Shown piece after piece: positions 1 through 61,567 of a stretch of DNA of 61,567 nt. How positions within the stretch are numbered: position 1 is the stretch's first letter; each line of letters begins with the position of its first letter. The notes beneath the pieces are model-generated. The model had not been told where the DNA came from, ran no database searches, and was given only the letters and a program-made list of their open reading frames with translations. Where the stretch lies: contig JBEKHN010000015.1 of assembly GCA_050012255.1 (NCBI GenBank), forward strand, positions 1 to 61,567. Reading direction: 5' to 3'. A program made the translations under genes and the position numbers. This DNA comes from Candidatus Bathyarchaeia archaeon. GTDB lineage: Archaea; Thermoproteota; Bathyarchaeia; Bathyarchaeales; Bathycorpusculaceae.

Positions 1-129
1 GGTTCGAGTGGGTGTTTGCGTGCTCACACCCTCCCCCCGGGTTCACCATCTGACCCAAATATGACTGAAGAGCAAAATGAGCAGCACAAGCCACTTCCCA
101 AAAGAATTTAGGAACACGCTAGCGCGCTA
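1..129 (+). mobile_element. MITE-like repeat, copy 1 (truncated by window edge)
   Basis: Closely matches 39117..39246 and the reverse complement of 3722..3850; ends in GAATTTAGGAACACGCTAGCGCGCTA. Confidence 0.8.
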
Positions 130-310
130 GACTACTTGCTGTCATCTTTGAGCCTCACATATTTCAATGGAAGTTGAAGCAAGAGATTCATTGGTACGCT
201 CAGAAGCGTATTGATTGTAGAGCGGAATTCGTCGAAGCGCCAAGAGAAGTGCAATTGGTGACAGGCAGCTAATCTTGAAGCACTTGGGCATGTGCGCATT
301 CCACGCTTGC

Positions 311-1042
311 CTATCTGAGGTGTGCAAGACAGACCATTCCGCCCAGTTGCGTAAGGCGTAGACCTGCTGTTGATTCTGCGTCAACTATCCTTGTTTTAAC
401 ATTTCTGTTAGTGGCGATCTGCATCAGCCTGTGTATTCTGTTCTTTTCGTGGCTGTTTGAAAGGTACTCGTCGGTAAGCATTAGGTATTCAGCCGTAAAT
501 CTGCTGGGCTTCTGCGGCCCAAGGATCAGGTCTTCTATTTCCTTAAGCGAATACAGTGCAACTTTGTTCTGATTTGTAGAGTTGAGATGTTTTTCCAGCA
601 TGTCAATAAGGTCTTCCGTCTCCTCTGACGTGGTTTCGGAGATCAGTCGGCGGAACATGGGAGTCCTTGTCATGGCGGCTACTTCAGGCGGTGTGCCAGC
701 GGATCCAGTTATCTCAGAGATTGTTGCCTTGTTTGGGCCTTGGACTAGCCATGCGTGGTGCCCGTGAATGTGATCGATGAACCTTTGGGCGTAATTGGTC
801 TTCGGAGGGGATGCAAGGATGACGCTTCTAACGCCTTCTTTTAGCGTGGGTCTCAGTGCGTTGACGATTGATTCATGAAACTTGTACACGGCTTTCGAGT
901 CGTTCATGGTTCCGTCAAGCCAGACGGTCTTTTCAGGCTTGACAACATTGCTGAAGACCTTCCACAAGACCGCTCGGTCGTCTTCCAGTCCTGCTAGAAT
1001 TGCCACAGGATAGCCGCGCCTATACCCCCTTCTACGCTTCAA
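311..1042 (-). CDS. eRF1/Pelota domain 2-3-like protein lacking the N-domain
   Basis: VILASP motif and C-terminal 'VDAESTAGLRLTQLGGMVCL' resemble pelota/aRF1 M and C domains; no GGQ. Confidence 0.6.
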   Translation of the reverse strand: MKRRRGYRRGYPVAILAGLEDDRAVLWKVFSNVVKPEKTVWLDGTMNDSKAVYKFHESIVNALRPTLKEGVRSVILASPPKTNYAQRFIDHIHGHHAWLVQGPNKATISEITGSAGTPPEVAAMTRTPMFRRLISETTSEETEDLIDMLEKHLNSTNQNKVALYSLKEIEDLILGPQKPSRFTAEYLMLTDEYLSNSHEKNRIHRLMQIATNRNVKTRIVDAESTAGLRLTQLGGMVCLAHLR

Positions 1043-1231
1043 AGACGTTCACCTTGTCTCCAAAACCAGAACACTAAATCTAAACACATCTCCTGCAAAT
1101 TATCGTCTCTCATCACAAATACTCTTTGGTTCAGAGCAGGCAGGACGGCAAAAAAGGTGTTGATCTGATCTGTGAAACGTTCGAAGCCTGGCGGTTACGT
1201 GGCCTCTCTTGGAAGATAAGGCCTTATTTTC

Positions 1232-1570
1232 CTAAAGACCGCTTCCGGCAACATGGCGAGGTTTCTCCTGTGTTGCTTTGATCATCTTGATGGTTTCGGC
1301 AAGACTCAAGTTTGATTTCTGTCGGAGTCCAAAGCCTGTCTGCAGTTTTTTAACGATCAACTTGCTGACAAGAACTGCTCCTTGTCTTCCCAGAATCAGG
1401 TTCAACTCGCTAGCGAACAGTTCGGGGTTCGTGGAAATCTCTTTTCTCTTGATACCAGCGCTCTTTTCAAGATGGAGGAGGAGGGCCTTTCTTCCACTCT
1501 TTCCAAGTGTCCCGAGGGCCTCATCAATACACTGCAGAATTCTCTGTTCGACGTCTGGGTCGGCGGACAT
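1232..1570 (-). CDS. Small helical protein resembling DUF3227/NitrOD5 output domains
   Basis: 'IDEALGTLGKSGRKALLLHLE...PELFASELNLILG..GA..V.K.I.K.L' pattern; probable start at ATG 1570. Confidence 0.55.
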   Translation of the reverse strand: MSADPDVEQRILQCIDEALGTLGKSGRKALLLHLEKSAGIKRKEISTNPELFASELNLILGRQGAVLVSKLIVKKLQTGFGLRQKSNLSLAETIKMIKATQEKPRHVAGSGL

Positions 1571-1602
1571 GGAGTTTAGTTCTAGAATAGAACATATATA
1601 AG

Positions 1603-1648
1603 CTTTATTTTTGTCGAAGACAAAGCTTATTTGTCGACAAAAATAAAG
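1603..1648. promoter_or_regulatory. 15-bp perfect inverted repeat, candidate operator between divergent genes
   Basis: CTTTATTTTTGTCGA (1603-1617) / TCGACAAAAATAAAG (1634-1648); adjacent TATATAA at about 1595. Confidence 0.6.
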
Positions 1649-1660
1649 GAGGTGATATGC

Positions 1661-1792
1661 TTGAACATGAGAACGTTTGTAGCCCGACACTGGAAGGCAA
1701 TACTGGTTGCGCTTGCGATAGGCATGGTCGTCTTCTCGCTTGCTGCTACGAAGGCACATGCAGAACCGATCAATTGCCCATTCGGACCATAA
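1661..1792 (+). CDS. Small secreted pro-peptide MNMRTFVARHWKAILVALAIGMVVFSLAATKAHA/EPINCPFGP (not in ORF track)
   Basis: GGAGGTGA Shine-Dalgarno 5 nt before TTG; basic n-region, hydrophobic h-region, AxA cleavage motif. Confidence 0.6.
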   Translation: MNMRTFVARHWKAILVALAIGMVVFSLAATKAHAEPINCPFGP

Positions 1793-1835
1793 GACTAATA
1801 TAAAGTTGAAGTCAACAGAGAAAAACAGTAGTGGA

Positions 1836-3014
1836 ATGCGCATGCCTGTACACCTTGACCCTATTGACGTGAGGATTCTGGAAGGTCTCGCGGAAAGCGG
1901 ACCGAGAAACATGATGAAACTTGCTAGAGAACTCGACATACCGAGAGGAACTATAATAACAAGGATCAACCGCATGTCCTCTTCTTTTTACTTGACGCTG
2001 CTTACGACTATTTATCACACGAACTTGGGATTGAAGAAGGCGGTGGTTTTCGCGAAAGCGGTTGCAGGACGGGAGGATTTGCTTTTTGACTGTTTGAAGG
2101 TCAACAAGTTCTACATATACTTGAGCAGGTGTTTCGGTTTGTTTGAAGGATGCGTGGGAGTGTACGTTATTCCTGTGGAGCACACGGCCGAATTCGAAGG
2201 TTTCCTGACCGAAGTGGAGAAACTGGGAATAACGGAGAACATAAAGTTGTTCTGGTCGACTTGTTTTCACACTGTAAATCGTTCGAGAAAATGGTTTGAC
2301 TATGATGAGGGGAGGTGGGTTTTTCCTTGGGAAGAGTGGCTTGAGGAGGTTTCTTCTTCAGGAAGTGAACTGCCCTACACACTGAGAGACCCTGAAAGTT
2401 TTCCGTTGAAAGCTGATGAAACCGATTTGTTCATAATAAAGGAACTGGAGAAAGACGCAACCGTGAGCTTGGCCTCTATCGCTAGAAAACTAGGGACAAC
2501 GCTGCAGAACATTCGTTACCATTACGAAACACACGTTGTCAGGCATGGCTTAGTCGAGACCTACCAAGTGGCCATATTTACTTTCGACAGAGCATCGTCC
2601 GACATGCTCTTTTTCGTTTTCAAATTCAGCAACAGCGAAAAAATGGGCAAGTTTGCTCGGTCTCTTCTAGACAAGCCCTTCGTAACTATTCTCGGCAAGA
2701 TTCTGAACCAAAACGCACTGGTCTCTCAGGTTTACCTTCCTAGGAATGAGTTTAGGAATTTCGTCGACGCGTTATCAAAACTCGTGAGAATGAACTTGCT
2801 CGAGAATTACGAATACGTACAGCAGGACCTGCGCTCGGGAAAGTGGTCAAGAGAGACCATTCCCTTCGAGTTCTTCAAAAATGGATCTTGGATGTACAAG
2901 CATTCACAGCATGTTCAAGCCCTTCACCACCTAACCTCAAATGCAAAACAGAGTATGGTTAGCCTCGAATCAACTCAAGAGCCTGAGTGTTCTCAAAGTG
3001 AGACAGACTTCTGA
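1836..3014 (+). CDS. Tandem (double wHTH) Lrp/AsnC-like transcriptional regulator
   Basis: Two 'D..D..IL..L.....' HTH starts (LDPIDVRILEGL; ADETDLFIIKELEKDA), each followed by a RAM-like region. Confidence 0.8.
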   Translation: MRMPVHLDPIDVRILEGLAESGPRNMMKLARELDIPRGTIITRINRMSSSFYLTLLTTIYHTNLGLKKAVVFAKAVAGREDLLFDCLKVNKFYIYLSRCFGLFEGCVGVYVIPVEHTAEFEGFLTEVEKLGITENIKLFWSTCFHTVNRSRKWFDYDEGRWVFPWEEWLEEVSSSGSELPYTLRDPESFPLKADETDLFIIKELEKDATVSLASIARKLGTTLQNIRYHYETHVVRHGLVETYQVAIFTFDRASSDMLFFVFKFSNSEKMGKFARSLLDKPFVTILGKILNQNALVSQVYLPRNEFRNFVDALSKLVRMNLLENYEYVQQDLRSGKWSRETIPFEFFKNGSWMYKHSQHVQALHHLTSNAKQSMVSLESTQEPECSQSETDF

Positions 3015-3168
3015 ATTCGCGCACAGTCCGGGCAAGAAATAGAAAAAACAAGATGCCGCCGACATCCCCACTCATCCTTAGTGCAGATCCCGCCGGTCTC
3101 ACACCCAAACAGGACGCCAAGGTCTGTAAAACCCAAGATAGAATCACTATTATTCCTCTGAGAGAGTG

Positions 3169-3257
3169 TGGCGCGGGGTGTGGGATTTGAACCCACGCGG
3201 CCGTTTCCAGCCACAGACTTAGCAGGCCTGCCCCCTACCAGGCTAGGGCAACCCCGC
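3169..3257 (-). tRNA. tRNA-Ser(GCT), CCA encoded
   Basis: Cloverleaf with CAGGC-CT-GCT-AA-GTCTG anticodon arm, long variable arm, GGTTCAAATCC T-arm. Confidence 0.95.
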
Positions 3258-3353
3258 CCAGTTTTTTAACAACCCCGCAGGTTTTTGCGAGGTTTCTCTC
3301 ATTGCTTTTGCCTGGTTCTCCTTGACTCCGTCTAGAATTGTGGTGGGTCTTGT

Positions 3354-3672
3354 TTATTTGCGTTTTCGGAAGAACAGGATGTCGTCTTTCTGGCATATGT
3401 ACTCAAGTCCGACTAAGATTAGCTTCTTGATATCCTCTTTGTCGTTTGTGGCTGTCACGTCGTATTCGTCATCATTGCTCAAACCAAATATGGCCTGTTC
3501 TACCTGTATGTAGAGTGAGGTATTTTCGAGGCTTGCGTGACCCAAGAATTCTTTGACCAGCAATATGTTTTTGGTCTGGTGATATAGGCTTGTGGCTTTC
3601 CAGTGTCTAAAGGTATGGAAGCTTGTTCTCAGTTTTTCGAGGGTTTTGGAGTTTTCGACTTATGCTTCTCCG
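3354..3672 (-). pseudogene. Tyrosine recombinase/integrase C-terminal remnant
   Basis: Translates SFHTFRHWKATSLYHQTKNILLVKEFLGHASLENTSLY (HxxR, LGH, catalytic Y); frameshifted and truncated upstream. Confidence 0.85.
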
Positions 3673-3721
3673 CGCGTCACAGAATGATGCTCCGATGGCC
3701 CGAGTGTTTGGGTTCCCAAAT

Positions 3722-3915
3722 GCGCGCTAGCGTGTTCCTAAATTCTTTTGGGAAGTAGCTTGTGCTGCTCATTCTGCTGTTCAACCATATTTGGCTCATA
3801 TAGCATACCCCAGGGGGAGGGTGTGAGCACGCAAGCACCCACTCGAACCGCGACAGTAACCATCGGCTATCGGAAAACGCCATGCCTACCTCTTCAACGG
3901 AATTGAGGAACAAAC
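3722..3915 (-). mobile_element. MITE-like repeat, copy 2 (one end degenerate)
   Basis: Reverse-complement match to 39042..39246. Confidence 0.8.
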
Positions 3916-4132
3916 TGATAGCAGCAGCTCATTCTTCTGGCAATCATACTCGAAACCGATTTTGACCGGCTTATTGAGGTTTTCTTCATTGTTCATGAGT
4001 TTTGTCTGGTTATTTTCTTCCCTATGGCTGCTAAACCTTTTTATATGAGAATCGGTGTCTACTGACCTTGTCACATTAATTCATGTAATTAACGAAGCTT
4101 CTGAAAGCTTTTGGAAATGCATGTAAAATTTT

Positions 4133-5299
4133 GTGGCAGGAGAAATGAAACATATGCAAATGGAGTACTTTAAGGACCTGCCGATAAGTTCGCAGGTCTT
4201 GAAAAGCATAGAAGAGCTTGGGTTCAGTAACCTTTTTCCAATACAGGCTCAAGCCATAACCCCGCTACTTGAAGGCAGGGACGTCATCGGACAAGCACAA
4301 ACCGGAACCGGTAAGACCGCGGCTTTCGGAATTCCGATGATTGAACGAGTCAACTCAGGAATCAACAATGTCCAAGGTCTAGTTCTAGTGCCAACCCGGG
4401 AACTTGCCGTTCAGGTTGCACAGCACATCGGGCAACTTGCAAAGTACGCAAGATTGCGAGTGTTGCCGGTCTACGGTGGAGAATCGATTGAGAAGCAGAT
4501 GCGTGCATTGCGAAGCGGCGTCCAGATAGTTGTGGGCACGCCAGGCCGCATAATCGACTTGCTTGAGAGACACATCCTAAATCTGGCATCAGTGAAGATC
4601 GTCGTTCTAGACGAGGCCGACAGAATGCTCGACATGGGGTTCATAGAGGATATTGAATTCATACTTTCGAGAGTACCGTCAAACAGGCAGACGAGCCTTT
4701 TCTCAGCGACGATAGACCAAACGGTCATGAACGTGTGTAACAGATACATGAAGAACCCGGAAAAAATACTCGTGAGCAAAGACGAGATAGCCCTTACGCA
4801 GATGGACCAGTATTACACGATCGTGAACTCTCATGACAAGCTCAAGACTCTCTGCAAAATCTTGGACGAGAACCACATAGGCCGAGCAATAATATTCTGC
4901 AGAACCCGGACAGAGACGAGCATGCTGGCAGAAACGTTGCGAAGCAGAGGATATGATGCAAAGCCGTTGCACGCAGGCTTCACTCAATCCCAAAGGGACT
5001 TTGTCATCAACCTGTTCAGGAATAGAAAACTGAAACTGCTCATCGCTACCGACGTTGCAGCGAGAGGCTTGGACATTCAGGGAATAACTCACATAATAAA
5101 CTACGATGTCCCGCTGGACGCATTAGTCTACTTCCACAGAATCGGCAGAACAGCTAGGGTGGGAGGCGAAGGAACAGCCATAACGCTTGTAAGCTATGGA
5201 GAGATGTCAGACTTCAACAACATAAAAGCCTTGACCAAAACCACGATAGAAAAATTAGCCGACTCTTCGGCGGATTCTCCAATTCAAGAATTCGTATGA
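4133..5299 (+). CDS. DEAD-box RNA helicase
   Basis: AQTGTGKT, PTRELA, DEAD, SAT, HRIGRTAR motifs. Confidence 0.97.
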   Translation: MAGEMKHMQMEYFKDLPISSQVLKSIEELGFSNLFPIQAQAITPLLEGRDVIGQAQTGTGKTAAFGIPMIERVNSGINNVQGLVLVPTRELAVQVAQHIGQLAKYARLRVLPVYGGESIEKQMRALRSGVQIVVGTPGRIIDLLERHILNLASVKIVVLDEADRMLDMGFIEDIEFILSRVPSNRQTSLFSATIDQTVMNVCNRYMKNPEKILVSKDEIALTQMDQYYTIVNSHDKLKTLCKILDENHIGRAIIFCRTRTETSMLAETLRSRGYDAKPLHAGFTQSQRDFVINLFRNRKLKLLIATDVAARGLDIQGITHIINYDVPLDALVYFHRIGRTARVGGEGTAITLVSYGEMSDFNNIKALTKTTIEKLADSSADSPIQEFV

Positions 5300-5439
5300 G
5301 ACCTCCAACATTATCCGTTCATGAAATAACCGTGAAAATGGCCTTGACAAATGGATAAGGTTAAAAAGGCGTGTACACATCAAAGAGTTGTGCAAAAAGA
5401 ATTTTTTGCGCTAAACAGCAGAAGGAGTTGAAAGAGCAG

Positions 5440-5577
5440 ATGTATAGAAAAGAGATGTCTAAGGCAGTTTGTGCTGATTGCGGAAAGGAATGTGAAGTTC
5501 CCTTCAAACCAGACGGAAGCAGACCAGTATACTGCCAAGAGTGTTATTCTAAACGAAGACCGCCACGAAGATATTAA
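5440..5577 (+). CDS. CxxC-x17-CxxC zinc-binding protein
   Basis: CADCGKECEVPFKPDGSRPVYCQEC. Confidence 0.9.
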   Translation: MYRKEMSKAVCADCGKECEVPFKPDGSRPVYCQECYSKRRPPRRY

Positions 5578-5705
5578 GCTCATTAGCTAACATCTCATCT
5601 TCGTTTCACCCTTTTTTCCCAATCACTTTTTTTGTTTGCAGCTTTTCTCACCACTAATGATAATAAGCAGAAAGCACACTTTTCATTGAGGTTAAGATCA
5701 GGGTA

Positions 5706-5849
5706 ATGCCTAAGGATCCAGTTTGCGGCACAGTTCTGGACGACAAAACATCCAAGTTCAAGATCACGTTTGACGGTGAAACCTATCACTTTTGCAGTGT
5801 GACCTGCAAGAAGAGGTTTAAAAGACACCCGATGAAGTTCGTGAAGTAA
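5706..5849 (+). CDS. YHS/TRASH domain protein (47 aa, not in ORF track)
   Basis: MPKDPVCG...YHFCSVTCKKRF. Confidence 0.85.
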   Translation: MPKDPVCGTVLDDKTSKFKITFDGETYHFCSVTCKKRFKRHPMKFVK

Positions 5850-6010
5850 ACCCCCTACTGCTCATATGACCTGTTGATGTGGATGTCAAACTCGCCCGAA
5901 ACGGAGCATGACCACTTGAGAGTTTCACCTTCATGGTCTAACAAGCTTTGGATTGTCCTTATAAGGAAGCGTGGAGTTATCTTGCAATGTCCTTCTATCG
6001 TTGACAGGGG

Positions 6011-6724
6011 ATGCCATCGGGAGAAGGCAAGAAGCGTCACTGTTTCAACAAAGGAGACGACGCTTACTCTGGAGAAGTAGTAATGCGGAACAAAGTATCA
6101 GCCGGCGAATATTTGGCATTTCTTTCAGCAAAATACGATGTCGGCCCCACCAGATTTTTCGAAGCGTTGACGTCAGCGGCAGAAAGCGGCGAATCCACGT
6201 GTGGTACCCTCTCAATCGAAAGCCGTGGAACACATAGGAACAAGGTGGTTCTGCTGATAACGAACGGTGCAAAGGTCGTCGCTCAATTCCCCGTTTCTAA
6301 AGAGTTTCTCTTCGAACAAAACAAGTCAATCAAAGACCTCAGCGATACCAGCATGTTCCGAAGGCGTCTGATCAACAAGAACAATGGACCCCACTCGTTT
6401 CAAATCAGAGATTTGAAGGCCGGCATGAAGAAAGTCAACCTGAAGGCCAAGGTCCTAGAAATTGCGAAGCCTAACCTCGTCTTTACAAGGTTCGGCAACT
6501 ACGCCAGCGTGGCTAACGCTTTGATATCAGACGAAACTGGAAGGATCAAGCTGTGCCTGTGGAACGAACAGATAAGCTCTCTGTCCACAGGAGACACTGT
6601 TCAAATTGAAAACGGAAGCATATCCACGTTCAGAGGCGAAAAGCAACTAAGAGTTGGAAGAAAAGGGACTTTTCACGTTGTGGAAGGTTCAGCTCGCTCT
6701 CTCGAAAACGTGCAGCGCCCTTAA
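6011..6724 (+). CDS. OB-fold ssDNA-binding (RPA/SSB-like) protein with N-terminal extension
   Basis: IRDLKAGMKKVNLKAKV...ISDETGRIKLCLWNEQ; true start probably ATG near 6083. Confidence 0.85.
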   Translation: MPSGEGKKRHCFNKGDDAYSGEVVMRNKVSAGEYLAFLSAKYDVGPTRFFEALTSAAESGESTCGTLSIESRGTHRNKVVLLITNGAKVVAQFPVSKEFLFEQNKSIKDLSDTSMFRRRLINKNNGPHSFQIRDLKAGMKKVNLKAKVLEIAKPNLVFTRFGNYASVANALISDETGRIKLCLWNEQISSLSTGDTVQIENGSISTFRGEKQLRVGRKGTFHVVEGSARSLENVQRP

Positions 6725-6753
6725 GCTACGTTCTTCTGTAAACATTCGTTACT

Positions 6754-6987
6754 CTATGTTTGGTTCTTCATTCCGTCATGGGCAAAATCAAAATTGATGT
6801 CTGAGTACTGTTTTCTCATTTCGCCCAGGTGGTCCCAGCCCCAAGCGTTGACTTCGATTTCCTCAATGAGAGTTAGGACTGTTATTCTTGGCATGAGCAA
6901 CCTTACTCTTTCCATCAGCGCAGGAAAAGATAACTCAAAATAGACCTTTTGAAAGCACGACATATCGCGCCTGGTCTCGGTCATCAC
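6754..6987 (-). CDS. Hypothetical protein
   Basis: 77-aa ORF directly downstream of feoB, same strand. Confidence 0.4.
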   Translation of the reverse strand: MMTETRRDMSCFQKVYFELSFPALMERVRLLMPRITVLTLIEEIEVNAWGWDHLGEMRKQYSDINFDFAHDGMKNQT

Positions 6988-7001
6988 TCAATGATTGTCA
7001 A

Positions 7002-8969
7002 TCATAGTACAAGAGAGAGCAGCCTGAAGGCTATTCCTCCCACGATTATGGCGGATGCGAAATTGGCTATCGATATGGCAGCAGCAGATTTCCATCCGAA
7101 GTCTTTAGCCAAAACCGCGATCGTTGATAGACAAGGCATAAACAGCATGCCAATCAAGGCGAGCATTATCAGCTGAACAGGTGTTAGAAACAGCGCAAGG
7201 TTTGTTGAGCTATAAAGAGCCACCGCGGCGAGCAGTATCATTTCTTTCCTTACCACTCCGAGTATCAGAAGTATTCCAGCGATTGCGGGAAGCCCAAGCC
7301 ATCCAACAGTAAAAGGCGAGATTGCATTGCTCAGATATCCGAGGGTGCCGGTGGCGAGCAGGACCTGAACGAGCGCGCTTCCAATTATGTATATTGGAAA
7401 AACCATGTATATTATCGACTTGGTCCTGACCCAGGTTTGTTTCCACACAACAGACAAAGAAGGAACCTTGAACGAATGCATCTCCATTATGAGACCCGTC
7501 GATTTGCCTGGAACGACTTTCAGTGCCACTCTGCCTAAAGCGAAGATAACTGCAATATCTATTGCATAGAGTGCAAGTGCCCACCCTGGACCTATGAAAG
7601 CCGCTACCAGACCGAGAATCACGATCGTTCTTGCTGCGCAAGGCGCAAAGGTAATGGCGAAGGCCGCAAGGAGCCGCTCACGCCTTGTCTCCATGATTCT
7701 GCACGCACGAATTGCAGGAACGTTGCATCCAAAGCCTAAGATCATTGGAATCAGGGCTTTTCCATGCAATCCGATCTTGTGCATTGCGCTGTCCATCATG
7801 AATGCAACTCTGGTAAGGATGCCGGAGTCTTCAATCATAGCAAGCATAATGTAGAAGGGCACGACGTAGGGTATCACCAACGTGACGCCGGCTACCAAAC
7901 CGCCGTAAACACCGTTCCAGAGGATGCCCACAATCGATCCGCTGAACCTTGGATTCACGGGTTCAAGGAAGCCCAACGCGGCTGAAAACAGGTTTGAAAG
8001 GAGTCCTCCAACGGCGAAAGTCCAGAGAAGCAACCCGGCTATTACGGCTGCACACGTGATGTAGCCGAACGTGCTGTGTGTGGTGACCCAGTCCAGCTTC
8101 TCTGAAAGAGAAGTTTTGATTTCGCTCTGTCGTTGAACCTCGTTTGCAATCTTGCTGGCAAGCGAATATCTCTCAGAGGCCAAGACTGCAAAGCACTGTT
8201 CGTTGTGGATGCTAGATATTTCTGCTGCTAGAGCCTCAGATTCATGAACTACGTCCTGAGATTTGGAACCAACGAGGTTCTTAATCTCAGGATCATTCTC
8301 TAAGAGCTTGATGGCAACCCACCTGGACGGATACCTAAGTGTGAGCTTCTCAGATTGGATTGCTTGATCGAGTTTCTCTATTCTTTCTTCTACCTCGGCT
8401 CCGTATCTTATCGTTGTCTTCTTGTGGTTGCTGTTTCGTGCGACTTTGACGGCGGTTTTTGTCAGCTCGTATATTCCCTCTCCTCTGATGGCCACGGTTG
8501 GAACAACGGGCACGCTTAGGGCCTGCTCCAGCTTTTTTCTATCGATTACTATTCCTTTCTTCTTTGCAACGTCAACTTGGTTTAGACAGAGGACGAGTGG
8601 AGCGTCCATTTCGATGAGCTGAATGGTGAAGAACAGGTTGCGTTCAAGAACGGAGGCATCGACAACGTTGATGACGGCATCAGGGTTTTCTAGGGCTATG
8701 TATTCTCTTGACACGATTTCCTCCATGGAAAAGGTGGAGAATGAATAGATTCCAGGCAGGTCAACGACCGTTATCTTTTGTCCTTCGAAATTAAGCGTGC
8801 CGAGCGCCCTTTCCACCGTTTTCCCGGGCCAGTTGCCGATGATTTGACTTGACCCGGTGAGCTGGTTGAACAACACGCTTTTGCCAACATTTGCATTCCC
8901 AGCCAAGGCGATGGATAGGCCGCGGTCCCTTTGAGCTTCTTTCGCATCAGGGGCAGCGTGGCATGACAT
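7002..8969 (-). CDS. feoB: Ferrous iron transporter FeoB
   Basis: [21 protein letters not shown]-domain; GFGCNVP gate motif; TM domain. Confidence 0.97.
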
Positions 8970-8984
8970 GTCGCATCATTAACC

Positions 8985-9719
8985 TTAATTACTACTCTTA
9001 GAAGCGTCAACGAAGACGTTCGCAGCAATGTCTTGACCGAGAGCGAGCCTTGAACCGCGAACACTAACTTCAACTGGACCCTTGAGCGGCGCAACTCTAA
9101 CGACGTTTATGCTTGTTCCCGGCGTTAAGCCCATGTCCAACAGTCTCTGGAGGACTTTGTGTTCTCCCCTTATGAAGGACACCTTGCCCTGCTGGCCCTC
9201 CTTGAGACGGCTTATTGCCATCAAATCCTTTTCGCGTCTTCCCACTTCTTCCAAACCTTTTCTGTGCAACTCCACGCATTCTTCGCAACTCGAAAAAGGC
9301 AAATCACAAGCAGGAATAATCTTCTCGTCATCAGGGCATTTGTCAGGGTGCTTCAGAAATCTGCAAAGAGACTCTTCGGCCTCATCGGACAAGGCATGCT
9401 CCATCTCACACGCTTCCAAGTGAACTCTATCATTTCCAATTCTCAAAACGTCGTGCAGGAACCGTTCAAGCAGTCGATGCTTCCGAGTTATTTTCTCGGA
9501 AACTCGAAGACCTTTGTCTGTGAGCCTAGCCCCGTGATAAGGCGAGTATTTCACGTAACCCTTCTTGGCAAGCTTCTTCAGCATCTCTGTAACGCTTGCG
9601 GGAGCAATTTCAAAATGCTCCGCTATCTCGGTTGTGGTCACAGTCTTCCCGTTTCGAGAAAGAACGTACAGCGCTTTCAGGTAGTCCTCAACGCTTTTGT
9701 TTTCCACACTTTCACGCAC
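8985..9719 (-). CDS. DtxR/MntR metal-dependent repressor with C-terminal FeoA domain
   Basis: EDYLK, KHRLLERFL, EACEMEH, RLLDMGLTPG. Confidence 0.95.
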   Translation of the reverse strand: MRESVENKSVEDYLKALYVLSRNGKTVTTTEIAEHFEIAPASVTEMLKKLAKKGYVKYSPYHGARLTDKGLRVSEKITRKHRLLERFLHDVLRIGNDRVHLEACEMEHALSDEAEESLCRFLKHPDKCPDDEKIIPACDLPFSSCEECVELHRKGLEEVGRREKDLMAISRLKEGQQGKVSFIRGEHKVLQRLLDMGLTPGTSINVVRVAPLKGPVEVSVRGSRLALGQDIAANVFVDASKSSN

Positions 9720-9720
9720 G

Positions 9721-9776
9721 ATTTAGGCATACCTAAATGTCTCCGCGCCCCTAATAAAGATTTAGGCATGCCTAAA
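9721..9776. promoter_or_regulatory. Two DtxR-type operators flanking the TATA box
   Basis: ATTTAGGCATACCTAAAT (9721-9738) and TTTAGGCATGCCTAAA (9761-9776); TTTATTAG on minus strand between them. Confidence 0.85.
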
Positions 9777-9860
9777 CATTTTCAACGAGCACAGCAGGTT
9801 CATGGAGTGCAGTGTTTCCCCTAAGACGTAGGGTGAATCAAAATATCCGAGATCCCTGTT

Positions 9861-10763
9861 TCAAGTGTAGAGCCCATACATTTGATCTGGTGCAAGAATG
9901 TCCGGAAACATCTTTCTCAGCTTCACACGAGCAGAATAGCAGAGGTGGCACTCGTCCACATAGCCTTCTTCATGATCAACCTGATACCTTCTGACCAGCT
10001 CAGCTGGGCCGCCCTTCAGAATCGGTCCGCACACAGGATGCTCGCACGGGTCAAACTGTTCGAACAGTAGGTGCAGTGCTTTCTTTTTCATGTTGCCTAT
10101 GGTTATGCCTTGACACACGTGGACGTACCCAAACGGGTCGATGTGTACCCGCTTCTGGTTCGAGAAGTCTTCGTCTAAGCATTTGTCGAGTTCTTGCCAC
10201 GGTCTTCTAGGCAAACCTTCAGTCAGTTTTTCGGCAGGTCTTCCTTTGAAGAGGACAGCGCCTTCTCTGACGGGCTCTCCTTTCCAGTTTCTTCCAGTCA
10301 GGTCTTTCCTGGGTTGTTCTATGCTGATGCTGCTCGCTGGTAACCCAAGGTCCTTGGCCGCTTGAAAAGCATGTTTTGCGAGATTCTCTTCTTCTTTGCC
10401 GTAGTGGAATTCATCTTCGCTGATCACCGCATCGGATACGCCTATTTCTGAGATGGGTTTCAGCCATTCTTTTGCGTCTTCAACTGACGTGGCCCAGTAG
10501 GCGTTCGTGATGAACGCTGTCTTGAACCCTAACTTCTTTGCTTCACGCAGTCCCCACAGGAGGATAGGGTAGTAGAGCACCGGTTCACCGCCTTCGAAAC
10601 AGATCCACTCGATAGTTCTGACCTTTTCTGCTTCGTTCAATATTTCTCGTATGTCGGAAATCTTCATCACTCCTTTTGCGTCTGGGCTCCCAAAGACAAA
10701 GCAGTGATCGCACTCCATGTTGCACTTGTAAGTTAGAAGAAGGTCAAGTTCCTTCATGGGCAT
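9861..10763 (-). CDS. Radical SAM protein
   Basis: CNMECDHC, FEGGEP, C-terminal Cys cluster. Confidence 0.9.
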   Translation of the reverse strand: MPMKELDLLLTYKCNMECDHCFVFGSPDAKGVMKISDIREILNEAEKVRTIEWICFEGGEPVLYYPILLWGLREAKKLGFKTAFITNAYWATSVEDAKEWLKPISEIGVSDAVISEDEFHYGKEEENLAKHAFQAAKDLGLPASSISIEQPRKDLTGRNWKGEPVREGAVLFKGRPAEKLTEGLPRRPWQELDKCLDEDFSNQKRVHIDPFGYVHVCQGITIGNMKKKALHLLFEQFDPCEHPVCGPILKGGPAELVRRYQVDHEEGYVDECHLCYSARVKLRKMFPDILAPDQMYGLYT

Positions 10764-10865
10764 AGCCGTCCTGTTCTCCCTTAGATCAGATGAAATCTCG
10801 CATATTTTAAGGGCGCGCGAAGACTGCGAATGGAAGTCGAGGAAGTATTCTCTCCATTGAGCCTT

Positions 10866-11867
10866 TTACACGCTCAGTATCTTGTAAATGTAGACGAGCA
10901 GGAAAATGACTCCAATCACGCTGAGAAAGCTCGTTGCTGAAATGACCTGTTGAAAGAACGGTGTAGTCGATTCAGAGAGTTGTGGCAAGACCAGGAGATT
11001 AACGAAAAGGGGAGCAGCGATGAACGCAAGTGCTAGGTAAAAGTATCTGCCGCGGAGAGCGCTTGCGTCCTGCATCTGTAAAAGCAGTTGAGGTATCCTG
11101 TCCTCATGAAGTTGCTTCTCGATCTTGCTTATCTCCTCACTCAGTTCACTCAGTGCTATTGCGACGTCGCCTTGAACGTTTTTCGAGCTTGTGTTAATCT
11201 TTTCTTTCAGCTCTAGAATAGAAAGGGCGCTTTTGAGGTCTAAATGGAGTGATGTCGTCCTTTCCGATTTTTCGATGATTGAAGCAGCTCGTCCTTCCCA
11301 CATATCTACTATTTGCTTGAAGGTTGCCAGTATCTGCCACTCTTTCTTGAGGTTTTTTCTCTCTTTCTGGTATCTTGCATAGATAGTTGAATCCATCTCT
11401 GAGATCACAAAGCCTGTGTCCGGTAATCCTTGTCGTCGCAGTTTCAGGTTCAGCAGCACCGCAAAGTTGACGAACGTTGAAGATACTTTCTCGATGATCC
11501 TTTCATAAAGACCCTTTTCTTCGGCAACTGATGTCTCTGTTTCAAGGTGTGAGAATGTTTTTCGCAGAGAGAGGAGATGAGATCCGACTGACTGCACCTT
11601 TTCCAGCGACAATGTTTTCATGAGATAATCGGGAGACTTCTCGCTCAGCTCACTTACAAGTTCGCTAAATCTTCCGTGGGTGAACATGAGTCCAGCGGTT
11701 ATGATTCCCAGCATGGTTCCAAACGTTGCGGTAGTTGTGGAGAGGATCGTTGTTAGGTCAGTATATCTTACGGACCACGTAGCGTTTCTCCAGGCTAGGA
11801 TGAAGACTATTCCAGCGGTTGCCAGCAGAATGAAAACGAGAAGCAGAGTGCTTCTGGGATGACTCAT
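10866..11867 (-). CDS. Membrane protein with long helical/coiled-coil cytoplasmic region
   Basis: Two N-terminal and two C-terminal hydrophobic segments. Confidence 0.65.
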   Translation of the reverse strand: MSHPRSTLLLVFILLATAGIVFILAWRNATWSVRYTDLTTILSTTTATFGTMLGIITAGLMFTHGRFSELVSELSEKSPDYLMKTLSLEKVQSVGSHLLSLRKTFSHLETETSVAEEKGLYERIIEKVSSTFVNFAVLLNLKLRRQGLPDTGFVISEMDSTIYARYQKERKNLKKEWQILATFKQIVDMWEGRAASIIEKSERTTSLHLDLKSALSILELKEKINTSSKNVQGDVAIALSELSEEISKIEKQLHEDRIPQLLLQMQDASALRGRYFYLALAFIAAPLFVNLLVLPQLSESTTPFFQQVISATSFLSVIGVIFLLVYIYKILSV

Positions 11868-12385
11868 TTGGTTTTCCCTAGCTCAACAGTCGTTGTGCAC
11901 TTGCCCGCGCCTCTTATCAGCTTCTTGTCCCAGGAGCAGGTGTATTCCTGGTCGAGCACGGTGCCAGCGATCGCGCTAGCTCCTGCGGAGCAGCACAGGT
12001 CGCAGAATTTGCTTTTGACGCTTATGCTTACATCTTTTCCCACGTGCAGCATGGGGCAGTCCGATATGCTCAGGGAGAACCTGGTCTGTGACAATTCGAT
12101 AGGTTCAATCTTCTGTCCGGAAAAGTCGCATATGATTTCGAATATTTTAGCAAAGGTCTTCATGTCCCTGCCTTTGAGGTTGAGGATTTCTCTCACTCCA
12201 TTGGTTATCGACACTTCCGTGTCATACATTTGGTCTCTTAGTTCTTGTTCTCCTCGTCCTGCCTTTTCAAGAATCGGTATGATCACTTCGAGAGGTGGAA
12301 ATGAGTGCCGAGCAAGTAGCGTTTTTATTTGTTCTTCAACGCTTTTTTTCACCACACTCACCACACACAGTAGTGAAACTTTCAC
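11864..12385 (-). CDS. V4R-like ligand-binding protein
   Basis: DCP...FCDLCC...GAGKC pattern; overlaps start of downstream gene. Confidence 0.55.
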   Translation of the reverse strand: MKVSLLCVVSVVKKSVEEQIKTLLARHSFPPLEVIIPILEKAGRGEQELRDQMYDTEVSITNGVREILNLKGRDMKTFAKIFEIICDFSGQKIEPIELSQTRFSLSISDCPMLHVGKDVSISVKSKFCDLCCSAGASAIAGTVLDQEYTCSWDKKLIRGAGKCTTTVELGKTK

Positions 12386-12486
12386 TAGATAAACGCTTTT
12401 TCCCCGTCAAATTTAGCCTCTTTGCGTCATCTGGTGCCCGCGACGTAACGCTTTTGTGACGCACTGAACCTCGCAGCAAAATTGAC

Positions 12487-13956
12487 TCATTCCGCTTCGT
12501 CCCACGTCTGTTTCTTGCCAGTCACCCTTCTGTAGTATTTCTTGATGTGCCGGAGGGCGTGAGCCAAGAATGTGTGCTCTTGTTCATAGGCTCTTTTCAG
12601 TGTAGTTTCTCTTGAAATCAATGCTTCTTTCAGTTCTGCCATTTCCTTCTTCGGAGAGTATTTGATGTATATGGGAACTCCAATTAGGAGGAGAGCTAGC
12701 CCAAGCGCGATCTGTGTCGGCGGGCACTGTGAGATCAGGTAGACCGAGAAGACCACTCCGAGGCTTGGAAGAATCTCGCGGCCTACGAGGTGGCCTTGAG
12801 ATTCTCCGCTCTTCCGATGTAGCCAGAAGACAGACGCGCTCGTTGCTGCGTACGCAACGGACATGAAGAACACGGAAGTGGCTATGAGCATTTGTAGTCC
12901 GCCCACGATCGCTGCCACCAACGCAGTGACCGATTGTATGATGATGCCCAGATAGGGTGTCTTGAACTTCGGATGAATTCGAGCAAACGCCCGCGGAAAA
13001 AGGCCGTCGGCAGCCAACGCGTAACCGAGTCTAGAGGTCCCTATCATTCCAGACTCGTCCGACCCAGCTATAGAAATCAGAGCTCCAATTCCAACTATGC
13101 ACGCACCCACCAACGCCAGCGTCGGTATTGACCCTAGTGCAGTGCTTGTCGCCGTGGCAATTGGCGCATTTCCTGTCAGTTGTTTCCAATTTGTTACGCC
13201 TAGAAGCACAAAGTTCGTCGTCAAATAAAATACGGTGACGATTGAAATCCCGACCAGTATTGCCTTTGGAATGGTTCGGCGAGGGTTGTCGATCTCTCCA
13301 GCCGGTATGGTTGAAATCTCAAAGCCCGCGTATGCCCAAAATATGAGAACGAGAGCGGGGCCAAAGTTTCCCAAGCCGAAGGGAGAAAATGGGGCGAAGT
13401 TGCCGGCTGCCGTTCCCGTGTTTGAAACTACATAAATAATGCCGACTGCGGAAAAGAAGATTAACGGGGCAAGTTTGGCCAGGGTCAACGCGTCGTTTGT
13501 TCTTCCCGCAGCTTTGACACCAAATATGTTTGTGACTATTAAGAAGATGATGAACAACACTTTTACGGCTGTCTGAGAAAAAATATTCATGCCTGGAAGG
13601 AAGAACAAGCAATATTGGGTGAAGGCCACTGGAAAAACTGCGAGTGAGATCCATTCTGCTAGCCACAGCGACCAACCGACAGTGAATCCAGCAAACGGTC
13701 CCCAAGCTTCTCTTGCATACGCGTATGGTCCTCCGACTTTTGGAACCATAGCAGCGCACTCAGCGAAGCACAAAGCAATGACGATGGCAATGATCCCTGC
13801 AATCACCCACACAACCAGTGAAAATGGGCCAAGAAGAGCCGCACCAAGCGATGAGGCTACATAAATATCGGCACCTATAATTGCTCCCACCACTAGATTC
13901 GTCACATCAAAGAGAGTGAGCTTGGATCTGAGTTCAATTTTAGGCATGACGATCAT
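12487..13956 (-). CDS. APC-family amino acid permease
   Basis: GAIIGADI, GGPYAY, WAYAGFE; about 12 TM segments. Confidence 0.93.
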   Translation of the reverse strand: MIVMPKIELRSKLTLFDVTNLVVGAIIGADIYVASSLGAALLGPFSLVVWVIAGIIAIVIALCFAECAAMVPKVGGPYAYAREAWGPFAGFTVGWSLWLAEWISLAVFPVAFTQYCLFFLPGMNIFSQTAVKVLFIIFLIVTNIFGVKAAGRTNDALTLAKLAPLIFFSAVGIIYVVSNTGTAAGNFAPFSPFGLGNFGPALVLIFWAYAGFEISTIPAGEIDNPRRTIPKAILVGISIVTVFYLTTNFVLLGVTNWKQLTGNAPIATATSTALGSIPTLALVGACIVGIGALISIAGSDESGMIGTSRLGYALAADGLFPRAFARIHPKFKTPYLGIIIQSVTALVAAIVGGLQMLIATSVFFMSVAYAATSASVFWLHRKSGESQGHLVGREILPSLGVVFSVYLISQCPPTQIALGLALLLIGVPIYIKYSPKKEMAELKEALISRETTLKRAYEQEHTFLAHALRHIKKYYRRVTGKKQTWDEAE

Positions 13957-14083
13957 CTAGAATAATGAGCGAATATAAAATATTCCAAAGCTCTAGCTCG
14001 CGCGTCGACGCTACTTGTCATCAGAATAACCACGCATTAATGTCTACCGTCAAGCTGGATGGCGACATGTGAAAGTGTAATAG

Positions 14084-16042
14084 TTGACAACGCTTTTACC
14101 ATTAGATGATCATCATGTGATGCTGGAGAGAACTGACGGGATGTCGTCGTTAAGCGGTGCTATAAAACGGACGAGTGAAGCACTGAGGCTAGGAGCTTCA
14201 TCGCAGGTTTCGGATTATGAGCAGCGTTTTTCATCGTTGAGAAACCTCTACGATGATCTGCTCTCAAACTTTGTGAGAATGCAGTTTGACTCCGGAAAGG
14301 CGTATGAAACTGCGAAAGATTTCTTCGGCGCTTCCAGCGTCCGCTTTGCGGGCATAGACGGTACGATGTACTCGAGACCTTTGTTTGACTTGGTGATCTT
14401 CTTCGGAGGAGCGTACGCGTCGACGGGCACCATAACTTTTCTTGAGAAAGAAGCTCCGCAGGTGAAGTATGATATGAAAACGATTCAACAGGCCGCGGGA
14501 ATATCAAGCGTCGTGCCGGTCTACGTCAACGAAATCCCAGAGGTGGACCAAGCCTTCTTTGAGGCCGAAGAGGCTGGCGAGGTTAACCCAAACAAACCGC
14601 TCACCGACCAGTCGATCATAAACAACGCAACGATCGCAAACTGGATAATGACCTTCGCCGAATACTACCTAGCTTACAAGCTTGTGACAGACTCTAGCCA
14701 ACAGATACGCATAATCTTCTTGGACAGAAGCTTATCGACCGAGCGGGCAAGCCTTGTCTACGACACGGCGAAACGAGACCTGTGGAAGACGAGGTGCAGC
14801 CTGATCGGCTACAGAGTCGGCGATGATGAGCCGCTTGACATCAACGACTTGACAATCGCAAGACAGTGCGTCTGCAACGAAGCTTTAGGCTTGCCTCCTC
14901 CAAGAGGCGACTACTTGAGCCATGCGATAATCGATTTGATCAGACAGAAGGGGCCCTTAACTGAGAAGCATATCCTGGCCGAACTGGGCATAAGCGACGA
15001 AAAAAGAGCCAAGAGGGTCGCTCGGCACATGAAGCGCTCAGTGGACGAGCATATTCTGGCCCAGAAAAACGACACTTACAGTTTGAACCCAAAGTACAGC
15101 ACCGTTCTTCAACGAGTCAAAAAGCTGGTCGTCAGCCTGGGCGACCGATTCTTCTTCACCGAAACGTCAACGACAAAGACTTCAAGCCTCATGAAAGTTT
15201 TGAAGGGCGGTGAGGAACAGTGGCTCACAACCGTCGACATCGCTTTCCTCACGCTTTTCACGCTTCACATGATCATGGAAGAGTGCTGGAAAAGACGCGT
15301 CCTGCTCATCGGCATAACGAAGGACACGGCGGCAAGAGACTTCAAGCGGCAGCTGATCCCGATAATGCACAACGAAGGTCTTCTCAAAACCTCCGTCTCA
15401 AGAGTGGACTTTGAAAAACTGCCGAACACCGACCGCATGATACTACAGTCAACGAGCATGCTGAACCCAGAAGAAATCAAGCCGCCTTGGAGCCTGATAG
15501 AATACGACTCGGCCTTCCGAACAATGGTTCCAGACCGCCAGAACCGAAGAGGCTTCGTCTCAGGAGCCATAAAGAACAGAATAGGCTTGGAGAAGGTCTT
15601 TCTGAAAACATATGTTCAACTGAGCCAAGCGAAGACGGACCCGATACTTCGCAGCAACGTTTTGCTGATAGACAGGCTAGTCTACCCCGAGTACGACTGC
15701 AAACCCGAAAACGTCAAGGCGTTTTGGAACGAGTACGGAGGCGCCATAGAGCCCGTTGAGGTCGTTCTCTTCAAGGACAAGGATGCCCCTAACAGGCTTC
15801 AAGACATGATCATGACCATGCTGACGGCGATGGCTCCTTCCAGCATTCCAGAAGCATTCGGACACAACAAGCCCCTCTTCATTGCAGACAAGATTGCAAA
15901 ATGGAACTACGGCCAGTTCAGGCTCATCGTGGACACCACGGCTGACTGGATACTCAACAATCATAGATTGAGAAAGTTCATATTCTACATGAGCACCTTC
16001 AGAGAAAGGAGGGCTTCTATTGAAGCCGCAAGAAGAGAGTAG
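14084..16042 (+). CDS. nurA: NurA-family nuclease (enlarged)
   Basis: FAGIDGT, FLDRSL, IGITKD and GHNKPLFIADKIAK motifs. Confidence 0.75.
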   Translation: MTTLLPLDDHHVMLERTDGMSSLSGAIKRTSEALRLGASSQVSDYEQRFSSLRNLYDDLLSNFVRMQFDSGKAYETAKDFFGASSVRFAGIDGTMYSRPLFDLVIFFGGAYASTGTITFLEKEAPQVKYDMKTIQQAAGISSVVPVYVNEIPEVDQAFFEAEEAGEVNPNKPLTDQSIINNATIANWIMTFAEYYLAYKLVTDSSQQIRIIFLDRSLSTERASLVYDTAKRDLWKTRCSLIGYRVGDDEPLDINDLTIARQCVCNEALGLPPPRGDYLSHAIIDLIRQKGPLTEKHILAELGISDEKRAKRVARHMKRSVDEHILAQKNDTYSLNPKYSTVLQRVKKLVVSLGDRFFFTETSTTKTSSLMKVLKGGEEQWLTTVDIAFLTLFTLHMIMEECWKRRVLLIGITKDTAARDFKRQLIPIMHNEGLLKTSVSRVDFEKLPNTDRMILQSTSMLNPEEIKPPWSLIEYDSAFRTMVPDRQNRRGFVSGAIKNRIGLEKVFLKTYVQLSQAKTDPILRSNVLLIDRLVYPEYDCKPENVKAFWNEYGGAIEPVEVVLFKDKDAPNRLQDMIMTMLTAMAPSSIPEAFGHNKPLFIADKIAKWNYGQFRLIVDTTADWILNNHRLRKFIFYMSTFRERRASIEAARRE

Positions 16043-17897
16043 ACTTAACGACGCGTGTTTCACAGACTTTGACAGTAGGTTCAACGGTAGGCTTGCCGCC
16101 GTCATCCCAAGGTTTTTCGCCACAACGGAGGACACGAAGCTTGCCGGCACAAGCGCACGGTACCAGTGCCGAGTCAAGGTTGAGTATCAGAAAGACCTCA
16201 TGGCCCTCTTGGAAGAGGGCATGCTTCTAGCCGTCAAGAACTTCAAACAGACTGAAAAAGGCTTGGAAAGATACACTTTAATGGAGCTCAGCCGAGTCTG
16301 GCCCGAGCACTTCGGCCTGCGCGGCCTCTCCGACCACGGCTATTACCCAATGCAGTTTGAGATCATCGAACAGTCTGAAGACGATTGGCAGACGAACGAC
16401 AAGACCACGATGATGATTCAGATAGACGCCATACCCATAAACTACGATCTCGTCTTGGACAGGAAGTGTGAATTCACGTTTGTAAAGGGCTTCTCCTACC
16501 CGGTTGCGGGCTGCCCATCTTACGTGCTGAACAGCGAGATGATAAACCGCATCTACAACCAAAAAATCGCTGAAAAGCTGGGCGTGGACACCTCCAAAAC
16601 CGTGGAAGACGCCCGAACTGACCCCAGACTAGGTCTCATCAAAATGTTCGAGGCAAGCAAGACCAGCATACCGATATACGTGGATTTTGAGAAACTGGTT
16701 CGCTACCACTTCGGTGTTTTTGCGTTCACGGGCGGTGGAAAGAGCAACCTGATGTCGAACATCCTGCGAAGGCTCCTGCTGCACAACAGTGACACAAAGG
16801 TCGTGATCTTTGACATAAGCTGCGAGTACGTGTTCCTCCTGTTGGACATGCTGGCCGACCCGAACGTTTCGTCGAAGGTAATCCTAGAATACAGGATTGA
16901 CTCGCTTGAGCAGTTCTTCAACTCGGTCGTGAAACCAAGAGAGTTCGAGACCGATGAGCGAACCAAGTCTGGCCTCCAGTGCATAATCGACAAGGGTAGG
17001 CTGGCCCATTATGTGAAGCCTAAACAGCAGATTCCGACGTATGGTCAGTTTATGAGCGAACTCGGTGACCAGAGAAGGTTGTCTGTTGATAGGCCCCACT
17101 ACATGAACGCGATCGACAGGATACATGCAGCCGCGTTGGAGTATGTCGAGGAGCACGGTTTAAGTGAAAATCAAGAAGTGGACGAAGAATTCGTGGAACA
17201 CATAAGCGGAGTCGCGGCTGCAGCAGTTGAGGAGTTCAAGGTCAGCGACAAGAGCGGGTTGTACGCGTGGGCAACGACCAGGTCTTCACTCAGTGACCTG
17301 ATAAGAAAGCGACAGACCAGAGAAGACGACGCCAAGGGCGGATTAACGGTTGAAAGAATCCGGGAGCTGCTGGAAGACAAGGCGACGAGGCTCGTCTGCA
17401 TATCCATCTCCGACCCGTACGCCATAAAAGACCTCGCCATAAACCTGACCCAAGCGCTGCTCGCCCGTAGAAAGCGTCGATTCCAAGTGAAGCCGCACGT
17501 CCTCATCGTGTTCGATGAGGCGCAGGAGTTCATCGCCAGCAACGCGAGCGGCATAGACGCCAAGTGTTCAACCCACGTTGAAACCCTGCTGAGACAGGGC
17601 AGAAAATACGGTCTCGGCGTGTGCATCGCCACGCAGCGCATCGCGTACCTGAACACGAACGCGCTGCAGCAGGTTCACACGTACTTCGTAGGAACTCTGC
17701 CACGGCCGTACGACCGCCAACTCATCAGCGAAACGTTCATGATAGACAAAGGAATCCTCGAGAAGACGCTGGAATTCGCTCCAGGAGAATGGCTGCTCTC
17801 AAGCTACATAGCAACAGGCATGGAAAACGTGCCGATTTTCATAAGAGCAGACAACGCTGAACGCGAAGTGGAAAAATATCTGAGCAGAACAACGTAA
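16020..17897 (+). CDS. herA: HerA/FtsK-family ATPase
   Basis: HFGVFAFTGGGKSN, IVFDEAQEF, RQGRKYGLG, ATQR. Confidence 0.9.
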   Translation: MKPQEESRLNDACFTDFDSRFNGRLAAVIPRFFATTEDTKLAGTSARYQCRVKVEYQKDLMALLEEGMLLAVKNFKQTEKGLERYTLMELSRVWPEHFGLRGLSDHGYYPMQFEIIEQSEDDWQTNDKTTMMIQIDAIPINYDLVLDRKCEFTFVKGFSYPVAGCPSYVLNSEMINRIYNQKIAEKLGVDTSKTVEDARTDPRLGLIKMFEASKTSIPIYVDFEKLVRYHFGVFAFTGGGKSNLMSNILRRLLLHNSDTKVVIFDISCEYVFLLLDMLADPNVSSKVILEYRIDSLEQFFNSVVKPREFETDERTKSGLQCIIDKGRLAHYVKPKQQIPTYGQFMSELGDQRRLSVDRPHYMNAIDRIHAAALEYVEEHGLSENQEVDEEFVEHISGVAAAAVEEFKVSDKSGLYAWATTRSSLSDLIRKRQTREDDAKGGLTVERIRELLEDKATRLVCISISDPYAIKDLAINLTQALLARRKRRFQVKPHVLIVFDEAQEFIASNASGIDAKCSTHVETLLRQGRKYGLGVCIATQRIAYLNTNALQQVHTYFVGTLPRPYDRQLISETFMIDKGILEKTLEFAPGEWLLSSYIATGMENVPIFIRADNAEREVEKYLSRTT

Positions 17898-17929
17898 GAA
17901 ACCTCCGAGTGTTCTGAATGTTGCCTTCC

Positions 17930-18727
17930 TCAACTCTTGATTCTTTCTGCCCGAATCAGAAGATAGTGTCTGTAAGGCTTGTACCCGACTTTCGAGTACA
18001 CACGTATGGCAGGCGCGTTGTCGCTGAGCACGTGAATCAGCGCTGGTGGAGACCTCTTGAGGATTTCTTGAACCAACGCTGACACGATTGAAGTTGCGTA
18101 GCCCATGTTCCTATAACGTTCATCCGTGGCTATGACACCGATGTTGCTTCCAAAATCTGCGAAACGAGCGTTGCCAACCGAAACAATCTTCCCGTCACGC
18201 TTCATTCCAAGCCAATACGTCTTTTCCAACGACTCTCTCCTGTTCTCAACCGCTATGTCGCCCCACCATTCAGGATCCGCCTTTCTCATTATCTCTGCAA
18301 CTTCTTCAGCATCTTCGGGTTTCAGCCTCACAGGGTTGCTTTTGACCTGTATGTTCTCTTCTCCTTTCTTCAAAGTCATTAACACAAGCTCGTACATGAT
18401 CTGAGGACTGTACTTTCTAGTGACGATGTCTTCGCAGCCAAGAGGGGCTTGCAGCTCGACTTTTTCTAGGCTGACAGAATCGAGCAGTTTTTCGGCGGCT
18501 TCTCGGTTTCCTCGCAGTTGAACAATGGCGTCTGCGTACACCAGCATCAATCCTCGGATCTTCTTTCCTTCCATGGCCAAAAAAATCTTCGTCTGTTCTG
18601 GGCGTTCTTTCCAGTCGAGAATGAAGAAATAGTAATGCAGTGGGTCTTGGTAAACATGGTTCCAGAAAGCGTTTTCAAAACCGTCTCGTATAGAAGCTAT
18701 TCTCATGGTTTCCTTCTTGGTCCTCAC
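17930..18727 (-). CDS. GNAT acetyltransferase (FR47-like C-terminus)
   Basis: ATDERYRNMGYA, NAPAIRVYSKVGY. Confidence 0.85.
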   Translation of the reverse strand: MRTKKETMRIASIRDGFENAFWNHVYQDPLHYYFFILDWKERPEQTKIFLAMEGKKIRGLMLVYADAIVQLRGNREAAEKLLDSVSLEKVELQAPLGCEDIVTRKYSPQIMYELVLMTLKKGEENIQVKSNPVRLKPEDAEEVAEIMRKADPEWWGDIAVENRRESLEKTYWLGMKRDGKIVSVGNARFADFGSNIGVIATDERYRNMGYATSIVSALVQEILKRSPPALIHVLSDNAPAIRVYSKVGYKPYRHYLLIRAERIKS

Positions 18728-18754
18728 AAGAAGAAGGGAGTAATCCTGTGCGTT

Positions 18755-19738
18755 TTATTTAGCTTGCGCAGGCTGTGTGATTCCGCATTTCTTTAGCAGT
18801 CGGTTCCATTTCTCGTCTGTGACGTGTTGAATTACGTCGAGCATCTTCTCGTATTTCGGTGTGAACAGGTGTCTGAAGCGTCCTTGAACCTGCAGGTACT
18901 CCTTCACGGGCTTCTTCTTCTGCGGGGCTAATGCCATCACCCTGCTCGGAACTGAGAGTTTGTAATCGCCGTTTACTGCTTCCCATAAGGGGAAGATACA
19001 CGTCTCCACTGCCAGTCTCGAGAGTTCAATCGATTTTGAAGACTCGCTTCGCCATCCTCTCGGACAGGGTGCGAACACGTGCAAAAAGGCGGGGCCGTTC
19101 ACTTCAATACCCTTTCTGGTCTTCTGAATCAGGTCTTTCCAATAGTAAGGTGAAGCTGTTGCCACGTACGGCATGTCGTGTGCCACCATGATGTCGGCTA
19201 TGGGCTTCTTCTGTTCCAGCTTTCCAGGCACGGCGGAACCAGCCTGCGAAGTGGTAGTTGACGCTCCGTACGGCGTGCCTCCGCTCCTCTGGATGCCAGT
19301 GTTCATGTAAGCCTCGTTGTCATAGAGCACGAACAGAAAGTCGTGTCCCCTTTCAACGGCTCCTGACAATGCCTGTATGCCTATGTCAAACGTTCCACCG
19401 TCCCCTGCTAAGGCGACGACGTCTATCTGTTCGTTCTTGATCCTTCCCTTCTTTCTGAGAATCTTCAGCGCTACCTCGATTCCTGAAGCGTTTGAAGCTG
19501 CCGTCTCAAAGGCCGTGTGCAGCCACGGCGTTGCCCATGAAGAGTACGGGTAAATAGTTGAAGCGACTTCCATGCATCCAGTAGCGTTCGTAACAATGGT
19601 CGGTCCTCTCGTCGCTTTCATGATCAGCCTCAGCACCGTTGCTGGCGCGCATCCTGCGCACGCTCTGTGTCCTGAAAGGAACAAGTCGGGTTTTTCAGCG
19701 ATGTCTTTTGCCGTGAATTTTCCTTCGGATATTTCCAT
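18755..19738 (-). CDS. porB: Pyruvate/2-oxoacid:ferredoxin oxidoreductase beta
   Basis: GHRACAGC, GDGGTFDIG, YDNEAYMNTG. Confidence 0.95.
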   Translation of the reverse strand: MEISEGKFTAKDIAEKPDLFLSGHRACAGCAPATVLRLIMKATRGPTIVTNATGCMEVASTIYPYSSWATPWLHTAFETAASNASGIEVALKILRKKGRIKNEQIDVVALAGDGGTFDIGIQALSGAVERGHDFLFVLYDNEAYMNTGIQRSGGTPYGASTTTSQAGSAVPGKLEQKKPIADIMVAHDMPYVATASPYYWKDLIQKTRKGIEVNGPAFLHVFAPCPRGWRSESSKSIELSRLAVETCIFPLWEAVNGDYKLSVPSRVMALAPQKKKPVKEYLQVQGRFRHLFTPKYEKMLDVIQHVTDEKWNRLLKKCGITQPAQAK

Positions 19739-19754
19739 TCATTCTTCCTCCTTT

Positions 19755-20993
19755 TCACTCCCTCAATCCAACGTAGCGCACGAGGTCTCCTACACGTTTG
19801 GTCTGCATCATCTTCTGCAAGTCTTCGAAAATCACGCGTATCTGAGCGGGGCTTGTGTCCCTCCCGCCTAATCCGTAGATGTGGTTGACAACGTAAGGTC
19901 GGGCTGAGCCGTCGTACAGTGCATGGCGGACTTCATGGAAAACCGCTCCGCCGCTTCCGCCAAAACTCATGCTTCTATCCATGACGGCAACTGCCTTCAC
20001 TCTTCCGAGTGCCTCAGCAATCTCTTCAACCGGAAATGGTCTGAAAGTTCGAATTCTGAGCAGCCCGGCTCTGATGCCTTTCTCTCTGAGCTCGTCCACC
20101 ACCGTCTTAACGGTGCCGGCTGTTGAGCCCAAGCAAACAACAGCTATCTCAGCATCTTCAAGCCTGTATTGCTCGAGCAGACCATCGCCGTATGATCTGC
20201 CGCTAAGCTGGGCGTACTCATCATGAACCTCTTGGATGACTCTTAACGCGTTTTTCATCGCTTCCTCCTGCTGCCGTTTAAACTCGAAGTAGTAGTTCGG
20301 CATTGCTATGGGTCCCATCGTCATGGGTGTTTCTGGGTCAAGCTTGAAGGGAACGGTTTTTCCTTCATGCGTAAGCACGACTGGAAACTGGCGAGTCTTG
20401 ACGAACCCTTTAACCGTCTCGTCTGAGAAGGTCAGCACGTTCTCAAGCGTGTGGCTCAACGTGAACCCGTCTAGGCCCACAATCACGGGCAGTTGAACGT
20501 CCAAGTGTTCCGCGATCCTGAAGGCTTGAAGCACTGAGTCGTAGACTTCCTGTGCGTTTTCAGTGTAGATCTGTATCCAGCCGCTATCGCGTTCAGCCAT
20601 AGCGTCGGAATGGTCGCCGTGAATGTTCAGCGGCGCTGACAACGCTCGGTTCGCGATTGCCATGACGACTGGCGCACGGCATCCTGAAGTCACGAACAGC
20701 ATTTCGTGCATCAACGCCAAGCCTGCTGATGCTGAGGCCGTGAAGACCCTAGCGCCCGTTGTTGACGCTGCAAGACACGCGGCCATCGCGCTGTGTTCTG
20801 ATTCTGTGCACACGTACTCTGTCTCAACTTCGCCGTTGGCAACGTACTCGCTGAGCTTCTCGACGATTATCGTCTGAGGGGTTATCGGGTACGCAGCAAC
20901 CACGTCAACGTCTGCCTGTTTCACTGCTAACGCAACGGCTTCGTCTCCGTTCAGGCCTTGTGTTTCTTGGTTAACAACACTCTTCACCGTCAT
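19755..20993 (-). CDS. porA: Pyruvate/2-oxoacid:ferredoxin oxidoreductase alpha
   Basis: AAYPITPQT, ESEHSA, RALSAP. Confidence 0.95.
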   Translation of the reverse strand: MTVKSVVNQETQGLNGDEAVALAVKQADVDVVAAYPITPQTIIVEKLSEYVANGEVETEYVCTESEHSAMAACLAASTTGARVFTASASAGLALMHEMLFVTSGCRAPVVMAIANRALSAPLNIHGDHSDAMAERDSGWIQIYTENAQEVYDSVLQAFRIAEHLDVQLPVIVGLDGFTLSHTLENVLTFSDETVKGFVKTRQFPVVLTHEGKTVPFKLDPETPMTMGPIAMPNYYFEFKRQQEEAMKNALRVIQEVHDEYAQLSGRSYGDGLLEQYRLEDAEIAVVCLGSTAGTVKTVVDELREKGIRAGLLRIRTFRPFPVEEIAEALGRVKAVAVMDRSMSFGGSGGAVFHEVRHALYDGSARPYVVNHIYGLGGRDTSPAQIRVIFEDLQKMMQTKRVGDLVRYVGLRE

Positions 20994-20999
20994 ATCCTC

Positions 21000-21278
21000 C
21001 TATTCCATCTTCATCACGATCGCTTTGGTTGGGCATTCGTTGGCGCATATGCCGCAACCCTTGCAGAAATCCAGGTCAAATTCGATGTCGCCTTTTTCGG
21101 GTTTCCAGTGTATCGCGCCGTCGGGGCAATAAAGTGCGCACAACAAGCACTTGGTGCATTTCTCAACGTCTCTGACCGGAGTGAAAGACTTCCAGTCTCC
21201 GGTTAAGTATGTTAAGCTGCTCTTCCAGCAGACCCCTGCCAGGGAAATCTCTTTCCACGTTTTTTCCTTTGAACTCAT
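21000..21278 (-). CDS. porD: Oxidoreductase delta subunit, 2x[4Fe-4S]
   Basis: TGDW, CxxCxxCxxxCP twice. Confidence 0.95.
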   Translation of the reverse strand: MSSKEKTWKEISLAGVCWKSSLTYLTGDWKSFTPVRDVEKCTKCLLCALYCPDGAIHWKPEKGDIEFDLDFCKGCGICANECPTKAIVMKME

Positions 21279-21853
21279 TCAGATTTTACCTCCTGGTAAG
21301 CCTGCTTCACGACGGCAAAGTTTTTCTCGGCAACGTCTGGTCTGAAACGTTCTCTGATCATTTTCTCAACGGTTTCCAGGTTGACTATCCCGGTTACGCG
21401 TGCAACGGCTCCGAGCATTGCAGTGTTCGTTATTGGCATTCCTAGGATCTTCATCGAAATCTCCGATGCTGGAACAGTCCAGACCTTTCCCCTGTCTGTG
21501 TTCAGTGCCTTTCTCACGTCGGATGGAGTTTCCTTTGAGTTAACTATGATGTTTCCGCCTTCGTTGCTCAGTCCGTCTGCAACCTTAACCGTCTTGAGCA
21601 ACGTCGGGTCTAAGACGGCTACAACGTCCGCGTTGTAGACTGCGCAGTGTAGCCTTATGGGCTCAGTGCTTATTCTAGTGAAGGCCGTCACGGGTGCGCC
21701 CATCCTTTCAGGGCCGAACTCCGGAAAAGATTGAATGTACTTTCCTTCAGCGATGGCCGCTCGGGCAAAAAGCTCACTTGCTGTCCATGCTCCTTGGCCG
21801 CCTCTGCCGTGCCATCTGACTTCCAAGAGTTTCTTCACCATCTTTCTCTCCAA
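21275..21853 (-). CDS. porG: Oxidoreductase gamma subunit
   Basis: HGRGGQG, FGPERMGAP. Confidence 0.95.
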   Translation of the reverse strand: MERKMVKKLLEVRWHGRGGQGAWTASELFARAAIAEGKYIQSFPEFGPERMGAPVTAFTRISTEPIRLHCAVYNADVVAVLDPTLLKTVKVADGLSNEGGNIIVNSKETPSDVRKALNTDRGKVWTVPASEISMKILGMPITNTAMLGAVARVTGIVNLETVEKMIRERFRPDVAEKNFAVVKQAYQEVKSE

Positions 21854-21975
21854 TGGTCTTTCAGCCTAATTGCATCACGGAACATATACACTTTTCTAGG
21901 CAGGAACGGAAGAATTAAAGGTCTAAGCAGACATCTTAGTAAAAGCGTGACGAGAACTTCGGGGAGAAGACAAAC

Positions 21976-23454
21976 TTGGAGGACACGGTGGTATTAACCG
22001 CTGACAGCACGTTGATGAGCGATTACCGTGAGAACGAATTTCTAGGTTTCGGGACCTGTGCTCCACCAAACTTTGTCCCAGACTTCATCTACCGGCGACT
22101 GTTCTTTCCGCCAATCAAGACGGAAGGCGGCAGGCCTGTTTCCGCGCCGTATGGGCTGAGGAAAATCGAGGCCCAGCTCGTGAAGGAAGGCTTCAAAGTG
22201 ATTACTGTTACTCCGGACCATATCGGCGCGTGGCTTCACAAGGCGAAGGTGCTTGGGATACACGTCATGGACCCCTTCGGTCTGGGTCCCGCGTCGAGCA
22301 CTCTTGCGTCCGTTCTCAAAAAGGAGCCGTTCTTGGCACAGTATTTTCGCCGTCTTTTTGAACTTCCTGAGGTCAGGGAAGCCAAGAAGCGCGGCTTAAG
22401 AATCATCGTGGGCGGTCCGGGTGTCTGGCAGCTTAACTACAGGCCGAAGTTCGTCGAGAAGTACGGCATAGACTGCATAATCGAGGGAGAAGCTGAGAAC
22501 GTTGTTGGAAAGATCTTCAAGGCCGCCATGAACGGTGAAACCCTTCCAGCGAATTATGAGGTTAGCATAGGAGAGACGCCGCGTCTCGAGGAGATACCGA
22601 ACATCCTCAACCCTTCAATCAACGGATTAGTGGAAATCGGTCGCGGATGCTGCAGAGGCTGCAAGTTCTGCAGCGTGACACTGAGACCGTTGAGGTGGTT
22701 CCCAATCGAGAAAATACTCGAAGAAGTAGACGTGAACCTGAACGCTGGAAACAGAGGAGTCATCCTCCACGAAGACGATGTCATGCTCTACGGTTCAAAA
22801 ACAACTCTCCCCGACGACGAGAAACTCCTCAAGCTACACGAAACAGTCCTCCAAAAGTGTGACGGAATAGCTTGGAGCCACTGTTCCCTCGCGGCCGTGG
22901 CAGCCAAGCCGAAGCTTTTCGCAGAAGTGGCCGAAATCATAAGGCAGAAGCAGCGTTGGTGGGGAGTTGAAATAGGGCTTGAAACAGGGTCAGCAGAACT
23001 TGCAACCAAGATCATGCCTGCGAAGGCTCACCCCTTCAAGCCTCAAGAATGGCCAGAAGTCGCCCGCACAGGTATGGGGTTAATGCATGACAACATGCTG
23101 GTTCCAGCGTGCACACTCATCGTCGGCGTTCCAGAGGAGACCGAAGACGACCTCATCAAAACAATCGAACTGCTCGACGACGTGAAAGACTGCAGAAGCC
23201 TCATCGTGCCACTGTTTTTCGTGCCGATGGGCAGGCTCAAAGACGAGGACTGGTTCAAAGAAACAAAGATGACAAAAACGCATGAACAGCTGCTGACGAA
23301 GTGCGTGCAGCACGACTTCCACTGGATAGACGACCTAATAGGCATATCTTTTTCCGAAGGCTGGAAAGGCCATGCCGTCAGACCATTCTACAAGCTCTTC
23401 ATGCTCATAGCGAAGTACAAGGCCAAACAGGCCGGCATCAACATAAAGTCGTAG
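21976..23454 (+). CDS. B12-binding-domain radical SAM protein
   Basis: APYGLRKIEA, VGGPG, GCCRGCKFC. Confidence 0.88.
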   Translation: MEDTVVLTADSTLMSDYRENEFLGFGTCAPPNFVPDFIYRRLFFPPIKTEGGRPVSAPYGLRKIEAQLVKEGFKVITVTPDHIGAWLHKAKVLGIHVMDPFGLGPASSTLASVLKKEPFLAQYFRRLFELPEVREAKKRGLRIIVGGPGVWQLNYRPKFVEKYGIDCIIEGEAENVVGKIFKAAMNGETLPANYEVSIGETPRLEEIPNILNPSINGLVEIGRGCCRGCKFCSVTLRPLRWFPIEKILEEVDVNLNAGNRGVILHEDDVMLYGSKTTLPDDEKLLKLHETVLQKCDGIAWSHCSLAAVAAKPKLFAEVAEIIRQKQRWWGVEIGLETGSAELATKIMPAKAHPFKPQEWPEVARTGMGLMHDNMLVPACTLIVGVPEETEDDLIKTIELLDDVKDCRSLIVPLFFVPMGRLKDEDWFKETKMTKTHEQLLTKCVQHDFHWIDDLIGISFSEGWKGHAVRPFYKLFMLIAKYKAKQAGINIKS

Positions 23455-23505
23455 ACAACTAACCTTAAATACCCCTGCAAACCCAAAACTTGTAAGCTCA
23501 AAAAT

Positions 23506-23579
23506 GCCGCCGTAGCTCAGCTAGGTAGAGCGGCTGGCTGTTAACCAGTCGGTCATAGGTTCAAGTCCTATCGGCGGCG
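23506..23579 (+). tRNA. tRNA-Asn(GTT); contains attL
   Basis: Cloverleaf with CTGGC-T-GTT-AA-CCAG anticodon region. Confidence 0.95.
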
Positions 23580-23880
23580 CCTCATTATCCAAAATAGAAC
23601 TCAAATCAGGGTTTTCTGTTTGTGTATAGTTTTGTGTATTGTTGTGTATAGGTTTGTCTTTCTGTAGAGTTTCTCTGTAGTCTTCTGGTAGTGATTCATA
23701 GCTGCCCAAGTAGCACCATTCTATCTTATTGCTCTCCTTCATGTAGTGCTGGACATAATAATATTCATATGTTGTTCCATGACTCTTCGTTTTCTTGATT
23801 GTCAAGTTACCAATTCTACCACATTTTATGCATTTGACTCTGGGCAAGTTTTTCTTTCCTCCATTAGTTGTGTATAGCAA
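23521..23880 (-). CDS. Integrase N-terminal fragment int(N) with CxxC motif
   Basis: Ends in APPIGLEPMTDWLTA, the same att-encoded peptide that begins 26168..27064. Confidence 0.8.
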   Translation of the reverse strand: MLYTTNGGKKNLPRVKCIKCGRIGNLTIKKTKSHGTTYEYYYVQHYMKESNKIEWCYLGSYESLPEDYRETLQKDKPIHNNTQNYTQTENPDLSSILDNEAPPIGLEPMTDWLTASRST

Positions 23881-23913
23881 TTTATCGGTTTCAGATTTTA
23901 GTGTTGTGTATAG
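23620..23913 (+). repeat. Five copies of TTGTGTATAG (one variant)
   Basis: At 23620, 23632 (TTGTGTATTG), 23642, 23868, 23904. Confidence 0.75.
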
Positions 23914-24155
23914 CGTTCTATCAAAGCTGTTCAGGAAAAAAATAGCAGAGTTTCCTCTTCTCTTTTTTTCTATTCTTGATTTGATAGCATAAGGTCTCTA
24001 AGCTTAGAGATTGAAAATCCTGCTCAAGGAGGGTTCTGCTACAATGTCTAATATTGGACACGCAAAGACATTGCAGGGCTCTACATTCGTCTCTTCTGGT
24101 TTTGCGGAAAAGTTATAGCTGAACCAGTCCCATAAACTTGAGTGGGTGGTCATAA

Positions 24156-24695
24156 TTGCTTGAAGGCAAGAATGTGAATTTGAGGGTTGTGGAGAAGGAA
24201 GACTTGCCTCTGATTGCGGAATGGATGAACAACCCCGAGTTCTGGGGCCAATATTTCTCTCCAATACAGAGAACCAAGACAGACATGGAGAAGACTTTTG
24301 AAAGCAATCCCTTGGAATATAGGCAATTCATTATTGAGAAGAAAGACGGAACCAAAATCGGTGGCATAGCCCACTTCAACATGCTTGCACCCTATGCGAA
24401 AATGCTGGAAATAGGTTATGCACTGCTTTCAAGCGAGAGAGGAAAAGGCTACTGCACCGAAGCTGCAAAGATAATGGTGGATTACTTGTTTCTCTCAAAA
24501 GACATAGCTTGCGTTCAAGCCACGACAGATGTCGGAAATGTTGCTTCACAAAAGGTTCTGGAGAAGGCAGGTTTCCAAAAAGAAGGGATAATGCGAAAAC
24601 GATTTTTCAGCAATGGAGCATGGAGAGACACCGTCCTTTTCAGCATTCTCAGAGAAGAATGGAAAGAACCAAAGATACTGACAAAAACTGCTTAG
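24156..24695 (+). CDS. RimJ/RimL-type GNAT acetyltransferase
   Basis: EIGY, RGKGYCTEA, NVASQKVLEKAGF. Confidence 0.92.
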   Translation: MLEGKNVNLRVVEKEDLPLIAEWMNNPEFWGQYFSPIQRTKTDMEKTFESNPLEYRQFIIEKKDGTKIGGIAHFNMLAPYAKMLEIGYALLSSERGKGYCTEAAKIMVDYLFLSKDIACVQATTDVGNVASQKVLEKAGFQKEGIMRKRFFSNGAWRDTVLFSILREEWKEPKILTKTA

Positions 24696-24810
24696 CACGA
24701 AAACTGACACTAAACCCTCTAACTCAACTGGAAGACACTTCTATTACTCTTTTTAGGCCAGTTTCGTTTTTGCGGAAAAGTTATAGCTGAACCAAACAGG
24801 ATTACGTTGA

Positions 24811-25311
24811 TTGGTGTCAAGAATGCTTGACATTACAGAGATTTCAGCTATTGGTGCAGCAGCGGGCGTACTAGTTGGCGTTGTGCTGACTGTTATTGAA
24901 CTTCGAAATCTGGTCAAGCAAAGGAAATCGGACCTTCTAATGAGACTGCATTTAGCTTTCAGCACAAGAGAAACTTCCGAAGCAGTCCTCAAGTACCTGT
25001 CTGTGGAATACAAGGATTATGATGATTTCGTGGAGAAATACGGCTTACCCTTTGCTGAAGGACCAGTCCAAACAGCCTTCGTTATGATAGGCAATTTCTT
25101 TGAGGGAATTGGCGTTCTTCTGAAAAGAAGACTCGTAGAAATAGAACTTGTCAACGAACTCTTCGCAGTGGAGATGTTCTGGCTAAAAATGAAGCCATTG
25201 ATTGAAGGCATGAGAAAACAGAGTAACAACCCACAGATTCTTGAGTGGTTCGAATACTTGTTCAATGAAACGAAGAAAAGAGAACAGAAGCTTCAACAAT
25301 CAAAAGCCTAA
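24811..25311 (+). CDS. DUF4760-like membrane-anchored protein
   Basis: N-terminal TM; NFFEGIGVLLK and WFEYL motifs. Confidence 0.7.
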   Translation: MVSRMLDITEISAIGAAAGVLVGVVLTVIELRNLVKQRKSDLLMRLHLAFSTRETSEAVLKYLSVEYKDYDDFVEKYGLPFAEGPVQTAFVMIGNFFEGIGVLLKRRLVEIELVNELFAVEMFWLKMKPLIEGMRKQSNNPQILEWFEYLFNETKKREQKLQQSKA

Positions 25312-25473
25312 ACCTTCAAAGATTTCAGTAAGTCCATAGAAGTTTTTCATCATGGTTCTAGCTAGTCTGTGCATAGAATACAGTTAAGACATCAAGTCTA
25401 TTCATGGGATATTCAATTGAAGATTCTTCCACAAGTCATAAGTACCGCATAAAGGAATAACCAATGATGCGCT

Positions 25474-25980
25474 ATGGAGAAACTGAAAACTATCGATTAC
25501 AAAGTTCTGTCGGAGTTGATGAAGGATAGTCGTAGAAGTGACAGACAACTGGCTAAAGCTCTGGGAACTTCTCAGCCCACTGTCTCTAGAAGAAGGGTTA
25601 ATCTTGAAAAGAGCTTTATTGATGGGTATACGGCGATACCAAAATGGGAGAAGATTGGTTTTGAACTTGTTGCGTTCAGCTTTGTAAAACACAAGATTAA
25701 GTATGCCACGCCCGAAGTGAGGGATAAATCCTTCAGGAAGGTGGAAGAGTGGATGATGAAACAACCAAACGTTATCTTAGCCATAGAAGGGCAAGGAATG
25801 GGATGGGATGGCATCTTTGTTTCATTCCACAAGAGCTATTCAGACTTTGCAGAGTTCATGAGAAAGCACAACAGTGAGTTTTCAGACTTATTGATCGATA
25901 CTCAAAGCTTCATTTCAGACATTAACCCAACAACTATTAGAAAACCATTTCACCTGAAATATCTGGCAAATGCAAAGTAG
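25474..25980 (+). CDS. Lrp/AsnC transcriptional regulator
   Basis: DSRRSDRQLAK...SQPTVSRRR...GYTAIP. Confidence 0.9.
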   Translation: MEKLKTIDYKVLSELMKDSRRSDRQLAKALGTSQPTVSRRRVNLEKSFIDGYTAIPKWEKIGFELVAFSFVKHKIKYATPEVRDKSFRKVEEWMMKQPNVILAIEGQGMGWDGIFVSFHKSYSDFAEFMRKHNSEFSDLLIDTQSFISDINPTTIRKPFHLKYLANAK

Positions 25981-26167
25981 TGTGTGCCTATCCAACTGTA
26001 CGAGCTCCCATCAGTCCTTATCCTGCCTCTATTCGGTATTAACATTACCATCAGTCATTGTCTACAGAAAGAAACATGCAAAGATTTCAAGGAGTCTCTA
26101 GAAGTTCTTCACCGTAGTTCTTCTACGCATAAAGAAAAAGAGGAGTGTTTTCGATCTGTTTCGTGTG

Positions 26168-27064
26168 TTAGCTGATTGCTTGTTGCAGTACGGTTAGATT
26201 TGCTTTGTCATAGACTTCTTTCAGTTTCTTAGGACTGTAATCCGTGTAATGTCTTGCCAGAATAGAGTGTGGAGTTCTTCCACAGAAACAGTCGATGTAT
26301 CGGTCTGAAACTCCCAAGTCTGTCATTGCCACACAGAACCATTGCCTTAGCATTTGTGGAGTAATCTTTACACCTGTTTTGTTGTATGCTGTCTGGAACC
26401 ATCTACGAATACTGATTTCTGACGCATTGACATTGAAGCCTATACGCTTGAGATACTCTTCTGTTTCTTTGTTGTGGAAGCTAACGTATGAGTTCTTGGT
26501 AGAGTATTGTTCATGGTTGTTTGGTGTAATGGCTCTAGTCTCTGAATTCATGGTTGCATCGAATATCTCTGATTTGCGTAAGCCTGAAGAACAGTAGAGT
26601 AAGAATATTGCCTTAGCCTTGTCATGTGGAAGTGCATTGAAGAATTGTTTAAGCTCTTCTTTGGACGGTAGCTGTGTAATTAGTTTGAGGTCTATTCTAG
26701 GAAACTTTAGCGTTTGAACCCATTCACCTTTCTTTAGATAGTCTCTGCAAAACACTTTGATTGCACACAGGAACCATCTGTACGTTCTAGGGTTGACGTT
26801 CTTGTTTCTGTATTTGAATAGCCAGTTTCTGATTTTTGTAGCATCTATAGTATTGCCCATTTCTCTAGTATAGCGTGTCAGAGCATTGATGTGCATCTTA
26901 ATAGTCTTGTTTGAACGTTGCAAGTCAACCCGACAGAACATAGCAAAGCTATCTAACACACTATCTGTAATAGTAAAGGCTCTACCAGAAGGGTCTGAGG
27001 GGATACTTCCCTTTATGGCTGTTAACCAGTCGGTCATAGGTTCAAGTCCTGTCGGCGGCGCCAC
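26168..27064 (-). CDS. SSV1/pNOB8-like tyrosine integrase, C-terminal fragment int(C)
   Basis: SGLRKSE, xxLR.WF, CGR, RHY catalytic motifs; first 16 codons are the att site. Confidence 0.9.
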   Translation of the reverse strand: MAPPTGLEPMTDWLTAIKGSIPSDPSGRAFTITDSVLDSFAMFCRVDLQRSNKTIKMHINALTRYTREMGNTIDATKIRNWLFKYRNKNVNPRTYRWFLCAIKVFCRDYLKKGEWVQTLKFPRIDLKLITQLPSKEELKQFFNALPHDKAKAIFLLYCSSGLRKSEIFDATMNSETRAITPNNHEQYSTKNSYVSFHNKETEEYLKRIGFNVNASEISIRRWFQTAYNKTGVKITPQMLRQWFCVAMTDLGVSDRYIDCFCGRTPHSILARHYTDYSPKKLKEVYDKANLTVLQQAIS

Positions 27065-27446
27065 AACTAAACCAAGGACTGCACAACCTTCGCCCTCAGC
27101 AACCCTCTTTTTTCATATTCTTCTAGCTCAGCTCAGAGGGTTGTTTCAGCTTTCAACCAAACAAAAAGACACATGGCGGTGCTGTGGTTTCGCTAAGCCC
27201 CTATACAAAGGGAGTATCATAACTCCACGTTACTTCATGAATGGGGCCCGATGTTTTAAGCTACTCTTGAACGCCGCAGTTTTGGTCGGTTCTGGGGGGT
27301 GAATAAAACGAAAAAACCAATGTTACGGCAAAAACGACCGGGTACCGGAACTTTTTCATGTGCACGAGCCTTCAAAGTCCTCTACCCACACGCGGTAGGG
27401 AAAGAGTAAAATTGTTTCCTTCATTATTGATTGAACGGGTGACAAG

Positions 27447-28628
27447 TTGGTTTCAAGAGATAAGGGTTTTTCAACCAAAGCGGTTCATGCAGGGGATAAG
27501 CGAGGTTCTTCTACGGGAGCTGTTGTCGAGCCGATCTATGAGACATCCGTCTTCGCGTTTTCTAGCACAAAGCAACTAGTAGACGTTATGGGCGAAAAAG
27601 CCGATGGGTACGTTTACACCAGGTATGGGAATCCGACGACTAGAAGTGTTGAGAACAAGATGGCTGAACTTGAAGAGAGTGAGGACGCAGCGGTTTTCTC
27701 GTCCGGCATGGCGGCCATTGCGACAACGTTTTTCACGCTTGTTTCCTCAGGTGACCACGTTGTCTCCACTAGGGACTTGTACGGTGGAACTTTGGAATTC
27801 TTCAACAAGGTATTGCCGAAATTCGGCGTGGAAACGACTTTGGCGGACGCAACAGACCTGGACGAAATAAGGTCTGCCACTAGAAGCAACACAAAGGTCA
27901 TTTACGCTGAAACCCCGACCAATCCTACGCTTAAGGTTGCGGATTTGTCCGCGGTCGCCAAGATCGGAAAAGAGAAAGGAGCCACGGTCGTTGTTGACAG
28001 CACCTTCGCTTCTCCATACAACACAAAGCCTACGGAGCTTGGCGTCGACGTCGTCGTCCACAGCGCAACTAAATACCTGTGTGGGCACAACGACGTGACC
28101 GCTGGAGTCGTGTGCGGTTCAGAAAGGTTTGTGAAAGAACTGAAAAAAATGCGCAAAAGCTTAGGCGGAACTCTTGATCCCCTTGCCGCTTGGCTACTAC
28201 TGCGTGGGTTAAAGACTCTGGGCTTGCGAATGGAGAGGCACAACTCCAACGGCATCAAGGTGGCAACGTATCTTGAGAGACATCCAAAAGTCAAAACCGT
28301 GCACTATCCAGGCCTCGAAAAGCACCCCCAGCACGCAATTGCCAAGCGGCAGATGACTGGCTTCGGCGGAGTCGTCAGCTTCGAAATCAACAGAGACTTT
28401 GAGACAACTGCAAAGTTCGTAGAAAACCTGAAGCTTTGTTCTTTAGCCTCCAGCCTCGGTGGAACCGAAACTCTGGTCACTCAGCCCGTAACGGCATCAC
28501 ACTACTTCGTCAGCGTTGAAGACCGAAAAAAGTCAGGGATAACGGACCAGCTGATCAGGCTGGCTCTGGGAATAGAAGACCCGGAAGACATCATCGCCGA
28601 CTTGGAGCAGGCCTTCAACAAAATCTAG
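27447..28628 (+). CDS. PLP-dependent transsulfuration enzyme (cystathionine gamma-synthase/methionine gamma-lyase family)
   Basis: YTRYGNPT, SSGMAAI, ETPTNP, HSATKY, SLGG. Confidence 0.93.
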   Translation: MVSRDKGFSTKAVHAGDKRGSSTGAVVEPIYETSVFAFSSTKQLVDVMGEKADGYVYTRYGNPTTRSVENKMAELEESEDAAVFSSGMAAIATTFFTLVSSGDHVVSTRDLYGGTLEFFNKVLPKFGVETTLADATDLDEIRSATRSNTKVIYAETPTNPTLKVADLSAVAKIGKEKGATVVVDSTFASPYNTKPTELGVDVVVHSATKYLCGHNDVTAGVVCGSERFVKELKKMRKSLGGTLDPLAAWLLLRGLKTLGLRMERHNSNGIKVATYLERHPKVKTVHYPGLEKHPQHAIAKRQMTGFGGVVSFEINRDFETTAKFVENLKLCSLASSLGGTETLVTQPVTASHYFVSVEDRKKSGITDQLIRLALGIEDPEDIIADLEQAFNKI

Positions 28629-28780
28629 CACAAGCAACCTAACCGTGGCTTTGCTCCCATCGACTCTCACATTCCTTGAGCCTCGCTCAAGTCAACAAGC
28701 TCTCAGCGATTGCCTTGATTGATTCTCGGAAACTCGATTAGGCCGCGTGAAATTTGCTGATCCTAAGAGCTGTAGAGAGG

Positions 28781-29275
28781 TTATCTCTGGAGGTAGGTTA
28801 TCCAGCCCATGTGAGGTGGTTCTACGTCAATTTGCCACAGGAGCGCGATCAGCTCGCCGAAGTGATGTATGTTTTCAAGGACAACGTGAATCAGAATGTC
28901 CTCCACTCGCACTGTTAGAGGCGGCATTCCTGGCCTCGAGTATTCCACTTTTCTTTCAAGCTCAGCAGGAGTTATCCTTGCGACATAGACGTTAGTCTTT
29001 GATTCAACTTCTTTCGCGCGTTTTCGGATGGAAGCTGTGTCCTGAAAATCGTCTGGGCTCCGTGAAACCCAGTCTTTCACACGACTAGGGATGACGTAGT
29101 TAACCATCCTATCTTCAGCGTCGAGCGTGTGTAAAAGAATATTCCTCAAGGAATCAAAGCTGGCTCCACGGCCCTTCACAACCTCCTTCCAAGGAAGTGT
29201 GGCAAGCTGTTCCAAGTATCGATTCCTGAGCACGTGACTGTATCCCAGAAGGGTCCTTGGATCCACATAGCCCAC
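28781..29275 (-). CDS. DinB/YfiT family protein
   Basis: SLRNILLH...HVVLENIHHFGEL. Confidence 0.85.
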   Translation of the reverse strand: MGYVDPRTLLGYSHVLRNRYLEQLATLPWKEVVKGRGASFDSLRNILLHTLDAEDRMVNYVIPSRVKDWVSRSPDDFQDTASIRKRAKEVESKTNVYVARITPAELERKVEYSRPGMPPLTVRVEDILIHVVLENIHHFGELIALLWQIDVEPPHMGWITYLQR

Positions 29276-29561
29276 ATCCTGCGAGTTCTAATCAGCTGAA
29301 AAAGTAAATAACGTTTGAGGTAGAGGCGACCCGAAATACATGGATTGGAAATGACGCAAAAGAAGCAGGAAAGCAGCTCGTTGAAGACGGCAAAACGAAA
29401 GAAGAGACCTTGAGGGTCGTTAGTCCAGAATTAGCCACGGTGGAAGTGCACTCGGAGGAAAAGAACGCCAAGTTTGAAAAAGCTCTGAATGCGAAAAGTT
29501 AGAACCGAGAATCAAAGCTTAAAGCGCAAGAGTTTTTACCCCTAGCTTCCTGCATCATTGG

Positions 29562-30002
29562 TTGATGTCTAGAACTCGTACGAACTTCGCCTACCCGAAG
29601 AATGTCCGATTTCAATGCACGAGATGTGCGCTGTGCTGCGGCGATACAGAAGCGAGGGCCAGGCACATTCTCCTGTTGAAAAGAGAGGCGGAGAAGATCT
29701 CTGAAACGACCTCAAGGCCTGTTGAAGATTTCGCGTGCAGAACCGAAGGCTACGAACCCTACGTCTATGAGATGAGAAAGAGCATAAGCGGCAGGTGTCT
29801 ATTTCTTGAAAAGGACACATGTACCGTATATGCTTCGAGACCGCTTGTCTGCCGATACTATCCGTTCGAGTTAAGAACGCTAGGAAGTGGGAGGCTCGTT
29901 TTTTCTTCCACGAAGGAATGTCCAGGAATGGGCGGAGGCAAGCTGTTGGGAAGGGTCTACTTCGAAGAGCTATTCCAGTTGGCTCGTGATCAGATCGGGT
30001 GA
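29562..30002 (+). CDS. YkgJ-family CxxCxxCC protein
   Basis: CTRCALCC, CLFL, CTVY..RP..CRYYPF. Confidence 0.9.
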   Translation: MMSRTRTNFAYPKNVRFQCTRCALCCGDTEARARHILLLKREAEKISETTSRPVEDFACRTEGYEPYVYEMRKSISGRCLFLEKDTCTVYASRPLVCRYYPFELRTLGSGRLVFSSTKECPGMGGGKLLGRVYFEELFQLARDQIG

Positions 30003-30025
30003 ATCAAGGTTGCCGATTCAGGTTC

Positions 30026-30403
30026 CTACGAGGTTCTGTTTGGAGGCTCTGCGGTGTTGAATGCGCTGGTCCGCAGCTGAACCGCCGCTGAAGGCAGGTG
30101 GGCCATGAGCGGGCGTAGCTGCAGGTGCTTGTGGCCGCAGCCACATTCGAAGCCTACTGTTGCGCCTCGTTTTCTCAGTTGTCGCCACTTTCTGCTGCTG
30201 CAGTGGGAGTCTTGCTGATGAATGACCCAGAGTTGTCTGGCTTCTGTAGGCGTTATGGGCGCGTAGTCCTTCGCTTTTGCAGAGTACCAGACTACATAGA
30301 CTATGAAACACACCCACAAGCTGGGCGCGATTATCCACAGGTTGGACGTGAACGTTTCAAACATATTTTTCACCAAGTGTATTTTTGTTCTGCACGGATA
30401 CAA
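30026..30403 (-). CDS. Membrane-anchored small zinc-ribbon-like protein
   Basis: N-terminal TM; H..HC and CGCGH. Confidence 0.55.
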   Translation of the reverse strand: MYPCRTKIHLVKNMFETFTSNLWIIAPSLWVCFIVYVVWYSAKAKDYAPITPTEARQLWVIHQQDSHCSSRKWRQLRKRGATVGFECGCGHKHLQLRPLMAHLPSAAVQLRTSAFNTAEPPNRTS

Positions 30404-30483
30404 TATGTCCCGGAGCGGACATATCTAGTTATAGAATATGCTATCTTACGATATAAACGTTTCGCCAGTCTAACTGTTCAACA

Positions 30484-30954
30484 CTAATACCAAAACTGCT
30501 GCAACACATCCTTCTTCTCCACGATGTAGCCACAGTAGTGGCACTTCAATGACAGCGGTTCCTCGCATTCAACGTAGAACCTGGCCTTAACAGGCTCATT
30601 GCTGTTGCTTATGCAAGCTGGGTTAGCACACTTGATGATGTTGTCAATAACGTTTGGCAGCTTCACCTCTTCCTTTTTTACAACTTTGTAGTCGCGAATG
30701 ATGTTGATGCTGGCATGCGGCGCGATCAAAGCTATTTTGTGAACCTCCTGCGGCTTCAACTCCCTGCCTTCTATCTTGACGATGTCCTTCGTCTTTAGCC
30801 GTTTACTCGGAACATTAATGGCGATCGTGATAGGGCCTTTATCGTTTCCTGTTATGCCTAGAATCTTGACAACGTCCAACGCGTGTCCCCTCGTTATGTG
30901 ATCGATAACTGTGCCATCCTTGATCTTTGAAACACGTAGCTCAGTCTCGGTCAT
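30484..30954 (-). CDS. pyrI: Aspartate carbamoyltransferase regulatory chain
   Basis: GTVIDHI, KDIVKIE, CANPACI, CHYC. Confidence 0.96.
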   Translation of the reverse strand: MTETELRVSKIKDGTVIDHITRGHALDVVKILGITGNDKGPITIAINVPSKRLKTKDIVKIEGRELKPQEVHKIALIAPHASINIIRDYKVVKKEEVKLPNVIDNIIKCANPACISNSNEPVKARFYVECEEPLSLKCHYCGYIVEKKDVLQQFWY

Positions 30955-31147
30955 TCGAAATCCCCTTCCAAGAAAACGGTAATACCACAACCGCAGATAA
31001 AAGACTTTAATCTCTGGCAGAGTTAGACTTTTTCTTTTGTGAATAGAGAAGAAACCGCCAAGTTCTTTACGGGTTTTCTGAAGTCGCAAGATGAAGTGGG
31101 TGTGTCGATTTGTGCTGTGAACGATTTTCAAGGCTTATTAGGAATGG

Positions 31148-31639
31148 TTGAAGATTGATTCAGGGGATGATGTGGCAAAGAAAAAAAGTTGGCCTGAAAA
31201 GCTCGAGGACAGTAAGGGTTTGCCAAGAGTTGAAAAGATCCCTGCCAAGATGAACAAGAGGTGGGGCGCAGGCACACTGGTCATCCCGGCACCGAGGGAA
31301 GTGGATGAAATCATGAGGAAGGTGCCCGAAGGGAGAGTCGTCACGGTAAATGAAATTCGCGAAGCGTTAGCGAGGAAACACAATGCTTCAATCGGCTGTC
31401 CCATCATGACGGGCATCTTTGCTCGCATTGCAGCTGGCGCTGCAGAAGAACAAACCGTAAAGGGTAAAGAAATTACGCCTTACTGGCGCACTTTGAAAGT
31501 TGGCGGAGTCATAAACGAGAAGTATCCAGAAGGAGTTGAAGGACAGTGAAGGCTTCTGGAGAAAGAGGGACACAAGGTGATTCGGAAAGGCAAGAAATAC
31601 GTCGTTGTAGACTTCGAAAAATCTCTAGCAAGAATATAG
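31148..31639 (+). pseudogene. MGMT/Atl-like alkyl-DNA binding protein with in-frame TGA at 31547
   Basis: VPEGRVVT, PYWR; frame continues RLLEKEGHKV after the stop. Confidence 0.7.
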
Positions 31640-31716
31640 GCAAGCAAAGCTTATTCTCAGCCGCTCCTCAGCAGCCCTTTTCCTGAGAAGCAGTGCTACA
31701 AATTCTTATCTATTAG

Positions 31717-32664
<948 letters not shown>

Positions 32665-32687
32665 CAAACTGCTTTCTCGTTCAGAGA

Positions 32688-34910
32688 TCACGTGCCCATG
32701 AACCTGTCAAAGAAGGCTAACGTTCCCACTGCTCCGCATGAAGGGCACTTGTGCAGTAGGCCAAACCAGCTTTTCTTGCAACTGAAACAATAGGTGAGTT
32801 TGCGGTCATAAGTGAAGACGCCTACGTTGTGGCTTTCGGTGAGCTGTTTGGTAATTGTCATAAGCTCTTCAGGTTCGTGCTTGCTCTCGTCAAGGTCGAC
32901 GACCGTTAGGCTTCCACTAACATGCGCTTCGGCCAGCTTGTCTTCAAACGTTAATGATTCTTCTGTGACCCTTCCGCCGGTAATCGGTATTCGGTTGACG
33001 GTGGGGTAGAAAGGTTTCTCTCTCACGCCTGAAAACTTCACCTTCGCAACTCCATACCTTTCGATGTCCATCTGGGCCAGTCTCTCAGAAGCTTCGCGAT
33101 TGGGAAGCATCGCAGCGGACAAGCGTTTTCCGCGCCTTCTGCCGATCTTCTGAACGTAGATCGAAACTTCTTTTGCGATTTCCTCGGAGAAAGCCAATGT
33201 CTTTTCGTCGCCAACACTTTTTTCACAGAACATCTCAGCACCCTGTTTCAACCCCGCCAAGTTTATTATGCGAGAACAGCTTTCAAGTCTGAAGTACTGG
33301 TCACCATTGCCGCCTTGCATGATAAACGGCAGCAGGTTCTTGCCGCGATGCGTCAGGGTTCGATGCTTGATTTCTAGGGCCCTGTTTGCCATCTCAACCC
33401 TTTCCTTTAGAATTTCAAGGAATTTTGTCTGGTCTCTACACGATTCATGCGCGACCCGCGGAACATTGATCGTTACAACTCCGAGACACCCTGTACGCAA
33501 CGTGTCAGTTTCCCAGTCACCGTTCAAATCTGCGTCGAGCACAAACCCTGATGAAGAAAAAACAGAGTGCTTCCTCTCCTTCTTGAGCGCGTTGGCAAAG
33601 TATAGAAAGCCTCTTTCTGAAGCCAAGCTGTGAGCTTTCATCAGCAACGCTTTTGCTCTCTCATTCGAGGTGGTTTCTGCGCGTATTTTCAGGATAAGCT
33701 TTGGGGTCGTCAGCGGCTTACAGCCACCTTCTTCAGCGAAGACCTCAAGCAAGAGAGATGCCAAAAGCTGGACCTGTTCGGTGAAATCTGAGTAGGTGCC
33801 GACGTGCTTTCCATTAGGTCCCACCGCTAGACTCTCGGCCAAGAAGTCTGGAACAGTCAGCTCCAGGCCTAGAGAAACATGCGTGTGCTGAGCCAAGCTT
33901 GCAGTGAACAATCGCAAAGCTTCTTTGACCTTGGAGGGTTCAGCATCCTTGGCAAATGGGGCTAGGAACACGTTGAAGTAGTCGAGTGTCTGCATGGTGT
34001 CGACTTCTTTAGCGCTGTGCAGAAGAACATTGAAAGTCAAAGAAAGCGCGGCCTGCAAGTTCTGAGGTGCTGATTGGCTCTGTTGCAGAGGGTTTATGCT
34101 CTCTAAGTCTAAACCGTTTCTTAAAAAGAATCGGAGGTCATGCATTATTTCGGTGGGCTTCAGGATCCATGAGCTTAAGCCGTTGATGTGTAAGGAACCT
34201 GACAAGTGAGCGTCTGAAATGTCTCTTGGGAGAACGTTCAGCAGCGTGTACTCCTTGAAGACTGTTTCACCGGCTGATTCCTGCGCTGGGACCGTCTCGT
34301 GAAGGGTTCTGTTCCTCGATTCTAAAAGACTGGTCACGTCGTGAACAGGTATCCCCAACCGTGTGAGCTTGTGTCGATACTCTTCCAATCCTTTCTCTAT
34401 CAAGATCGCGTTCACGACCTCTCTCACGAGTGGAGCAGTCAAATACTTCGTTCTTGCCCGAATCAGCTGTTTCTCTGCTTCCTTGGCCACCCTCTGCGCA
34501 AGCTCCGCAGGCATCCTCGCTTCTCTCGTCAACGAGCTCGCAATCTTGTTAGCATCAAACTCTTCAAGTGCAAGACGGCTCGTGCGAACAAGCGCACTTC
34601 TCGGCTTGAAAGCTTTCTTGTCAATCTTGTCCGCAACATCAATGACCATCTTCCCCAGTTCGGTTAAGCAGTACTTCCTCGCCTCAACATTCGCTTCAAT
34701 CAAGTCCGCCTTAAGCAAGAATTTCAGGTGGTACGCAAACCTTCCAGCATCCCTGCTGGGGTTCATCTTGAGAGAACCCATCAGTTCGGTGTAAGAAAGC
34801 GGGCCCTCGTCAAAAAGCAGGTTCAAAATCTGCAGCCTCAAAGGTGAGGAGACAGCCTTCAGTATCCTGACCCCGCGGACCCTTTGGGGAACAGACAACC
34901 CTCTCTCCAA
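32688..34910 (-). CDS. ArsR-HTH + ATP-cone + NrdD-like fusion, apparently catalytically inactive
   Basis: N-terminal wHTH (RLQILNLL, YHLKFL), ATP-cone (EEFDANKI), NrdD-like body and CxxC/CxxC, no RITGY. Confidence 0.8.
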   Translation of the reverse strand: MERGLSVPQRVRGVRILKAVSSPLRLQILNLLFDEGPLSYTELMGSLKMNPSRDAGRFAYHLKFLLKADLIEANVEARKYCLTELGKMVIDVADKIDKKAFKPRSALVRTSRLALEEFDANKIASSLTREARMPAELAQRVAKEAEKQLIRARTKYLTAPLVREVVNAILIEKGLEEYRHKLTRLGIPVHDVTSLLESRNRTLHETVPAQESAGETVFKEYTLLNVLPRDISDAHLSGSLHINGLSSWILKPTEIMHDLRFFLRNGLDLESINPLQQSQSAPQNLQAALSLTFNVLLHSAKEVDTMQTLDYFNVFLAPFAKDAEPSKVKEALRLFTASLAQHTHVSLGLELTVPDFLAESLAVGPNGKHVGTYSDFTEQVQLLASLLLEVFAEEGGCKPLTTPKLILKIRAETTSNERAKALLMKAHSLASERGFLYFANALKKERKHSVFSSSGFVLDADLNGDWETDTLRTGCLGVVTINVPRVAHESCRDQTKFLEILKERVEMANRALEIKHRTLTHRGKNLLPFIMQGGNGDQYFRLESCSRIINLAGLKQGAEMFCEKSVGDEKTLAFSEEIAKEVSIYVQKIGRRRGKRLSAAMLPNREASERLAQMDIERYGVAKVKFSGVREKPFYPTVNRIPITGGRVTEESLTFEDKLAEAHVSGSLTVVDLDESKHEPEELMTITKQLTESHNVGVFTYDRKLTYCFSCKKSWFGLLHKCPSCGAVGTLAFFDRFMGT

Positions 34911-35005
34911 CCCTCGAAACCGTAAGCGTATTATTTAGGAGTAAGGGTTTAAAGGCGTTGAGGAACACTTATTTTTCTCGCCTGAAATGAGAGTTTCAGC
35001 TTCAA

Positions 35006-35083
35006 GGGGCTGTCGGCTAGCTTGGTCTAGGCTATGAGCCTCGGGCGCTCGTGACCCCGGTTCAAATCCGGGCAGCCCCACCA
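35006..35083 (+). tRNA. tRNA-Pro(CGG), CCA encoded
   Basis: Cloverleaf with TGAGC-CT-CGG-GC-GCTCG anticodon arm. Confidence 0.93.
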
Positions 35084-35329
35084 CGCGCGCGTGTAGAGGA
35101 ACCTTAGGGGGTCGAGTACCTGATAGTGTTCTGGTACCAGGTCGTTTTTCAGGCTGCGCGCGTGGTGCAAGAGAACGCAGGTCGACAAGAATTCCTTGGC
35201 AGGTCTTGATAGGTCTTCAGGTTAGTAGCAAGGCATGAGCGCCAGGAAGCTTTTGGAGCTTTGTATCGCGTGTGCTCTTTCGGTGTAGGACGGTAGAAGT
35301 CTGAACCTCTTTGGGTTCTAGCCTGCGTG

Positions 35330-35770
35330 CTATTTGTTTCTGCTGCGGCAAGTCTTGCAAACGCCATAAACATCCAAGCGTTGCCCCGTTCGCGTGAATT
35401 CTGCTTTGGCCGCCACTCTCTCAACGATTTCTCGAGCAGCACTATCATCGAAATCTTGAATATTGCCACACCGCATGCAGATCAGGTTAATGTGAGGTTC
35501 CACATAAGAATCGAATCTTGCCTGACTTTCTGGCAAATCCAGTTCTTGTACTAGGCCGTGTTCCGTCAGAATCTGAAGTGTCTTGTAGACTGTTGCAAGA
35601 CTGACAGTTGGATGAACCTTCCTTACTTCATGGTAGACTCTTTGCGCGCTCGGATGGTCTCGGCTATGGAGGGCAAATCGACAAATAGCTATCCTTTGCG
35701 TAGTGGCCTTGTATCCTTTCTTCCGGAGAGTTTCGATTATCAATGCGTCTGATTTCTGAGAGCGACTCAT
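35330..35770 (-). CDS. Fur/PerR family regulator
   Basis: TQRIAI, HPSA, SLATVYKTL, CxxC twice; divergent from catalase. Confidence 0.93.
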   Translation of the reverse strand: MSRSQKSDALIIETLRKKGYKATTQRIAICRFALHSRDHPSAQRVYHEVRKVHPTVSLATVYKTLQILTEHGLVQELDLPESQARFDSYVEPHINLICMRCGNIQDFDDSAAREIVERVAAKAEFTRTGQRLDVYGVCKTCRSRNK

Positions 35771-35775
35771 ACCTT

Positions 35776-35789
35776 TTATTAGATAATAA
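35776..35789. promoter_or_regulatory. Candidate PerR/Fur box
   Basis: TTATTA-GA-TAATAA dyad in the divergent intergenic region. Confidence 0.5.
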
Positions 35790-35865
35790 CAAATCTTAAA
35801 TAAACCTTTAGCTCTTTGACAGCCTAAGACGTTAAAAAACAACAGAAAAGGGGAGGTGAAAAGTT

Positions 35866-37314
35866 ATGAAAGAGAAACATATCACGACGAATCAGGGTGT
35901 TCCTGTCTCTGACAACCAGAATTCGCTCACTGCAGGCGAGCGCGGTCCTGTGCTGCTGCAGGATGTGCATTTGATTGAGAAGCTTGCCCACTTTGACCGT
36001 GAGCGTATTCCCGAGCGTGTGGTGCACGCGAAAGGTGCCGGCGCGCATGGCTACTTCCAAGTGTACAAGAGCATGGCAAGATACACGTTTGCAAAATTCC
36101 TTCAAGACTCGAAGAAGAAGACGCCTGTGTTCGTCCGCTTCTCTACGGTTGTCGGTGCAAGAGGATCCGCAGATACGGCTCGCGATCCCAGAGGTTTTGC
36201 TGTGAAGTTTTACACTGAGGACGGTAACTACGACTTGGTCGGCAATAACTTGCCAGTCTTCTTCATCCGAGACGCCGTTAAATTCCCTGACATGGTGCAC
36301 GCCTTCAAGCCTGCGCCTGACACTGGATATCCCACAAGTTCGTCGGCAAACAGTCGCTTCTGGGACTTCATTTCGCTGACTCCTGAATCCACACACATGA
36401 TCACTTGGCTCTTCTCAGATCGAGGCACAGTCAAGAGCTACAGAAGAATGGAAGGATTTGGCGTCAATACCTACAAGTGGGTAAACGCCGAGGGCAAAGC
36501 AGTCTACGTCAAGTACCATTGGAAGCCAAAAGCAGGAATAGAAACAATAGACCGCCACGAGTCTACTCGCCTGGCTGGTGAGGACCCTGACATTGCTACT
36601 CGCGACTTGTACAAAACCATTGCTTCAGGAAAGATAGTCGAATACGAATTGTGCGTTCAGATCATGGAAATCGCGGACGAGTTGAAGCAGGACTTCGACC
36701 CGCTTGACGCCACAAAGACATGGCCGGAAGACAAGTTCCCCCTCACATCCGTGGGCAAGATGGTGTTGAACCGCAACCCCGAAAACTTCTTCGCCGAAAC
36801 AGAGCAAGCAGCTTTCAGCCCAGGCTCTGTTGTTCCAGGCATCGACTTCTCCGCTGACAAGCTCCTGCAGGGTAGAACATTCTCCTACGCAGACACCCAA
36901 AGGCACAGATTGGGCGCTAACTATCTGCAACTTCCAATCAATCGGCCACAGGCATCTGTCAATAACAATCAACGCGACGGTGCCATGCAGTATGCGCCCT
37001 ACGGCGGAGGAACAGTCAACTACGAACCCAACACGCTAGCAGATGGAATGCCGCATGAAGCTCCGGCCACTGGCACGACTCACGAGCATCTTGAAGCAGA
37101 CATCGCGCGCCAGAAAATCAGTTTGACAAACGACTTCAAGCAAGCAGGCGAACGCTACAGTTCACTAGGCAAAATGGATCAGGACCACCTGGTTGATAAC
37201 ATCGTGGATTCGCTGAGTCACGCAGAGAAGCCCATTCAGAAACGGATGGTCGAGAATCTTACTCAAGCTGATCCAGAGTTTGGCAAACGAGTGGCAAAAG
37301 GCCTCAAACTCTAG
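35866..37314 (+). CDS. kat: Monofunctional heme catalase
   Basis: FDRERIPERVVHAKG, RDPRGFA, QGRTFSYADTQ; GGAGGTGA SD. Confidence 0.97.
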   Translation: MKEKHITTNQGVPVSDNQNSLTAGERGPVLLQDVHLIEKLAHFDRERIPERVVHAKGAGAHGYFQVYKSMARYTFAKFLQDSKKKTPVFVRFSTVVGARGSADTARDPRGFAVKFYTEDGNYDLVGNNLPVFFIRDAVKFPDMVHAFKPAPDTGYPTSSSANSRFWDFISLTPESTHMITWLFSDRGTVKSYRRMEGFGVNTYKWVNAEGKAVYVKYHWKPKAGIETIDRHESTRLAGEDPDIATRDLYKTIASGKIVEYELCVQIMEIADELKQDFDPLDATKTWPEDKFPLTSVGKMVLNRNPENFFAETEQAAFSPGSVVPGIDFSADKLLQGRTFSYADTQRHRLGANYLQLPINRPQASVNNNQRDGAMQYAPYGGGTVNYEPNTLADGMPHEAPATGTTHEHLEADIARQKISLTNDFKQAGERYSSLGKMDQDHLVDNIVDSLSHAEKPIQKRMVENLTQADPEFGKRVAKGLKL

Positions 37315-37791
37315 AGCGCGCCAATCGTAGCGCGCTTTTTAAGTTTTGGCTTCGCTTTAGTTCACTCTCTGTCAACGAGATTCCGTTTTAGCGCGAAGGT
37401 TTTAGCGGACTCCATTGTGGTAGGCGGAGACATAGGCCCAAAGCACGCGCGAGAGATTTAAACGAGATGAGTCACATGTCCCGGGCTACCATTTCCGCAT
37501 CGTAATTTACGCGGTTTTGGGCGGCAATTCAGCCGTGGTTTCCTGTTTCAGTGTTTGCTTCGAGGCTTAGGTCGTTTACTCTGAAGAAGGTTTTAACGGC
37601 CTTAACGCAGTGCGCGGTGTGTCTGGGAATGTATAACGTCGCGATGAGACCTAGTATGTTGTCGTTTTCTTCTGCCACAAGAATGTCAACATCTCGCTTT
37701 CGGATCTCGTTGGGACAGCGCGGTTTTGCACTTTCAGGATGGGAATGTGCCTATGGAATTGTTTTTCGAGAAGGAAAGAAAAAAGGGGTTG

Positions 37792-38733
37792 TTAGCTGGT
37801 TGCGGGGCTCGACGGTGGGCTTGTTTGTTGGCTTATCCTTGGCTGCGGTCGTTTTCTGGTTAGGTACACGACGACACCGATGCCCATTAGGAGGAAGCCG
37901 ATTCCGAAGATGAGCCAGGCATATCCTTGGTAGGTCAGCATGTCGCCTCCGCCTTTTAAGAGGCCTGCTAGCGAGTTTTCAATCGAGGACATTACGTCTG
38001 TGTCGTTTGAATAGGCTTCTTGTAGGTTGTTTAGCGAGTCTCCGTAGTATTTTTTGGCGTTGGCAAAGTCTCCTTGCACGTAATAGTTGCTTGCTAGGGT
38101 TTTGGCGACGCTGGACTGCACGATCAGTTCTCTTGCTTTCGCGGTTAGGATGGGAATACCGTTGATAGCGGTGGTTGGATAGGCTTCGACTTGCTTCTTA
38201 TAGTTGTAGGCGTCTGCTTGGTCGGAGGAGAATACGGCGAAGCTATCGTCATTTTTTGTCCACCTGCCCACTATGCCTTTGTTTCCGGTCGTGCTGTTTA
38301 CGTGCTCCACGTAGATGGTGTAGCCATGCGTGACGAAGTTGGAGGCTACTAGCACTGATGGGACTGTAAAGGTTATGGTGAACACGTTTGATTGATACGG
38401 CTGTATAGCATATGTGTTGGTGATGCTGCACTGGCTTGATGTGTAGTTTACGCCCCAGTCGAAACCGACTATCACGGCTGAGACGTTTATTTGAACAACT
38501 TGAAAACCGTAGTAGAAGTCGTTGTAGACGTTTACGACGAGGTTGGCCGTCGTGTTTTCCTCATAGGCCGTGACGGGTGCGCCATAGAAATTGTCGAAAC
38601 TGTTTCGAACCATACTGCCGATCCAGTTGTAATTGGTTATTGAGGCGTTTGCTCTGGGCAGGCTGACCGCTGAAAAGAGAATCAAGGTGCACAGAACCAC
38701 GTAGACTATGGAAGTTCTCTTCATTCTTCTCAC
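37792..38733 (-). CDS. Secreted, C-terminally anchored surface protein
   Basis: Signal peptide, beta-rich domain, helical region, C-terminal TM plus basic tail. Confidence 0.75.
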   Translation of the reverse strand: MRRMKRTSIVYVVLCTLILFSAVSLPRANASITNYNWIGSMVRNSFDNFYGAPVTAYEENTTANLVVNVYNDFYYGFQVVQINVSAVIVGFDWGVNYTSSQCSITNTYAIQPYQSNVFTITFTVPSVLVASNFVTHGYTIYVEHVNSTTGNKGIVGRWTKNDDSFAVFSSDQADAYNYKKQVEAYPTTAINGIPILTAKARELIVQSSVAKTLASNYYVQGDFANAKKYYGDSLNNLQEAYSNDTDVMSSIENSLAGLLKGGGDMLTYQGYAWLIFGIGFLLMGIGVVVYLTRKRPQPRISQQTSPPSSPATS

Positions 38734-39041
38734 GAGTCCTTTTAGAGCTCACGAACGCACTCTAGTTGTTAACTAATGCTCTTAAAATTTTCGCAAGAAC
38801 CCGGCAGGCTGACTGTTTTCCGCTAGCACTATGGCGCCTAACCGGGCAGTGTAATGAAGATGAAAATCACTTCTTGTCGGGCGCATGCGTCGATCGACTA
38901 GGTTAAACAAGTTGTAGTTCGTAAACGACGCTCTTGATGGAGACCCTGAAGCCGGCAGGTCGACTATCTCAAGTATGCTCCAGTCCACAAGAAGCCTATC
39001 CAAGACAGGTTTAATGTTGTCCAAATATCTATTGAAGCTCC

Positions 39042-39246
39042 AGCGCGCATGCTTGTTCCTAAATTCTGTTCAAGGGGGAGGCATGGCGTTTTCCAATGGT
39101 CGATGGTTACTGTCACGGTTCGAGTGAGTGTTTGCGTGCTCACACCCTCCCCCCGGGGTATGCTATATGACCAAAATATGGTTGAAGAGCAAAATGAGTA
39201 AAGCAAGCTGCTTCCCGAAAGAATTTAGGAACACGCTAGCGCGCTA
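39042..39246 (+). mobile_element. MITE-like repeat, copy 3 (complete, about 205 bp)
   Basis: Imperfect 25-26 bp terminal inverted repeats AGCGCGCATGCTTGTTCCTAAATTC / GAATTTAGGAACACGCTAGCGCGCTA. Confidence 0.85.
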
Positions 39247-39439
39247 CTATTGGCACTGTGCATTTGGCTTTTTCGAAATTGAAACGGGTGCGTTCGGTTT
39301 AATAGATCAGCCGCACATACAAGATAGGCATGGCCAGCATCACAATTCCCCATTTGTACCCGTTTTGCAGCTTGAGAGTCTTCGTAGCAGCGATAACATT
39401 TGAGGTTGCGTGCTCTACCATGCTTGCAGGTGCGGCTAA

Positions 39440-40141
39440 TTGATAGTTGCCACGATTCCTGCCCACGACGAGGCACAGTTCCTTGAAAATGCCGTGAGAA
39501 CACTGTTGCAGGAAACCATCGCTCTGGGCGACGATTACTGCATAGTCATAGCTGAAGATGGAAGCACTGACGGATCTGACGAGATGGCCGAGCGCTTGGC
39601 AGGGAACAACCCACGCATAATTCATGTTCACGCGGATAGGAAATTGGGGAGAGGTTTGGCTCTCAAGAACGCCTGGAAAAAGGTTAACGGAGATATCTAC
39701 GCCTTTGTTGACTGTGATTTGGCCACCGACATGAAATATTATCCGCAGCTGATTGGGGCAATAAGAAATGGTTATGACCTCGCCACTGGCTCGAGGTACA
39801 TGAGTGGGGCCGTTGTGCAGCGCCCTGCATTGCGAGGTCTTGTGTCAAGAATGTACAATTTGCTGATTCGAGCAGTCTTTAGAACACACGTGCACGATCA
39901 CCAACTGGGGTTTAAGGCGTTTTCAAGCAGGGTCGTGGGAGACCTTTTGAGCCGTTGCAGTAGCGCAGATTGGTTTTGGGACACCGAGATCATCGTACGA
40001 AGCGTGCGTGAGGGTTACAAATTGGCCGAGTTTCCAGTTGAATGGATAGAAAAGCGCGGAACCAGAACACCGTTGAAGAGACTGACCAAAGACATCTACA
40101 TTCATGGGATAGGCTTTCTGAAGCTCTGTGCGCACAGATGA
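39440..40141 (+). CDS. GT2 dolichol-phosphate hexosyltransferase
   Basis: EDGSTDGS, GRGLA, DCD, GSR, DHQLGFK, WFWDTE. Confidence 0.9.
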   Translation: MIVATIPAHDEAQFLENAVRTLLQETIALGDDYCIVIAEDGSTDGSDEMAERLAGNNPRIIHVHADRKLGRGLALKNAWKKVNGDIYAFVDCDLATDMKYYPQLIGAIRNGYDLATGSRYMSGAVVQRPALRGLVSRMYNLLIRAVFRTHVHDHQLGFKAFSSRVVGDLLSRCSSADWFWDTEIIVRSVREGYKLAEFPVEWIEKRGTRTPLKRLTKDIYIHGIGFLKLCAHR

Positions 40142-40156
40142 TGAACGGAGACTCTC

Positions 40157-40183
40157 GAAACCGAGGAAACCGAGGAAACCGAG
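40157..40183 (+). repeat. Tandem repeat GAAACCGAG x3
   Basis: Direct reading. Confidence 0.8.
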
Positions 40184-40273
40184 AAGCAAAAACCTTAGAA
40201 AAACCAATAAACCCCTGCTTCTCTGCACAGTACCAAGATATTTATACGAGTCTGAAAAGTAGAGGTAGCGTGC

Positions 40274-41389
40274 TCAAGTCAGCCAGTAACCGTTCACAAA
40301 CAAAATCACAAACAGCGTCAAGAGACTCACGGAGAACAATTTGAGAGTCTCTTCCCAGAATCTGTTTCTCGCCATTATGGCAAAACCGAGGTACATTGGA
40401 AACAAAACGCTAACGTACCTTGGCAAACTCTCCAGTAGACTCGAAGAAAGGATGAAGAACAATTGGACAGCAGTGTACACAATGTAGCTGATTCTAACCT
40501 TGGAATAGATCAGGTAGAATAGCATCAAAATGGACAATGCCACAAAACCCAGAAACGTGAATCTGTAAAAGGGATCGTAATAAAAAAGGCTTTTTAATGT
40601 GAGAAGTCCTGGTGCAAATACTCTGCTCCATGCGCTTTCTGCTTTCAAGAACGCCAAAGGTTCATCAAATCTCATATACAAGTAGGTCATGTAGGTGAGC
40701 AAGCCTGCGGGAATCAACAGCAAGCAAAGTATATCTTTCTTGATCTTGCTGAATTTGAGGTCCTTGATAGAAGTTGGGGCCAAGTATTCGATCAAGATGG
40801 GTATGAATATGAAAACACCCAACGCTCTCGTTAATGCAGCAAAAAATCCGAACAGTGATGAAAGAAACCAACGATTTTTTCTGGCATAGTAGAAGCATGC
40901 AACAGTTAGAAAAAAGAAAAGACTTTCAGCGTAAAATATCGAAAAGAAGAAAGAAGCCGGAAATATCAGGGCAAAGATAACCGAATTCAAAGGTATCTTC
41001 GTATTTTGGTAGTCTAGTCTGACTAGTCTGAACAAGTAGAACATCGCTAAGAGCAGAGCAACATTAGACAGGACAATTCCTGTTATCCTTACATCTGCAA
41101 GACCAAAAGAAAAAATCTTCACGAGCGAGGGATAAAGAGGGAAGAACGCCACGTTTGACGCTATCCCTGGCACATAAGAGTAGCCATTTTGGACAATTGA
41201 GAGATACCATCCTGAGTCCCATCTGAAAAACAGGTCAAGTATGGATTGAGGGTTGTAGTAGAATTCTGATTTTAGAATTACAAGACTTGACATCCAGCCA
41301 ATGAGAAGAACTAGCAACCTTGAGGAAGTGAAGAAGCCGCATATCTCCACCAACGACCTGTGTCTTGTAATGGCCTCACGGATTCTCAT
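40274..41389 (-). CDS. PIG-V-like GT-C mannosyltransferase
   Basis: RWDSGWY..I...GY, AFFPLYP, YAESLF; multiple TM. Confidence 0.88.
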   Translation of the reverse strand: MRIREAITRHRSLVEICGFFTSSRLLVLLIGWMSSLVILKSEFYYNPQSILDLFFRWDSGWYLSIVQNGYSYVPGIASNVAFFPLYPSLVKIFSFGLADVRITGIVLSNVALLLAMFYLFRLVRLDYQNTKIPLNSVIFALIFPASFFFSIFYAESLFFFLTVACFYYARKNRWFLSSLFGFFAALTRALGVFIFIPILIEYLAPTSIKDLKFSKIKKDILCLLLIPAGLLTYMTYLYMRFDEPLAFLKAESAWSRVFAPGLLTLKSLFYYDPFYRFTFLGFVALSILMLFYLIYSKVRISYIVYTAVQLFFILSSSLLESLPRYVSVLFPMYLGFAIMARNRFWEETLKLFSVSLLTLFVILFVNGYWLT

Positions 41390-41479
41390 GACGGTGCCTT
41401 GTTCTAGAACACTGATTAGCTGACTATATAAGACGTGTGAGCCGTCGCAATGAGCTTTTTGAGTCGTTGAACGTGTAGC

Positions 41480-41880
<401 letters not shown>

Positions 41881-42030
41881 TCACCGATTCATCCACCATC
41901 TTGCAAGCTTGCCCATAGGTGACTCCCAGAGTGGAACTGTAACTTAAGGCTTGTCTCTTTGTAGCGCGCGCTCACTGCGACTTTCAAATCTCTTTTTGGC
42001 TCGCGCGCGCTCGAACCTCATAACCCGTTT

Positions 42031-42897
42031 CTAGTGCTTGCTGTCCTGTGCCAGTATCATCTGAATATAAGAGGTCATTGTAGAATTCTGTCTACCAGAC
42101 TGAGAGGAGACATTTTCTTGAAGGTTAAAATTAATCGGCCGGCAAGTCCCGTACTCGAGGTATTCCTGGCCGTTAACGCTCATGTTCATAGAGAATGAAA
42201 CGCCAGCAATGGTGGAACTCATGGTAAGGTTGCTGCCTGAAACGTCTATCCTGAAAACCTTGTACGTGCCTGCTGGCACGGTGATGTCTTGAATGTCACC
42301 AAACTTGTAAGTTAAGTTTCCCGCCGGACCAACGTTCGCCAAGTTACTTAAACCCATTGGAACCTGCCAGGTTTCTCCCACCCTAGCCTGATCCTTCTGG
42401 AAAAACGTGCCAAACCCCAGCGGGCCGTTGCCCGTAGAATACGTCTGGTTCATTCCAGCCGGAAGACCTGAAATATACGTGATTGTAAAATATCCTGTCT
42501 TGTTCATCTTCTCAGTGATAGAAAAGCTCTGAGAGGGTCCTAGTTGGGGAAAGCTGGCCGTCTCGTTGATGGTGTAGTTTTCACCGTCAAAACTGACGAT
42601 GCCCATGCTCAACGTCATTGTCGAGACGGAATTCCGCCCCATCATTGTCATATTTGTCGTCACGTTGTAGGTCATGTTGTCTCCCACAGTGAAGTTGTAG
42701 CTCAACGGTATGATTGTGCCTGAGCTTTGCGGAACTAAAAACGCAAAGACAAGAGCTGAAGCAACAGCCGCAACTGCAACAATCCCTAAGAGGGCATAGA
42801 TCCTCTTTCTAGACCTCTTGCTAGGCGGCGGCAGTGAGGCTGGTTGTTCTGTTAGAGGAGGAGTCTCTGGAGGGGCAGGAGTCTCATTTGCATGCAT
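42031..42897 (-). CDS. Membrane-anchored extracellular protein
   Basis: Pro-rich N-terminus, TM, 'ITVPAGTY' beta motif. Confidence 0.7.
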   Translation of the reverse strand: MHANETPAPPETPPLTEQPASLPPPSKRSRKRIYALLGIVAVAAVASALVFAFLVPQSSGTIIPLSYNFTVGDNMTYNVTTNMTMMGRNSVSTMTLSMGIVSFDGENYTINETASFPQLGPSQSFSITEKMNKTGYFTITYISGLPAGMNQTYSTGNGPLGFGTFFQKDQARVGETWQVPMGLSNLANVGPAGNLTYKFGDIQDITVPAGTYKVFRIDVSGSNLTMSSTIAGVSFSMNMSVNGQEYLEYGTCRPINFNLQENVSSQSGRQNSTMTSYIQMILAQDSKH

Positions 42898-43101
42898 CGT
42901 GTAATCTCTTCTTGAACCAAAAGAAGCCCTGCACATATTTAGGTTTTGCCAGAACTGCAAATCAATCATAGGGCGCACTGGTATCCCGCAGACGGAGCGA
43001 GGTAGAGCCTATAAATGTATGATAATACCAGCTTTATCGAAGTGCTTCTCAAAGTCTGGTGCGCGACATTGAGGCGGGTAGCGATGCGATGACAAATGTC
43101 T

Positions 43102-43842
43102 TTAGCTGCTGTTTGGGTGAAGTTGTCCACGTTGATTTTGCCCGGCGCAATGGTGAGATATGCTCTTGCAGTCAGTTGATAAAGTGCTGCTTGATCGCCA
43201 GGTTGGATTCTTATTTCTCTTGTGCATTGCGGGCTCACTACGGCTTTCAAGTCTCTTTTGGCTCACAGAGGGGCCAACGATGGGCGGGTTGGTGCAAACA
43301 GCGACGTAGCACTTCAGTTTTTCGTCCTCAAGCACAAGAGTGTTTAACTGAGAATTCTTCAACAGTCGTTCAAAATCCTCCTTGGTGAAGATTTTCTTCA
43401 AACCAGTAATCACAAAAAGGGCGTCATTTCTTAAGACGCGTTTGATTTCCCCCAAGGTCTCGTTGGGGCTTGGCGTGTTTTGCAGGATTGTCATGGCAAA
43501 GACCGTGTTGAAGACTTCGTTGTGAAAGGGCATGTTGTCTGCATCTGCTTGGATGAGCTGCACGTCTCGCAGGCTCCTATTGCGTATGCGCTCCTTCGCT
43601 TGGAGAAGGCATTTCTTGGAAAAGTCAAGGCCGACAATTCCATCTACCTCGTCAGCGACGTGGTCAAAGAGGATGCCGGTTCCACAGCCAACGTCCAAAA
43701 TCAGCCATTCCTTTTCGATTTTCACGTTTTTCAATGCGGCTTCAACCTTGGCTGCTTGCTCCTCAGCGTAGCGCTTGTCGTAAATGCTTGCCGTCGTATC
43801 GTAGCAAATCATGACTCTACGTTTCTTGTGCCAACCGCGCAT
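43102..43842 (-). CDS. Class I SAM-dependent methyltransferase
   Basis: ILDVGCGTG, GLDFS, ADADNMPF. Confidence 0.9.
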   Translation of the reverse strand: MRGWHKKRRVMICYDTTASIYDKRYAEEQAAKVEAALKNVKIEKEWLILDVGCGTGILFDHVADEVDGIVGLDFSKKCLLQAKERIRNRSLRDVQLIQADADNMPFHNEVFNTVFAMTILQNTPSPNETLGEIKRVLRNDALFVITGLKKIFTKEDFERLLKNSQLNTLVLEDEKLKCYVAVCTNPPIVGPSVSQKRLESRSEPAMHKRNKNPTWRSSSTLSTDCKSISHHCAGQNQRGQLHPNSS

Positions 43843-43866
43843 TCAAACCCTTCAGAAATTTTATGA

Positions 43867-44691
43867 GTGCACATGTCTTCTAAAGCTATTGGCGAGGATA
43901 AGATGCCAGGTTCAAAGCTTCCGACGGTGCTGGTTGATCCCAGCGTTGAAGAGGCCGAAAATTTAGTCAAGGAGGCCGTATCACATAACAAAACCCTGCT
44001 TGTCATCGGCAGATGCTGGGTGCACTATCTTGGCAGGGCAAAGTCTAAGCTCGGCCCGGGAGAACGCATCCTGATCGTGAAGGAAGACGGTTCGCTTCTT
44101 GTTCATCGTTCAGCAGGTTACGAACCGGTTAACTGGATGCCCGGTGGAGATGTGGTCTTCAACGTGCAGGCCAAGGGCAAGATCTTGGAGATCCGTGCCT
44201 TGAGGCAAAAACCTGTTGAAACAGTCAGGGTCTTCTTTGACGAGATTCAGCTCGTTGCCTCGCTTGCCCTGGTCGATTCGGGAGAGTTTTCGCTCTACGC
44301 AAGTGAAGAGGACATGCAAAAAGCCATTTTGCTCAGACCTGATCTCCTAGAGGAAGGCTTCAGACCTATAACGTATGAAAAGAAGGTTGAACCAGGCTTC
44401 GTGGACGTTTATGGCGAGGACAAGGACGGAAAGCTTGTTGTCGTGGAAATCAAGCGCAAGACAGCTGGAAAAGCCGCAGCTGTCCAACTTGCAAGATACA
44501 TTGAGGCGATAAGAACGAGGGCAGACCGTGCCGTGCGAGGAATACTTGTGGCACCAAGCATCGCAAAAGGCGTCCAGAGAATCCTCACTACTCTTGGTTT
44601 GGAGTTTAGGCACTTGGATCCAAGAAAATGCGCCGAGGTACTTTCCCGAGCTGAGACAAAGAAGTTGGCCGAGTTTTTCAAGGAAACCTAA
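43867..44691 (+). CDS. nucS: Mismatch endonuclease NucS/EndoMS
   Basis: GRAKS, K.DGS.LVH, PVNW, VEIKR, QL.RY, C-terminal PIP-like KKLAEFF. Confidence 0.95.
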   Translation: MHMSSKAIGEDKMPGSKLPTVLVDPSVEEAENLVKEAVSHNKTLLVIGRCWVHYLGRAKSKLGPGERILIVKEDGSLLVHRSAGYEPVNWMPGGDVVFNVQAKGKILEIRALRQKPVETVRVFFDEIQLVASLALVDSGEFSLYASEEDMQKAILLRPDLLEEGFRPITYEKKVEPGFVDVYGEDKDGKLVVVEIKRKTAGKAAAVQLARYIEAIRTRADRAVRGILVAPSIAKGVQRILTTLGLEFRHLDPRKCAEVLSRAETKKLAEFFKET

Positions 44692-44857
44692 ATTTGCAAC
44701 AGTCTTCAAAGATACTTCCCTTCCCTGTTCTTGGCCATTGGATTCATCGTGAGTGAAGTCGATTTTGTCATAGCAGAAATGAGAAAAAGGTTAACTTTTC
44801 AATCAGTGTAGGGCGTTCTCGGGAAAACAGATTAGTCGGTGTGACTTTTTGTCATAA

Positions 44858-45409
44858 GTGCTGATTGTAATGAATGTCTGGAAGGATATTCCGTCAGGTG
44901 ACAAGCCTCCGACGCTTTTGAATGTCGTGATTGAAGTTGCGAGTGGGTCAAGAGATAAGTATGAGTTCCGCTCTGAGTGGGAGGCGTTCGTTTTGGACAG
45001 GGTAATACCTTCATCAGTGGTTTTTCCAGTGGAGTACGGTTTTGTACCGCAGACTTGGGCTGAGGATGATGACCCGCTCGACATAATGGTTCTCAGCTAT
45101 GAATCGCTTGAGGTTGGTTGCATGGTCAAGGTGAGAACGATAGGAGCATTGATCGTTGAAGACGAAAAAGGGGAAGACGCGAAGATTCTCTCTGTCCCCG
45201 TTAATGACGCAAGATTCGACGGTTACCGCGACATTTCAGACGTGCATCCACAAAGACTCAGAGAGATTCAAGAGTTCTTTGAAACATACAAGAGGCTAGA
45301 GCCGATCAAATGGGCAAAGTTCAAAGAGTGGAAGAGCGTCAAGGATGTATGTGCAATAGTGACTTCTTCTATGGAAAGATACAGAAAAATGGCGGAGCTC
45401 CACCATTAG
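44858..45409 (+). CDS. ppa: Family I inorganic pyrophosphatase
   Basis: KYE, YGFVPQT, DDDPLD, FFETYK. Confidence 0.96.
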   Translation: MLIVMNVWKDIPSGDKPPTLLNVVIEVASGSRDKYEFRSEWEAFVLDRVIPSSVVFPVEYGFVPQTWAEDDDPLDIMVLSYESLEVGCMVKVRTIGALIVEDEKGEDAKILSVPVNDARFDGYRDISDVHPQRLREIQEFFETYKRLEPIKWAKFKEWKSVKDVCAIVTSSMERYRKMAELHH

Positions 45410-45536
45410 TAGTATCAACTTCAGACCGTTGTGAAGATACGAGAAACTCGGAATCACGTATTCTCTGAAATCAGGAATTGTTTTCGAAAGTCCCTTTTTT
45501 ACACGCGTCCTCTCATCAGGACGCAAGCTTTAACTT

Positions 45537-45980
45537 TTGAGACTAGCTAAGTTTGAGTTGGAGTCAGAGTTGGCAGAACTGGCAGAAAAGGTAAATATCA
45601 AGCACCCAGTCGACCCGACCCATGTTGACATAAAGAAGGATCCGTTCCATCCAACAGCTTACATCATAACTTTGCCATTGGATTCCGATCCTTCCTACGT
45701 TTGGCATACACTGTTTGAACAAGAGTTGTGGTCTAGCTTAGACTTTTGGGACAGGAAAGTCCTAGTCGTGGGAAGAGCAATAAAGCTTGTGACCACGCGT
45801 GACAGGGTGGAGGAGAAGCTTCATTGGCTTGAGGGGTTAGTCACCGCAACGAACAAGCGAGTTGAAGATTACAACAAGAAGGCTAGAGCGGAAAGAGATG
45901 CGAGCAGGTCAAAGTTTATGGACGAAGAAGAGATCAGGAAGGACGTGTCAACTTGGATCCTTGGCAGAGTTAGAGGATAA
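45537..45980 (+). CDS. Hypothetical protein
   Basis: Coding-like 147-aa ORF. Confidence 0.6.
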   Translation: MRLAKFELESELAELAEKVNIKHPVDPTHVDIKKDPFHPTAYIITLPLDSDPSYVWHTLFEQELWSSLDFWDRKVLVVGRAIKLVTTRDRVEEKLHWLEGLVTATNKRVEDYNKKARAERDASRSKFMDEEEIRKDVSTWILGRVRG

Positions 45981-46044
45981 AACAGGAAGCTCAGCAGGCT
46001 CGCTGGAACAGGCTTCGGCCGAGAAAAGGACACCATCTTCCGTG

Positions 46045-47400
46045 TCAGTCAGGCTTGGGTTTGCGTAGGAAGTCTGTTATTCGTTTTTGGAACAAGGCAT
46101 TGCGAATAAGTTGGCTCTGTCTTACCCAGCTCTGAAGAGGGATCTTAAACTTGCTTGCAATCGTTTCCAGTGCCTCGTTTAACGTGTTGAAGTTTAATGG
46201 CTTTTGGCCCATGGCATGTCTTACGTTTTCTCTGACCTGCCACACTCCTACTGGCATGATGTAGCCAGGGTGAGCTTCCCGCAGAACGATAACCGACGCT
46301 TGCCTTCTTTCCTTCACCAGCAGCTCGCAGACCGCCAGGCGTGCGGCGTAGTAACATCCGCCTATCTCTGCATACGAGGTTCTACCATCATGGCCTTCCC
46401 AATCACCGAACATCACGACCTTTTCACCATCCGGGTTCCAAACGGTGCCAGGGTACCACGCTTCGATCGCTTCATAACACCATTCTCGTGGTATCATAAG
46501 GACTTCGAAGACGTTATCAAGGTAGTTAGATTCATAAACGCGGTACTCGTTGATCTCAGGAAATTCTCTGACTTGGCTCATGAGGTTTTTCGAGATAATG
46601 TCATCCACAGCCGTTATGCTCCAGCGTGTTGGCACGAATCGGCGGTTCTTCTCCAAGCCGAAGGCTCCGACGCTGAAGGCTCTCTGGATTTTCGTTTCGA
46701 ACACACCTTTGCCGTAGAGTTCAAGCACTGCTTGGACAGCCCTCAGGTCGGTGTCCGAGTACGCTTTTTCCACATTCTGATCCCATCTTGTATTGCCAAC
46801 GTTCAAGTCTCTGATCGGGGCCGAGGGCCCAAAAGGTTGGACTTCGTCGCTCAAGAATATGGAACCATGAGGTTTCTTGGTCAAGATCAATTCAACATCC
46901 ACTGGCTTAACAGCTAGAGCCAGTTCGCGGGTTTTCTCAATTATTTTTCCTGCTTCGCTGAACTTCTGAACATGCACTCTCTGTTTGCCTCGAACGAGCA
47001 TCGAGCGGAAAGCCACGATTTCGTCTATTGATTTTCCAAACCAGAGTTCTGGCAGGTCATACATACTCGTGTCGTCATGCACGGGCGGTACCAGTGGTCC
47101 TGCATAAACGTTTGGATAGCCCATTCTGCCGACGAAGACGCTTGGCGGTGAAGCGCCTGCGATGTCTTCGCTGTTCATCAAAGGCACACTTCTCAAGTAA
47201 TAGTTGACCTTCACAATTATCGGGCATCGTGTCTTGCCGCACAAGAGTCTTGAACCCTTGCAGACTACGCACAGACCACTTCGCGAGGATTTGGCAGTGA
47301 TCGTTGGAATCTCATCCTGGCCTACACCGGTGCTTTTGAGAACATCGTGTAGCCAAGTGTCCGAATACTTTTTTTCATTCCGTACTTGAGAAAGTGTCAA
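46045..47400 (-). CDS. nreA: Archaeal DNA repair protein Nre
   Basis: C..CKG.RLLCG..RCP, SPPSVFVG, VPTRWSITAVD, PVGVWQVRE, C-terminal PIP QKRITDF. Confidence 0.93.
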   Translation of the reverse strand: MTLSQVRNEKKYSDTWLHDVLKSTGVGQDEIPTITAKSSRSGLCVVCKGSRLLCGKTRCPIIVKVNYYLRSVPLMNSEDIAGASPPSVFVGRMGYPNVYAGPLVPPVHDDTSMYDLPELWFGKSIDEIVAFRSMLVRGKQRVHVQKFSEAGKIIEKTRELALAVKPVDVELILTKKPHGSIFLSDEVQPFGPSAPIRDLNVGNTRWDQNVEKAYSDTDLRAVQAVLELYGKGVFETKIQRAFSVGAFGLEKNRRFVPTRWSITAVDDIISKNLMSQVREFPEINEYRVYESNYLDNVFEVLMIPREWCYEAIEAWYPGTVWNPDGEKVVMFGDWEGHDGRTSYAEIGGCYYAARLAVCELLVKERRQASVIVLREAHPGYIMPVGVWQVRENVRHAMGQKPLNFNTLNEALETIASKFKIPLQSWVRQSQLIRNALFQKRITDFLRKPKPD

Positions 47401-47519
47401 TCCTTGTCGATCCAGAAGATCGGTTAAAGGTGTTCTTATGTTTTCTGGGCCTGTCTAGGCTATTATAGAACGTGCGTTTTATAAGATCCAGCCGTGTCAG
47501 CATTTTAGCGTGAGAGGTC

Positions 47520-47804
47520 ATGAGCAGAGAAGTTCGCTACTACAAGGGAAAGCACAAGGTCGCTATATTGTCGGAAAGTCGTGGTAACTGGGTCGTGGAG
47601 GCCTTGGAGCCATTTGAAGACGAAGTTTACGGCAAAAAGACCAAGGTCAGGGTAGGAGAGAAACGAATCGTTCCTCCAAACTTGCTTTTCAAGAAAAAGA
47701 GTCTGCCTCCGCTTGTGAAGGAACACGAATACGAGCTGAAGATGGAGAAGAAGCTCAAGGAGTTAGTCGGCGAACAGGAAAGAAAAGAGAGCAAGAACGA
47801 TTAG
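47520..47804 (+). CDS. Hypothetical protein
   Basis: SD GAGGT; coding-like 94-aa ORF. Confidence 0.65.
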   Translation: MSREVRYYKGKHKVAILSESRGNWVVEALEPFEDEVYGKKTKVRVGEKRIVPPNLLFKKKSLPPLVKEHEYELKMEKKLKELVGEQERKESKND

Positions 47805-47885
47805 CCGATTGCCAAAAATCACTCAGCTCTCACATTTTCTACGTAGAGTTACTACTTCTCTTTCGTGTAGCGGATAAGAATTATG

Positions 47886-48257
47886 CTATCTTTTCAGGCA
47901 TCTGCTTCCAGCGTTTTCTTCTCTCAGTTCTTTAATGTATCGCTTTTCACCATGCGTGTTTAGAAGCTGTTGCTGTGCATTGACAAAGTTTAATGCGTGG
48001 TACAAGCTCTCTTCTCCGTTCAGCTGGTCCTTGAATAGGCATCCTTTCTCGGAGCTCTTCATTTTCATGTTCCTAAGATATTCCACAGCGTACATGCAAT
48101 GGGTCACGATCTCGCATGATTGACATCGAGACCAATCTGCTGGGTAGAGGCAAGAACCGCAGGCTACGTGACATGCTCTCTTTCCAGGATACAGATCGAC
48201 TTTAGGTTCTCCTTCGCATCGACAACATTTGCTCTCCCACGATTCAAGTTCCGGCAT
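47886..48257 (-). CDS. Cysteine-rich hypothetical protein
   Basis: GGAGGT SD; several CxxC motifs. Confidence 0.6.
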   Translation of the reverse strand: MPELESWESKCCRCEGEPKVDLYPGKRACHVACGSCLYPADWSRCQSCEIVTHCMYAVEYLRNMKMKSSEKGCLFKDQLNGEESLYHALNFVNAQQQLLNTHGEKRYIKELREENAGSRCLKR

Positions 48258-48425
48258 TGGCTAACCTCCAGAAATCCTCTATGTACATATGCCTATTCGC
48301 GTGCTCATAAGGGTTTTGGTTATCACTGAGAAGTTTTCGTGGCGATTTACTTATTAACTACAATGAATGCATTATAGAAGTAGAAGTCGCAACAAGCTAA
48401 TTGTCTTCGCAGGGGAAGAATCATC

Positions 48426-48995
48426 TTGTTGAAAGGAATCGATGAAATCGACAAAAAGATTCTGCGATCGTTGTCAGAAAATCCAGAGCTTTCCCAAGTT
48501 GAACTGTCAGAGGGGTTGAAAATCTCGCAGCCCGCAATCAGCGCAAGACTGCACAAGCTCAAAGAAATAGGTGTGCTGGCCCATTCGGTTGGAACGGACA
48601 TCAAGAAGAGTCAGCTGTTTCTTGCCAAAATGGACATCGTGACAACCGGCACCGAGGATGTCATAAGCTTCCTCGACAAGTGTCCTCTGTACCTGAACAG
48701 TTTCTTGACTTCTGGAAAGTATAACCTAACGGTGCTTTTAGTCGGAGAGAACATGAGGTCCATAATGTCATGTGTAGACTCTCACATGAGAAATAACCCT
48801 CTCATAAAAGACATGGAGTTCAATCTCATCGTGACACCTATCAGAGACTTCATCGTTCCCATAAGACCTATCCTGGAAAAAAAGAAGACAATCCCATGCG
48901 AAACCGAAACCGACTGCAGTAGTTGCACTCTTTACACAAACAACAGATGCCTCGGATGCCCAGCCTCAGTCCATTACAGAGGAAGTCTCTTATAG
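48426..48995 (+). CDS. Lrp/AsnC regulator with C-terminal Cys cluster
   Basis: DEIDKKIL, SQPAISARL; C-terminal C..DCSSC...RCLGCP. Confidence 0.88.
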   Translation: MLKGIDEIDKKILRSLSENPELSQVELSEGLKISQPAISARLHKLKEIGVLAHSVGTDIKKSQLFLAKMDIVTTGTEDVISFLDKCPLYLNSFLTSGKYNLTVLLVGENMRSIMSCVDSHMRNNPLIKDMEFNLIVTPIRDFIVPIRPILEKKKTIPCETETDCSSCTLYTNNRCLGCPASVHYRGSLL

Positions 48996-48998
48996 AAG

Positions 48999-49106
48999 TG
49001 GCGCCCTGGCCGGGATTTGGACCCGGGTCCTGCGGGCGACAGCCGCATATACTACTCCGACACTGATGCGGTTTTCATCAATGTGACCGGACTATACTAC
49101 CAGGGC
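48999..49106 (-). tRNA. tRNA-Asp(GTC) with 32-nt D-loop intron (about 49054-49085)
   Basis: TGCGG-CT-GTC-GC-CCGCA anticodon arm; BHB TCCG/CGGA with two 3-nt bulges; mature length 76 nt. Confidence 0.88.
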
Positions 49107-49198
49107 TATCATGGCGTAGGCGCCGTAGTGACTAAAGAAATATTTTGATTAATTAAGCTTTCTTGGTTCTATTCTGTGCCATTTCTAGTTAGGTTTAT

Positions 49199-50142
49199 GT
49201 GAAACCAGCTTGTCACATGTATGCTATGATCACGATAATAGGCGCTGGGAAAGTGGGAAGTTCTGCTGCCTTCAACATTCTAGGCCGCAGAATCAGTGAT
49301 GTCGTTCTGATAGACATCGCTGAGAACTTGGCCAGGGGCGAGGCTTTGGATATGATGCAGGCGGCCCCTGCGATCGAGTTTGATGGGAAAATTGAGGGCA
49401 CCAGTGATTACAAAGAGATGAAAGGTTCAGAACTCGTAATCGTAACTGCTGGTTTGGCCAGACAGCCTGGAATGAGCCGAATTAACCTCTTGAACAAGAA
49501 CGCGAAGATAGTCAAATCCGTGGTGAAAGAGGTTGTCAAGTATGCTCCAGACTGCATGCTGATGATGGTGACTAATCCGGTCGATGTGATGACCTACGTT
49601 GCCTACGAGGAGTCAGGGTTCAGAAGAAACCGCGTTTTCGGAATGGGAAACATTCTTGACACTCTCCGTTTCAGGTCCTACATCGCATTGGAACTGGGCG
49701 TTTCACGGGAGGACATCCGCGCTTTGGTGATTGGGGAGCACGGGGATTCCATGGTTCCCCTCGTGAACTTCGCTTCCGTTTCAGGAATACCTATAACGAC
49801 CTTGCTTGACAAGGACCAGGTCGAAAAGGTAGTAAACTCACCCGGGCTTCAGGTTCAGACGTGATAAAGCTTAAAGGGTCTACAGTTTGCGCCCCTGCCG
49901 CTGTCATTGCGATAATGGCCGATGCTGTTTTGAGAGGCAGAAACAGAGTCATGAGTGTTTCCACGTATTTGCAGGGCGAGTACGGGTTTTCAGATCTGTC
50001 GATCGGTGTTCCATGCGTCCTTGGAAAGAATGGGGTTGAAAGAATTCTGGAGCTTAAGCTGGATGCGGAAGCGAAGAAGGCCTTTGAAAAATCTGCTTCC
50101 ATAATAAAAGATGCGATAGCAGAAATGAAAAAGACAGCTTGA
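49199..50142 (+). pseudogene. mdh: Malate dehydrogenase, frameshifted near 49835
   Basis: IIGAGKVG, RQPGMSR, VTNPVD, LDTLRF, GEHGDS; C-terminus continues in another frame. Confidence 0.85.
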
Positions 50143-50492
50143 GCAAAAGTGACATTCGGTTTTGCAGACCCCTCGTTTGAAATTGGCATTCCTAATCGTG
50201 TGGCAAAATCTTACAAAATGCTCTTTTCCATCGTTACGAAGAGAAAAAATCTGTTCACATCTGTCTTCCACACACGCCAAGAGAGGAACCGATCAGGAAA
50301 ATCATTGTCATGCAGCACGTGCGAAGCCTTTTGTTACAGCCCACGTTGTCCTTTAACGTTCCAGAAGACTGTTCGCAAATTCAAATTGATATACTGGGCG
50401 AGTGTGGTACAGTATATATCAGGTTGCCCTATGTAGTATTAATCAGCGCCTTGTGAGTCAAGAAATAAAAACAAAGGGAGGCGGAGAAGGAA

Positions 50493-52304
50493 ATGTTTCC
50501 ATTGCTATGGTGGCTGACATGGATAATTGTGTTCGTGTTTCCCACGACTGAGCACTGGATTAAGAGCTATTGGCGATACCTGCTGCTCGGCCTTGTTGGC
50601 GCGCTATTCGGATTCATCGCCATTGCAGCCGTCACCATCGACGTCTACATGGTTCTCTGGCTCATATTTTTCAAACTGTTCATCACGTTAGGAGAGTGGC
50701 TGTTCGCCTATATGAACATCTACAGATTATCCGACCACGATGAACGATCCATGCATGAAAAATACGAGAACAGAAGATTCAGGTCGATGTTTGGTCGAGG
50801 GAACAGAAAGGAAGAATACAGATGGCTGACCGCCATTGCAATGATAACTATTATCGTTTTTTCAGCCGTCATGTTATGGCAGACCCAAGCCGCGTCGAGA
50901 GTCAACAATGCAAGTTCTTTCAACCAGATGCTGACGTTCGAACCTGCGGGAACACCGCTATTCCAGAATGAAATTCCCAACAACATGCTACGGCTGACGA
51001 CTGAAGAATTGGCAAAGAGCATCGCACTGAGAAGCGCTGCCCACTTCGGAAGCGTAAGGGTCGGATCAGCACACATAACCATATACAAGGGCCGACTCGT
51101 CTGGGTGGTGACGATGATCCCGCCAAATCTGTATGGTGACAATACCATCAAGGGACTCGTAATCGTCGACGCGAACAACCCAGAACTCGACGTCGAGATT
51201 ATCGACAAACCTTTCAAAGTCGGCGAAGGACTCGTGTATTTCCCACTTTTCTACACGGGAAACATACAGGGAAACGCCTATTGGGGACTGTCTACTGCCG
51301 ACGCCTACGGCAGAGCTACTCTGACACCCGACGACAACGGCAACTGGAAATACGTCCTGACAGCTACCCAAGTTCAACAATGGACGTTCGTCGCACAACC
51401 CAAAGGAGTGTACGTGTACAACGAGTTCGGCCAAGTCGAAAACTCCTACAGCATGAACGAGATCCCCGACTGGGTCACCCAACGCTACGATGAAGGCTGG
51501 TTCAAGACCATGATCAGTGCATGGGGTGCCACCAGGAGAGGAAACGGCTTCGACATCTTCGCAGGTGGCTTCGCTTGGATACCTGCATCAACCAACAGGG
51601 TGGAAATCTCAGATGACGTCCGATGGATCGTTGACCCCGACACAAACAGGATAACCGCGCTGGTCCCTGTCGACTTCGTCGGCGAAGCGCAGACGATGGC
51701 CGGAATGTTCAAAACAGCGGCTAGTGGAATAGAGTACTATGACACCACAGGCCTAGACATCAAGAGCGGCCTACAGGCGCAGAACGTCATCGAATCCCAC
51801 ATCCTAAAACCCACCACGGGCGCGTACGAAGCAGAAATGCCACTGATATACCCGATAAACGGCGAAAACCTCTGGTTCGTTCCTGTATATTGGCGCACTG
51901 CACAAGGCGAATCTACCTCAGCACAAGAAACCCTCAAACTGGCCGGCCTCGGAATCGTTGACGCCGTGAACCTAGACCACTACACAATCGTCATGACAAG
52001 CGAAAACGGCAAAACATACCAAGGCACAGACCTCGTCAAAGAGGCAAAAAACAGGTTCGAAGCAGGAACAGTTCAACCCTCAAACGAGACGACGATAAAC
52101 GGAACACTAACCAACAAATTCTCATACATCAACGAGGGCAACACCATCTACGGTCTAACCATCAACCAAACCGACTACATAGTACACACGCAAAACCTAG
52201 ACTTCACAACAGTCAGCAGAATTGAAAGACTGCCGATCGGCGTGACAGTAGCGATAGTAGTCAACTCAAATAACAACGAATTCATTCGATTCCTAGCCCC
52301 CTAG
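50493..52304 (+). CDS. Large membrane-anchored hypothetical protein
   Basis: About four N-terminal TM segments, large beta-rich external domain. Confidence 0.75.
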   Translation: MFPLLWWLTWIIVFVFPTTEHWIKSYWRYLLLGLVGALFGFIAIAAVTIDVYMVLWLIFFKLFITLGEWLFAYMNIYRLSDHDERSMHEKYENRRFRSMFGRGNRKEEYRWLTAIAMITIIVFSAVMLWQTQAASRVNNASSFNQMLTFEPAGTPLFQNEIPNNMLRLTTEELAKSIALRSAAHFGSVRVGSAHITIYKGRLVWVVTMIPPNLYGDNTIKGLVIVDANNPELDVEIIDKPFKVGEGLVYFPLFYTGNIQGNAYWGLSTADAYGRATLTPDDNGNWKYVLTATQVQQWTFVAQPKGVYVYNEFGQVENSYSMNEIPDWVTQRYDEGWFKTMISAWGATRRGNGFDIFAGGFAWIPASTNRVEISDDVRWIVDPDTNRITALVPVDFVGEAQTMAGMFKTAASGIEYYDTTGLDIKSGLQAQNVIESHILKPTTGAYEAEMPLIYPINGENLWFVPVYWRTAQGESTSAQETLKLAGLGIVDAVNLDHYTIVMTSENGKTYQGTDLVKEAKNRFEAGTVQPSNETTINGTLTNKFSYINEGNTIYGLTINQTDYIVHTQNLDFTTVSRIERLPIGVTVAIVVNSNNNEFIRFLAP

Positions 52305-52469
52305 CGCGCATGCCTGTTCCTAAATTCGTTTGCAGAGTATTTTGTGCTTCCGGCTGTACTCCGTCTATGGATAGTGATGGACGTCGGGATATGATGAGCA
52401 TCGTTCAATAGGCGCAAATCAACTCTATCACACTTAAAAAGAGGAATTTAGGAACACGCTAGCGCGCTA
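52302..52469 (+). mobile_element. MITE-like repeat, copy 4 (168 bp, same ends, different interior)
   Basis: TAGCGCGCATGCCTGTTCCTAAATTC ... GAATTTAGGAACACGCTAGCGCGCTA; left end overlaps TAG stop of upstream gene. Confidence 0.82.
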
Positions 52470-52853
52470 CAAATTATCTGAACGAATGACCAAAGTGCTA
52501 AAAGGGATCCTAGCGCGCGCGGGTCAGGTTATTGTTTGTCGAGAATGCCTTCAGCCTGCAGGAACGTGAAGTTATCACGGAGGTCTGGATACTTGTCCGT
52601 CTTCAGTTGAGGATAGAGTTGCTGAACGATTTTCTTCGCATCGCGTGCGGCCCACTTGAGGGTGAACCGAATATTTGTCATAATCGTTCCGAACGTGGAA
52701 TTGAATGGGTGCACGTGAACCATCACGGTTTGCAAGATCGTTCACACAATCAACGTCCAAGATGAACGGAACCTGAATTACAGCATTGTACGTTTCGTGT
52801 TAGCGATGCAGTTGAGAAGGTTTTTAACATGCTAGGGACGTTGGATAAGACAA

Positions 52854-54824
52854 ATGTTGGATCCAAGAAACGTCGATTTCAAAGGACTTGGCTTCCATGC
52901 TGGGATAGAGGTTCATCATCAGATCCGCTCGCAGAGGAAGCTTTTCTGCAGTTGTCCTCCCGTGTTGGAGGATGACCCTAAGAACATGGACTACAGTTTT
53001 TACAGGTATTTTCGACCTGTTCTGGGTGAGATGGGGGATTTTGATCCAGGGATGCTCGTTGAGTTTGAAAAGGGTTACAGGGTGATCTACTTCGCCTGTG
53101 AGAGGAACACTTGCACGTACGAGATGGATGAGACGCCGCCCTTCTTTCCAGACATGAAGGCGATAGAAGAAGGTTTTGTCCTAGCCCTTTACTTCAACTG
53201 CTCAGCCTTGGCTGAAGAAGTCGTTGTTAACAGGAAGCAATATCTTGACGGGTCGATAACCACTGGCTTTCAAAGAACCTTCATAGTCGGCAGGGACGGT
53301 TGGGTGCCAGTAAATGGAAAGAAGGTGAGGATAAGTAACGTGCACATCGAGGAGGATGCGGCCCGACGAGTCAACTGGTATGACACGGCCAGCCGGACGG
53401 TTTACTTCAACCTTGACCGCCTCGGGATTCCGCTGACCGAAGTCATAAGCGACCACAGAGATGTCGAATCGCCTGAGGAGCTCGTCGAATTGGCCAAGCA
53501 GATCGGCCGCGTTCTGAGGGTGAGCCGCATAGGAAGAAGAGGAATCGGCGTCGTACGGCAAGACGTGAACCTGTCGATAGAGGGCGGAAACAGGGCAGAA
53601 ATAAAAGGGGTCCAGGACCTCAGTATGTTCGACCTGATGTGCCGCCGCGAGGTCGTGAGACAGCATGCCCTGATAGAGATAAGCAGAAGGATGAAGGATC
53701 GTGGAATAAGAAAGGACGATTTTGAGCACACCTACGTTGACGTTTCTCACCTGTTCGAACTCGGGGATAACAAAGCCTTCGCCACAGTATTCCCGAACAT
53801 GAAGGGAATATTCGGCATGGAAGTCCAACCTGACAAGGACTTCGGCCTTGAAGTCTTCGAGAAGAGCATGCTCATAACAGGCATCGCACGCGAGGATCAC
53901 TTTCACAGTGATGAAACCGAAGAAAACGCTGTGCGAAAACGCTCCGATCACCCGTGCAGACTGCTTATCGATGAAAAGAGGATTGCCGAGATACGTGCCA
54001 TCATAAGTCCGAAACGAGAGGACGCTTTCGTCATAGTGGTCGGCCCTGAGAAAAGAGCCATGCATGCCATGAAGAAAATCGTGGAAAGATTGAAGATGGC
54101 CCTGGACGGCGTGCCGATGGAAACACGGAAGCTTTTGCCGTCGGGTAACACGGAATTCCTCAGAGTGATTCATGGCAAAGAACGCATATACCCTGACACC
54201 GATACGCCTCCCGTGGTCATCCCTTCAGAACTTGTCGACGATTGCAGGAAAAAAGTTGGAAAGCGCCCGTGGGAAATCCTTGAAGAACTGCACAGCAAAC
54301 ATCATCTTGACCAAAATCAAGTGGACCTACTCATAAGAGAGGAGAAGGTCGAAAAGTTCTGCGATTACACGCAGAGGCTAGGTCTGAAAGGCTCCTCGGC
54401 TTATTACCTGCTCATCGAGCTTCCACGAAGTAGTAGAAGAAAAGGCATCAAAATCAGCGACCGAATCATCGACGAACTCGCATCACATCTCTCAGAAAAG
54501 CTCATGAACTACAGTCAGATCGACTCGCTTATCAAAATCTTGGGCAGAGAGCCAAAGCTCAGCATTGAAGAAGCTCTGCGGAAACTTCCGGCGGTAGCAG
54601 TTGACGAAGCGACGTTGGACAGAATCGTTTTTGAGAAGCTTACCCAACACGACCTGTCGAGGATCGCTTCTGATGAGGCTTACAGGAATCATATGGTTCC
54701 CAGAATAGTCGGCGAGGTGTTGAAGTCATTCAACCACAGCGTAGAAGGAAGAAGAGTTTTCGAAAGAGTTCAGTCATTACTGCATCAGAGGATGAATGAA
54801 GATGGTGGACGAAAACAGCGGTGA
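52854..54824 (+). CDS. gatE: Glu-tRNA(Gln) amidotransferase subunit E
   Basis: GIEVHHQ, KLFC, DGS.TTGFQRT, EEDAAR, LDRLGIPL, RQDVNLSI, EIKGVQ. Confidence 0.9.
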   Translation: MLDPRNVDFKGLGFHAGIEVHHQIRSQRKLFCSCPPVLEDDPKNMDYSFYRYFRPVLGEMGDFDPGMLVEFEKGYRVIYFACERNTCTYEMDETPPFFPDMKAIEEGFVLALYFNCSALAEEVVVNRKQYLDGSITTGFQRTFIVGRDGWVPVNGKKVRISNVHIEEDAARRVNWYDTASRTVYFNLDRLGIPLTEVISDHRDVESPEELVELAKQIGRVLRVSRIGRRGIGVVRQDVNLSIEGGNRAEIKGVQDLSMFDLMCRREVVRQHALIEISRRMKDRGIRKDDFEHTYVDVSHLFELGDNKAFATVFPNMKGIFGMEVQPDKDFGLEVFEKSMLITGIAREDHFHSDETEENAVRKRSDHPCRLLIDEKRIAEIRAIISPKREDAFVIVVGPEKRAMHAMKKIVERLKMALDGVPMETRKLLPSGNTEFLRVIHGKERIYPDTDTPPVVIPSELVDDCRKKVGKRPWEILEELHSKHHLDQNQVDLLIREEKVEKFCDYTQRLGLKGSSAYYLLIELPRSSRRKGIKISDRIIDELASHLSEKLMNYSQIDSLIKILGREPKLSIEEALRKLPAVAVDEATLDRIVFEKLTQHDLSRIASDEAYRNHMVPRIVGEVLKSFNHSVEGRRVFERVQSLLHQRMNEDGGRKQR

Positions 54825-56202
54825 ACTTGATAACAGTCCAGAAGGATACCGGGGTCGCCTCCGTGAGAGACTGATCAGGGAGGGAATACGAGCTTGGAGC
54901 AGGGTGAGGATAACGAAAGGCAACGCCAAGTATGAAGGCGTGGTACTCCCGAGGAGTCAGCACACCGCCGACGATTATGTCACCTTGAAAGTGGACACAG
55001 GCTACAACCTTGGAGTCCTGGTCGATGCTCGCACCAGGATCGAGGAATTCGGCCGAAACAAGGGTCATTATCAGCTTCCCCATGTCGACGTCGAATTCAA
55101 CAAACAGCTGCCCAATGTAACCCTTCTAGGAACAGGCGGCACCGTGGCTTCTCGGCTGGATTACAGAACCGGCGCAGTGCTCCCGGCTTTTACCCCTGAA
55201 GAACTGTTCTCTGCCGTTCCAGAGCTAGTTTCAGCCGTCAACCTGACCCCGAAGACGCTGTACCAGATCCTGAGCGAGAACTTTAGGCCGGAATACTGGG
55301 TGAAGACCGCCGAGGCTGTGGCAAAGGAGATTGAAAGCGGCGTCGACGGAGTGATAATAGGCCACGGCACAGACACGATGTGCACCACTGGAGCGGCGCT
55401 TTCATACTTCTTACGCAACCAGCCCATCCCCGTGGTCCTCGTGGGGAGCCAGCGAAGCTCCGACAGACCCTCATCCGACGGCCCCAGAAACATCCTGTAT
55501 GCAGCAAAGCTCGCCGGCAACGAAAACTTCGCCGAGACTGTCGTGTGCATGCACGGAGGCGTGAGTGACAGCTACAACCTGATCCACCGTGCGACAAGGT
55601 GCCGCAAGATGCACTCATCCCGAAGGGACACTTTCCGCACGCTAGATGACCTTCCACTGGGGAAGATCGACGAGTTCGGTGTCACATGGTTCAAGGACGA
55701 TGTTCGCCATCGCGCTGCCGTTGAGAATTTCTACGTGGACACGAAGATCGACCCAAGAGTCGGCATGCTCTATTCCTACCCAGGGATGAACCCGGACATT
55801 CTCGACTCGATGGTTGACAAGGGCTATCACGGCATCGTGATCATAGGCACCGGACTTGGACACGTTGGCACGGACATGTTCCCGCCCCTGGAACGTTGCC
55901 AAGAAGAAGAGATCCCTGTCGTGCTCGTCGTTGAACCGCTCTTCGGATACGTTCACCTCCGAGTCTACGAGACCGGTCGGGACATGCTGGCAAGAGGCGT
56001 TATAGAAGGCGGCAACATGCTGCCCTCGGCTGCCTACACCAAGCTCATCTGGGTCCTCGGCCACACCCGCAACGTGGAAGAGGTGAAAAAGCGCATGCAA
56101 ACATCCATCGCAGGCGAAATAACCACTAGAGAAGGCCCCAGAGGTTTCATGCTCCTCCAAGGCATCGAGCCTGGCGCGGATGAGGCAATGAAGAACCTAT
56201 AG
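54796..56202 (+). CDS. gatD: Glu-tRNA(Gln) amidotransferase subunit D
   Basis: GTGGTVASRLDYRTG, HGTDTM, GSQRSSDRPSSD, KMHSSRRD. Confidence 0.95.
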   Translation: MKMVDENSGELDNSPEGYRGRLRERLIREGIRAWSRVRITKGNAKYEGVVLPRSQHTADDYVTLKVDTGYNLGVLVDARTRIEEFGRNKGHYQLPHVDVEFNKQLPNVTLLGTGGTVASRLDYRTGAVLPAFTPEELFSAVPELVSAVNLTPKTLYQILSENFRPEYWVKTAEAVAKEIESGVDGVIIGHGTDTMCTTGAALSYFLRNQPIPVVLVGSQRSSDRPSSDGPRNILYAAKLAGNENFAETVVCMHGGVSDSYNLIHRATRCRKMHSSRRDTFRTLDDLPLGKIDEFGVTWFKDDVRHRAAVENFYVDTKIDPRVGMLYSYPGMNPDILDSMVDKGYHGIVIIGTGLGHVGTDMFPPLERCQEEEIPVVLVVEPLFGYVHLRVYETGRDMLARGVIEGGNMLPSAAYTKLIWVLGHTRNVEEVKKRMQTSIAGEITTREGPRGFMLLQGIEPGADEAMKNL

Positions 56203-56233
56203 GGACTCCTGAAACCTTGGCAGCGCGCGAGTT

Positions 56234-58455
56234 TGGCGCCGGGGGTGGGATTTTAGCACCAATTTACTAATAGAAGCGTGCGCTGGGTAAAGCGCGAAAT
56301 AACCTTTGTAAAACAAAGAAGGATGCACTCCTTCGTTCACTTTAGCCATCTCTCCCCAGCTATCAGTGATGTTGTTTCAGGAGAGGTCTTTTATCGAAAA
56401 TGGGGGTAGAGCCCCTAGTACTGTGGAAGCATTTTGTCACAAAAATCCTGCTGCACTTTGGACTTGTAGCGAATAGCGCGCCACAGGCATGCGCTTCTCG
56501 GGAAGTACTGGATAGAAAACGTGGCAAACCATCCAAAAGAGGGAAAAAAGGCGCGAAAACTTCTAGCAGGGAAGCCTGTTTTCACATTTGAGCTCGAGTT
56601 CAAGATTGTGCGAGGACAATTGTATGTCCCAGGAACGAGAGCGCACGCTCTCTTTATTCTCAGTTCCTCAGAAGAAAAAAAGGATGCTACCTGCGTCGTC
56701 TCTTGAAGATTATGAGAGCTGCTACTACCCCAACTGCTATCAATGCTACCCAGTATTTTGAGAGTGTGTCTTCAACGGCTACGAACAAAACCATTAGTGT
56801 GTTGACAGGCTCAACCTCTCCGCCAACGGGTTTCAGCGGAGTAAGCGTAGTTGGCGATAGCTTTATGGTTACAGCTGTGTTGCTGGTCACTGAAACTGTG
56901 ATTCCTGATGATAAATATCCTGACGCGCTGGCGTTAACCTGGTAACTGCCCGCTTGAACGCTGTTGAACGTTATCTGTCCGTTGCTTCCAGTGTTGCCCG
57001 AGTAGGTTTCTGGGCCAACAGCTTGGACGGCTGCACCTGCAATTGGGTTGTTGTTGGTTGCGTCTTCTACTGTCACTGTAAGCGAGTAGGTGACCCTGAC
57101 TGGAATGAACTCGAGAATGAGAACGGCAAGAGCAGTGCTTAGGTCGTTGGAGAAATAACTTGATTCTGCCCAGGACATCCAATTGATCCAGTGACCATCG
57201 GAGTTCTGGTTCGCGATGAGTGAGTCTGCGTATTGGCCTGTGCCGTTATACCACTCGACTCCGTTAGTACCGTTGTAGTTTGCCACGAACTGTATTGGTG
57301 GCGTCGCCTCCCTGAATGCTTTCATCGCAGCGTACATAGCATATAAGTTGCCAATGTTAACATTCCAGACACCGTCGTTAACAAGCCACATCTTGTTAAT
57401 GTAACCTTCAGCGGCTATGATGCTAGCGTTAGTCGAGGGTGCGCCGATATAGGTCAATTGCAAGATTCCTGATGATGTGTCGGCAACACCGCCATAGACA
57501 ACGTGGTCATAGTAGCCAAATGAACCGTACTGACTGTTTGAAGTTGAGTTACCGGTAAGATCCTGACATGTTGCGACCCAGTAGTTCAGTTCGTTTTTGA
57601 CAAATGGCGGCGCGTTTATTCCCCACAGTTCAGCCGCCATTAAACCTAGAACAGGCCATGCAGTATTTGAATTGTCGGAGCTTCCTGAGTTTTCAGAGTA
57701 TCCCCATCCACCTCTATATGTGCCGCTGCTTGGGTCATTTTGAGCATATGCAAGGTAATCCACCACGTCCTGTGCGATGTCGTGGTACATGCGGACACCC
57801 AATGGTCCCGCGCTCGTGACGTTTGTTGGTGCATTAGAGCCCACAATAGCCGAAAGCACCATCGGAGTCTCGTAGACTGGGTAACCATCAGAGCTCCAGT
57901 ACACTCCTATGCCGTTTCCATTAGTGTCAGGGTTACCCGCCGTCTGGTTACTTATTGTTATGTTTAGTCCATTTGAAAAGAGCCAGTTTAATCCTTTTTG
58001 GACAGTCGAACTGTAGGGGTCTGATGCGTTCCAACCATAGTGCCCTTGGTTTTCGAAGGCTAGAACCGCCGTCGCTGTGGACGCTATTGGAGACGAACCG
58101 GGTCCCCAGCTTCCGTCTGATTGTTGTGTAGAATTTAAGTATGCAAGGCCTTTTGTGATTGCTGTGTTTATGCTTGTTTGAGAAGCTGCATTTGCTAGAG
58201 GCATTCTCACGTTCATCAGTAGTATTCCAGCGAGCATGAAAACAGCAATTAGTTCCCTGATACGTACTTTCATTTTCCTTCCCCTATTTTGCACGGCTTG
58301 TTTATCCGCTTTAGCTATTAAGTTTTGCGCGCGCGATTGCAAACAGGCCCGAAGAGCTACGATCCAGAAAACTGCCTCAAATCCCAAAAGTCAAGGAATA
58401 AAAACCATTTTTGACGCGTGCGCTAGCAATGTTCTTGGCGCCGGGAGTGGGATTT
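56234..58455. mobile_element. 2.2-kb islet bounded by tRNA-Ser(GGA) 3'-end repeat
   Basis: TGGCGCCGGGGGTGGGATTT (56234-56253) vs TGGCGCCGGGAGTGGGATTT (58436-58455). Confidence 0.7.
56687..58273 (-). CDS. Secreted prenyltransferase/squalene-cyclase-repeat (QW motif) surface protein with carboxypeptidase-regulatory-like domain
   Basis: Signal peptide; QQSDGSW, GGWGY, QNSDGHW repeats; Ig-like domain; C-terminal TM + KRRRR. Confidence 0.8.
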   Translation of the reverse strand: MKVRIRELIAVFMLAGILLMNVRMPLANAASQTSINTAITKGLAYLNSTQQSDGSWGPGSSPIASTATAVLAFENQGHYGWNASDPYSSTVQKGLNWLFSNGLNITISNQTAGNPDTNGNGIGVYWSSDGYPVYETPMVLSAIVGSNAPTNVTSAGPLGVRMYHDIAQDVVDYLAYAQNDPSSGTYRGGWGYSENSGSSDNSNTAWPVLGLMAAELWGINAPPFVKNELNYWVATCQDLTGNSTSNSQYGSFGYYDHVVYGGVADTSSGILQLTYIGAPSTNASIIAAEGYINKMWLVNDGVWNVNIGNLYAMYAAMKAFREATPPIQFVANYNGTNGVEWYNGTGQYADSLIANQNSDGHWINWMSWAESSYFSNDLSTALAVLILEFIPVRVTYSLTVTVEDATNNNPIAGAAVQAVGPETYSGNTGSNGQITFNSVQAGSYQVNASASGYLSSGITVSVTSNTAVTIKLSPTTLTPLKPVGGEVEPVNTLMVLFVAVEDTLSKYWVALIAVGVVAALIIFKRRRR

Positions 58456-58543
58456 GAACCCACGTGGCCCCGAGAGGCCACAAGCTGTTAGGCGAGATTG
58501 CTCGTCTCCAGGCTTGCTCCATACCTAGCTAGGAGACCCCGGC
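58436..58543 (-). tRNA. tRNA-Ser(GGA) with about 19-nt anticodon-loop intron
   Basis: CAAGC-CT-GGA-G[intron]A-GCTTG; long variable arm; CCA encoded. Confidence 0.88.
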
Positions 58544-58922
58544 ACGGGGAACTATACCCCAGATTATACATCCCCTACACTTTTGGATAGATCTGAAGAT
58601 AGCTCGCATCCCTTTCTCTGACCAAGCGTAGCTTAAAGCTTTGTGGAAAGTGGATAAGCGCGCGTGCTATAAACCGTTGAGGCTGCATATAGCCCGTTTG
58701 GAACTTCAAGGCACGTAAGAGGGCTAAAAACAGATGGACACCTGAAAACTGCCCCCAAACCCGAAAATAAGAATTATGGCCATTTTAGACCAATTTCGGG
58801 ACAAGCCAGCGCGCTTTCTAAACAGCCTAGCGCGCCGATGGACGAAGCACTTGTCTTGTGTTCCATCAACCGAAAGGGTTAACAGCGCCCCCCAAAATTC
58901 AACAGTCGTGTTGGATGAGGGG

Positions 58923-59882
58923 ATGGAAGAGAGTTCTCAGTTAATTATATGTGATCATTTAACCAAGGTCTACGGCAAAAGCAAGACCAAGGCGCTTGAC
59001 TCCGCAAGCTTCTCTATTCCTACCCGTGGTGTGTTCGTGCTGATAGGCCGAAACGGTTCTGGAAAGACCACACTCGTGCGTATCCTTGCAACCGAGCTTG
59101 AACCAACATCCGGAAGAGCCACTATAAACGGTATAGATGTCGTAAAGGAAGCCGGTATGCTCAGAGAAAAAATCGCCATAGTACCCCAAGAAGCGAGAAC
59201 GATACCGTGGATGACGCCTATGCAAACGGTGCTGTCATATCTTCTTTGGCGAGGGCTCGGCTACGTTGAAGCAAAAAAGAGGGCCTACCAGTCGCTTGAA
59301 AAGCTCGGACTCAGCGGATACCGCAACACTTTGAATCGCATGCTCTCAGGAGGAATGAAGAGAAAGGTTTTGGTTGCGACTGTCCTGTCTTCAGAAGCCG
59401 AAATACTCTTCTTAGACGAGCCGACAACGGGACTTGACCCGATCTCAAGAAGAGAATTCTGGGAGATTCTCAAAGATATTGGAAACAACCGCTTCACATT
59501 TCTTACTACACATTATCTCGAAGAAGCGGAACAGCTAGCTGATAAGATCGGCATCCTGGATCAAGGCAAACTAATCCGCATCGGAACCCTCGAGGATCTG
59601 AGACAAAGCATAAATTACAACTACAGCATGAAGCTGCTCTCAAAACCGGCGCCTGACTTTCTTACGCGTTTGAAGGGCGAGACAGTAACTGGAAGAGATG
59701 GCTATGTCAGAATACTCACGACAGAAGAAGAGGCCTTCAGAATTTCAAGAGAACTCTCCAAGGGCGGGTTCAAGTTTACCATCAATCCGGTATCGCTGGA
59801 CGACATATTCTTCTATCTTGTGAATCGAGAAGGAGGCAAAGGAGTTGGCATTCAAGAAGAGCGCGATGCAGAAGAGGAGTAG
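58923..59882 (+). CDS. ABC transporter ATP-binding protein
   Basis: GRNGSGKTT, LSGGMKR, LDEPTTGLD, TTHY. Confidence 0.95.
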   Translation: MEESSQLIICDHLTKVYGKSKTKALDSASFSIPTRGVFVLIGRNGSGKTTLVRILATELEPTSGRATINGIDVVKEAGMLREKIAIVPQEARTIPWMTPMQTVLSYLLWRGLGYVEAKKRAYQSLEKLGLSGYRNTLNRMLSGGMKRKVLVATVLSSEAEILFLDEPTTGLDPISRREFWEILKDIGNNRFTFLTTHYLEEAEQLADKIGILDQGKLIRIGTLEDLRQSINYNYSMKLLSKPAPDFLTRLKGETVTGRDGYVRILTTEEEAFRISRELSKGGFKFTINPVSLDDIFFYLVNREGGKGVGIQEERDAEEE

Positions 59883-60612
59883 GTTCAGCCAGATTCTGGC
59901 CGCGATACTCGTCAACGCCCTGTATGAAATGAAGAACTACCCGATTGTCCTAATCAACACGGTTCTGTCACCCCTCTCCTTCCTAGTCCTCATAGTGTTC
60001 GTAAGCCGCGGTAGCCTCATAGGAGAGGCCGTGGAAGGCGGGTTCATAATGAGCATGTTCTCGAGCGGCATGTCCCTGCAAGCCGACCTTTCGCACCTGA
60101 AGAACGATTTCAAGCTCCAAGACATGGTGGTCAGTTCTCCAACCACTTGGCTGACCTACATGATTGGAATCGCCATCTCAGAGATCGTCTACTCCATTCC
60201 CGCGCTAACCGTACTCGCCGTGATAGCACACTATTATGTGGCAATGAGCCTCGTTGGAGTCCTAGAGTTCATTGGAGTGCTTCTCCTCATGTTTTTTGCT
60301 TCAATGGCGGTTGGCTACACGCTCTCAACGTTTTCCAGCGACATAGTCCAGAGCTTTGCGTTCACACGGCTTCTTTCGACGCTTTTCTCAACGATACCGC
60401 CTGTTTACTATCCCATCACATACATTCCGCTTCCGTTCCGATACTTGGCCTACCTCTCGCCTACCACGTACGCAGCAGAGTTAGCTCAGAGTGCCGCTGG
60501 GTATCTGTCACTACCACTTGCGACGATAGTTCTCGATTGGAGTGTCCTAATAGCTGTAACAGTCATACTCTTTATGGTTGCAAAAACCAAGGCACGGTGG
60601 AGAGAAGTTTAG
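59845..60612 (+). CDS. ABC-2 type permease
   Basis: About six TM; PPVYYPI..IP, SPTTY. Confidence 0.9.
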   Translation: MAFKKSAMQKRSRFSQILAAILVNALYEMKNYPIVLINTVLSPLSFLVLIVFVSRGSLIGEAVEGGFIMSMFSSGMSLQADLSHLKNDFKLQDMVVSSPTTWLTYMIGIAISEIVYSIPALTVLAVIAHYYVAMSLVGVLEFIGVLLLMFFASMAVGYTLSTFSSDIVQSFAFTRLLSTLFSTIPPVYYPITYIPLPFRYLAYLSPTTYAAELAQSAAGYLSLPLATIVLDWSVLIAVTVILFMVAKTKARWREV

Positions 60613-60736
60613 CGCGCTCCGAGCCTTAACGTTCTGGGGAAGTCCGTTCATAGGCGGCATGGTGGCCGCGCGCTCGCCAGAACTCATGAGGTTCGAGTTC
60701 AAAGGCTGTGCATGACATGGAGAATCAGCGTGAGTG

Positions 60737-61567
60737 TCAGGCAAGTTCTTGCAAGGCTCTAAGTCGCTTAACTATGTTGGGATGCGTCGAGAAAACCTCT
60801 TGAATCCGATCGGCCATCGTCAGCTTCTTTGACAATATCTCCTGGACCAGTTTTTGACTATCTGCGACTGACATTATGGACAATTCAGCAGAGTCGACGT
60901 TTGCGTGGTCAGGGTCGGTGATGAACAACGCCTTGAATGCATTCTGGTTCCTCGTTTGCTGTCTCGTCCTACCCATCCTACCCATGTTTTTGCTTGCATT
61001 AACTATTTTTGCCAGTCCAGTCGAGAGTTTCTGTGATCCTCCGTCGACGATTGATGCGCTGTTTCTGTCAGCGTAGTACTCGCGGAGTCTACTGAGATTG
61101 AGTATAAACAGGTTCATTATCCACGAAAAAGCCATAAAGACTATGCCCAGCACTGCACCGCTGCCTTGATTCTTTTGATTTCCTCCAAACATGCCTGAGA
61201 GCATGAGGGAAAAACCTATGTAGTAGGCTACGGCGGGCAACAATGAAACGAACATCATTATCTGCACGTCTCTGTGTCTCAAATGTCCAAGTTCGTGTCC
61301 AACAACAGCTGCAACTTCACCGTCATTCAAAGTTGTCAAAAGTCCGCTTGTGACGGCAATCCGGGTTCCCGCTATTGGTGAACCGTAAGCAAAAGCGTTC
61401 GGCAGTGGGATCTGCGCCAGCATTAGCCTCGGCGTCTTAATGTTGCATTTTTTGCTGAGATCGACGACAACCTCGTGAAGTTGCGGCTGCTCACTTGCAG
61501 ACATGGCACGAACACGGTACATTGCACCAATCATATAGGGTGAAACGAGCCACATGACAATGTTAAA
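60737..61567 (-). CDS. htpX: HtpX zinc metalloprotease (5' end outside window)
   Basis: PNAFAYG, HELGH, SRLREYYAD, STHP. Confidence 0.95.
   Translation of the reverse strand, partial: FNIVMWLVSPYMIGAMYRVRAMSASEQPQLHEVVVDLSKKCNIKTPRLMLAQIPLPNAFAYGSPIAGTRIAVTSGLLTTLNDGEVAAVVGHELGHLRHRDVQIMMFVSLLPAVAYYIGFSLMLSGMFGGNQKNQGSGAVLGIVFMAFSWIMNLFILNLSRLREYYADRNSASIVDGGSQKLSTGLAKIVNASKNMGRMGRTRQQTRNQNAFKALFITDPDHANVDSAELSIMSVADSQKLVQEILSKKLTMADRIQEVFSTHPNIVKRLRALQELA

Follow-up and report, generated by a model that had tools for sequence, protein, structure and literature searches.

The question raised by this locus is whether a reading frame for a peptide of only 43 aa, lying upstream of an archaeal regulator gene, supplies the very ligand that this regulator senses. 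The locus is found near the start of the window, by which we mean the whole analysed stretch of 61,567 nucleotides from Candidatus Bathyarchaeia archaeon (contig JBEKHN010000015.1), and the sequence-only reading had taken it for a peptide-signalling module. Judged from sequence comparison and structural modelling, it is a real, conserved and previously unnamed candidate peptide-receptor module, directly supported by the gene pair, the peptide motif, the fold of the regulator, the predicted binding and the covariation. The module is most likely quorum-sensing-like, a function that we put forward as a proposal.

The small ORF and its relatives

The small ORF (1661-1792, forward strand) starts with TTG at 1661, carries a second in-frame ATG at 1667 and ends with TAA at 1790-1792, giving a pre-peptide of 43 aa, MNMRTFVARHWKAILVALAIGMVVFSLAATKAHAEPINCPFGP. 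Its Shine-Dalgarno sequence GGAGGTGA (1648-1655, forward strand) ends 5 nt 5′ of the TTG, a start that is further supported by the alignment, where L005 and L029 have ATG at the equivalent position. The stop is separated by 43 nt from the ATG at 1836 of the regulator gene (1836-3014, forward strand); as aligned relatives retain the second ATG only, 1842 is the likelier start of the regulator. The ORF, its Shine-Dalgarno sequence, a 15-bp inverted repeat and a double-HTH Lrp-like gene were all found by direct reading and in the ORF list where they had been claimed to lie, and a genome search returned a single copy of the module in its own genome.

The predicted N-terminal export signal (1661-1762) is composed of the n-region RTFVARHWK, a 17-residue hydrophobic core and the c-region TKAHA, with alanine at -3 and -1. 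In the Sec layout proposed earlier, the n-region, the core and AHA were right, while the “TK” preceding AHA had been missed in the transcript. The signal is followed by the C-terminal motif EPINCPFGP and the stop codon (1763-1792), which would correspond to the putative mature 9-mer and putative ligand. Since the combination of motif and hydrophobic stretch is matched by one of 44,608 stop-to-stop frames of at least 30 aa in the same genome, namely the small ORF itself, this ORF is more than a chance occurrence.

The presence of such an ORF in homologous loci had been set beforehand as a test of the module, and a same-strand small ORF was found just upstream of the regulator in 92 of the 96 homologous loci with upstream DNA, at gaps of 15-156 nt; at L030 it is present too, split across two frames. 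The 92 ORFs correspond to 82 distinct peptides, nearly all from Bathyarchaeia, and 63 of these 82 have a Shine-Dalgarno core no more than 20 nt from the start (GGAGGTG in 48), compared with 221 of 5000 random 20-nt windows.

What these peptides share is a C-terminal motif, approximately G-[D/E]-P-[I/V]-[D/P]-x-[P/G]-x-x-P, whose strict regular expression is matched by 64 of the 82 unique peptides versus 4 of 44,608 control frames from the own genome; the 18 peptides missing it mostly carry visible variants. Longer relatives of 58-80 aa end in the same motif, the 38-43-aa form (13 unique peptides) being devoid of the middle pro-region, which speaks against the suspicion that a large secreted protein has been cut short here to its 5′ end. 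Counted pairwise in the signal-peptide frame, the differences at the three codon positions amount to 894/521/1223, and to 143/86/311 in the last 9 codons, a third-position bias. By this measure the small ORF frame is under purifying selection, and the overlapping Cys-rich frame, which had been named as a competitor, varies freely within the genus and is not the conserved one. Two observations we counted against a signalling reading: for a pherotype signal the motif varies rather little, and the genome of the window has just one module.

An upstream ORF with an N-terminal export signal, a Pro/Gly-rich end whose amino acids are conserved and little space before the next gene could also be regulatory, acting as an arrest peptide in the manner of SecM, MifM or VemP, with its end stalling the ribosome near the stop and thereby controlling translation of the regulator. 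We consider this highly improbable, because a 38-43-aa ORF ends with its signal still in the ribosome tunnel, where no pulling force for release would arise, because several relatives have either 5-19 further residues after the motif or a second copy of it, because the downstream gene is a regulator instead of secretion machinery and because the covariation with regulator residues described below would be left unexplained. Indeed, two or three motif copies are seen in the precursors of L053, L056, L060, L061 and L016. Arrest peptides as a class have a nascent chain long enough for the export signal to reach the translocon during the stall and a secretion factor downstream, a pattern that the 38-43-aa forms followed by a regulator do not fit.

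Across the family, the features of the pre-peptide are those of an exported product. A basic and hydrophobic N-terminal region is present in all 82 unique peptides, each with K or R among the first 8 residues, and the mean net charge is +1.67 in the n-flank versus -0.60 in the c-flank, the n-flank being the more positive in 69 of 82; this charge bias, together with the basic N-terminus, fits N-in export as far as sequence can tell. Small residues occupy -3 and -1 right before [E/D]P in 12 of the 13 short forms. Moreover, 15 N-x-S/T sequons fall within the 143 residues downstream of the motif, 9 of the 10 tails of at least 5 aa have one, and such sequon-rich tails fit an extracellular C-terminus. 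Other kinds of signal were considered and rejected: the class III (prepilin-like) pattern, [KR][GA] plus a hydrophobic run as in FlaFind, occurs in just 17 of the 82 unique peptides, and the hydrophobic segment of a sortase or archaeosortase sorting signal is missing after the motif.

The N-terminal stretch free of D, E, K and R is long, with a median of 24 residues in the 82 unique peptides, so that an uncleaved membrane anchor is possible. The product might then be a small membrane protein with a signal anchor, whose tail is displayed on the surface for some other sensing or for adhesion and whose expression alone is controlled by the regulator; public annotation, which reads “hypothetical protein” only, is compatible with this. 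It is nevertheless quite unlikely in our view, as the conservation of the peptide sits in its tail and not in the helix, and as the co-fold and contact covariation make the regulator the partner of that tail.

Small secreted peptides beside regulators are common, and some of the tails contain Cys, so we also considered a co-transcribed secreted cargo (an antimicrobial, a metal-binding peptide or a RiPP core) that does not bind the regulator. Yet the Cys is not conserved, its position being taken by C, T, S, D, N or G, the peptide is acidic with 9 aa only, and the conserved neighbours include neither a modification enzyme nor an immunity gene; these points, with the co-fold and covariation favouring regulator binding, render a cargo very unlikely. 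A RiPP cluster in particular was rejected, as the loci have no conserved enzyme neighbour.

The tandem regulator and its predicted ligand

The regulator had been described earlier as double-HTH and Lrp-like, and both parts of this description were borne out. Pfam places an HTH_AsnC-type match at residues 7-47 and an HTH_24 match at residues 194-229; PF13404 scores 47.1 bits over two stretches (cut-off 27), which assigns an AsnC-type winged HTH. Within the family, all 76 members are matched by HTH_24 and 75 of them by HTH_AsnC-type. Only HTH families match in Pfam among these 76, no TPR family being found in them or in the window regulator, and none of the 76 is recognised by the Pfam RAM model at E <= 0.001. 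The RAM effector domain is nonetheless recognised by fold and profile: the AF2 model (pLDDT 92.1, pTM 0.88) has the RAM-type order of strands and helices (beta-alpha-beta-beta-alpha-beta) in both halves, each half of the family profile matches full-length Lrp chains with E values of 3.7e-9 to 1e-5, and Foldseek retrieves archaeal Lrp chains for each half (E about 1e-5, TM 0.66-0.72 to target). Over the whole length, the best Foldseek match is NirDL 4ch7 (E 1.9e-10, TM 0.53 to query and 0.65 to target). On profile and model evidence, the regulator is thus two Lrp/AsnC modules, each HTH plus RAM, fused in one chain of 390-392 aa whereas Lrp/AsnC proteins typically have a single module of about 150 aa that forms dimers or octamers and takes an amino acid as effector; a Trp-rich segment is added after each RAM domain.

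The sequence-only reading had further supposed that the peptide is sensed by this tandem regulator. Co-folding was performed on the pair of a relative, L066, instead of the pair of the window: the L066 regulator, folded together with residues 35-64 of the L066 peptide, reached scores of 0.84, 0.87 and 0.78, versus 0.03 for the best of 3 controls. Of 80 solved complexes, 58 attain the mark used for calibration, as do 2 of 110 mismatched pairs, counts that are roughly valid only, as our co-folds used analyst-made alignments. The runs share at least 79% of contacts, with partner pLDDT of at least 54. The predicted peptide site is a cleft bounded by the two RAM-type domains, by helix 1 of the second HTH and by the C-terminal extension, with K202, K206, R339 and T341 as the corresponding predicted contacts in the window regulator. 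In the model the L066 peptide touches the regulator only through residues 51-64, that is the conserved tail, and conservation and predicted interface alike are confined to the last 9-14 peptide residues.

Covariation, which was not given to the co-fold model as paired rows, points to the same contacts. Among the 25 best predicted contact pairs, 8 lie in the top 5% of APC-corrected mutual information, a count equalled in 0 of 5000 position permutations, though shared descent inflates such signals when the sequences are related. Some of the predicted contacts show charge swaps, with apparently complementary changes in peptide and regulator. Of the 60 cases with D or E at peptide position 55, 48 have K at regulator position 198; where peptide position 55 is absent, regulator position 198 is E in 6 of 7, and F or I at peptide position 55 goes with M198 and W199 in the regulator. 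Similarly, E at peptide position 56 goes with R or K at regulator position 332 in 8 of 11 cases, and K, in a single case, with E. The interface as a whole behaves less distinctly, contributing 6 of its 37 positions to the top 30 covarying ones (hypergeometric p = 0.067, a weak enrichment only) and showing no enrichment in conservation (mean entropy 1.82 versus 1.75 bits for the rest of the regulator). Taken together, the L066 co-fold and the contact-specific covariation support a predicted recognition of the peptide by the regulator; we know of no RAM domain for which peptide binding is known.

Pairing is also visible at the level of whole loci. Peptide classes track regulator clades in a quick regulator tree, and assemblies often have two or more modules of different peptide classes, 13 assemblies among the collected relatives having two loci each with differing classes. 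The tails of these classes include, for example, a GDPVPGGGIPK and a GDERGGGWP type. One copy of the module is located on a viral contig, and clusters of tandem-wHTH proteins exist in other archaeal phyla as well.

Predicted binding and covariation fit equally well with a secretion-coupled regulation like that of FlgM/sigma-28 or ExsE, where the regulator binds the tail of the unexported precursor and export removes the ligand, the module reporting secretion capacity or membrane state and not cell density. A 43-aa product would be exported after translation and so pass through a brief cytoplasmic pool, and the neighbourhood survey detected no importer linked to the module. However, the -3/-1 site placed exactly at the motif boundary in the short forms would be hard to account for, and the sequon-rich tails and multiple motif copies are features of an extracellular product that have no obvious role in such a scheme, which we therefore regard as unlikely.

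Promoter region, divergent gene and genomic setting

Between the small ORF and the divergent gene lies a perfect 15-bp inverted repeat (1603-1648), a candidate operator with arms at 1603-1617 and 1634-1648 and a 16-nt spacer. Its left arm overlaps a TATA-like T-rich box and its right arm adjoins the ribosome-binding site. Shuffling the upstream 160 nt 30 times gave perfect inverted repeats of 8 at most, and L001-L004 retain arms of 12-15 bp versus a shuffle maximum of 8-9. Other clades, too, have inverted repeats of this same geometry (TTTTTxxx, N16-27, xxxAAAAA), placed at -50 to -90; since a scan for perfect inverted repeats found just 11 of 82 loci to exceed all 30 of their own shuffles, a family-wide operator upstream of the module is no more than suggested by these sequences. 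Another element, the palindrome TTCTAGAA (1580-1587), is kept in most of 16 aligned intergenic regions and sits between the TATA-like ATATATAA (1594-1601) and the ATG of the divergent gene.

This divergent gene (1232-1570, reverse strand), announced earlier as small and output-domain-like, is indeed present and encodes 112 aa, a stand-alone NitrOD5/NitrOD2-like protein. Alone, the window protein matches NitrOD5 weakly (17.3 bits, below the cut-off of 27), and in its family 13 of 19 members match NitrOD5 (best E 1.8e-6) and 6 of 19 NitrOD2. Genes of this NitrOD-like family are found at 35 of 99 loci; the same divergent place is elsewhere taken by a PadR gene (15), a Zn-ribbon gene (8) or a TFIIB-like gene. 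The NitrOD-like gene is likely a co-regulated partner or an output of the module.

On the other side of the regulator, a tRNA-Ser(gct) gene (3169-3257, reverse strand) turns its 3′ end toward the module, as had been noted, and from this it had been supposed that the module may be mobile. For the window locus, repeats, synteny and a tRNA survey argue against it. The inverted repeat formed by 1-127 and 3722-3849 was rejected as the ends of an element, since both of its arms are copies of one repeat of about 180 bp that is dispersed over the genome, where it has some 30 matches. The syntenic stretch shared with L021 (91% nt identity) runs over 277-3193 of the window and the one shared with L028 over 165-2972, both taking in a pelota-like gene, and in 0 of 9 related loci is a tRNA found within about 4 kb of the module. 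In L021, just a 3′ fragment of the tRNA adjoins the module, so the module flanks an integration hot spot on its chromosomal side.

Proposed circuit and comparison with known systems

In the circuit that we propose, the pre-peptide would be exported by the Sec pathway in N-in/C-out orientation. Within the genus of the window, cleavage after AHA would free the 9-mer EPINCPFGP, and in other clades a pro-peptide of 35-45 residues would need further trimming. The Pro/Gly-rich C-terminal motif would be the cognate ligand of the presumably co-transcribed tandem-Lrp regulator. Because the ligand would be made outside and the receptor is cytoplasmic, the circuit is most likely an autoinducer loop that passes from export through accumulation and re-uptake to binding. 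Re-uptake could proceed, for instance, via one of the Opp/Dpp-type transporters of the genome, which has 3 SBP_bac_5 matches over the cut-off, none linked to the module. Ligand binding may then alter the occupancy of the inverted repeat in the divergent promoter, and with it the expression of the peptide-regulator operon and of the NitrOD-like gene. We infer export, cleavage, release, re-uptake, any density dependence, expression, the operator and the sign of regulation, and a peptide-receptor module with export, re-uptake and an autoinducer loop is the best explanation at hand, to which we would give about an even chance. More tentatively, and with somewhat less than even confidence, we suggest a peptide quorum sensing of Bathyarchaeia, assembled from components without kinship to the bacterial ones, in which a Sec-exported Pro/Gly-rich peptide is held by a cytoplasmic double-Lrp receptor between its RAM domains, with orthogonal pairs and a viral pair.

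A full-text literature search found, in the portions of the sources that it returned, no description of peptide-based cell-cell signalling via a cytoplasmic receptor in Archaea, and the known archaeal signals are, to our knowledge, small molecules. If true, the proposal would add a third, non-homologous solution to peptide sensing beside TPR receptors and two-component sensors, a new ligand class for the widespread Lrp/RAM fold and a handle on the social behaviour of Bathyarchaeia, an abundant lineage of sediment, peat and soil. It lends itself to direct testing, the putative ligand being a 9-mer within reach of synthesis and the proposed receptor one soluble protein.

With the Lrp/AsnC proteins (Pyrococcus LrpA 1i1g, PH0140 7fby/9w4w, FL11 2e1c), the regulator shares in each half an AsnC-type winged HTH followed by a RAM-type alpha/beta domain, but two modules are fused here with extra Trp-rich segments, and the predicted ligand is a peptide rather than an amino acid. 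The sirohaem decarboxylases NirDL and AhbA-AhbB (4ch7, 4czc, 4czd) are the best whole-chain structural match, having the double Lrp fold in fused or paired halves with, going by the PDB entry titles, a large ligand in between. However, they are enzymes of haem d1 or haem synthesis with 9-10% identity to the regulator, in whose family both HTHs are well conserved, and no haem-pathway gene was found among the conserved neighbours at the loci; with the HTH-only Pfam matches, these points place the regulator outside the decarboxylases by sequence and gene context. The small ORF recalls SecM, MifM and VemP in its upstream position, its N-terminal export signal, its conserved C-terminal motif and the regulated gene downstream, yet the ORFs here are much shorter, their motif can lie internally or be duplicated, and the gene that follows them encodes a transcription factor covarying with the peptide.

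The closest parallel in layout is RRNPP(A), the peptide quorum sensing of Bacillota and phages that comprises Rap/Phr, PlcR/PapR, NprR/NprX, Rgg/SHP and AimR/AimP. As there, the gene of a small, here predictedly exported, pro-peptide adjoins that of a cytoplasmic receptor that doubles as a transcription factor, the active part, a ligand of 5-10 residues that is putative here, is at the C-terminus of the precursor, and several distinct pairs may coexist in one genome. The RRNPPA systems are reviewed in PMC9765709 and PMC4873490, and PMC11343458 describes tandem peptide copies in some of their precursors, a trait found here too. The differences are as clear: the receptor is a fused double Lrp/AsnC fold and not a TPR array, the hosts are archaea of the Bathyarchaeia, the gene of the peptide precedes that of the receptor on one strand, and the Pro/Gly-rich motif is conserved to a fair degree. 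No protease or Opp genes are linked either, the neighbourhood survey having found that transporters, proteases and peptidases are not conserved within some 4 kb of the module. Finally, as with arbitrium, one copy of the module is carried by a virus, which raises the possibility of virus communication in archaea; if our reading is true, this pair of a head-tailed archaeal virus could serve it as arbitrium serves Bacillus phages.

Layout and conservation of the small ORF

Sequence reading together with the ORF list resolves positions 1232–3014 into a divergent pair of transcription units. A 112-aa gene lies on the minus strand (1232–1570), and the plus-strand unit opens with a perfect 15-bp inverted repeat (arms 1603–1617 and 1634–1648), followed by a ribosome-binding site GGAGGTGA (1648–1655), a small ORF of 43 codons from TTG 1661 to TAA 1792 and, 43 nt further on, the gene of a 392-aa regulator (1836–3014); a tRNA-Ser(gct) is found on the minus strand at 3169–3257. 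The coordinates and features in the sequence-only reading were correct, its quoted signal peptide lacking the residues "TK". The annotated start of the regulator, ATG 1836, is not retained (the closest relative has ATA there) and only the second one, ATG 1842, is kept in all close relatives, so that the true start is probably 1842.

Regulator homologues were gathered from 41 related genomes, 29 of which gave a match, and a scan of GTDB with a single genome for each species yielded 79 loci. By title nearly all loci belong to Bathyarchaeia or Bathyarchaeota and a few to Nitrososphaeria, Thermoprotei, Geothermarchaeum or Scotarchaeum; the one under Acidoferrum was taken as a binning error. Upstream DNA is absent in 3 of the 99 loci in total; at 92 of the remaining 96, our script found a small ORF on the same strand, ending 15–156 nt before the regulator and encoding a strongly hydrophobic N-terminal segment, which bears out the pairing of small ORF and regulator first proposed from this one locus. 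Since some genomes are present in both sets, the sets overlap, and the non-redundant count is 82 different peptides. The script found no small ORF at four loci (L011, L018, L030 and L094), yet L030 (3200–3410) has one after all, broken at an A8 run so that it occupies two frames, with the tail GDPIDSPIGPK intact; this may be an assembly error. At one further locus, L006/L031, the N-terminus is present and a 1-nt deletion has left a frameshifted, degenerate tail. Public annotation calls these products "hypothetical protein"; seven of eight exact sequences were found in the collection searched, the ATG-start form of the window peptide being the one without a match.

All 82 peptides carry Lys or Arg within the first 8 residues, then a long uncharged stretch, a variable middle and a C-terminal motif of roughly [V/L]-[Q/E]-P-x-G-[D/E]-P-[I/V]-[D/P]-x-[P/G]-x-x-P. 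The motif varies by clade (GDPVPGGG[I/V/T]P, PIDTPGGPT, GD[E/D]RGGGWP), with [E/D]P[I/V][D/N]xPxGP in that of the window. A strict regular expression for it matches 64 of the 82 peptides vs 4 of 44,608 stop-to-stop frames of the window's own genome, where the motif combined with a hydrophobic stretch has the small ORF itself as sole match. At four loci (L053, L056, L060, L061) the motif GDPV[D/P/E/A]GG[H/G]P stands twice in one precursor, and a distant member (L016, genome G019; regulator 29% identical) has a different tail of three repeats, ADNGRPY, PLDNGRPY and PLDNGRPY.

Two overlapping frames had been considered for this ORF, one with a signal peptide and one rich in cysteines. Among 12 short-form relatives (38–43 aa), pairwise differences by codon position in the signal-peptide frame are 894/521/1223, and 143/86/311 over the last nine codons; it is therefore this frame that is under selection. 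The Cys-rich frame, whose cysteines are not retained even inside the genus, is free of selection. The TTG start is supported by an ATG at the same position in L005/L029, and a Shine-Dalgarno core lies at most 20 nt from the start in 63 of 82 peptides vs 221 of 5000 random windows. Judged by these comparisons, the small ORF is a real, conserved gene.

The charge bias of the peptide flanks (mean net charge +1.67 for the n-flank and -0.60 for the c-flank, with the higher value at the n-flank in 69 of 82 peptides) predicts an N-in/C-out orientation. Past the motif there are 15 N-x-S/T sequons in 143 residues, with a sequon in 9 of the 10 tails of at least 5 aa, a richness that fits an extracellular, glycosylatable C-terminal end. 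Peptides of the window's clade lack the middle region, and in 12 of 13 short forms a small residue occupies -3 and -1 right before [E/D]P (AHA, ALA, AHG, VHA, AFA, VFA, VLT). From these features we infer the topology and processing: a predicted signal-peptidase cut before [E/D]P would leave only the motif of 9–12 residues (EPINCPFGP in the window). With a median of 24 residues the uncharged stretch is long, so an uncleaved anchor is possible, and the product could be an uncleaved, surface-displayed small protein, a less likely reading. A prepilin-type signal, whose pattern occurs in 17 of 82 peptides, is unlikely.

The tandem-Lrp regulator and its predicted recognition of the peptide

Pfam detects only two winged HTHs in the window regulator; among 76 members, HTH_24 is present in all, an HTH_AsnC-type domain in 75, and the Pfam RAM model matched none. 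In the profile built from these members each half spans whole Lrp chains, positions 184–325 matching the whole chain of 7fby (E 3.7e-9) and positions 1–122 LrpC 2cfx (E 1e-5). The AlphaFold2 model is confident (pLDDT 92.1, pTM 0.88) and has twice the topology HTH plus beta-alpha-beta-beta-alpha-beta, each time followed by an extra conserved Trp-rich segment. Its best whole-chain Foldseek match is NirDL 4ch7, a fused double-Lrp enzyme (E 1.9e-10, 9% identity), and archaeal Lrp proteins match each half separately. Taken together, these results therefore make "tandem Lrp", the initial description of this double-HTH protein, correct. The family is modest, with 172 cluster representatives at E <= 1e-30 out of 1.84 billion. 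ESM Atlas neighbours of window 1842–3011 are clusters of 346–397-aa archaeal proteins from Nitrososphaerota, Thermoplasmatota and Thorarchaeota, with similar feature profiles, winged-HTH matches and scores of 0.93–0.95.

In a quick maximum-likelihood tree, peptide classes track regulator clades. Thirteen assemblies of the GTDB species scan give two loci each, with differing peptide classes, and one chromosome, for example, combines a DPINTPVGP locus with a GDPVPGGGTP locus; regulator matches number 3–4 in some related genomes and one in that of the window. Unrelated secreted cargo and an arrest-type upstream ORF, two further readings of a small gene so placed, are both less likely.

The regulator of locus L066 was co-folded with residues 35–64 of its own peptide, each supplied as an alignment; this pair stands in for that of the window, its pro-peptide being long enough for the co-fold tool and its tail, QPTGFPIDCPGGPT, resembling EPINCPFGP of the window. 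The pair scored 0.84, 0.87 and 0.78, and none of three controls exceeded 0.03; in the calibration, 58 of 80 solved complexes and 2 of 110 mismatched pairs attain this mark, figures that apply only roughly to user-supplied alignments. The runs have at least 79% of contacts in common and a partner pLDDT of at least 54. In the predicted complex the regulator is contacted solely by peptide residues 51–64, the conserved motif (L066 numbering here and below). The contacted surface comprises strands from the two RAM domains, helix 1 of the second HTH and the C-terminal extension; among its residues are E201, which is invariant, and R333 and T335, which nearly are (E205, R339 and T341 in the window).

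Covariation was computed for 69 regulators paired with their own motifs (effective number 54; APC-corrected mutual information over 12 x 367 column pairs). Of the 25 predicted contacts with the highest confidence, 8 lie in its top 5%, a number reached in none of 5000 permutations of regulator positions (mean 1.1), and maximal covariation is higher at interface positions than elsewhere (Mann-Whitney p = 0.0012); only 6 of 37 interface positions fall within the top 30 covarying (p = 0.067), and as a set they are not more conserved than the whole protein (1.82 vs 1.75 bits). Shared descent inflates the counts; contact positions are compared here with non-contact positions of the same sequences, which have this bias in common. 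The paired changes at contacts are physically sensible: an acidic residue at peptide position 55 is accompanied by Lys at regulator position 198 in 48 of 60 cases, the absence of that peptide residue by Glu at 198 in 6 of 7, and Phe or Ile at 55 by Met198 and Trp199; Glu at peptide position 56 is met by Arg or Lys at 332 in 8 of 11, and the single Lys there by Glu. That the regulator recognises the peptide tail directly is the best-supported statement, and a likely one, in view of the conserved pairing and motif, the co-folded complex and the covariation. As a prediction, the sensing of the peptide by the tandem-Lrp protein put forward in the sequence-only reading is thereby upheld.

Neighbouring genes, mobility and a viral copy

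No transporter, protease or enzyme is conserved within ~4 kb of the module. The recurrent neighbour is a divergent small gene 90–190 nt upstream of the peptide gene, NitrOD5/NitrOD2-like at 35 loci, PadR at 15 (37 bits vs a cut-off of 27), a zinc-ribbon protein at 8 and a TFIIB-like protein at 6. The intergenic region is strongly conserved in the window's genus, its conserved elements being TTCTAGAA (1580–1587), a TATA-like ATATATAA and the inverted-repeat cores, and inverted repeats of similar geometry are seen again in other clades. As these exceed all their own shuffles in only 11 of 82 loci, an operator role is plausible yet one that we infer, and the repeat is a plausible candidate operator. 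A 243-aa protein resembling pelota/eRF1 domain 3 is encoded at 311–1042 (minus strand; TIGR00111 E 1.2e-7, PF03465 E 3.2e-4, both below cut-offs). In five loci within the genus its gene is syntenic with the module, and the protein is possibly a diverged paralogue of that mRNA-surveillance factor.

It had been suggested that the module may be mobile, from its place beside the tRNA; for the window locus this was not sustained. The flanking 130-bp inverted repeat (1–127 and 3722–3849) consists of two copies of a dispersed ~180-bp repeat with ~30 matches in the genome (83–92% identity between copies). Several copies lie at contig ends (C15, C25, C8), and the repeat, which looks MITE-like, probably causes assembly breaks. 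Synteny with related species extends over the pelota-like and NitrOD-like genes, the peptide gene and the regulator, and a tRNA is near the module in none of nine related loci. In a 95% identical relative (L021:5320–5350), similarity to the window stops inside the 3' part of the tRNA, of which only a ~25-nt 3' fragment is there; this is the signature of an element inserted in the tRNA beyond the module, which is therefore chromosomal flank. Elements appear to use the tRNA-Ser(gct) as a hot spot of integration. On its 5' side, 3354–3563 encodes a 69-aa C-terminal fragment of a tyrosine recombinase, with weak matches only.

A scan of viral contigs returned one relative, on an IMG/VR contig (L100; 3580–5491, flanks 323–10459), where a Zn-ribbon gene, the gene of a 68-aa pre-peptide with the C-terminus IIDTPGGPG and that of a tandem-Lrp regulator lie between two groups of virus genes. 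On one side is a weak terminase-like gene; the other side encodes a protein resembling a head protease, a cement protein (PF09956, 43.1 bits with the cut-off at 24) and a major capsid protein of HK97 type (PF05065, 33.5 vs 24.2). The contig shares another gene with locus L074 at 85% identity. As its gene content indicates, the module is sometimes virus-borne.

Possible circuits and known systems

Because the tail is destined for the cell exterior and its receptor acts on DNA, the simplest circuit is a loop in which the peptide would be exported, released, taken up again and bound by the regulator; to such a quorum-sensing-like loop we give about even chances. The genome encodes three Opp/Dpp-type binding proteins, which at most make re-uptake possible. 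The main rival is secretion-coupled control, in which the regulator would bind the peptide before export; the binding itself is kept, and we hold this reading to be rather improbable. A literature search, at the level of titles and abstract openings, returned no paper on an archaeal peptide-receptor system. Five precursors have two or three motif copies, and bacterial pheromone propeptides are reported to share this feature (PMC11343458). The TPR receptor that defines RRNPP systems is absent, so the module is not a member of that group, yet its logic matches that of RRNPP systems and arbitrium.

Follow-up and report, generated by a model that had tools for sequence, protein, structure and literature searches.

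NrdD, the catalytic subunit of class III ribonucleotide reductase (RNR), has been solved from T4, T. maritima, P. copri and S. thermophilus. It is built on a barrel followed by a C-terminal Zn ribbon, and most NrdDs carry an N-terminal ATP-cone. NrdR (TIGR00244), a repressor specific for RNR genes that occurs in bacteria and a few archaea, is a protein of about 150 aa in which an N-terminal Zn ribbon that binds DNA is joined to an ATP-cone, with no barrel; its gene often lies beside RNR genes, and its presumed job is to couple RNR transcription to the nucleotide pool. Enzyme folds have also been kept for a regulatory or structural role in nucleotide metabolism, as in PyrR and in yeast Rnr4, an inactive paralogue that pairs with an active RNR subunit.

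The window analyzed here (the whole stretch of 61,567 nucleotides) comes from a genome of the archaeal class Bathyarchaeia and contains a gene, referred to below as dead-NrdD, whose product has features of all these systems (Table 1). With NrdD it shares the homologous barrel, the Zn ribbon and the ATP-cone. Unlike NrdD, it has an extra winged helix and lacks both an adjacent nrdG and the R-x-x-G-Y loop with its tail. Like NrdR, it combines an ATP-cone with a presumptive DNA-binding domain, it is often encoded beside RNR genes, and its presumed job is the same. NrdR-type cones have K/R where the dead-NrdD cone has T/S, and the dead-NrdD protein is much the larger of the two, with a winged helix and a whole NrdD. 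TIGR00244 has a single match in this genome, a true NrdR on another contig (C12, 163.1 bits), so NrdR and the dead-NrdD protein are distinct. Over its N-terminal 90 residues, the dead-NrdD protein matches the ArsR/SmtB family (HlyU, ArsR) at the Pfam threshold, while the score with the ArsR metalloregulator subfamily model lies below its cut-off (31.6 vs 55); unlike in these regulators, the winged helix is fused to about 640 further residues. The likeness to Rnr4 and PyrR is that an enzyme fold would have been retained for regulation or structure.

Table 1. Features of the dead-NrdD locus, in window coordinates; residue numbers of the protein refer to the 740-aa form here and in the text
Feature	Position	Strand	Remarks
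pyrB	31717..32664	(+)	Tail-to-tail neighbor outside the transcription unit; convergent with the dead-NrdD gene
dead-NrdD gene	32688..34898	(-)	736 aa from the second TTG; longest ORF extends to 34910 (740 aa)
C-terminal Zn ribbon and shortened tail RFMGT	32691..32810	(-)	Alignment
NrdD-derived alpha/beta barrel, residues 213-700	32811..34274	(-)	Pfam, alignment, AF2, Foldseek
ATP-cone, residues 105-190, divergent, highly conserved	34341..34598	(-)	Pfam, column profiles, omega
ArsR-type winged helix, residues 17-91	34638..34862	(-)	Pfam, family alignment, AF2, weak structure matches
Putative promoter element CAACGCCTTTAAACCC	34944..34965	(-)	Contains the palindrome TTTAAA (34948-34953); lies about 45 nt before the start

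The sequence-only reading had described an intact ORF of 740 aa. The frame is indeed free of internal stops from the TTG at 34910 down to 32688 on the minus strand, but the length needs correction: the start at 34898 is the probable one, because database records begin there and a relative has an ATG at the same codon. The four proposed parts, winged helix, ATP-cone, NrdD-like barrel and C-terminal Zn site, were all recovered. The winged helix passes the Pfam cut-offs of DUF7347 (29.8 bits, cut-off 27.6) and HTH_5/PF01022 (28.2 bits, cut-off 22), and its AF2 model has helices at residues 23-35, 40-46, 51-67 and 84-100 and strands at 71-74 and 79-82. Solved structures of HlyU and ArsR are matched weakly (E 0.045-0.06); the family alignment shows little or no variation at G56, F58, Y60, H61 and L62 of the recognition helix. 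The ATP-cone scores just above the gathering threshold of PF03477 (26.8 vs 25.8 bits, residues 114-178; relatives reach 33-36 bits), and AF2 places strands at 107-109 and 115-117 and helices within 120-182, i.e., a beta-hairpin and a four-helix fold. The NRDD Pfam match covers residues 213-738 at 211.4 bits.

The full-length AF2 model (mean pLDDT 87.6, pTM 0.77) retrieved class III RNRs at ranks 1-36 in a Foldseek comparison with the PDB (E 2.7e-26 to 6.8e-18), and the best matches to solved NrdDs have TM scores of 0.58-0.76. Moreover, the Zn-ribbon residues C708, C711, C722 and C725 are invariant in 55/55 members. The protein is thus predicted to keep the full NrdD fold, including the C-terminal Cys4 Zn ribbon. 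No structure model of it exists in the ESM Atlas, and a complex prediction with two copies of the N-terminal 199 aa scored 0.07 (mark 0.42), which speaks neither for nor against such a complex.

The residues that carry out the radical chemistry were compared with this genome's own working NrdD and, family-wide, in 60 members and 10 working NrdDs. As the sequence-only reading had noticed, the first active-site Cys is replaced, by Glu in the aligned position (KPTEIMHD), and the thiyl loop reads FSSSGF with no Cys, where the working NrdD has SMCCRL. At the first position all 10 working NrdDs have Cys, whereas the family has mostly Glu (23), Ser (10), Thr (8) and Asn (5), with Cys outside the four commonest residues; at the thiyl position, Cys in 10/10 stands against Ser (17), Asp (10), Thr (7) and Asn (6). 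The catalytic Glu, present in 10/10 working enzymes, occurs in 18/60 members and is absent from the protein in this window. Passages of PMC11226230 define an HxHD substrate triphosphate site and an NxN flap for NrdD. The former reads H-I-N-G in the dead-NrdD protein, so that the second His and the Asp are absent (the second His is lost family-wide), and the latter is a gap in 58/60 members. Of the barrel motifs, N-L-P-R (Asn in 60/60) and R-L-A are retained.

The C-terminus requires a more careful statement. It had been claimed that the glycyl loop is missing at DRFMGT; in fact the terminal RFMGT has its Gly aligned with the radical Gly of RVVGY, but only one more residue follows and the tail is missing, and the Tyr that comes next in 10/10 working enzymes is Thr here and outside the four commonest residues in the family. 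Gly itself, found in 10/10 working enzymes, is present in 17/60 members. We therefore rejected the idea that the terminal MGT is a working Gly loop. With both cysteines gone and the Gly variable in the family, the radical machinery is, by the alignments, lost across the whole dead-NrdD family.

It is very unlikely that the protein is still an enzyme whose NrdD-like barrel performs ribonucleotide reduction, or another reaction, with different residues. The full-length barrel, the Asn of N-L-P-R, the Zn ribbon and, in this subfamily, the aligned terminal Gly would fit such an activity. Yet all residue classes for glycyl/thiyl chemistry and triphosphate binding are missing or variable family-wide, and the TIGR02487 NrdD equivalog score stays under its cut-off (235 vs 326.35 bits); with PF13597, the real NrdD of this genome scores 652 bits vs about 212 for the dead-NrdD gene. 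In addition, the barrel is the fastest-evolving part of the protein, and the family occurs in genomes with no other NRDD match.

Purifying selection on the gene, which the sequence-only reading had suspected from the intact frame, is borne out. Against the relative at locus L204, omega (NG86) is 0.095 overall, 0.027 for the winged helix, 0.032 for the ATP-cone and 0.119 for the barrel, where dS is saturated in every DNA pair except one. Within the family, dN is 0.04-0.095 for the winged helix, the slowest-evolving part, vs 0.25-0.45 for the barrel, and the mean identity among 41 distant members is 0.60 for the ATP-cone, 0.43 for the winged helix and about 0.30 for the barrel. The family is under purifying selection, most intensely so in its winged helix and ATP-cone. 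The slow evolution of the winged helix fits sequence-specific contact with DNA. Contigs from four other independent DNA runs have no indels in the gene; among the 40 listed of 113 substitutions, 22 are synonymous and 18 non-synonymous, with pN/pS about 0.25. In a tree of the barrels, one branch (SH-aLRT 100) separates 34 dead from 20 working ones, and the dead ones form one clade.

These conservation data refute the view that the gene is a decaying nrdD duplicate with a chance N-terminal extension, to which we give practically no credence. The loss of catalytic residues would be expected of a pseudogene, and a few relatives have in-frame stops (TAA in G032 and G081, TGA in G410 and G422). Against this, an intact ORF is present in this genome and, at 34-65% identity, in about 100 of the Bathyarchaeia genomes sampled, a relative is encoded at 578/600 pattern matches from species-representative genomes, and neither the omega nor the absence of indels noted above is that of a decaying gene.

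The ATP-cone is both conserved and altered. Canonical cones read V-x-K-R, whereas the dead-NrdD cone reads V108-R109-T110-S111, and across the family the K-R pair is represented by Thr (49/55) and Ser (53/55) rather than by a basic pair. In the cone of P. copri NrdD, Lys7 and Arg8 are described in passages of PMC11226230 as the basic residues binding triphosphates. Their replacement by Thr/Ser means that binding of ATP/dATP is not assured. Y178, R179 and R184 are retained, and the same passages name the equivalent positions as nucleotide contacts in the cones studied. The protein may bind a nucleotide and, through its winged helix, DNA.

The distribution of the family bears on what it might regulate. 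The check across TACK genomes suggested with the sequence-only reading revealed a large family, present in 212/301 sampled genomes of the phylum; the 80 closest loci listed in a contig scan of species-representative genomes are nearly all from Bathyarchaeia. In the genome studied, the active RNRs to be looked for elsewhere are encoded by an nrdR-nrdD-nrdG operon on contig C12 and by a class II RNR gene, likewise on another contig; no nrdG lies near dead-NrdD, as claimed. Among 101 Bathyarchaeia loci, 27 have a working nrdD immediately behind the dead gene and in the same orientation, sometimes with a glutaredoxin gene between. NrdR is 'rare in archaea' according to a passage of PMC9110341. It was found in 20/151 genomes of the class, in two families only: f1, to which this genome belongs (16/16, this genome included), and f18 (4/27). 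All 27 loci with nrdD downstream belong to families where NrdR was not found, and NrdR is mostly missing where the dead-NrdD family occurs. The neighbor counts are not independent events, since gene order is inherited.

A different arrangement exists in the ammonia oxidizers of family f32. A class I/II-type RNR was found in 45 of their 46 genomes, and the dead gene and the class II-type RNR are at most about 3 kb apart in 41/45. Neither NrdD nor NrdR was found in these 46 genomes of aerobic ammonia oxidizers (NrdR over cut-off in 0/46). An NRDD-like match exists in 45/46; the best has no more than 91.7 bits and falls within the dead ORF of roughly 700 aa.

In this context, it has to be considered whether the dead-NrdD protein acts at the protein level, as a dead subunit in a heteromer with active NrdD or a class II enzyme, formed via the barrel dimer interface or ATP-cone contacts. 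It would then tune activity or provide an ATP-cone in trans, with the winged helix serving localization or protein contacts. Rnr4 is a precedent for an inactive paralogue that partners an active RNR subunit. Some NrdDs encoded directly downstream of the dead gene (L053, L054, L055) have no Pfam ATP-cone, RNR oligomerization is driven by ATP-cones according to passages of PMC11226230, and the barrel with its Zn ribbon is full-length and under purifying selection. Nevertheless, the dead ORF is the sole NRDD-like sequence in 45/46 f32 genomes, which leaves no NrdD to pair with. Partnership with active NrdD, the second role offered by the sequence-only reading, therefore cannot be the general one. 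Moreover, the neighboring class II-type RNR in f32 already carries its own ATP-cone, the winged helix is slowest-evolving as discussed above, and in this genome the dead gene is on a different contig from both RNRs. We consider a heteromeric role unlikely.

In family f1 the dead gene adjoins no RNR gene (16/16 loci), and nrdD has its own NrdR together with NrdR-like boxes. Upstream of the nrdR operon, these are the palindrome ACGCTA-4 nt-TAGCGT and a second AACACTA box; such boxes are not present upstream of the dead-NrdD gene. Two f1 genomes that are 96-100% complete (G114 and G038) retain the dead gene, while a class II RNR was not found in them with the query used. What does adjoin the gene is pyrB, the stop codons of the two genes being separated by 23 nt; pyrI lies on the minus strand a further 1.5 kb off. 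The claim of a place next to pyrB/pyrI is thus right as to adjacency of pyrB. It does not extend to an operon: the convergent orientation means that pyrB is not co-transcribed with dead-NrdD, and pyrB has its own conserved promoter element, unrelated to that of the dead gene, and the pair was rejected as an operon partner. Convergent pyrB is kept in 16/16 f1 loci and lies within 7 kb downstream in 61/101 loci class-wide. In relatives (L052, L135 and 14 more) the layout is dead gene -> nrdD <- pyrB, which suggests that the adjacency is a remnant, left once nrdD was gone.

The element CAACGCCTTTAAACCC upstream of the gene represents, in this genome, a TCTAATTTTTTAAAC-like element that precedes the dead gene conservedly across Bathyarchaeia. 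It may be a BRE/TATA element, or also a candidate operator. TTTAAAC occurs within 160 nt upstream in 46/91 dead-gene loci vs 26/507 other genes, and an enumeration of palindromic dyads upstream of the dead gene returned only this A/T-rich promoter element. Where an RNR gene follows the dead gene, the pattern TGTCAA.{2,6}TGA, picked post hoc from a few related families, was present upstream of that RNR gene in 7/19 Bathyarchaeia and 7/20 f32 cases vs 1/246 controls. The search before nrd and pyr genes in this genome went against the expectation of a common site: no motif is shared between the dead-gene promoter and those of the nrdR operon, class II RNR and pyrB, and none of the 22 and 15 hits to GTGTCAA...TTGA-type patterns precedes an RNR or pyr gene. 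The best-looking such site (C2:185757) precedes a small ORF that is ribbon-helix-helix-like by eye. A palindrome at window position 24814 was dismissed as an operator, as it lies inside an integrated element.

These observations raise the possibility that the protein is a regulator which binds DNA but has ceased to respond to adenine nucleotides or RNR needs. Its altered cone or fossil barrel would bind another ligand, or none, and it would control, e.g., pyrimidine synthesis or have a general chromatin role. The replaced Lys/Arg of the cone, the uncoupling from RNR genes and retention of pyrB in all 16 f1 loci, the frequency of pyrB downstream class-wide and the missing RNR-promoter motif in this genome are all compatible with such a role. 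On the other hand, the cone is the best conserved domain and keeps Y178, R179 and R184, and the linkage to RNR genes is family-wide and concerns RNRs of two classes. The pyrB promoter has an element of its own, and the layout in relatives accounts for the adjacency. A regulator of this kind seems rather improbable to us, if worth keeping in view.

The explanation we favor, and hold to be probably correct, is that the class III RNR catalytic subunit gave rise to a protein that has no catalytic activity but senses nucleotides and, as a transcription factor, controls nucleotide-supply genes. An RNR scaffold turned nucleotide-sensing regulator, an archaeal counterpart of NrdR, was also the first proposal of the sequence-only reading, and the lost chemistry, the selection pattern and the RNR linkage support it. 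The NrdD barrel would be retained as a scaffold, probably dimerizing, and the ATP-cone would read an adenine-nucleotide signal, perhaps with altered specificity. This signal would shift the oligomeric state or geometry such that the N-terminal winged helices associate with, or dissociate from, operators of nucleotide-supply genes. Given the gene order, the targets in most lineages would be the neighboring RNR genes. Binding, the regulon and the sign of regulation are inferred here from architecture, fold, residue loss, selection, distribution and neighborhoods, which are observed.

For family f1, our best reading is that NrdR now holds nrdD. There, nrdD would have passed to the nrdR-nrdD-nrdG operon with its NrdR-like boxes, and the dead-NrdD protein would have been retained for further targets, possibly its own promoter, class II RNR or pyrimidine genes. 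This lineage, with the dead-NrdD protein alongside a true NrdR and uncoupled from nrdD, is in effect a natural experiment on which other genes are controlled.

A broader and more speculative version, which we put forward tentatively, is that, in Thermoproteota (TACK) and perhaps beyond, the family is the ancestral master regulator of the dNTP supply. In this version, a pseudoenzyme transcription factor reads the nucleotide pool via a re-tuned ATP-cone, and possibly via fossil allosteric sites in the barrel, and would act at a shared TGTCAA-type box before RNR genes of any class. In f1, a separately acquired nrdR-nrdD-nrdG would have taken over the class III genes, the old regulator surviving under strong selection for its control of further genes. 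As to a wider range, Atlas feature hits in Asgard and DPANN clusters are leads only.

The literature searched contained no case of a dead RNR catalytic subunit joined to a DNA-binding domain. Lost chemistry, a kept nucleotide-sensing domain and a DNA-binding head together most likely make a gene switch of a kind new to print. With NrdR rare in archaea, a widespread, conserved regulator derived from a dead RNR would, if true, fill a gap in the picture of how archaeal RNR genes are controlled, and would provide a clear example of an entire enzyme fossilized into the sensor or scaffold of a transcription factor. Public records label the family 'anaerobic ribonucleoside-triphosphate reductase', aerobic ammonia oxidizers included, a label by which an anaerobic dNTP pathway is wrongly invented in metabolic reconstructions. 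The protein from one f32 genome is identical to a record under Candidatus Nitrosotenuis cloacae.

The dead-NrdD gene of the window is a single unbroken ORF with a TTG start, and the sequence-only reading of an intact 740-codon frame is borne out. Translation probably begins at the second TTG (34898), which would give a protein of 736 aa: an identical protein is on record with this length, the ESM Atlas sequence begins at residue 5, and in a close relative the same codon is ATG and follows a GGAGG-like stretch. All three parts proposed from the sequence, a winged helix, an ATP-cone, and an NrdD-like barrel, were found as Pfam modules (residues below are in 740-aa numbering). Against the NCBIfam NrdD equivalog, the protein scores 235 bits, which is below the cut-off of 326.35.

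Features of the dead-NrdD gene, its protein, and its surroundings in the window
Feature	Position	Remarks
Dead-NrdD gene	32688..34910 (-)	740 codons, no interruption
Winged helix, ArsR-type	residues 17-91	Pfam DUF7347 29.8 bits; HTH_5 28.2 bits
ATP-cone	residues 114-178	Pfam 26.8 bits, barely above the 25.8 cut-off
NRDD	residues 213-738	Pfam 211.4 bits
CAACGCCTTTAAACCC	34944-34965	local form of the TCTAATTTTTTAAAC-like element, upstream of dead gene
tRNA-Pro(CGG)	35006-35083 (+)	about 110 nt upstream of dead gene start, before Fur-family gene
Fur-family regulator and catalase genes	35330-37314	divergent; catalase 482 aa
pyrI, longest ORF	30484-31131	215 aa from TTG; over-extends
ORF without Pfam match	31148-31549	133 aa, between pyrI and pyrB
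Low-GC island	23506-27064	GC 0.415 at 24-26 kb
tRNA-Asn	23506-23581	beginning of island
Integrase, archaeal phage-type	26168-27064	island cargo
Near-perfect palindrome	24811-24835	TGTCAAG-4 nt-CTTGACA, at ORF start within island

The residues needed for radical chemistry were compared with the source genome's own NrdD and in an alignment of 60 family members with 10 working NrdDs, using motif definitions from passages of PMC11226230. The first Cys, found in 10/10 working enzymes, is Glu in the dead-NrdD protein and mostly Glu, Ser, Thr, or Asn (23, 10, 8, and 5 of the 60) in the family. The thiyl Cys, likewise 10/10, gives way mostly to Ser, Asp, Thr, or Asn (17, 10, 7, and 6 of 60), and the loop reads FSSSGF; both replacements had been claimed earlier, and the alignment with the own NrdD confirms them. 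The Glu and the radical Gly, each present in 10/10 working enzymes, are kept in 18/60 and 17/60 family members, respectively, while the Tyr following the Gly (10/10) is outside the four commonest residues at its position in the family. Moreover, the NxN flap is a gap in 58/60, and 46/60 retain the first His of HxHD, the triphosphate motif, with the second His and the Asp mostly gone (H-I-N-G in the dead-NrdD protein). The N-L-P-R Asn (60/60), the R-L-A and Y motifs, and all four Zn-ribbon Cys (55/55) are retained, the last in keeping with the C-terminal Zn site noticed before. The expectation that the C terminus lacks a glycyl-radical loop held in part: the chain does end at RFMGT, one residue after the Gly, but this Gly aligns with the radical Gly. 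The terminal Gly is a trait of the close subfamily only. Of the 150 representatives listed from a 50%-identity library, 99 have a length of 600-830 aa (the remaining 51 were set aside on length), and among these 99 only 7 combine Cys at the two positions with R-x-x-G-Y. The expected loss on alignment with working enzymes was found, the catalytic residues being missing or variable; the protein is homologous to NrdD, yet four of the five tested defining features of NrdD are absent. Judged by these residues, it is not a class III RNR enzyme; that it is an enzyme still active, with the aligned Gly on one side and both replaced Cys on the other, is highly improbable.

An AlphaFold2 model built from an alignment of 55 family sequences has a mean pLDDT of 87.6 and a pTM of 0.77, with pLDDT <50 confined to the first 7 residues and two linkers. 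The model contains the winged helix, the ATP-cone (β-hairpin plus helices), and the barrel. In a Foldseek search of the PDB, ranks 1-36 are class III RNRs only (S. thermophilus, P. copri, T. maritima, and phage T4; E 2.7e-26 to 6.8e-18, TM 0.58-0.76 on target, identity 14-18%), and other glycyl-radical enzymes rank far below. By model and alignment, the protein has a complete NrdD fold without radical chemistry.

The family is large. A word-indexed search listed 120 clusters at 64-100% identity, all of which match NRDD and most of which also have the winged helix and ATP-cone; these are named "anaerobic ribonucleoside-triphosphate reductase" or "ArsR family transcriptional regulator" and come from Bathyarchaeia. 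An exhaustive search gave 338 representatives at E ≤ 1e-30, many aligning from residue 9-16 onward at 26-46% identity, and a pattern scan of species-representative genomes found at least 578 encoded relatives (578 of the 600 matches listed). In a barrel tree (quick search, midpoint root, limited sampling of working enzymes), one branch with SH-aLRT 100 separates 34 dead from 20 working barrels. Mean identity among 41 distant members is 0.60 for the ATP-cone, 0.43 for the winged helix, and about 0.30 for the barrel. The NG86 comparison with the closest DNA fetched (locus L204, 76% identical) gave an omega of 0.095 overall at a nearly saturated dS of 1.59, and 0.027, 0.032, and 0.119 for winged helix, ATP-cone, and barrel. 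In six further pairs, all with saturated dS, dN again increases in this order. Contigs from four other DNA runs carry 113 substitutions and zero indels; among the best-supported 40, 22 are synonymous and 18 non-synonymous (pN/pS about 0.25). Constraint on the protein is highest in the winged helix and the ATP-cone. Selection on the gene, suspected before, is evident from the low omega and the lack of indels in the four DNA runs, and a pseudogene can practically be dismissed. In a few other genomes, the gene contains an in-frame TAA (G032:C4:69465-71680 and G081:C1:1470744-1472978) or TGA (G410:C6:17622-18398 and G422:C1:1756573-1757430), which could be decay, assembly error, or recoding. Shorter forms of about 536-625 aa (L141:6200-7963; families f45 and f40) keep the winged helix and ATP-cone and are without the C-terminal Zn ribbon, suggesting that further shortening of the barrel is tolerated.

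Within Bathyarchaeia, an NrdD-type match is present in 140/151 sampled genomes, and 99 of those 140 supplied the full-length winged-helix form (101 loci, including the window). A working nrdD lies directly 3' of the dead gene on the same strand in 27/101 loci, sometimes with a glutaredoxin gene (grx) between. A convergent pyrB is found ≤7 kb downstream in 61/101 (≤250 bp in 36), and both neighbors occur together in 16/101. Where ≥3.5 kb of downstream DNA is available (n=76), nrdD or pyrB is present in 61 and neither in 15. From these counts, the class-wide layout is dead gene → [grx, nrdD, (nrdG)] ← pyrB, pyrI →. In the source organism's own family (f1), pyrB is tail-to-tail with the dead gene in 16/16 loci, including that of the window, where the stop codons are 23 nt apart; nrdD is absent between them, and the upstream neighbors vary freely. 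The proximity to pyrB/pyrI pointed out earlier is real and old, since pyrB adjoins the dead gene in all f1 loci, but the arrangement is convergent, and an operon was rejected because of this orientation. The simplest reading is that the f1 adjacency is a remnant of the wider layout after nrdD loss.

In the phylum, the N-terminal 203 aa (winged helix plus ATP-cone) match 212/301 genomes, with presence in 43/43 genomes of the ammonia-oxidizer family f32, 18/18 of f45, and 11/11 of f40, and zero matches in f41 (0/20), f47 (0/10), and f49 (0/10). Identical proteins in public records come from Candidatus Nitrosotenuis cloacae, Candidatus Methanosuratincola, Culexarchaeum/Verstraetearchaeota, and Nitrososphaerota MAGs. 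A class I/II-type RNR large subunit (in one genome checked, 889 aa with ATP-cone, all-alpha, and barrel domains) is encoded in 45/46 f32 genomes. NRDD-like matches, also in 45/46 (best 91.7 bits), all fall inside the dead ORF of roughly 700 aa, and no working NrdD was found in the 46 genomes; NrdR (TIGR00244) is above cut-off in 0/46. By coordinates, the dead gene and the RNR gene are within about 3 kb in 41/45, with the dead gene upstream on the same strand in 40 and divergent in G168; in the other four (G291, G426, G427, and G434; fragmented assemblies), they are on separate contigs. The family is linked to RNR genes irrespective of RNR class, because it adjoins nrdD in Bathyarchaeia and a class I/II-type RNR in f32, and it is present where both NrdD and NrdR are missing. 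With an ArsR-type head among the most constrained parts, a protein-level partner of an RNR is a quite unlikely alternative.

The active RNR expected elsewhere in the source genome was found: nrdR, nrdD, and nrdG follow one another on contig C12, the NrdD having 710 aa and a PF13597 score of 652 bits, and contig C4 encodes a class II-type RNR that includes an ATP-cone. In the class, TIGR00244 occurs in 20/151 genomes, only in f1 (16/16, including the own; 19/20 in a second sample) and f18 (4/27); NrdR was not found in the families supplying any of the 27 loci with nrdD directly 3' of the dead gene, a coincidence that counts phylogenetically as one or a few events and not 27. The f1 nrdR operon upstreams (L166-L185; own copy on C12 near 17821) have NrdR-box-like palindromes just after the TATA box (ACGCTA, 4 nt, TAGCGT; second AACACTA box), and f1 NrdD forms a long separate branch in the barrel tree. 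In the source genome, class III is served by a classical NrdR circuit, as nrdR is in the operon with these palindromes, and the dead-NrdD protein is present in addition. A regulator no longer tied to nucleotides or RNR would suit this f1 arrangement and less so the linkage in f32; we consider it unlikely.

We lean towards a nucleotide-responsive DNA-binding regulator of nucleotide-supply genes. The dead barrel would act as a scaffold, probably dimeric, the ATP-cone, whose specificity may have shifted, would bind an adenine nucleotide, and binding would switch the contact of the winged helix with DNA at nucleotide-supply genes. The ATP-cone reads V108-R109-T110-S111 (T in 49/55 and S in 53/55 family members), where studied ATP-cones have a triphosphate-binding Lys-Arg in place of T110-S111 (passages of PMC11226230); in the last helix, Y178 and two Arg (R179 and R184) are kept in the family. 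Such a protein would work comparably to NrdR, but it is no member of that family, as it lacks the Zn ribbon of NrdR and a separate NrdR is encoded in the source genome; its head is of the same type as in ArsR-type winged-helix proteins. Full-text searches of open papers found no description of a winged-helix-fused or catalytically dead NrdD; term searches of PMC9531940 and PMC3019208 yielded nothing relevant, and passages of PMC11226230 and PMC9110341 make no mention of it.

Candidate cis elements were also seen. Bathyarchaeia loci have a TCTAATTTTTTAAAC-like element about 30-50 nt ahead of the dead gene start, and TTTAAAC occurs ≤160 nt upstream in 46/91 dead-gene loci vs 26/507 other genes (pyrB 2/59, pyrI 1/32, nrdD 2/26); this element may be just a BRE/TATA. 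In the window, an inverted repeat CTGAAA/TTTCAG is found farther upstream of CAACGCCTTTAAACCC. The pattern TGTCAA.{2,6}TGA, picked post hoc and occurring in few families, precedes the RNR gene next after the dead gene in 7/19 Bathyarchaeia and 7/20 f32 loci, compared with 0/93 dead-gene upstreams and 1/246 controls; in the source genome, neither the RNR nor the pyr genes have anything similar upstream. In f32, an inverted repeat resembling GGTGTCAAnAAAATTGAnC is conserved about 40 nt ahead of the TATA box of the class II RNR genes (L146-L165), and similar TGTCAAT...TGA boxes precede nrdD or grx in several Bathyarchaeia families (L053, L055, L062, L065, L066, L071, L087, and L088). Together these are a candidate shared RNR box.

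Around the dead gene, the 133-aa ORF has a 69%-identical copy in L052, at a distance of 2-3 kb from pyrI and pyrB. In the longest pyrI ORF, the PyrI domains begin only near residue 60 (MTETEL...), and the trimmed pyrI is about 155 aa, its 5' side ending at 30951. By eye, a tRNA-like stretch is present at the place equivalent to tRNA-Pro in the window and in the close relatives L038, L039, L044, and L050. Besides the catalase gene, the source genome has an oxygen-sensitive class III RNR. The palindrome in the low-GC island is probably unrelated to the RNR boxes. The island also carries a GNAT acetyltransferase and an AsnC-type HTH protein, and one tRNA-like stretch recurs in the translations of ORFs at either end, suggestive of attachment-site repeats; the island is probably a small integrated element.
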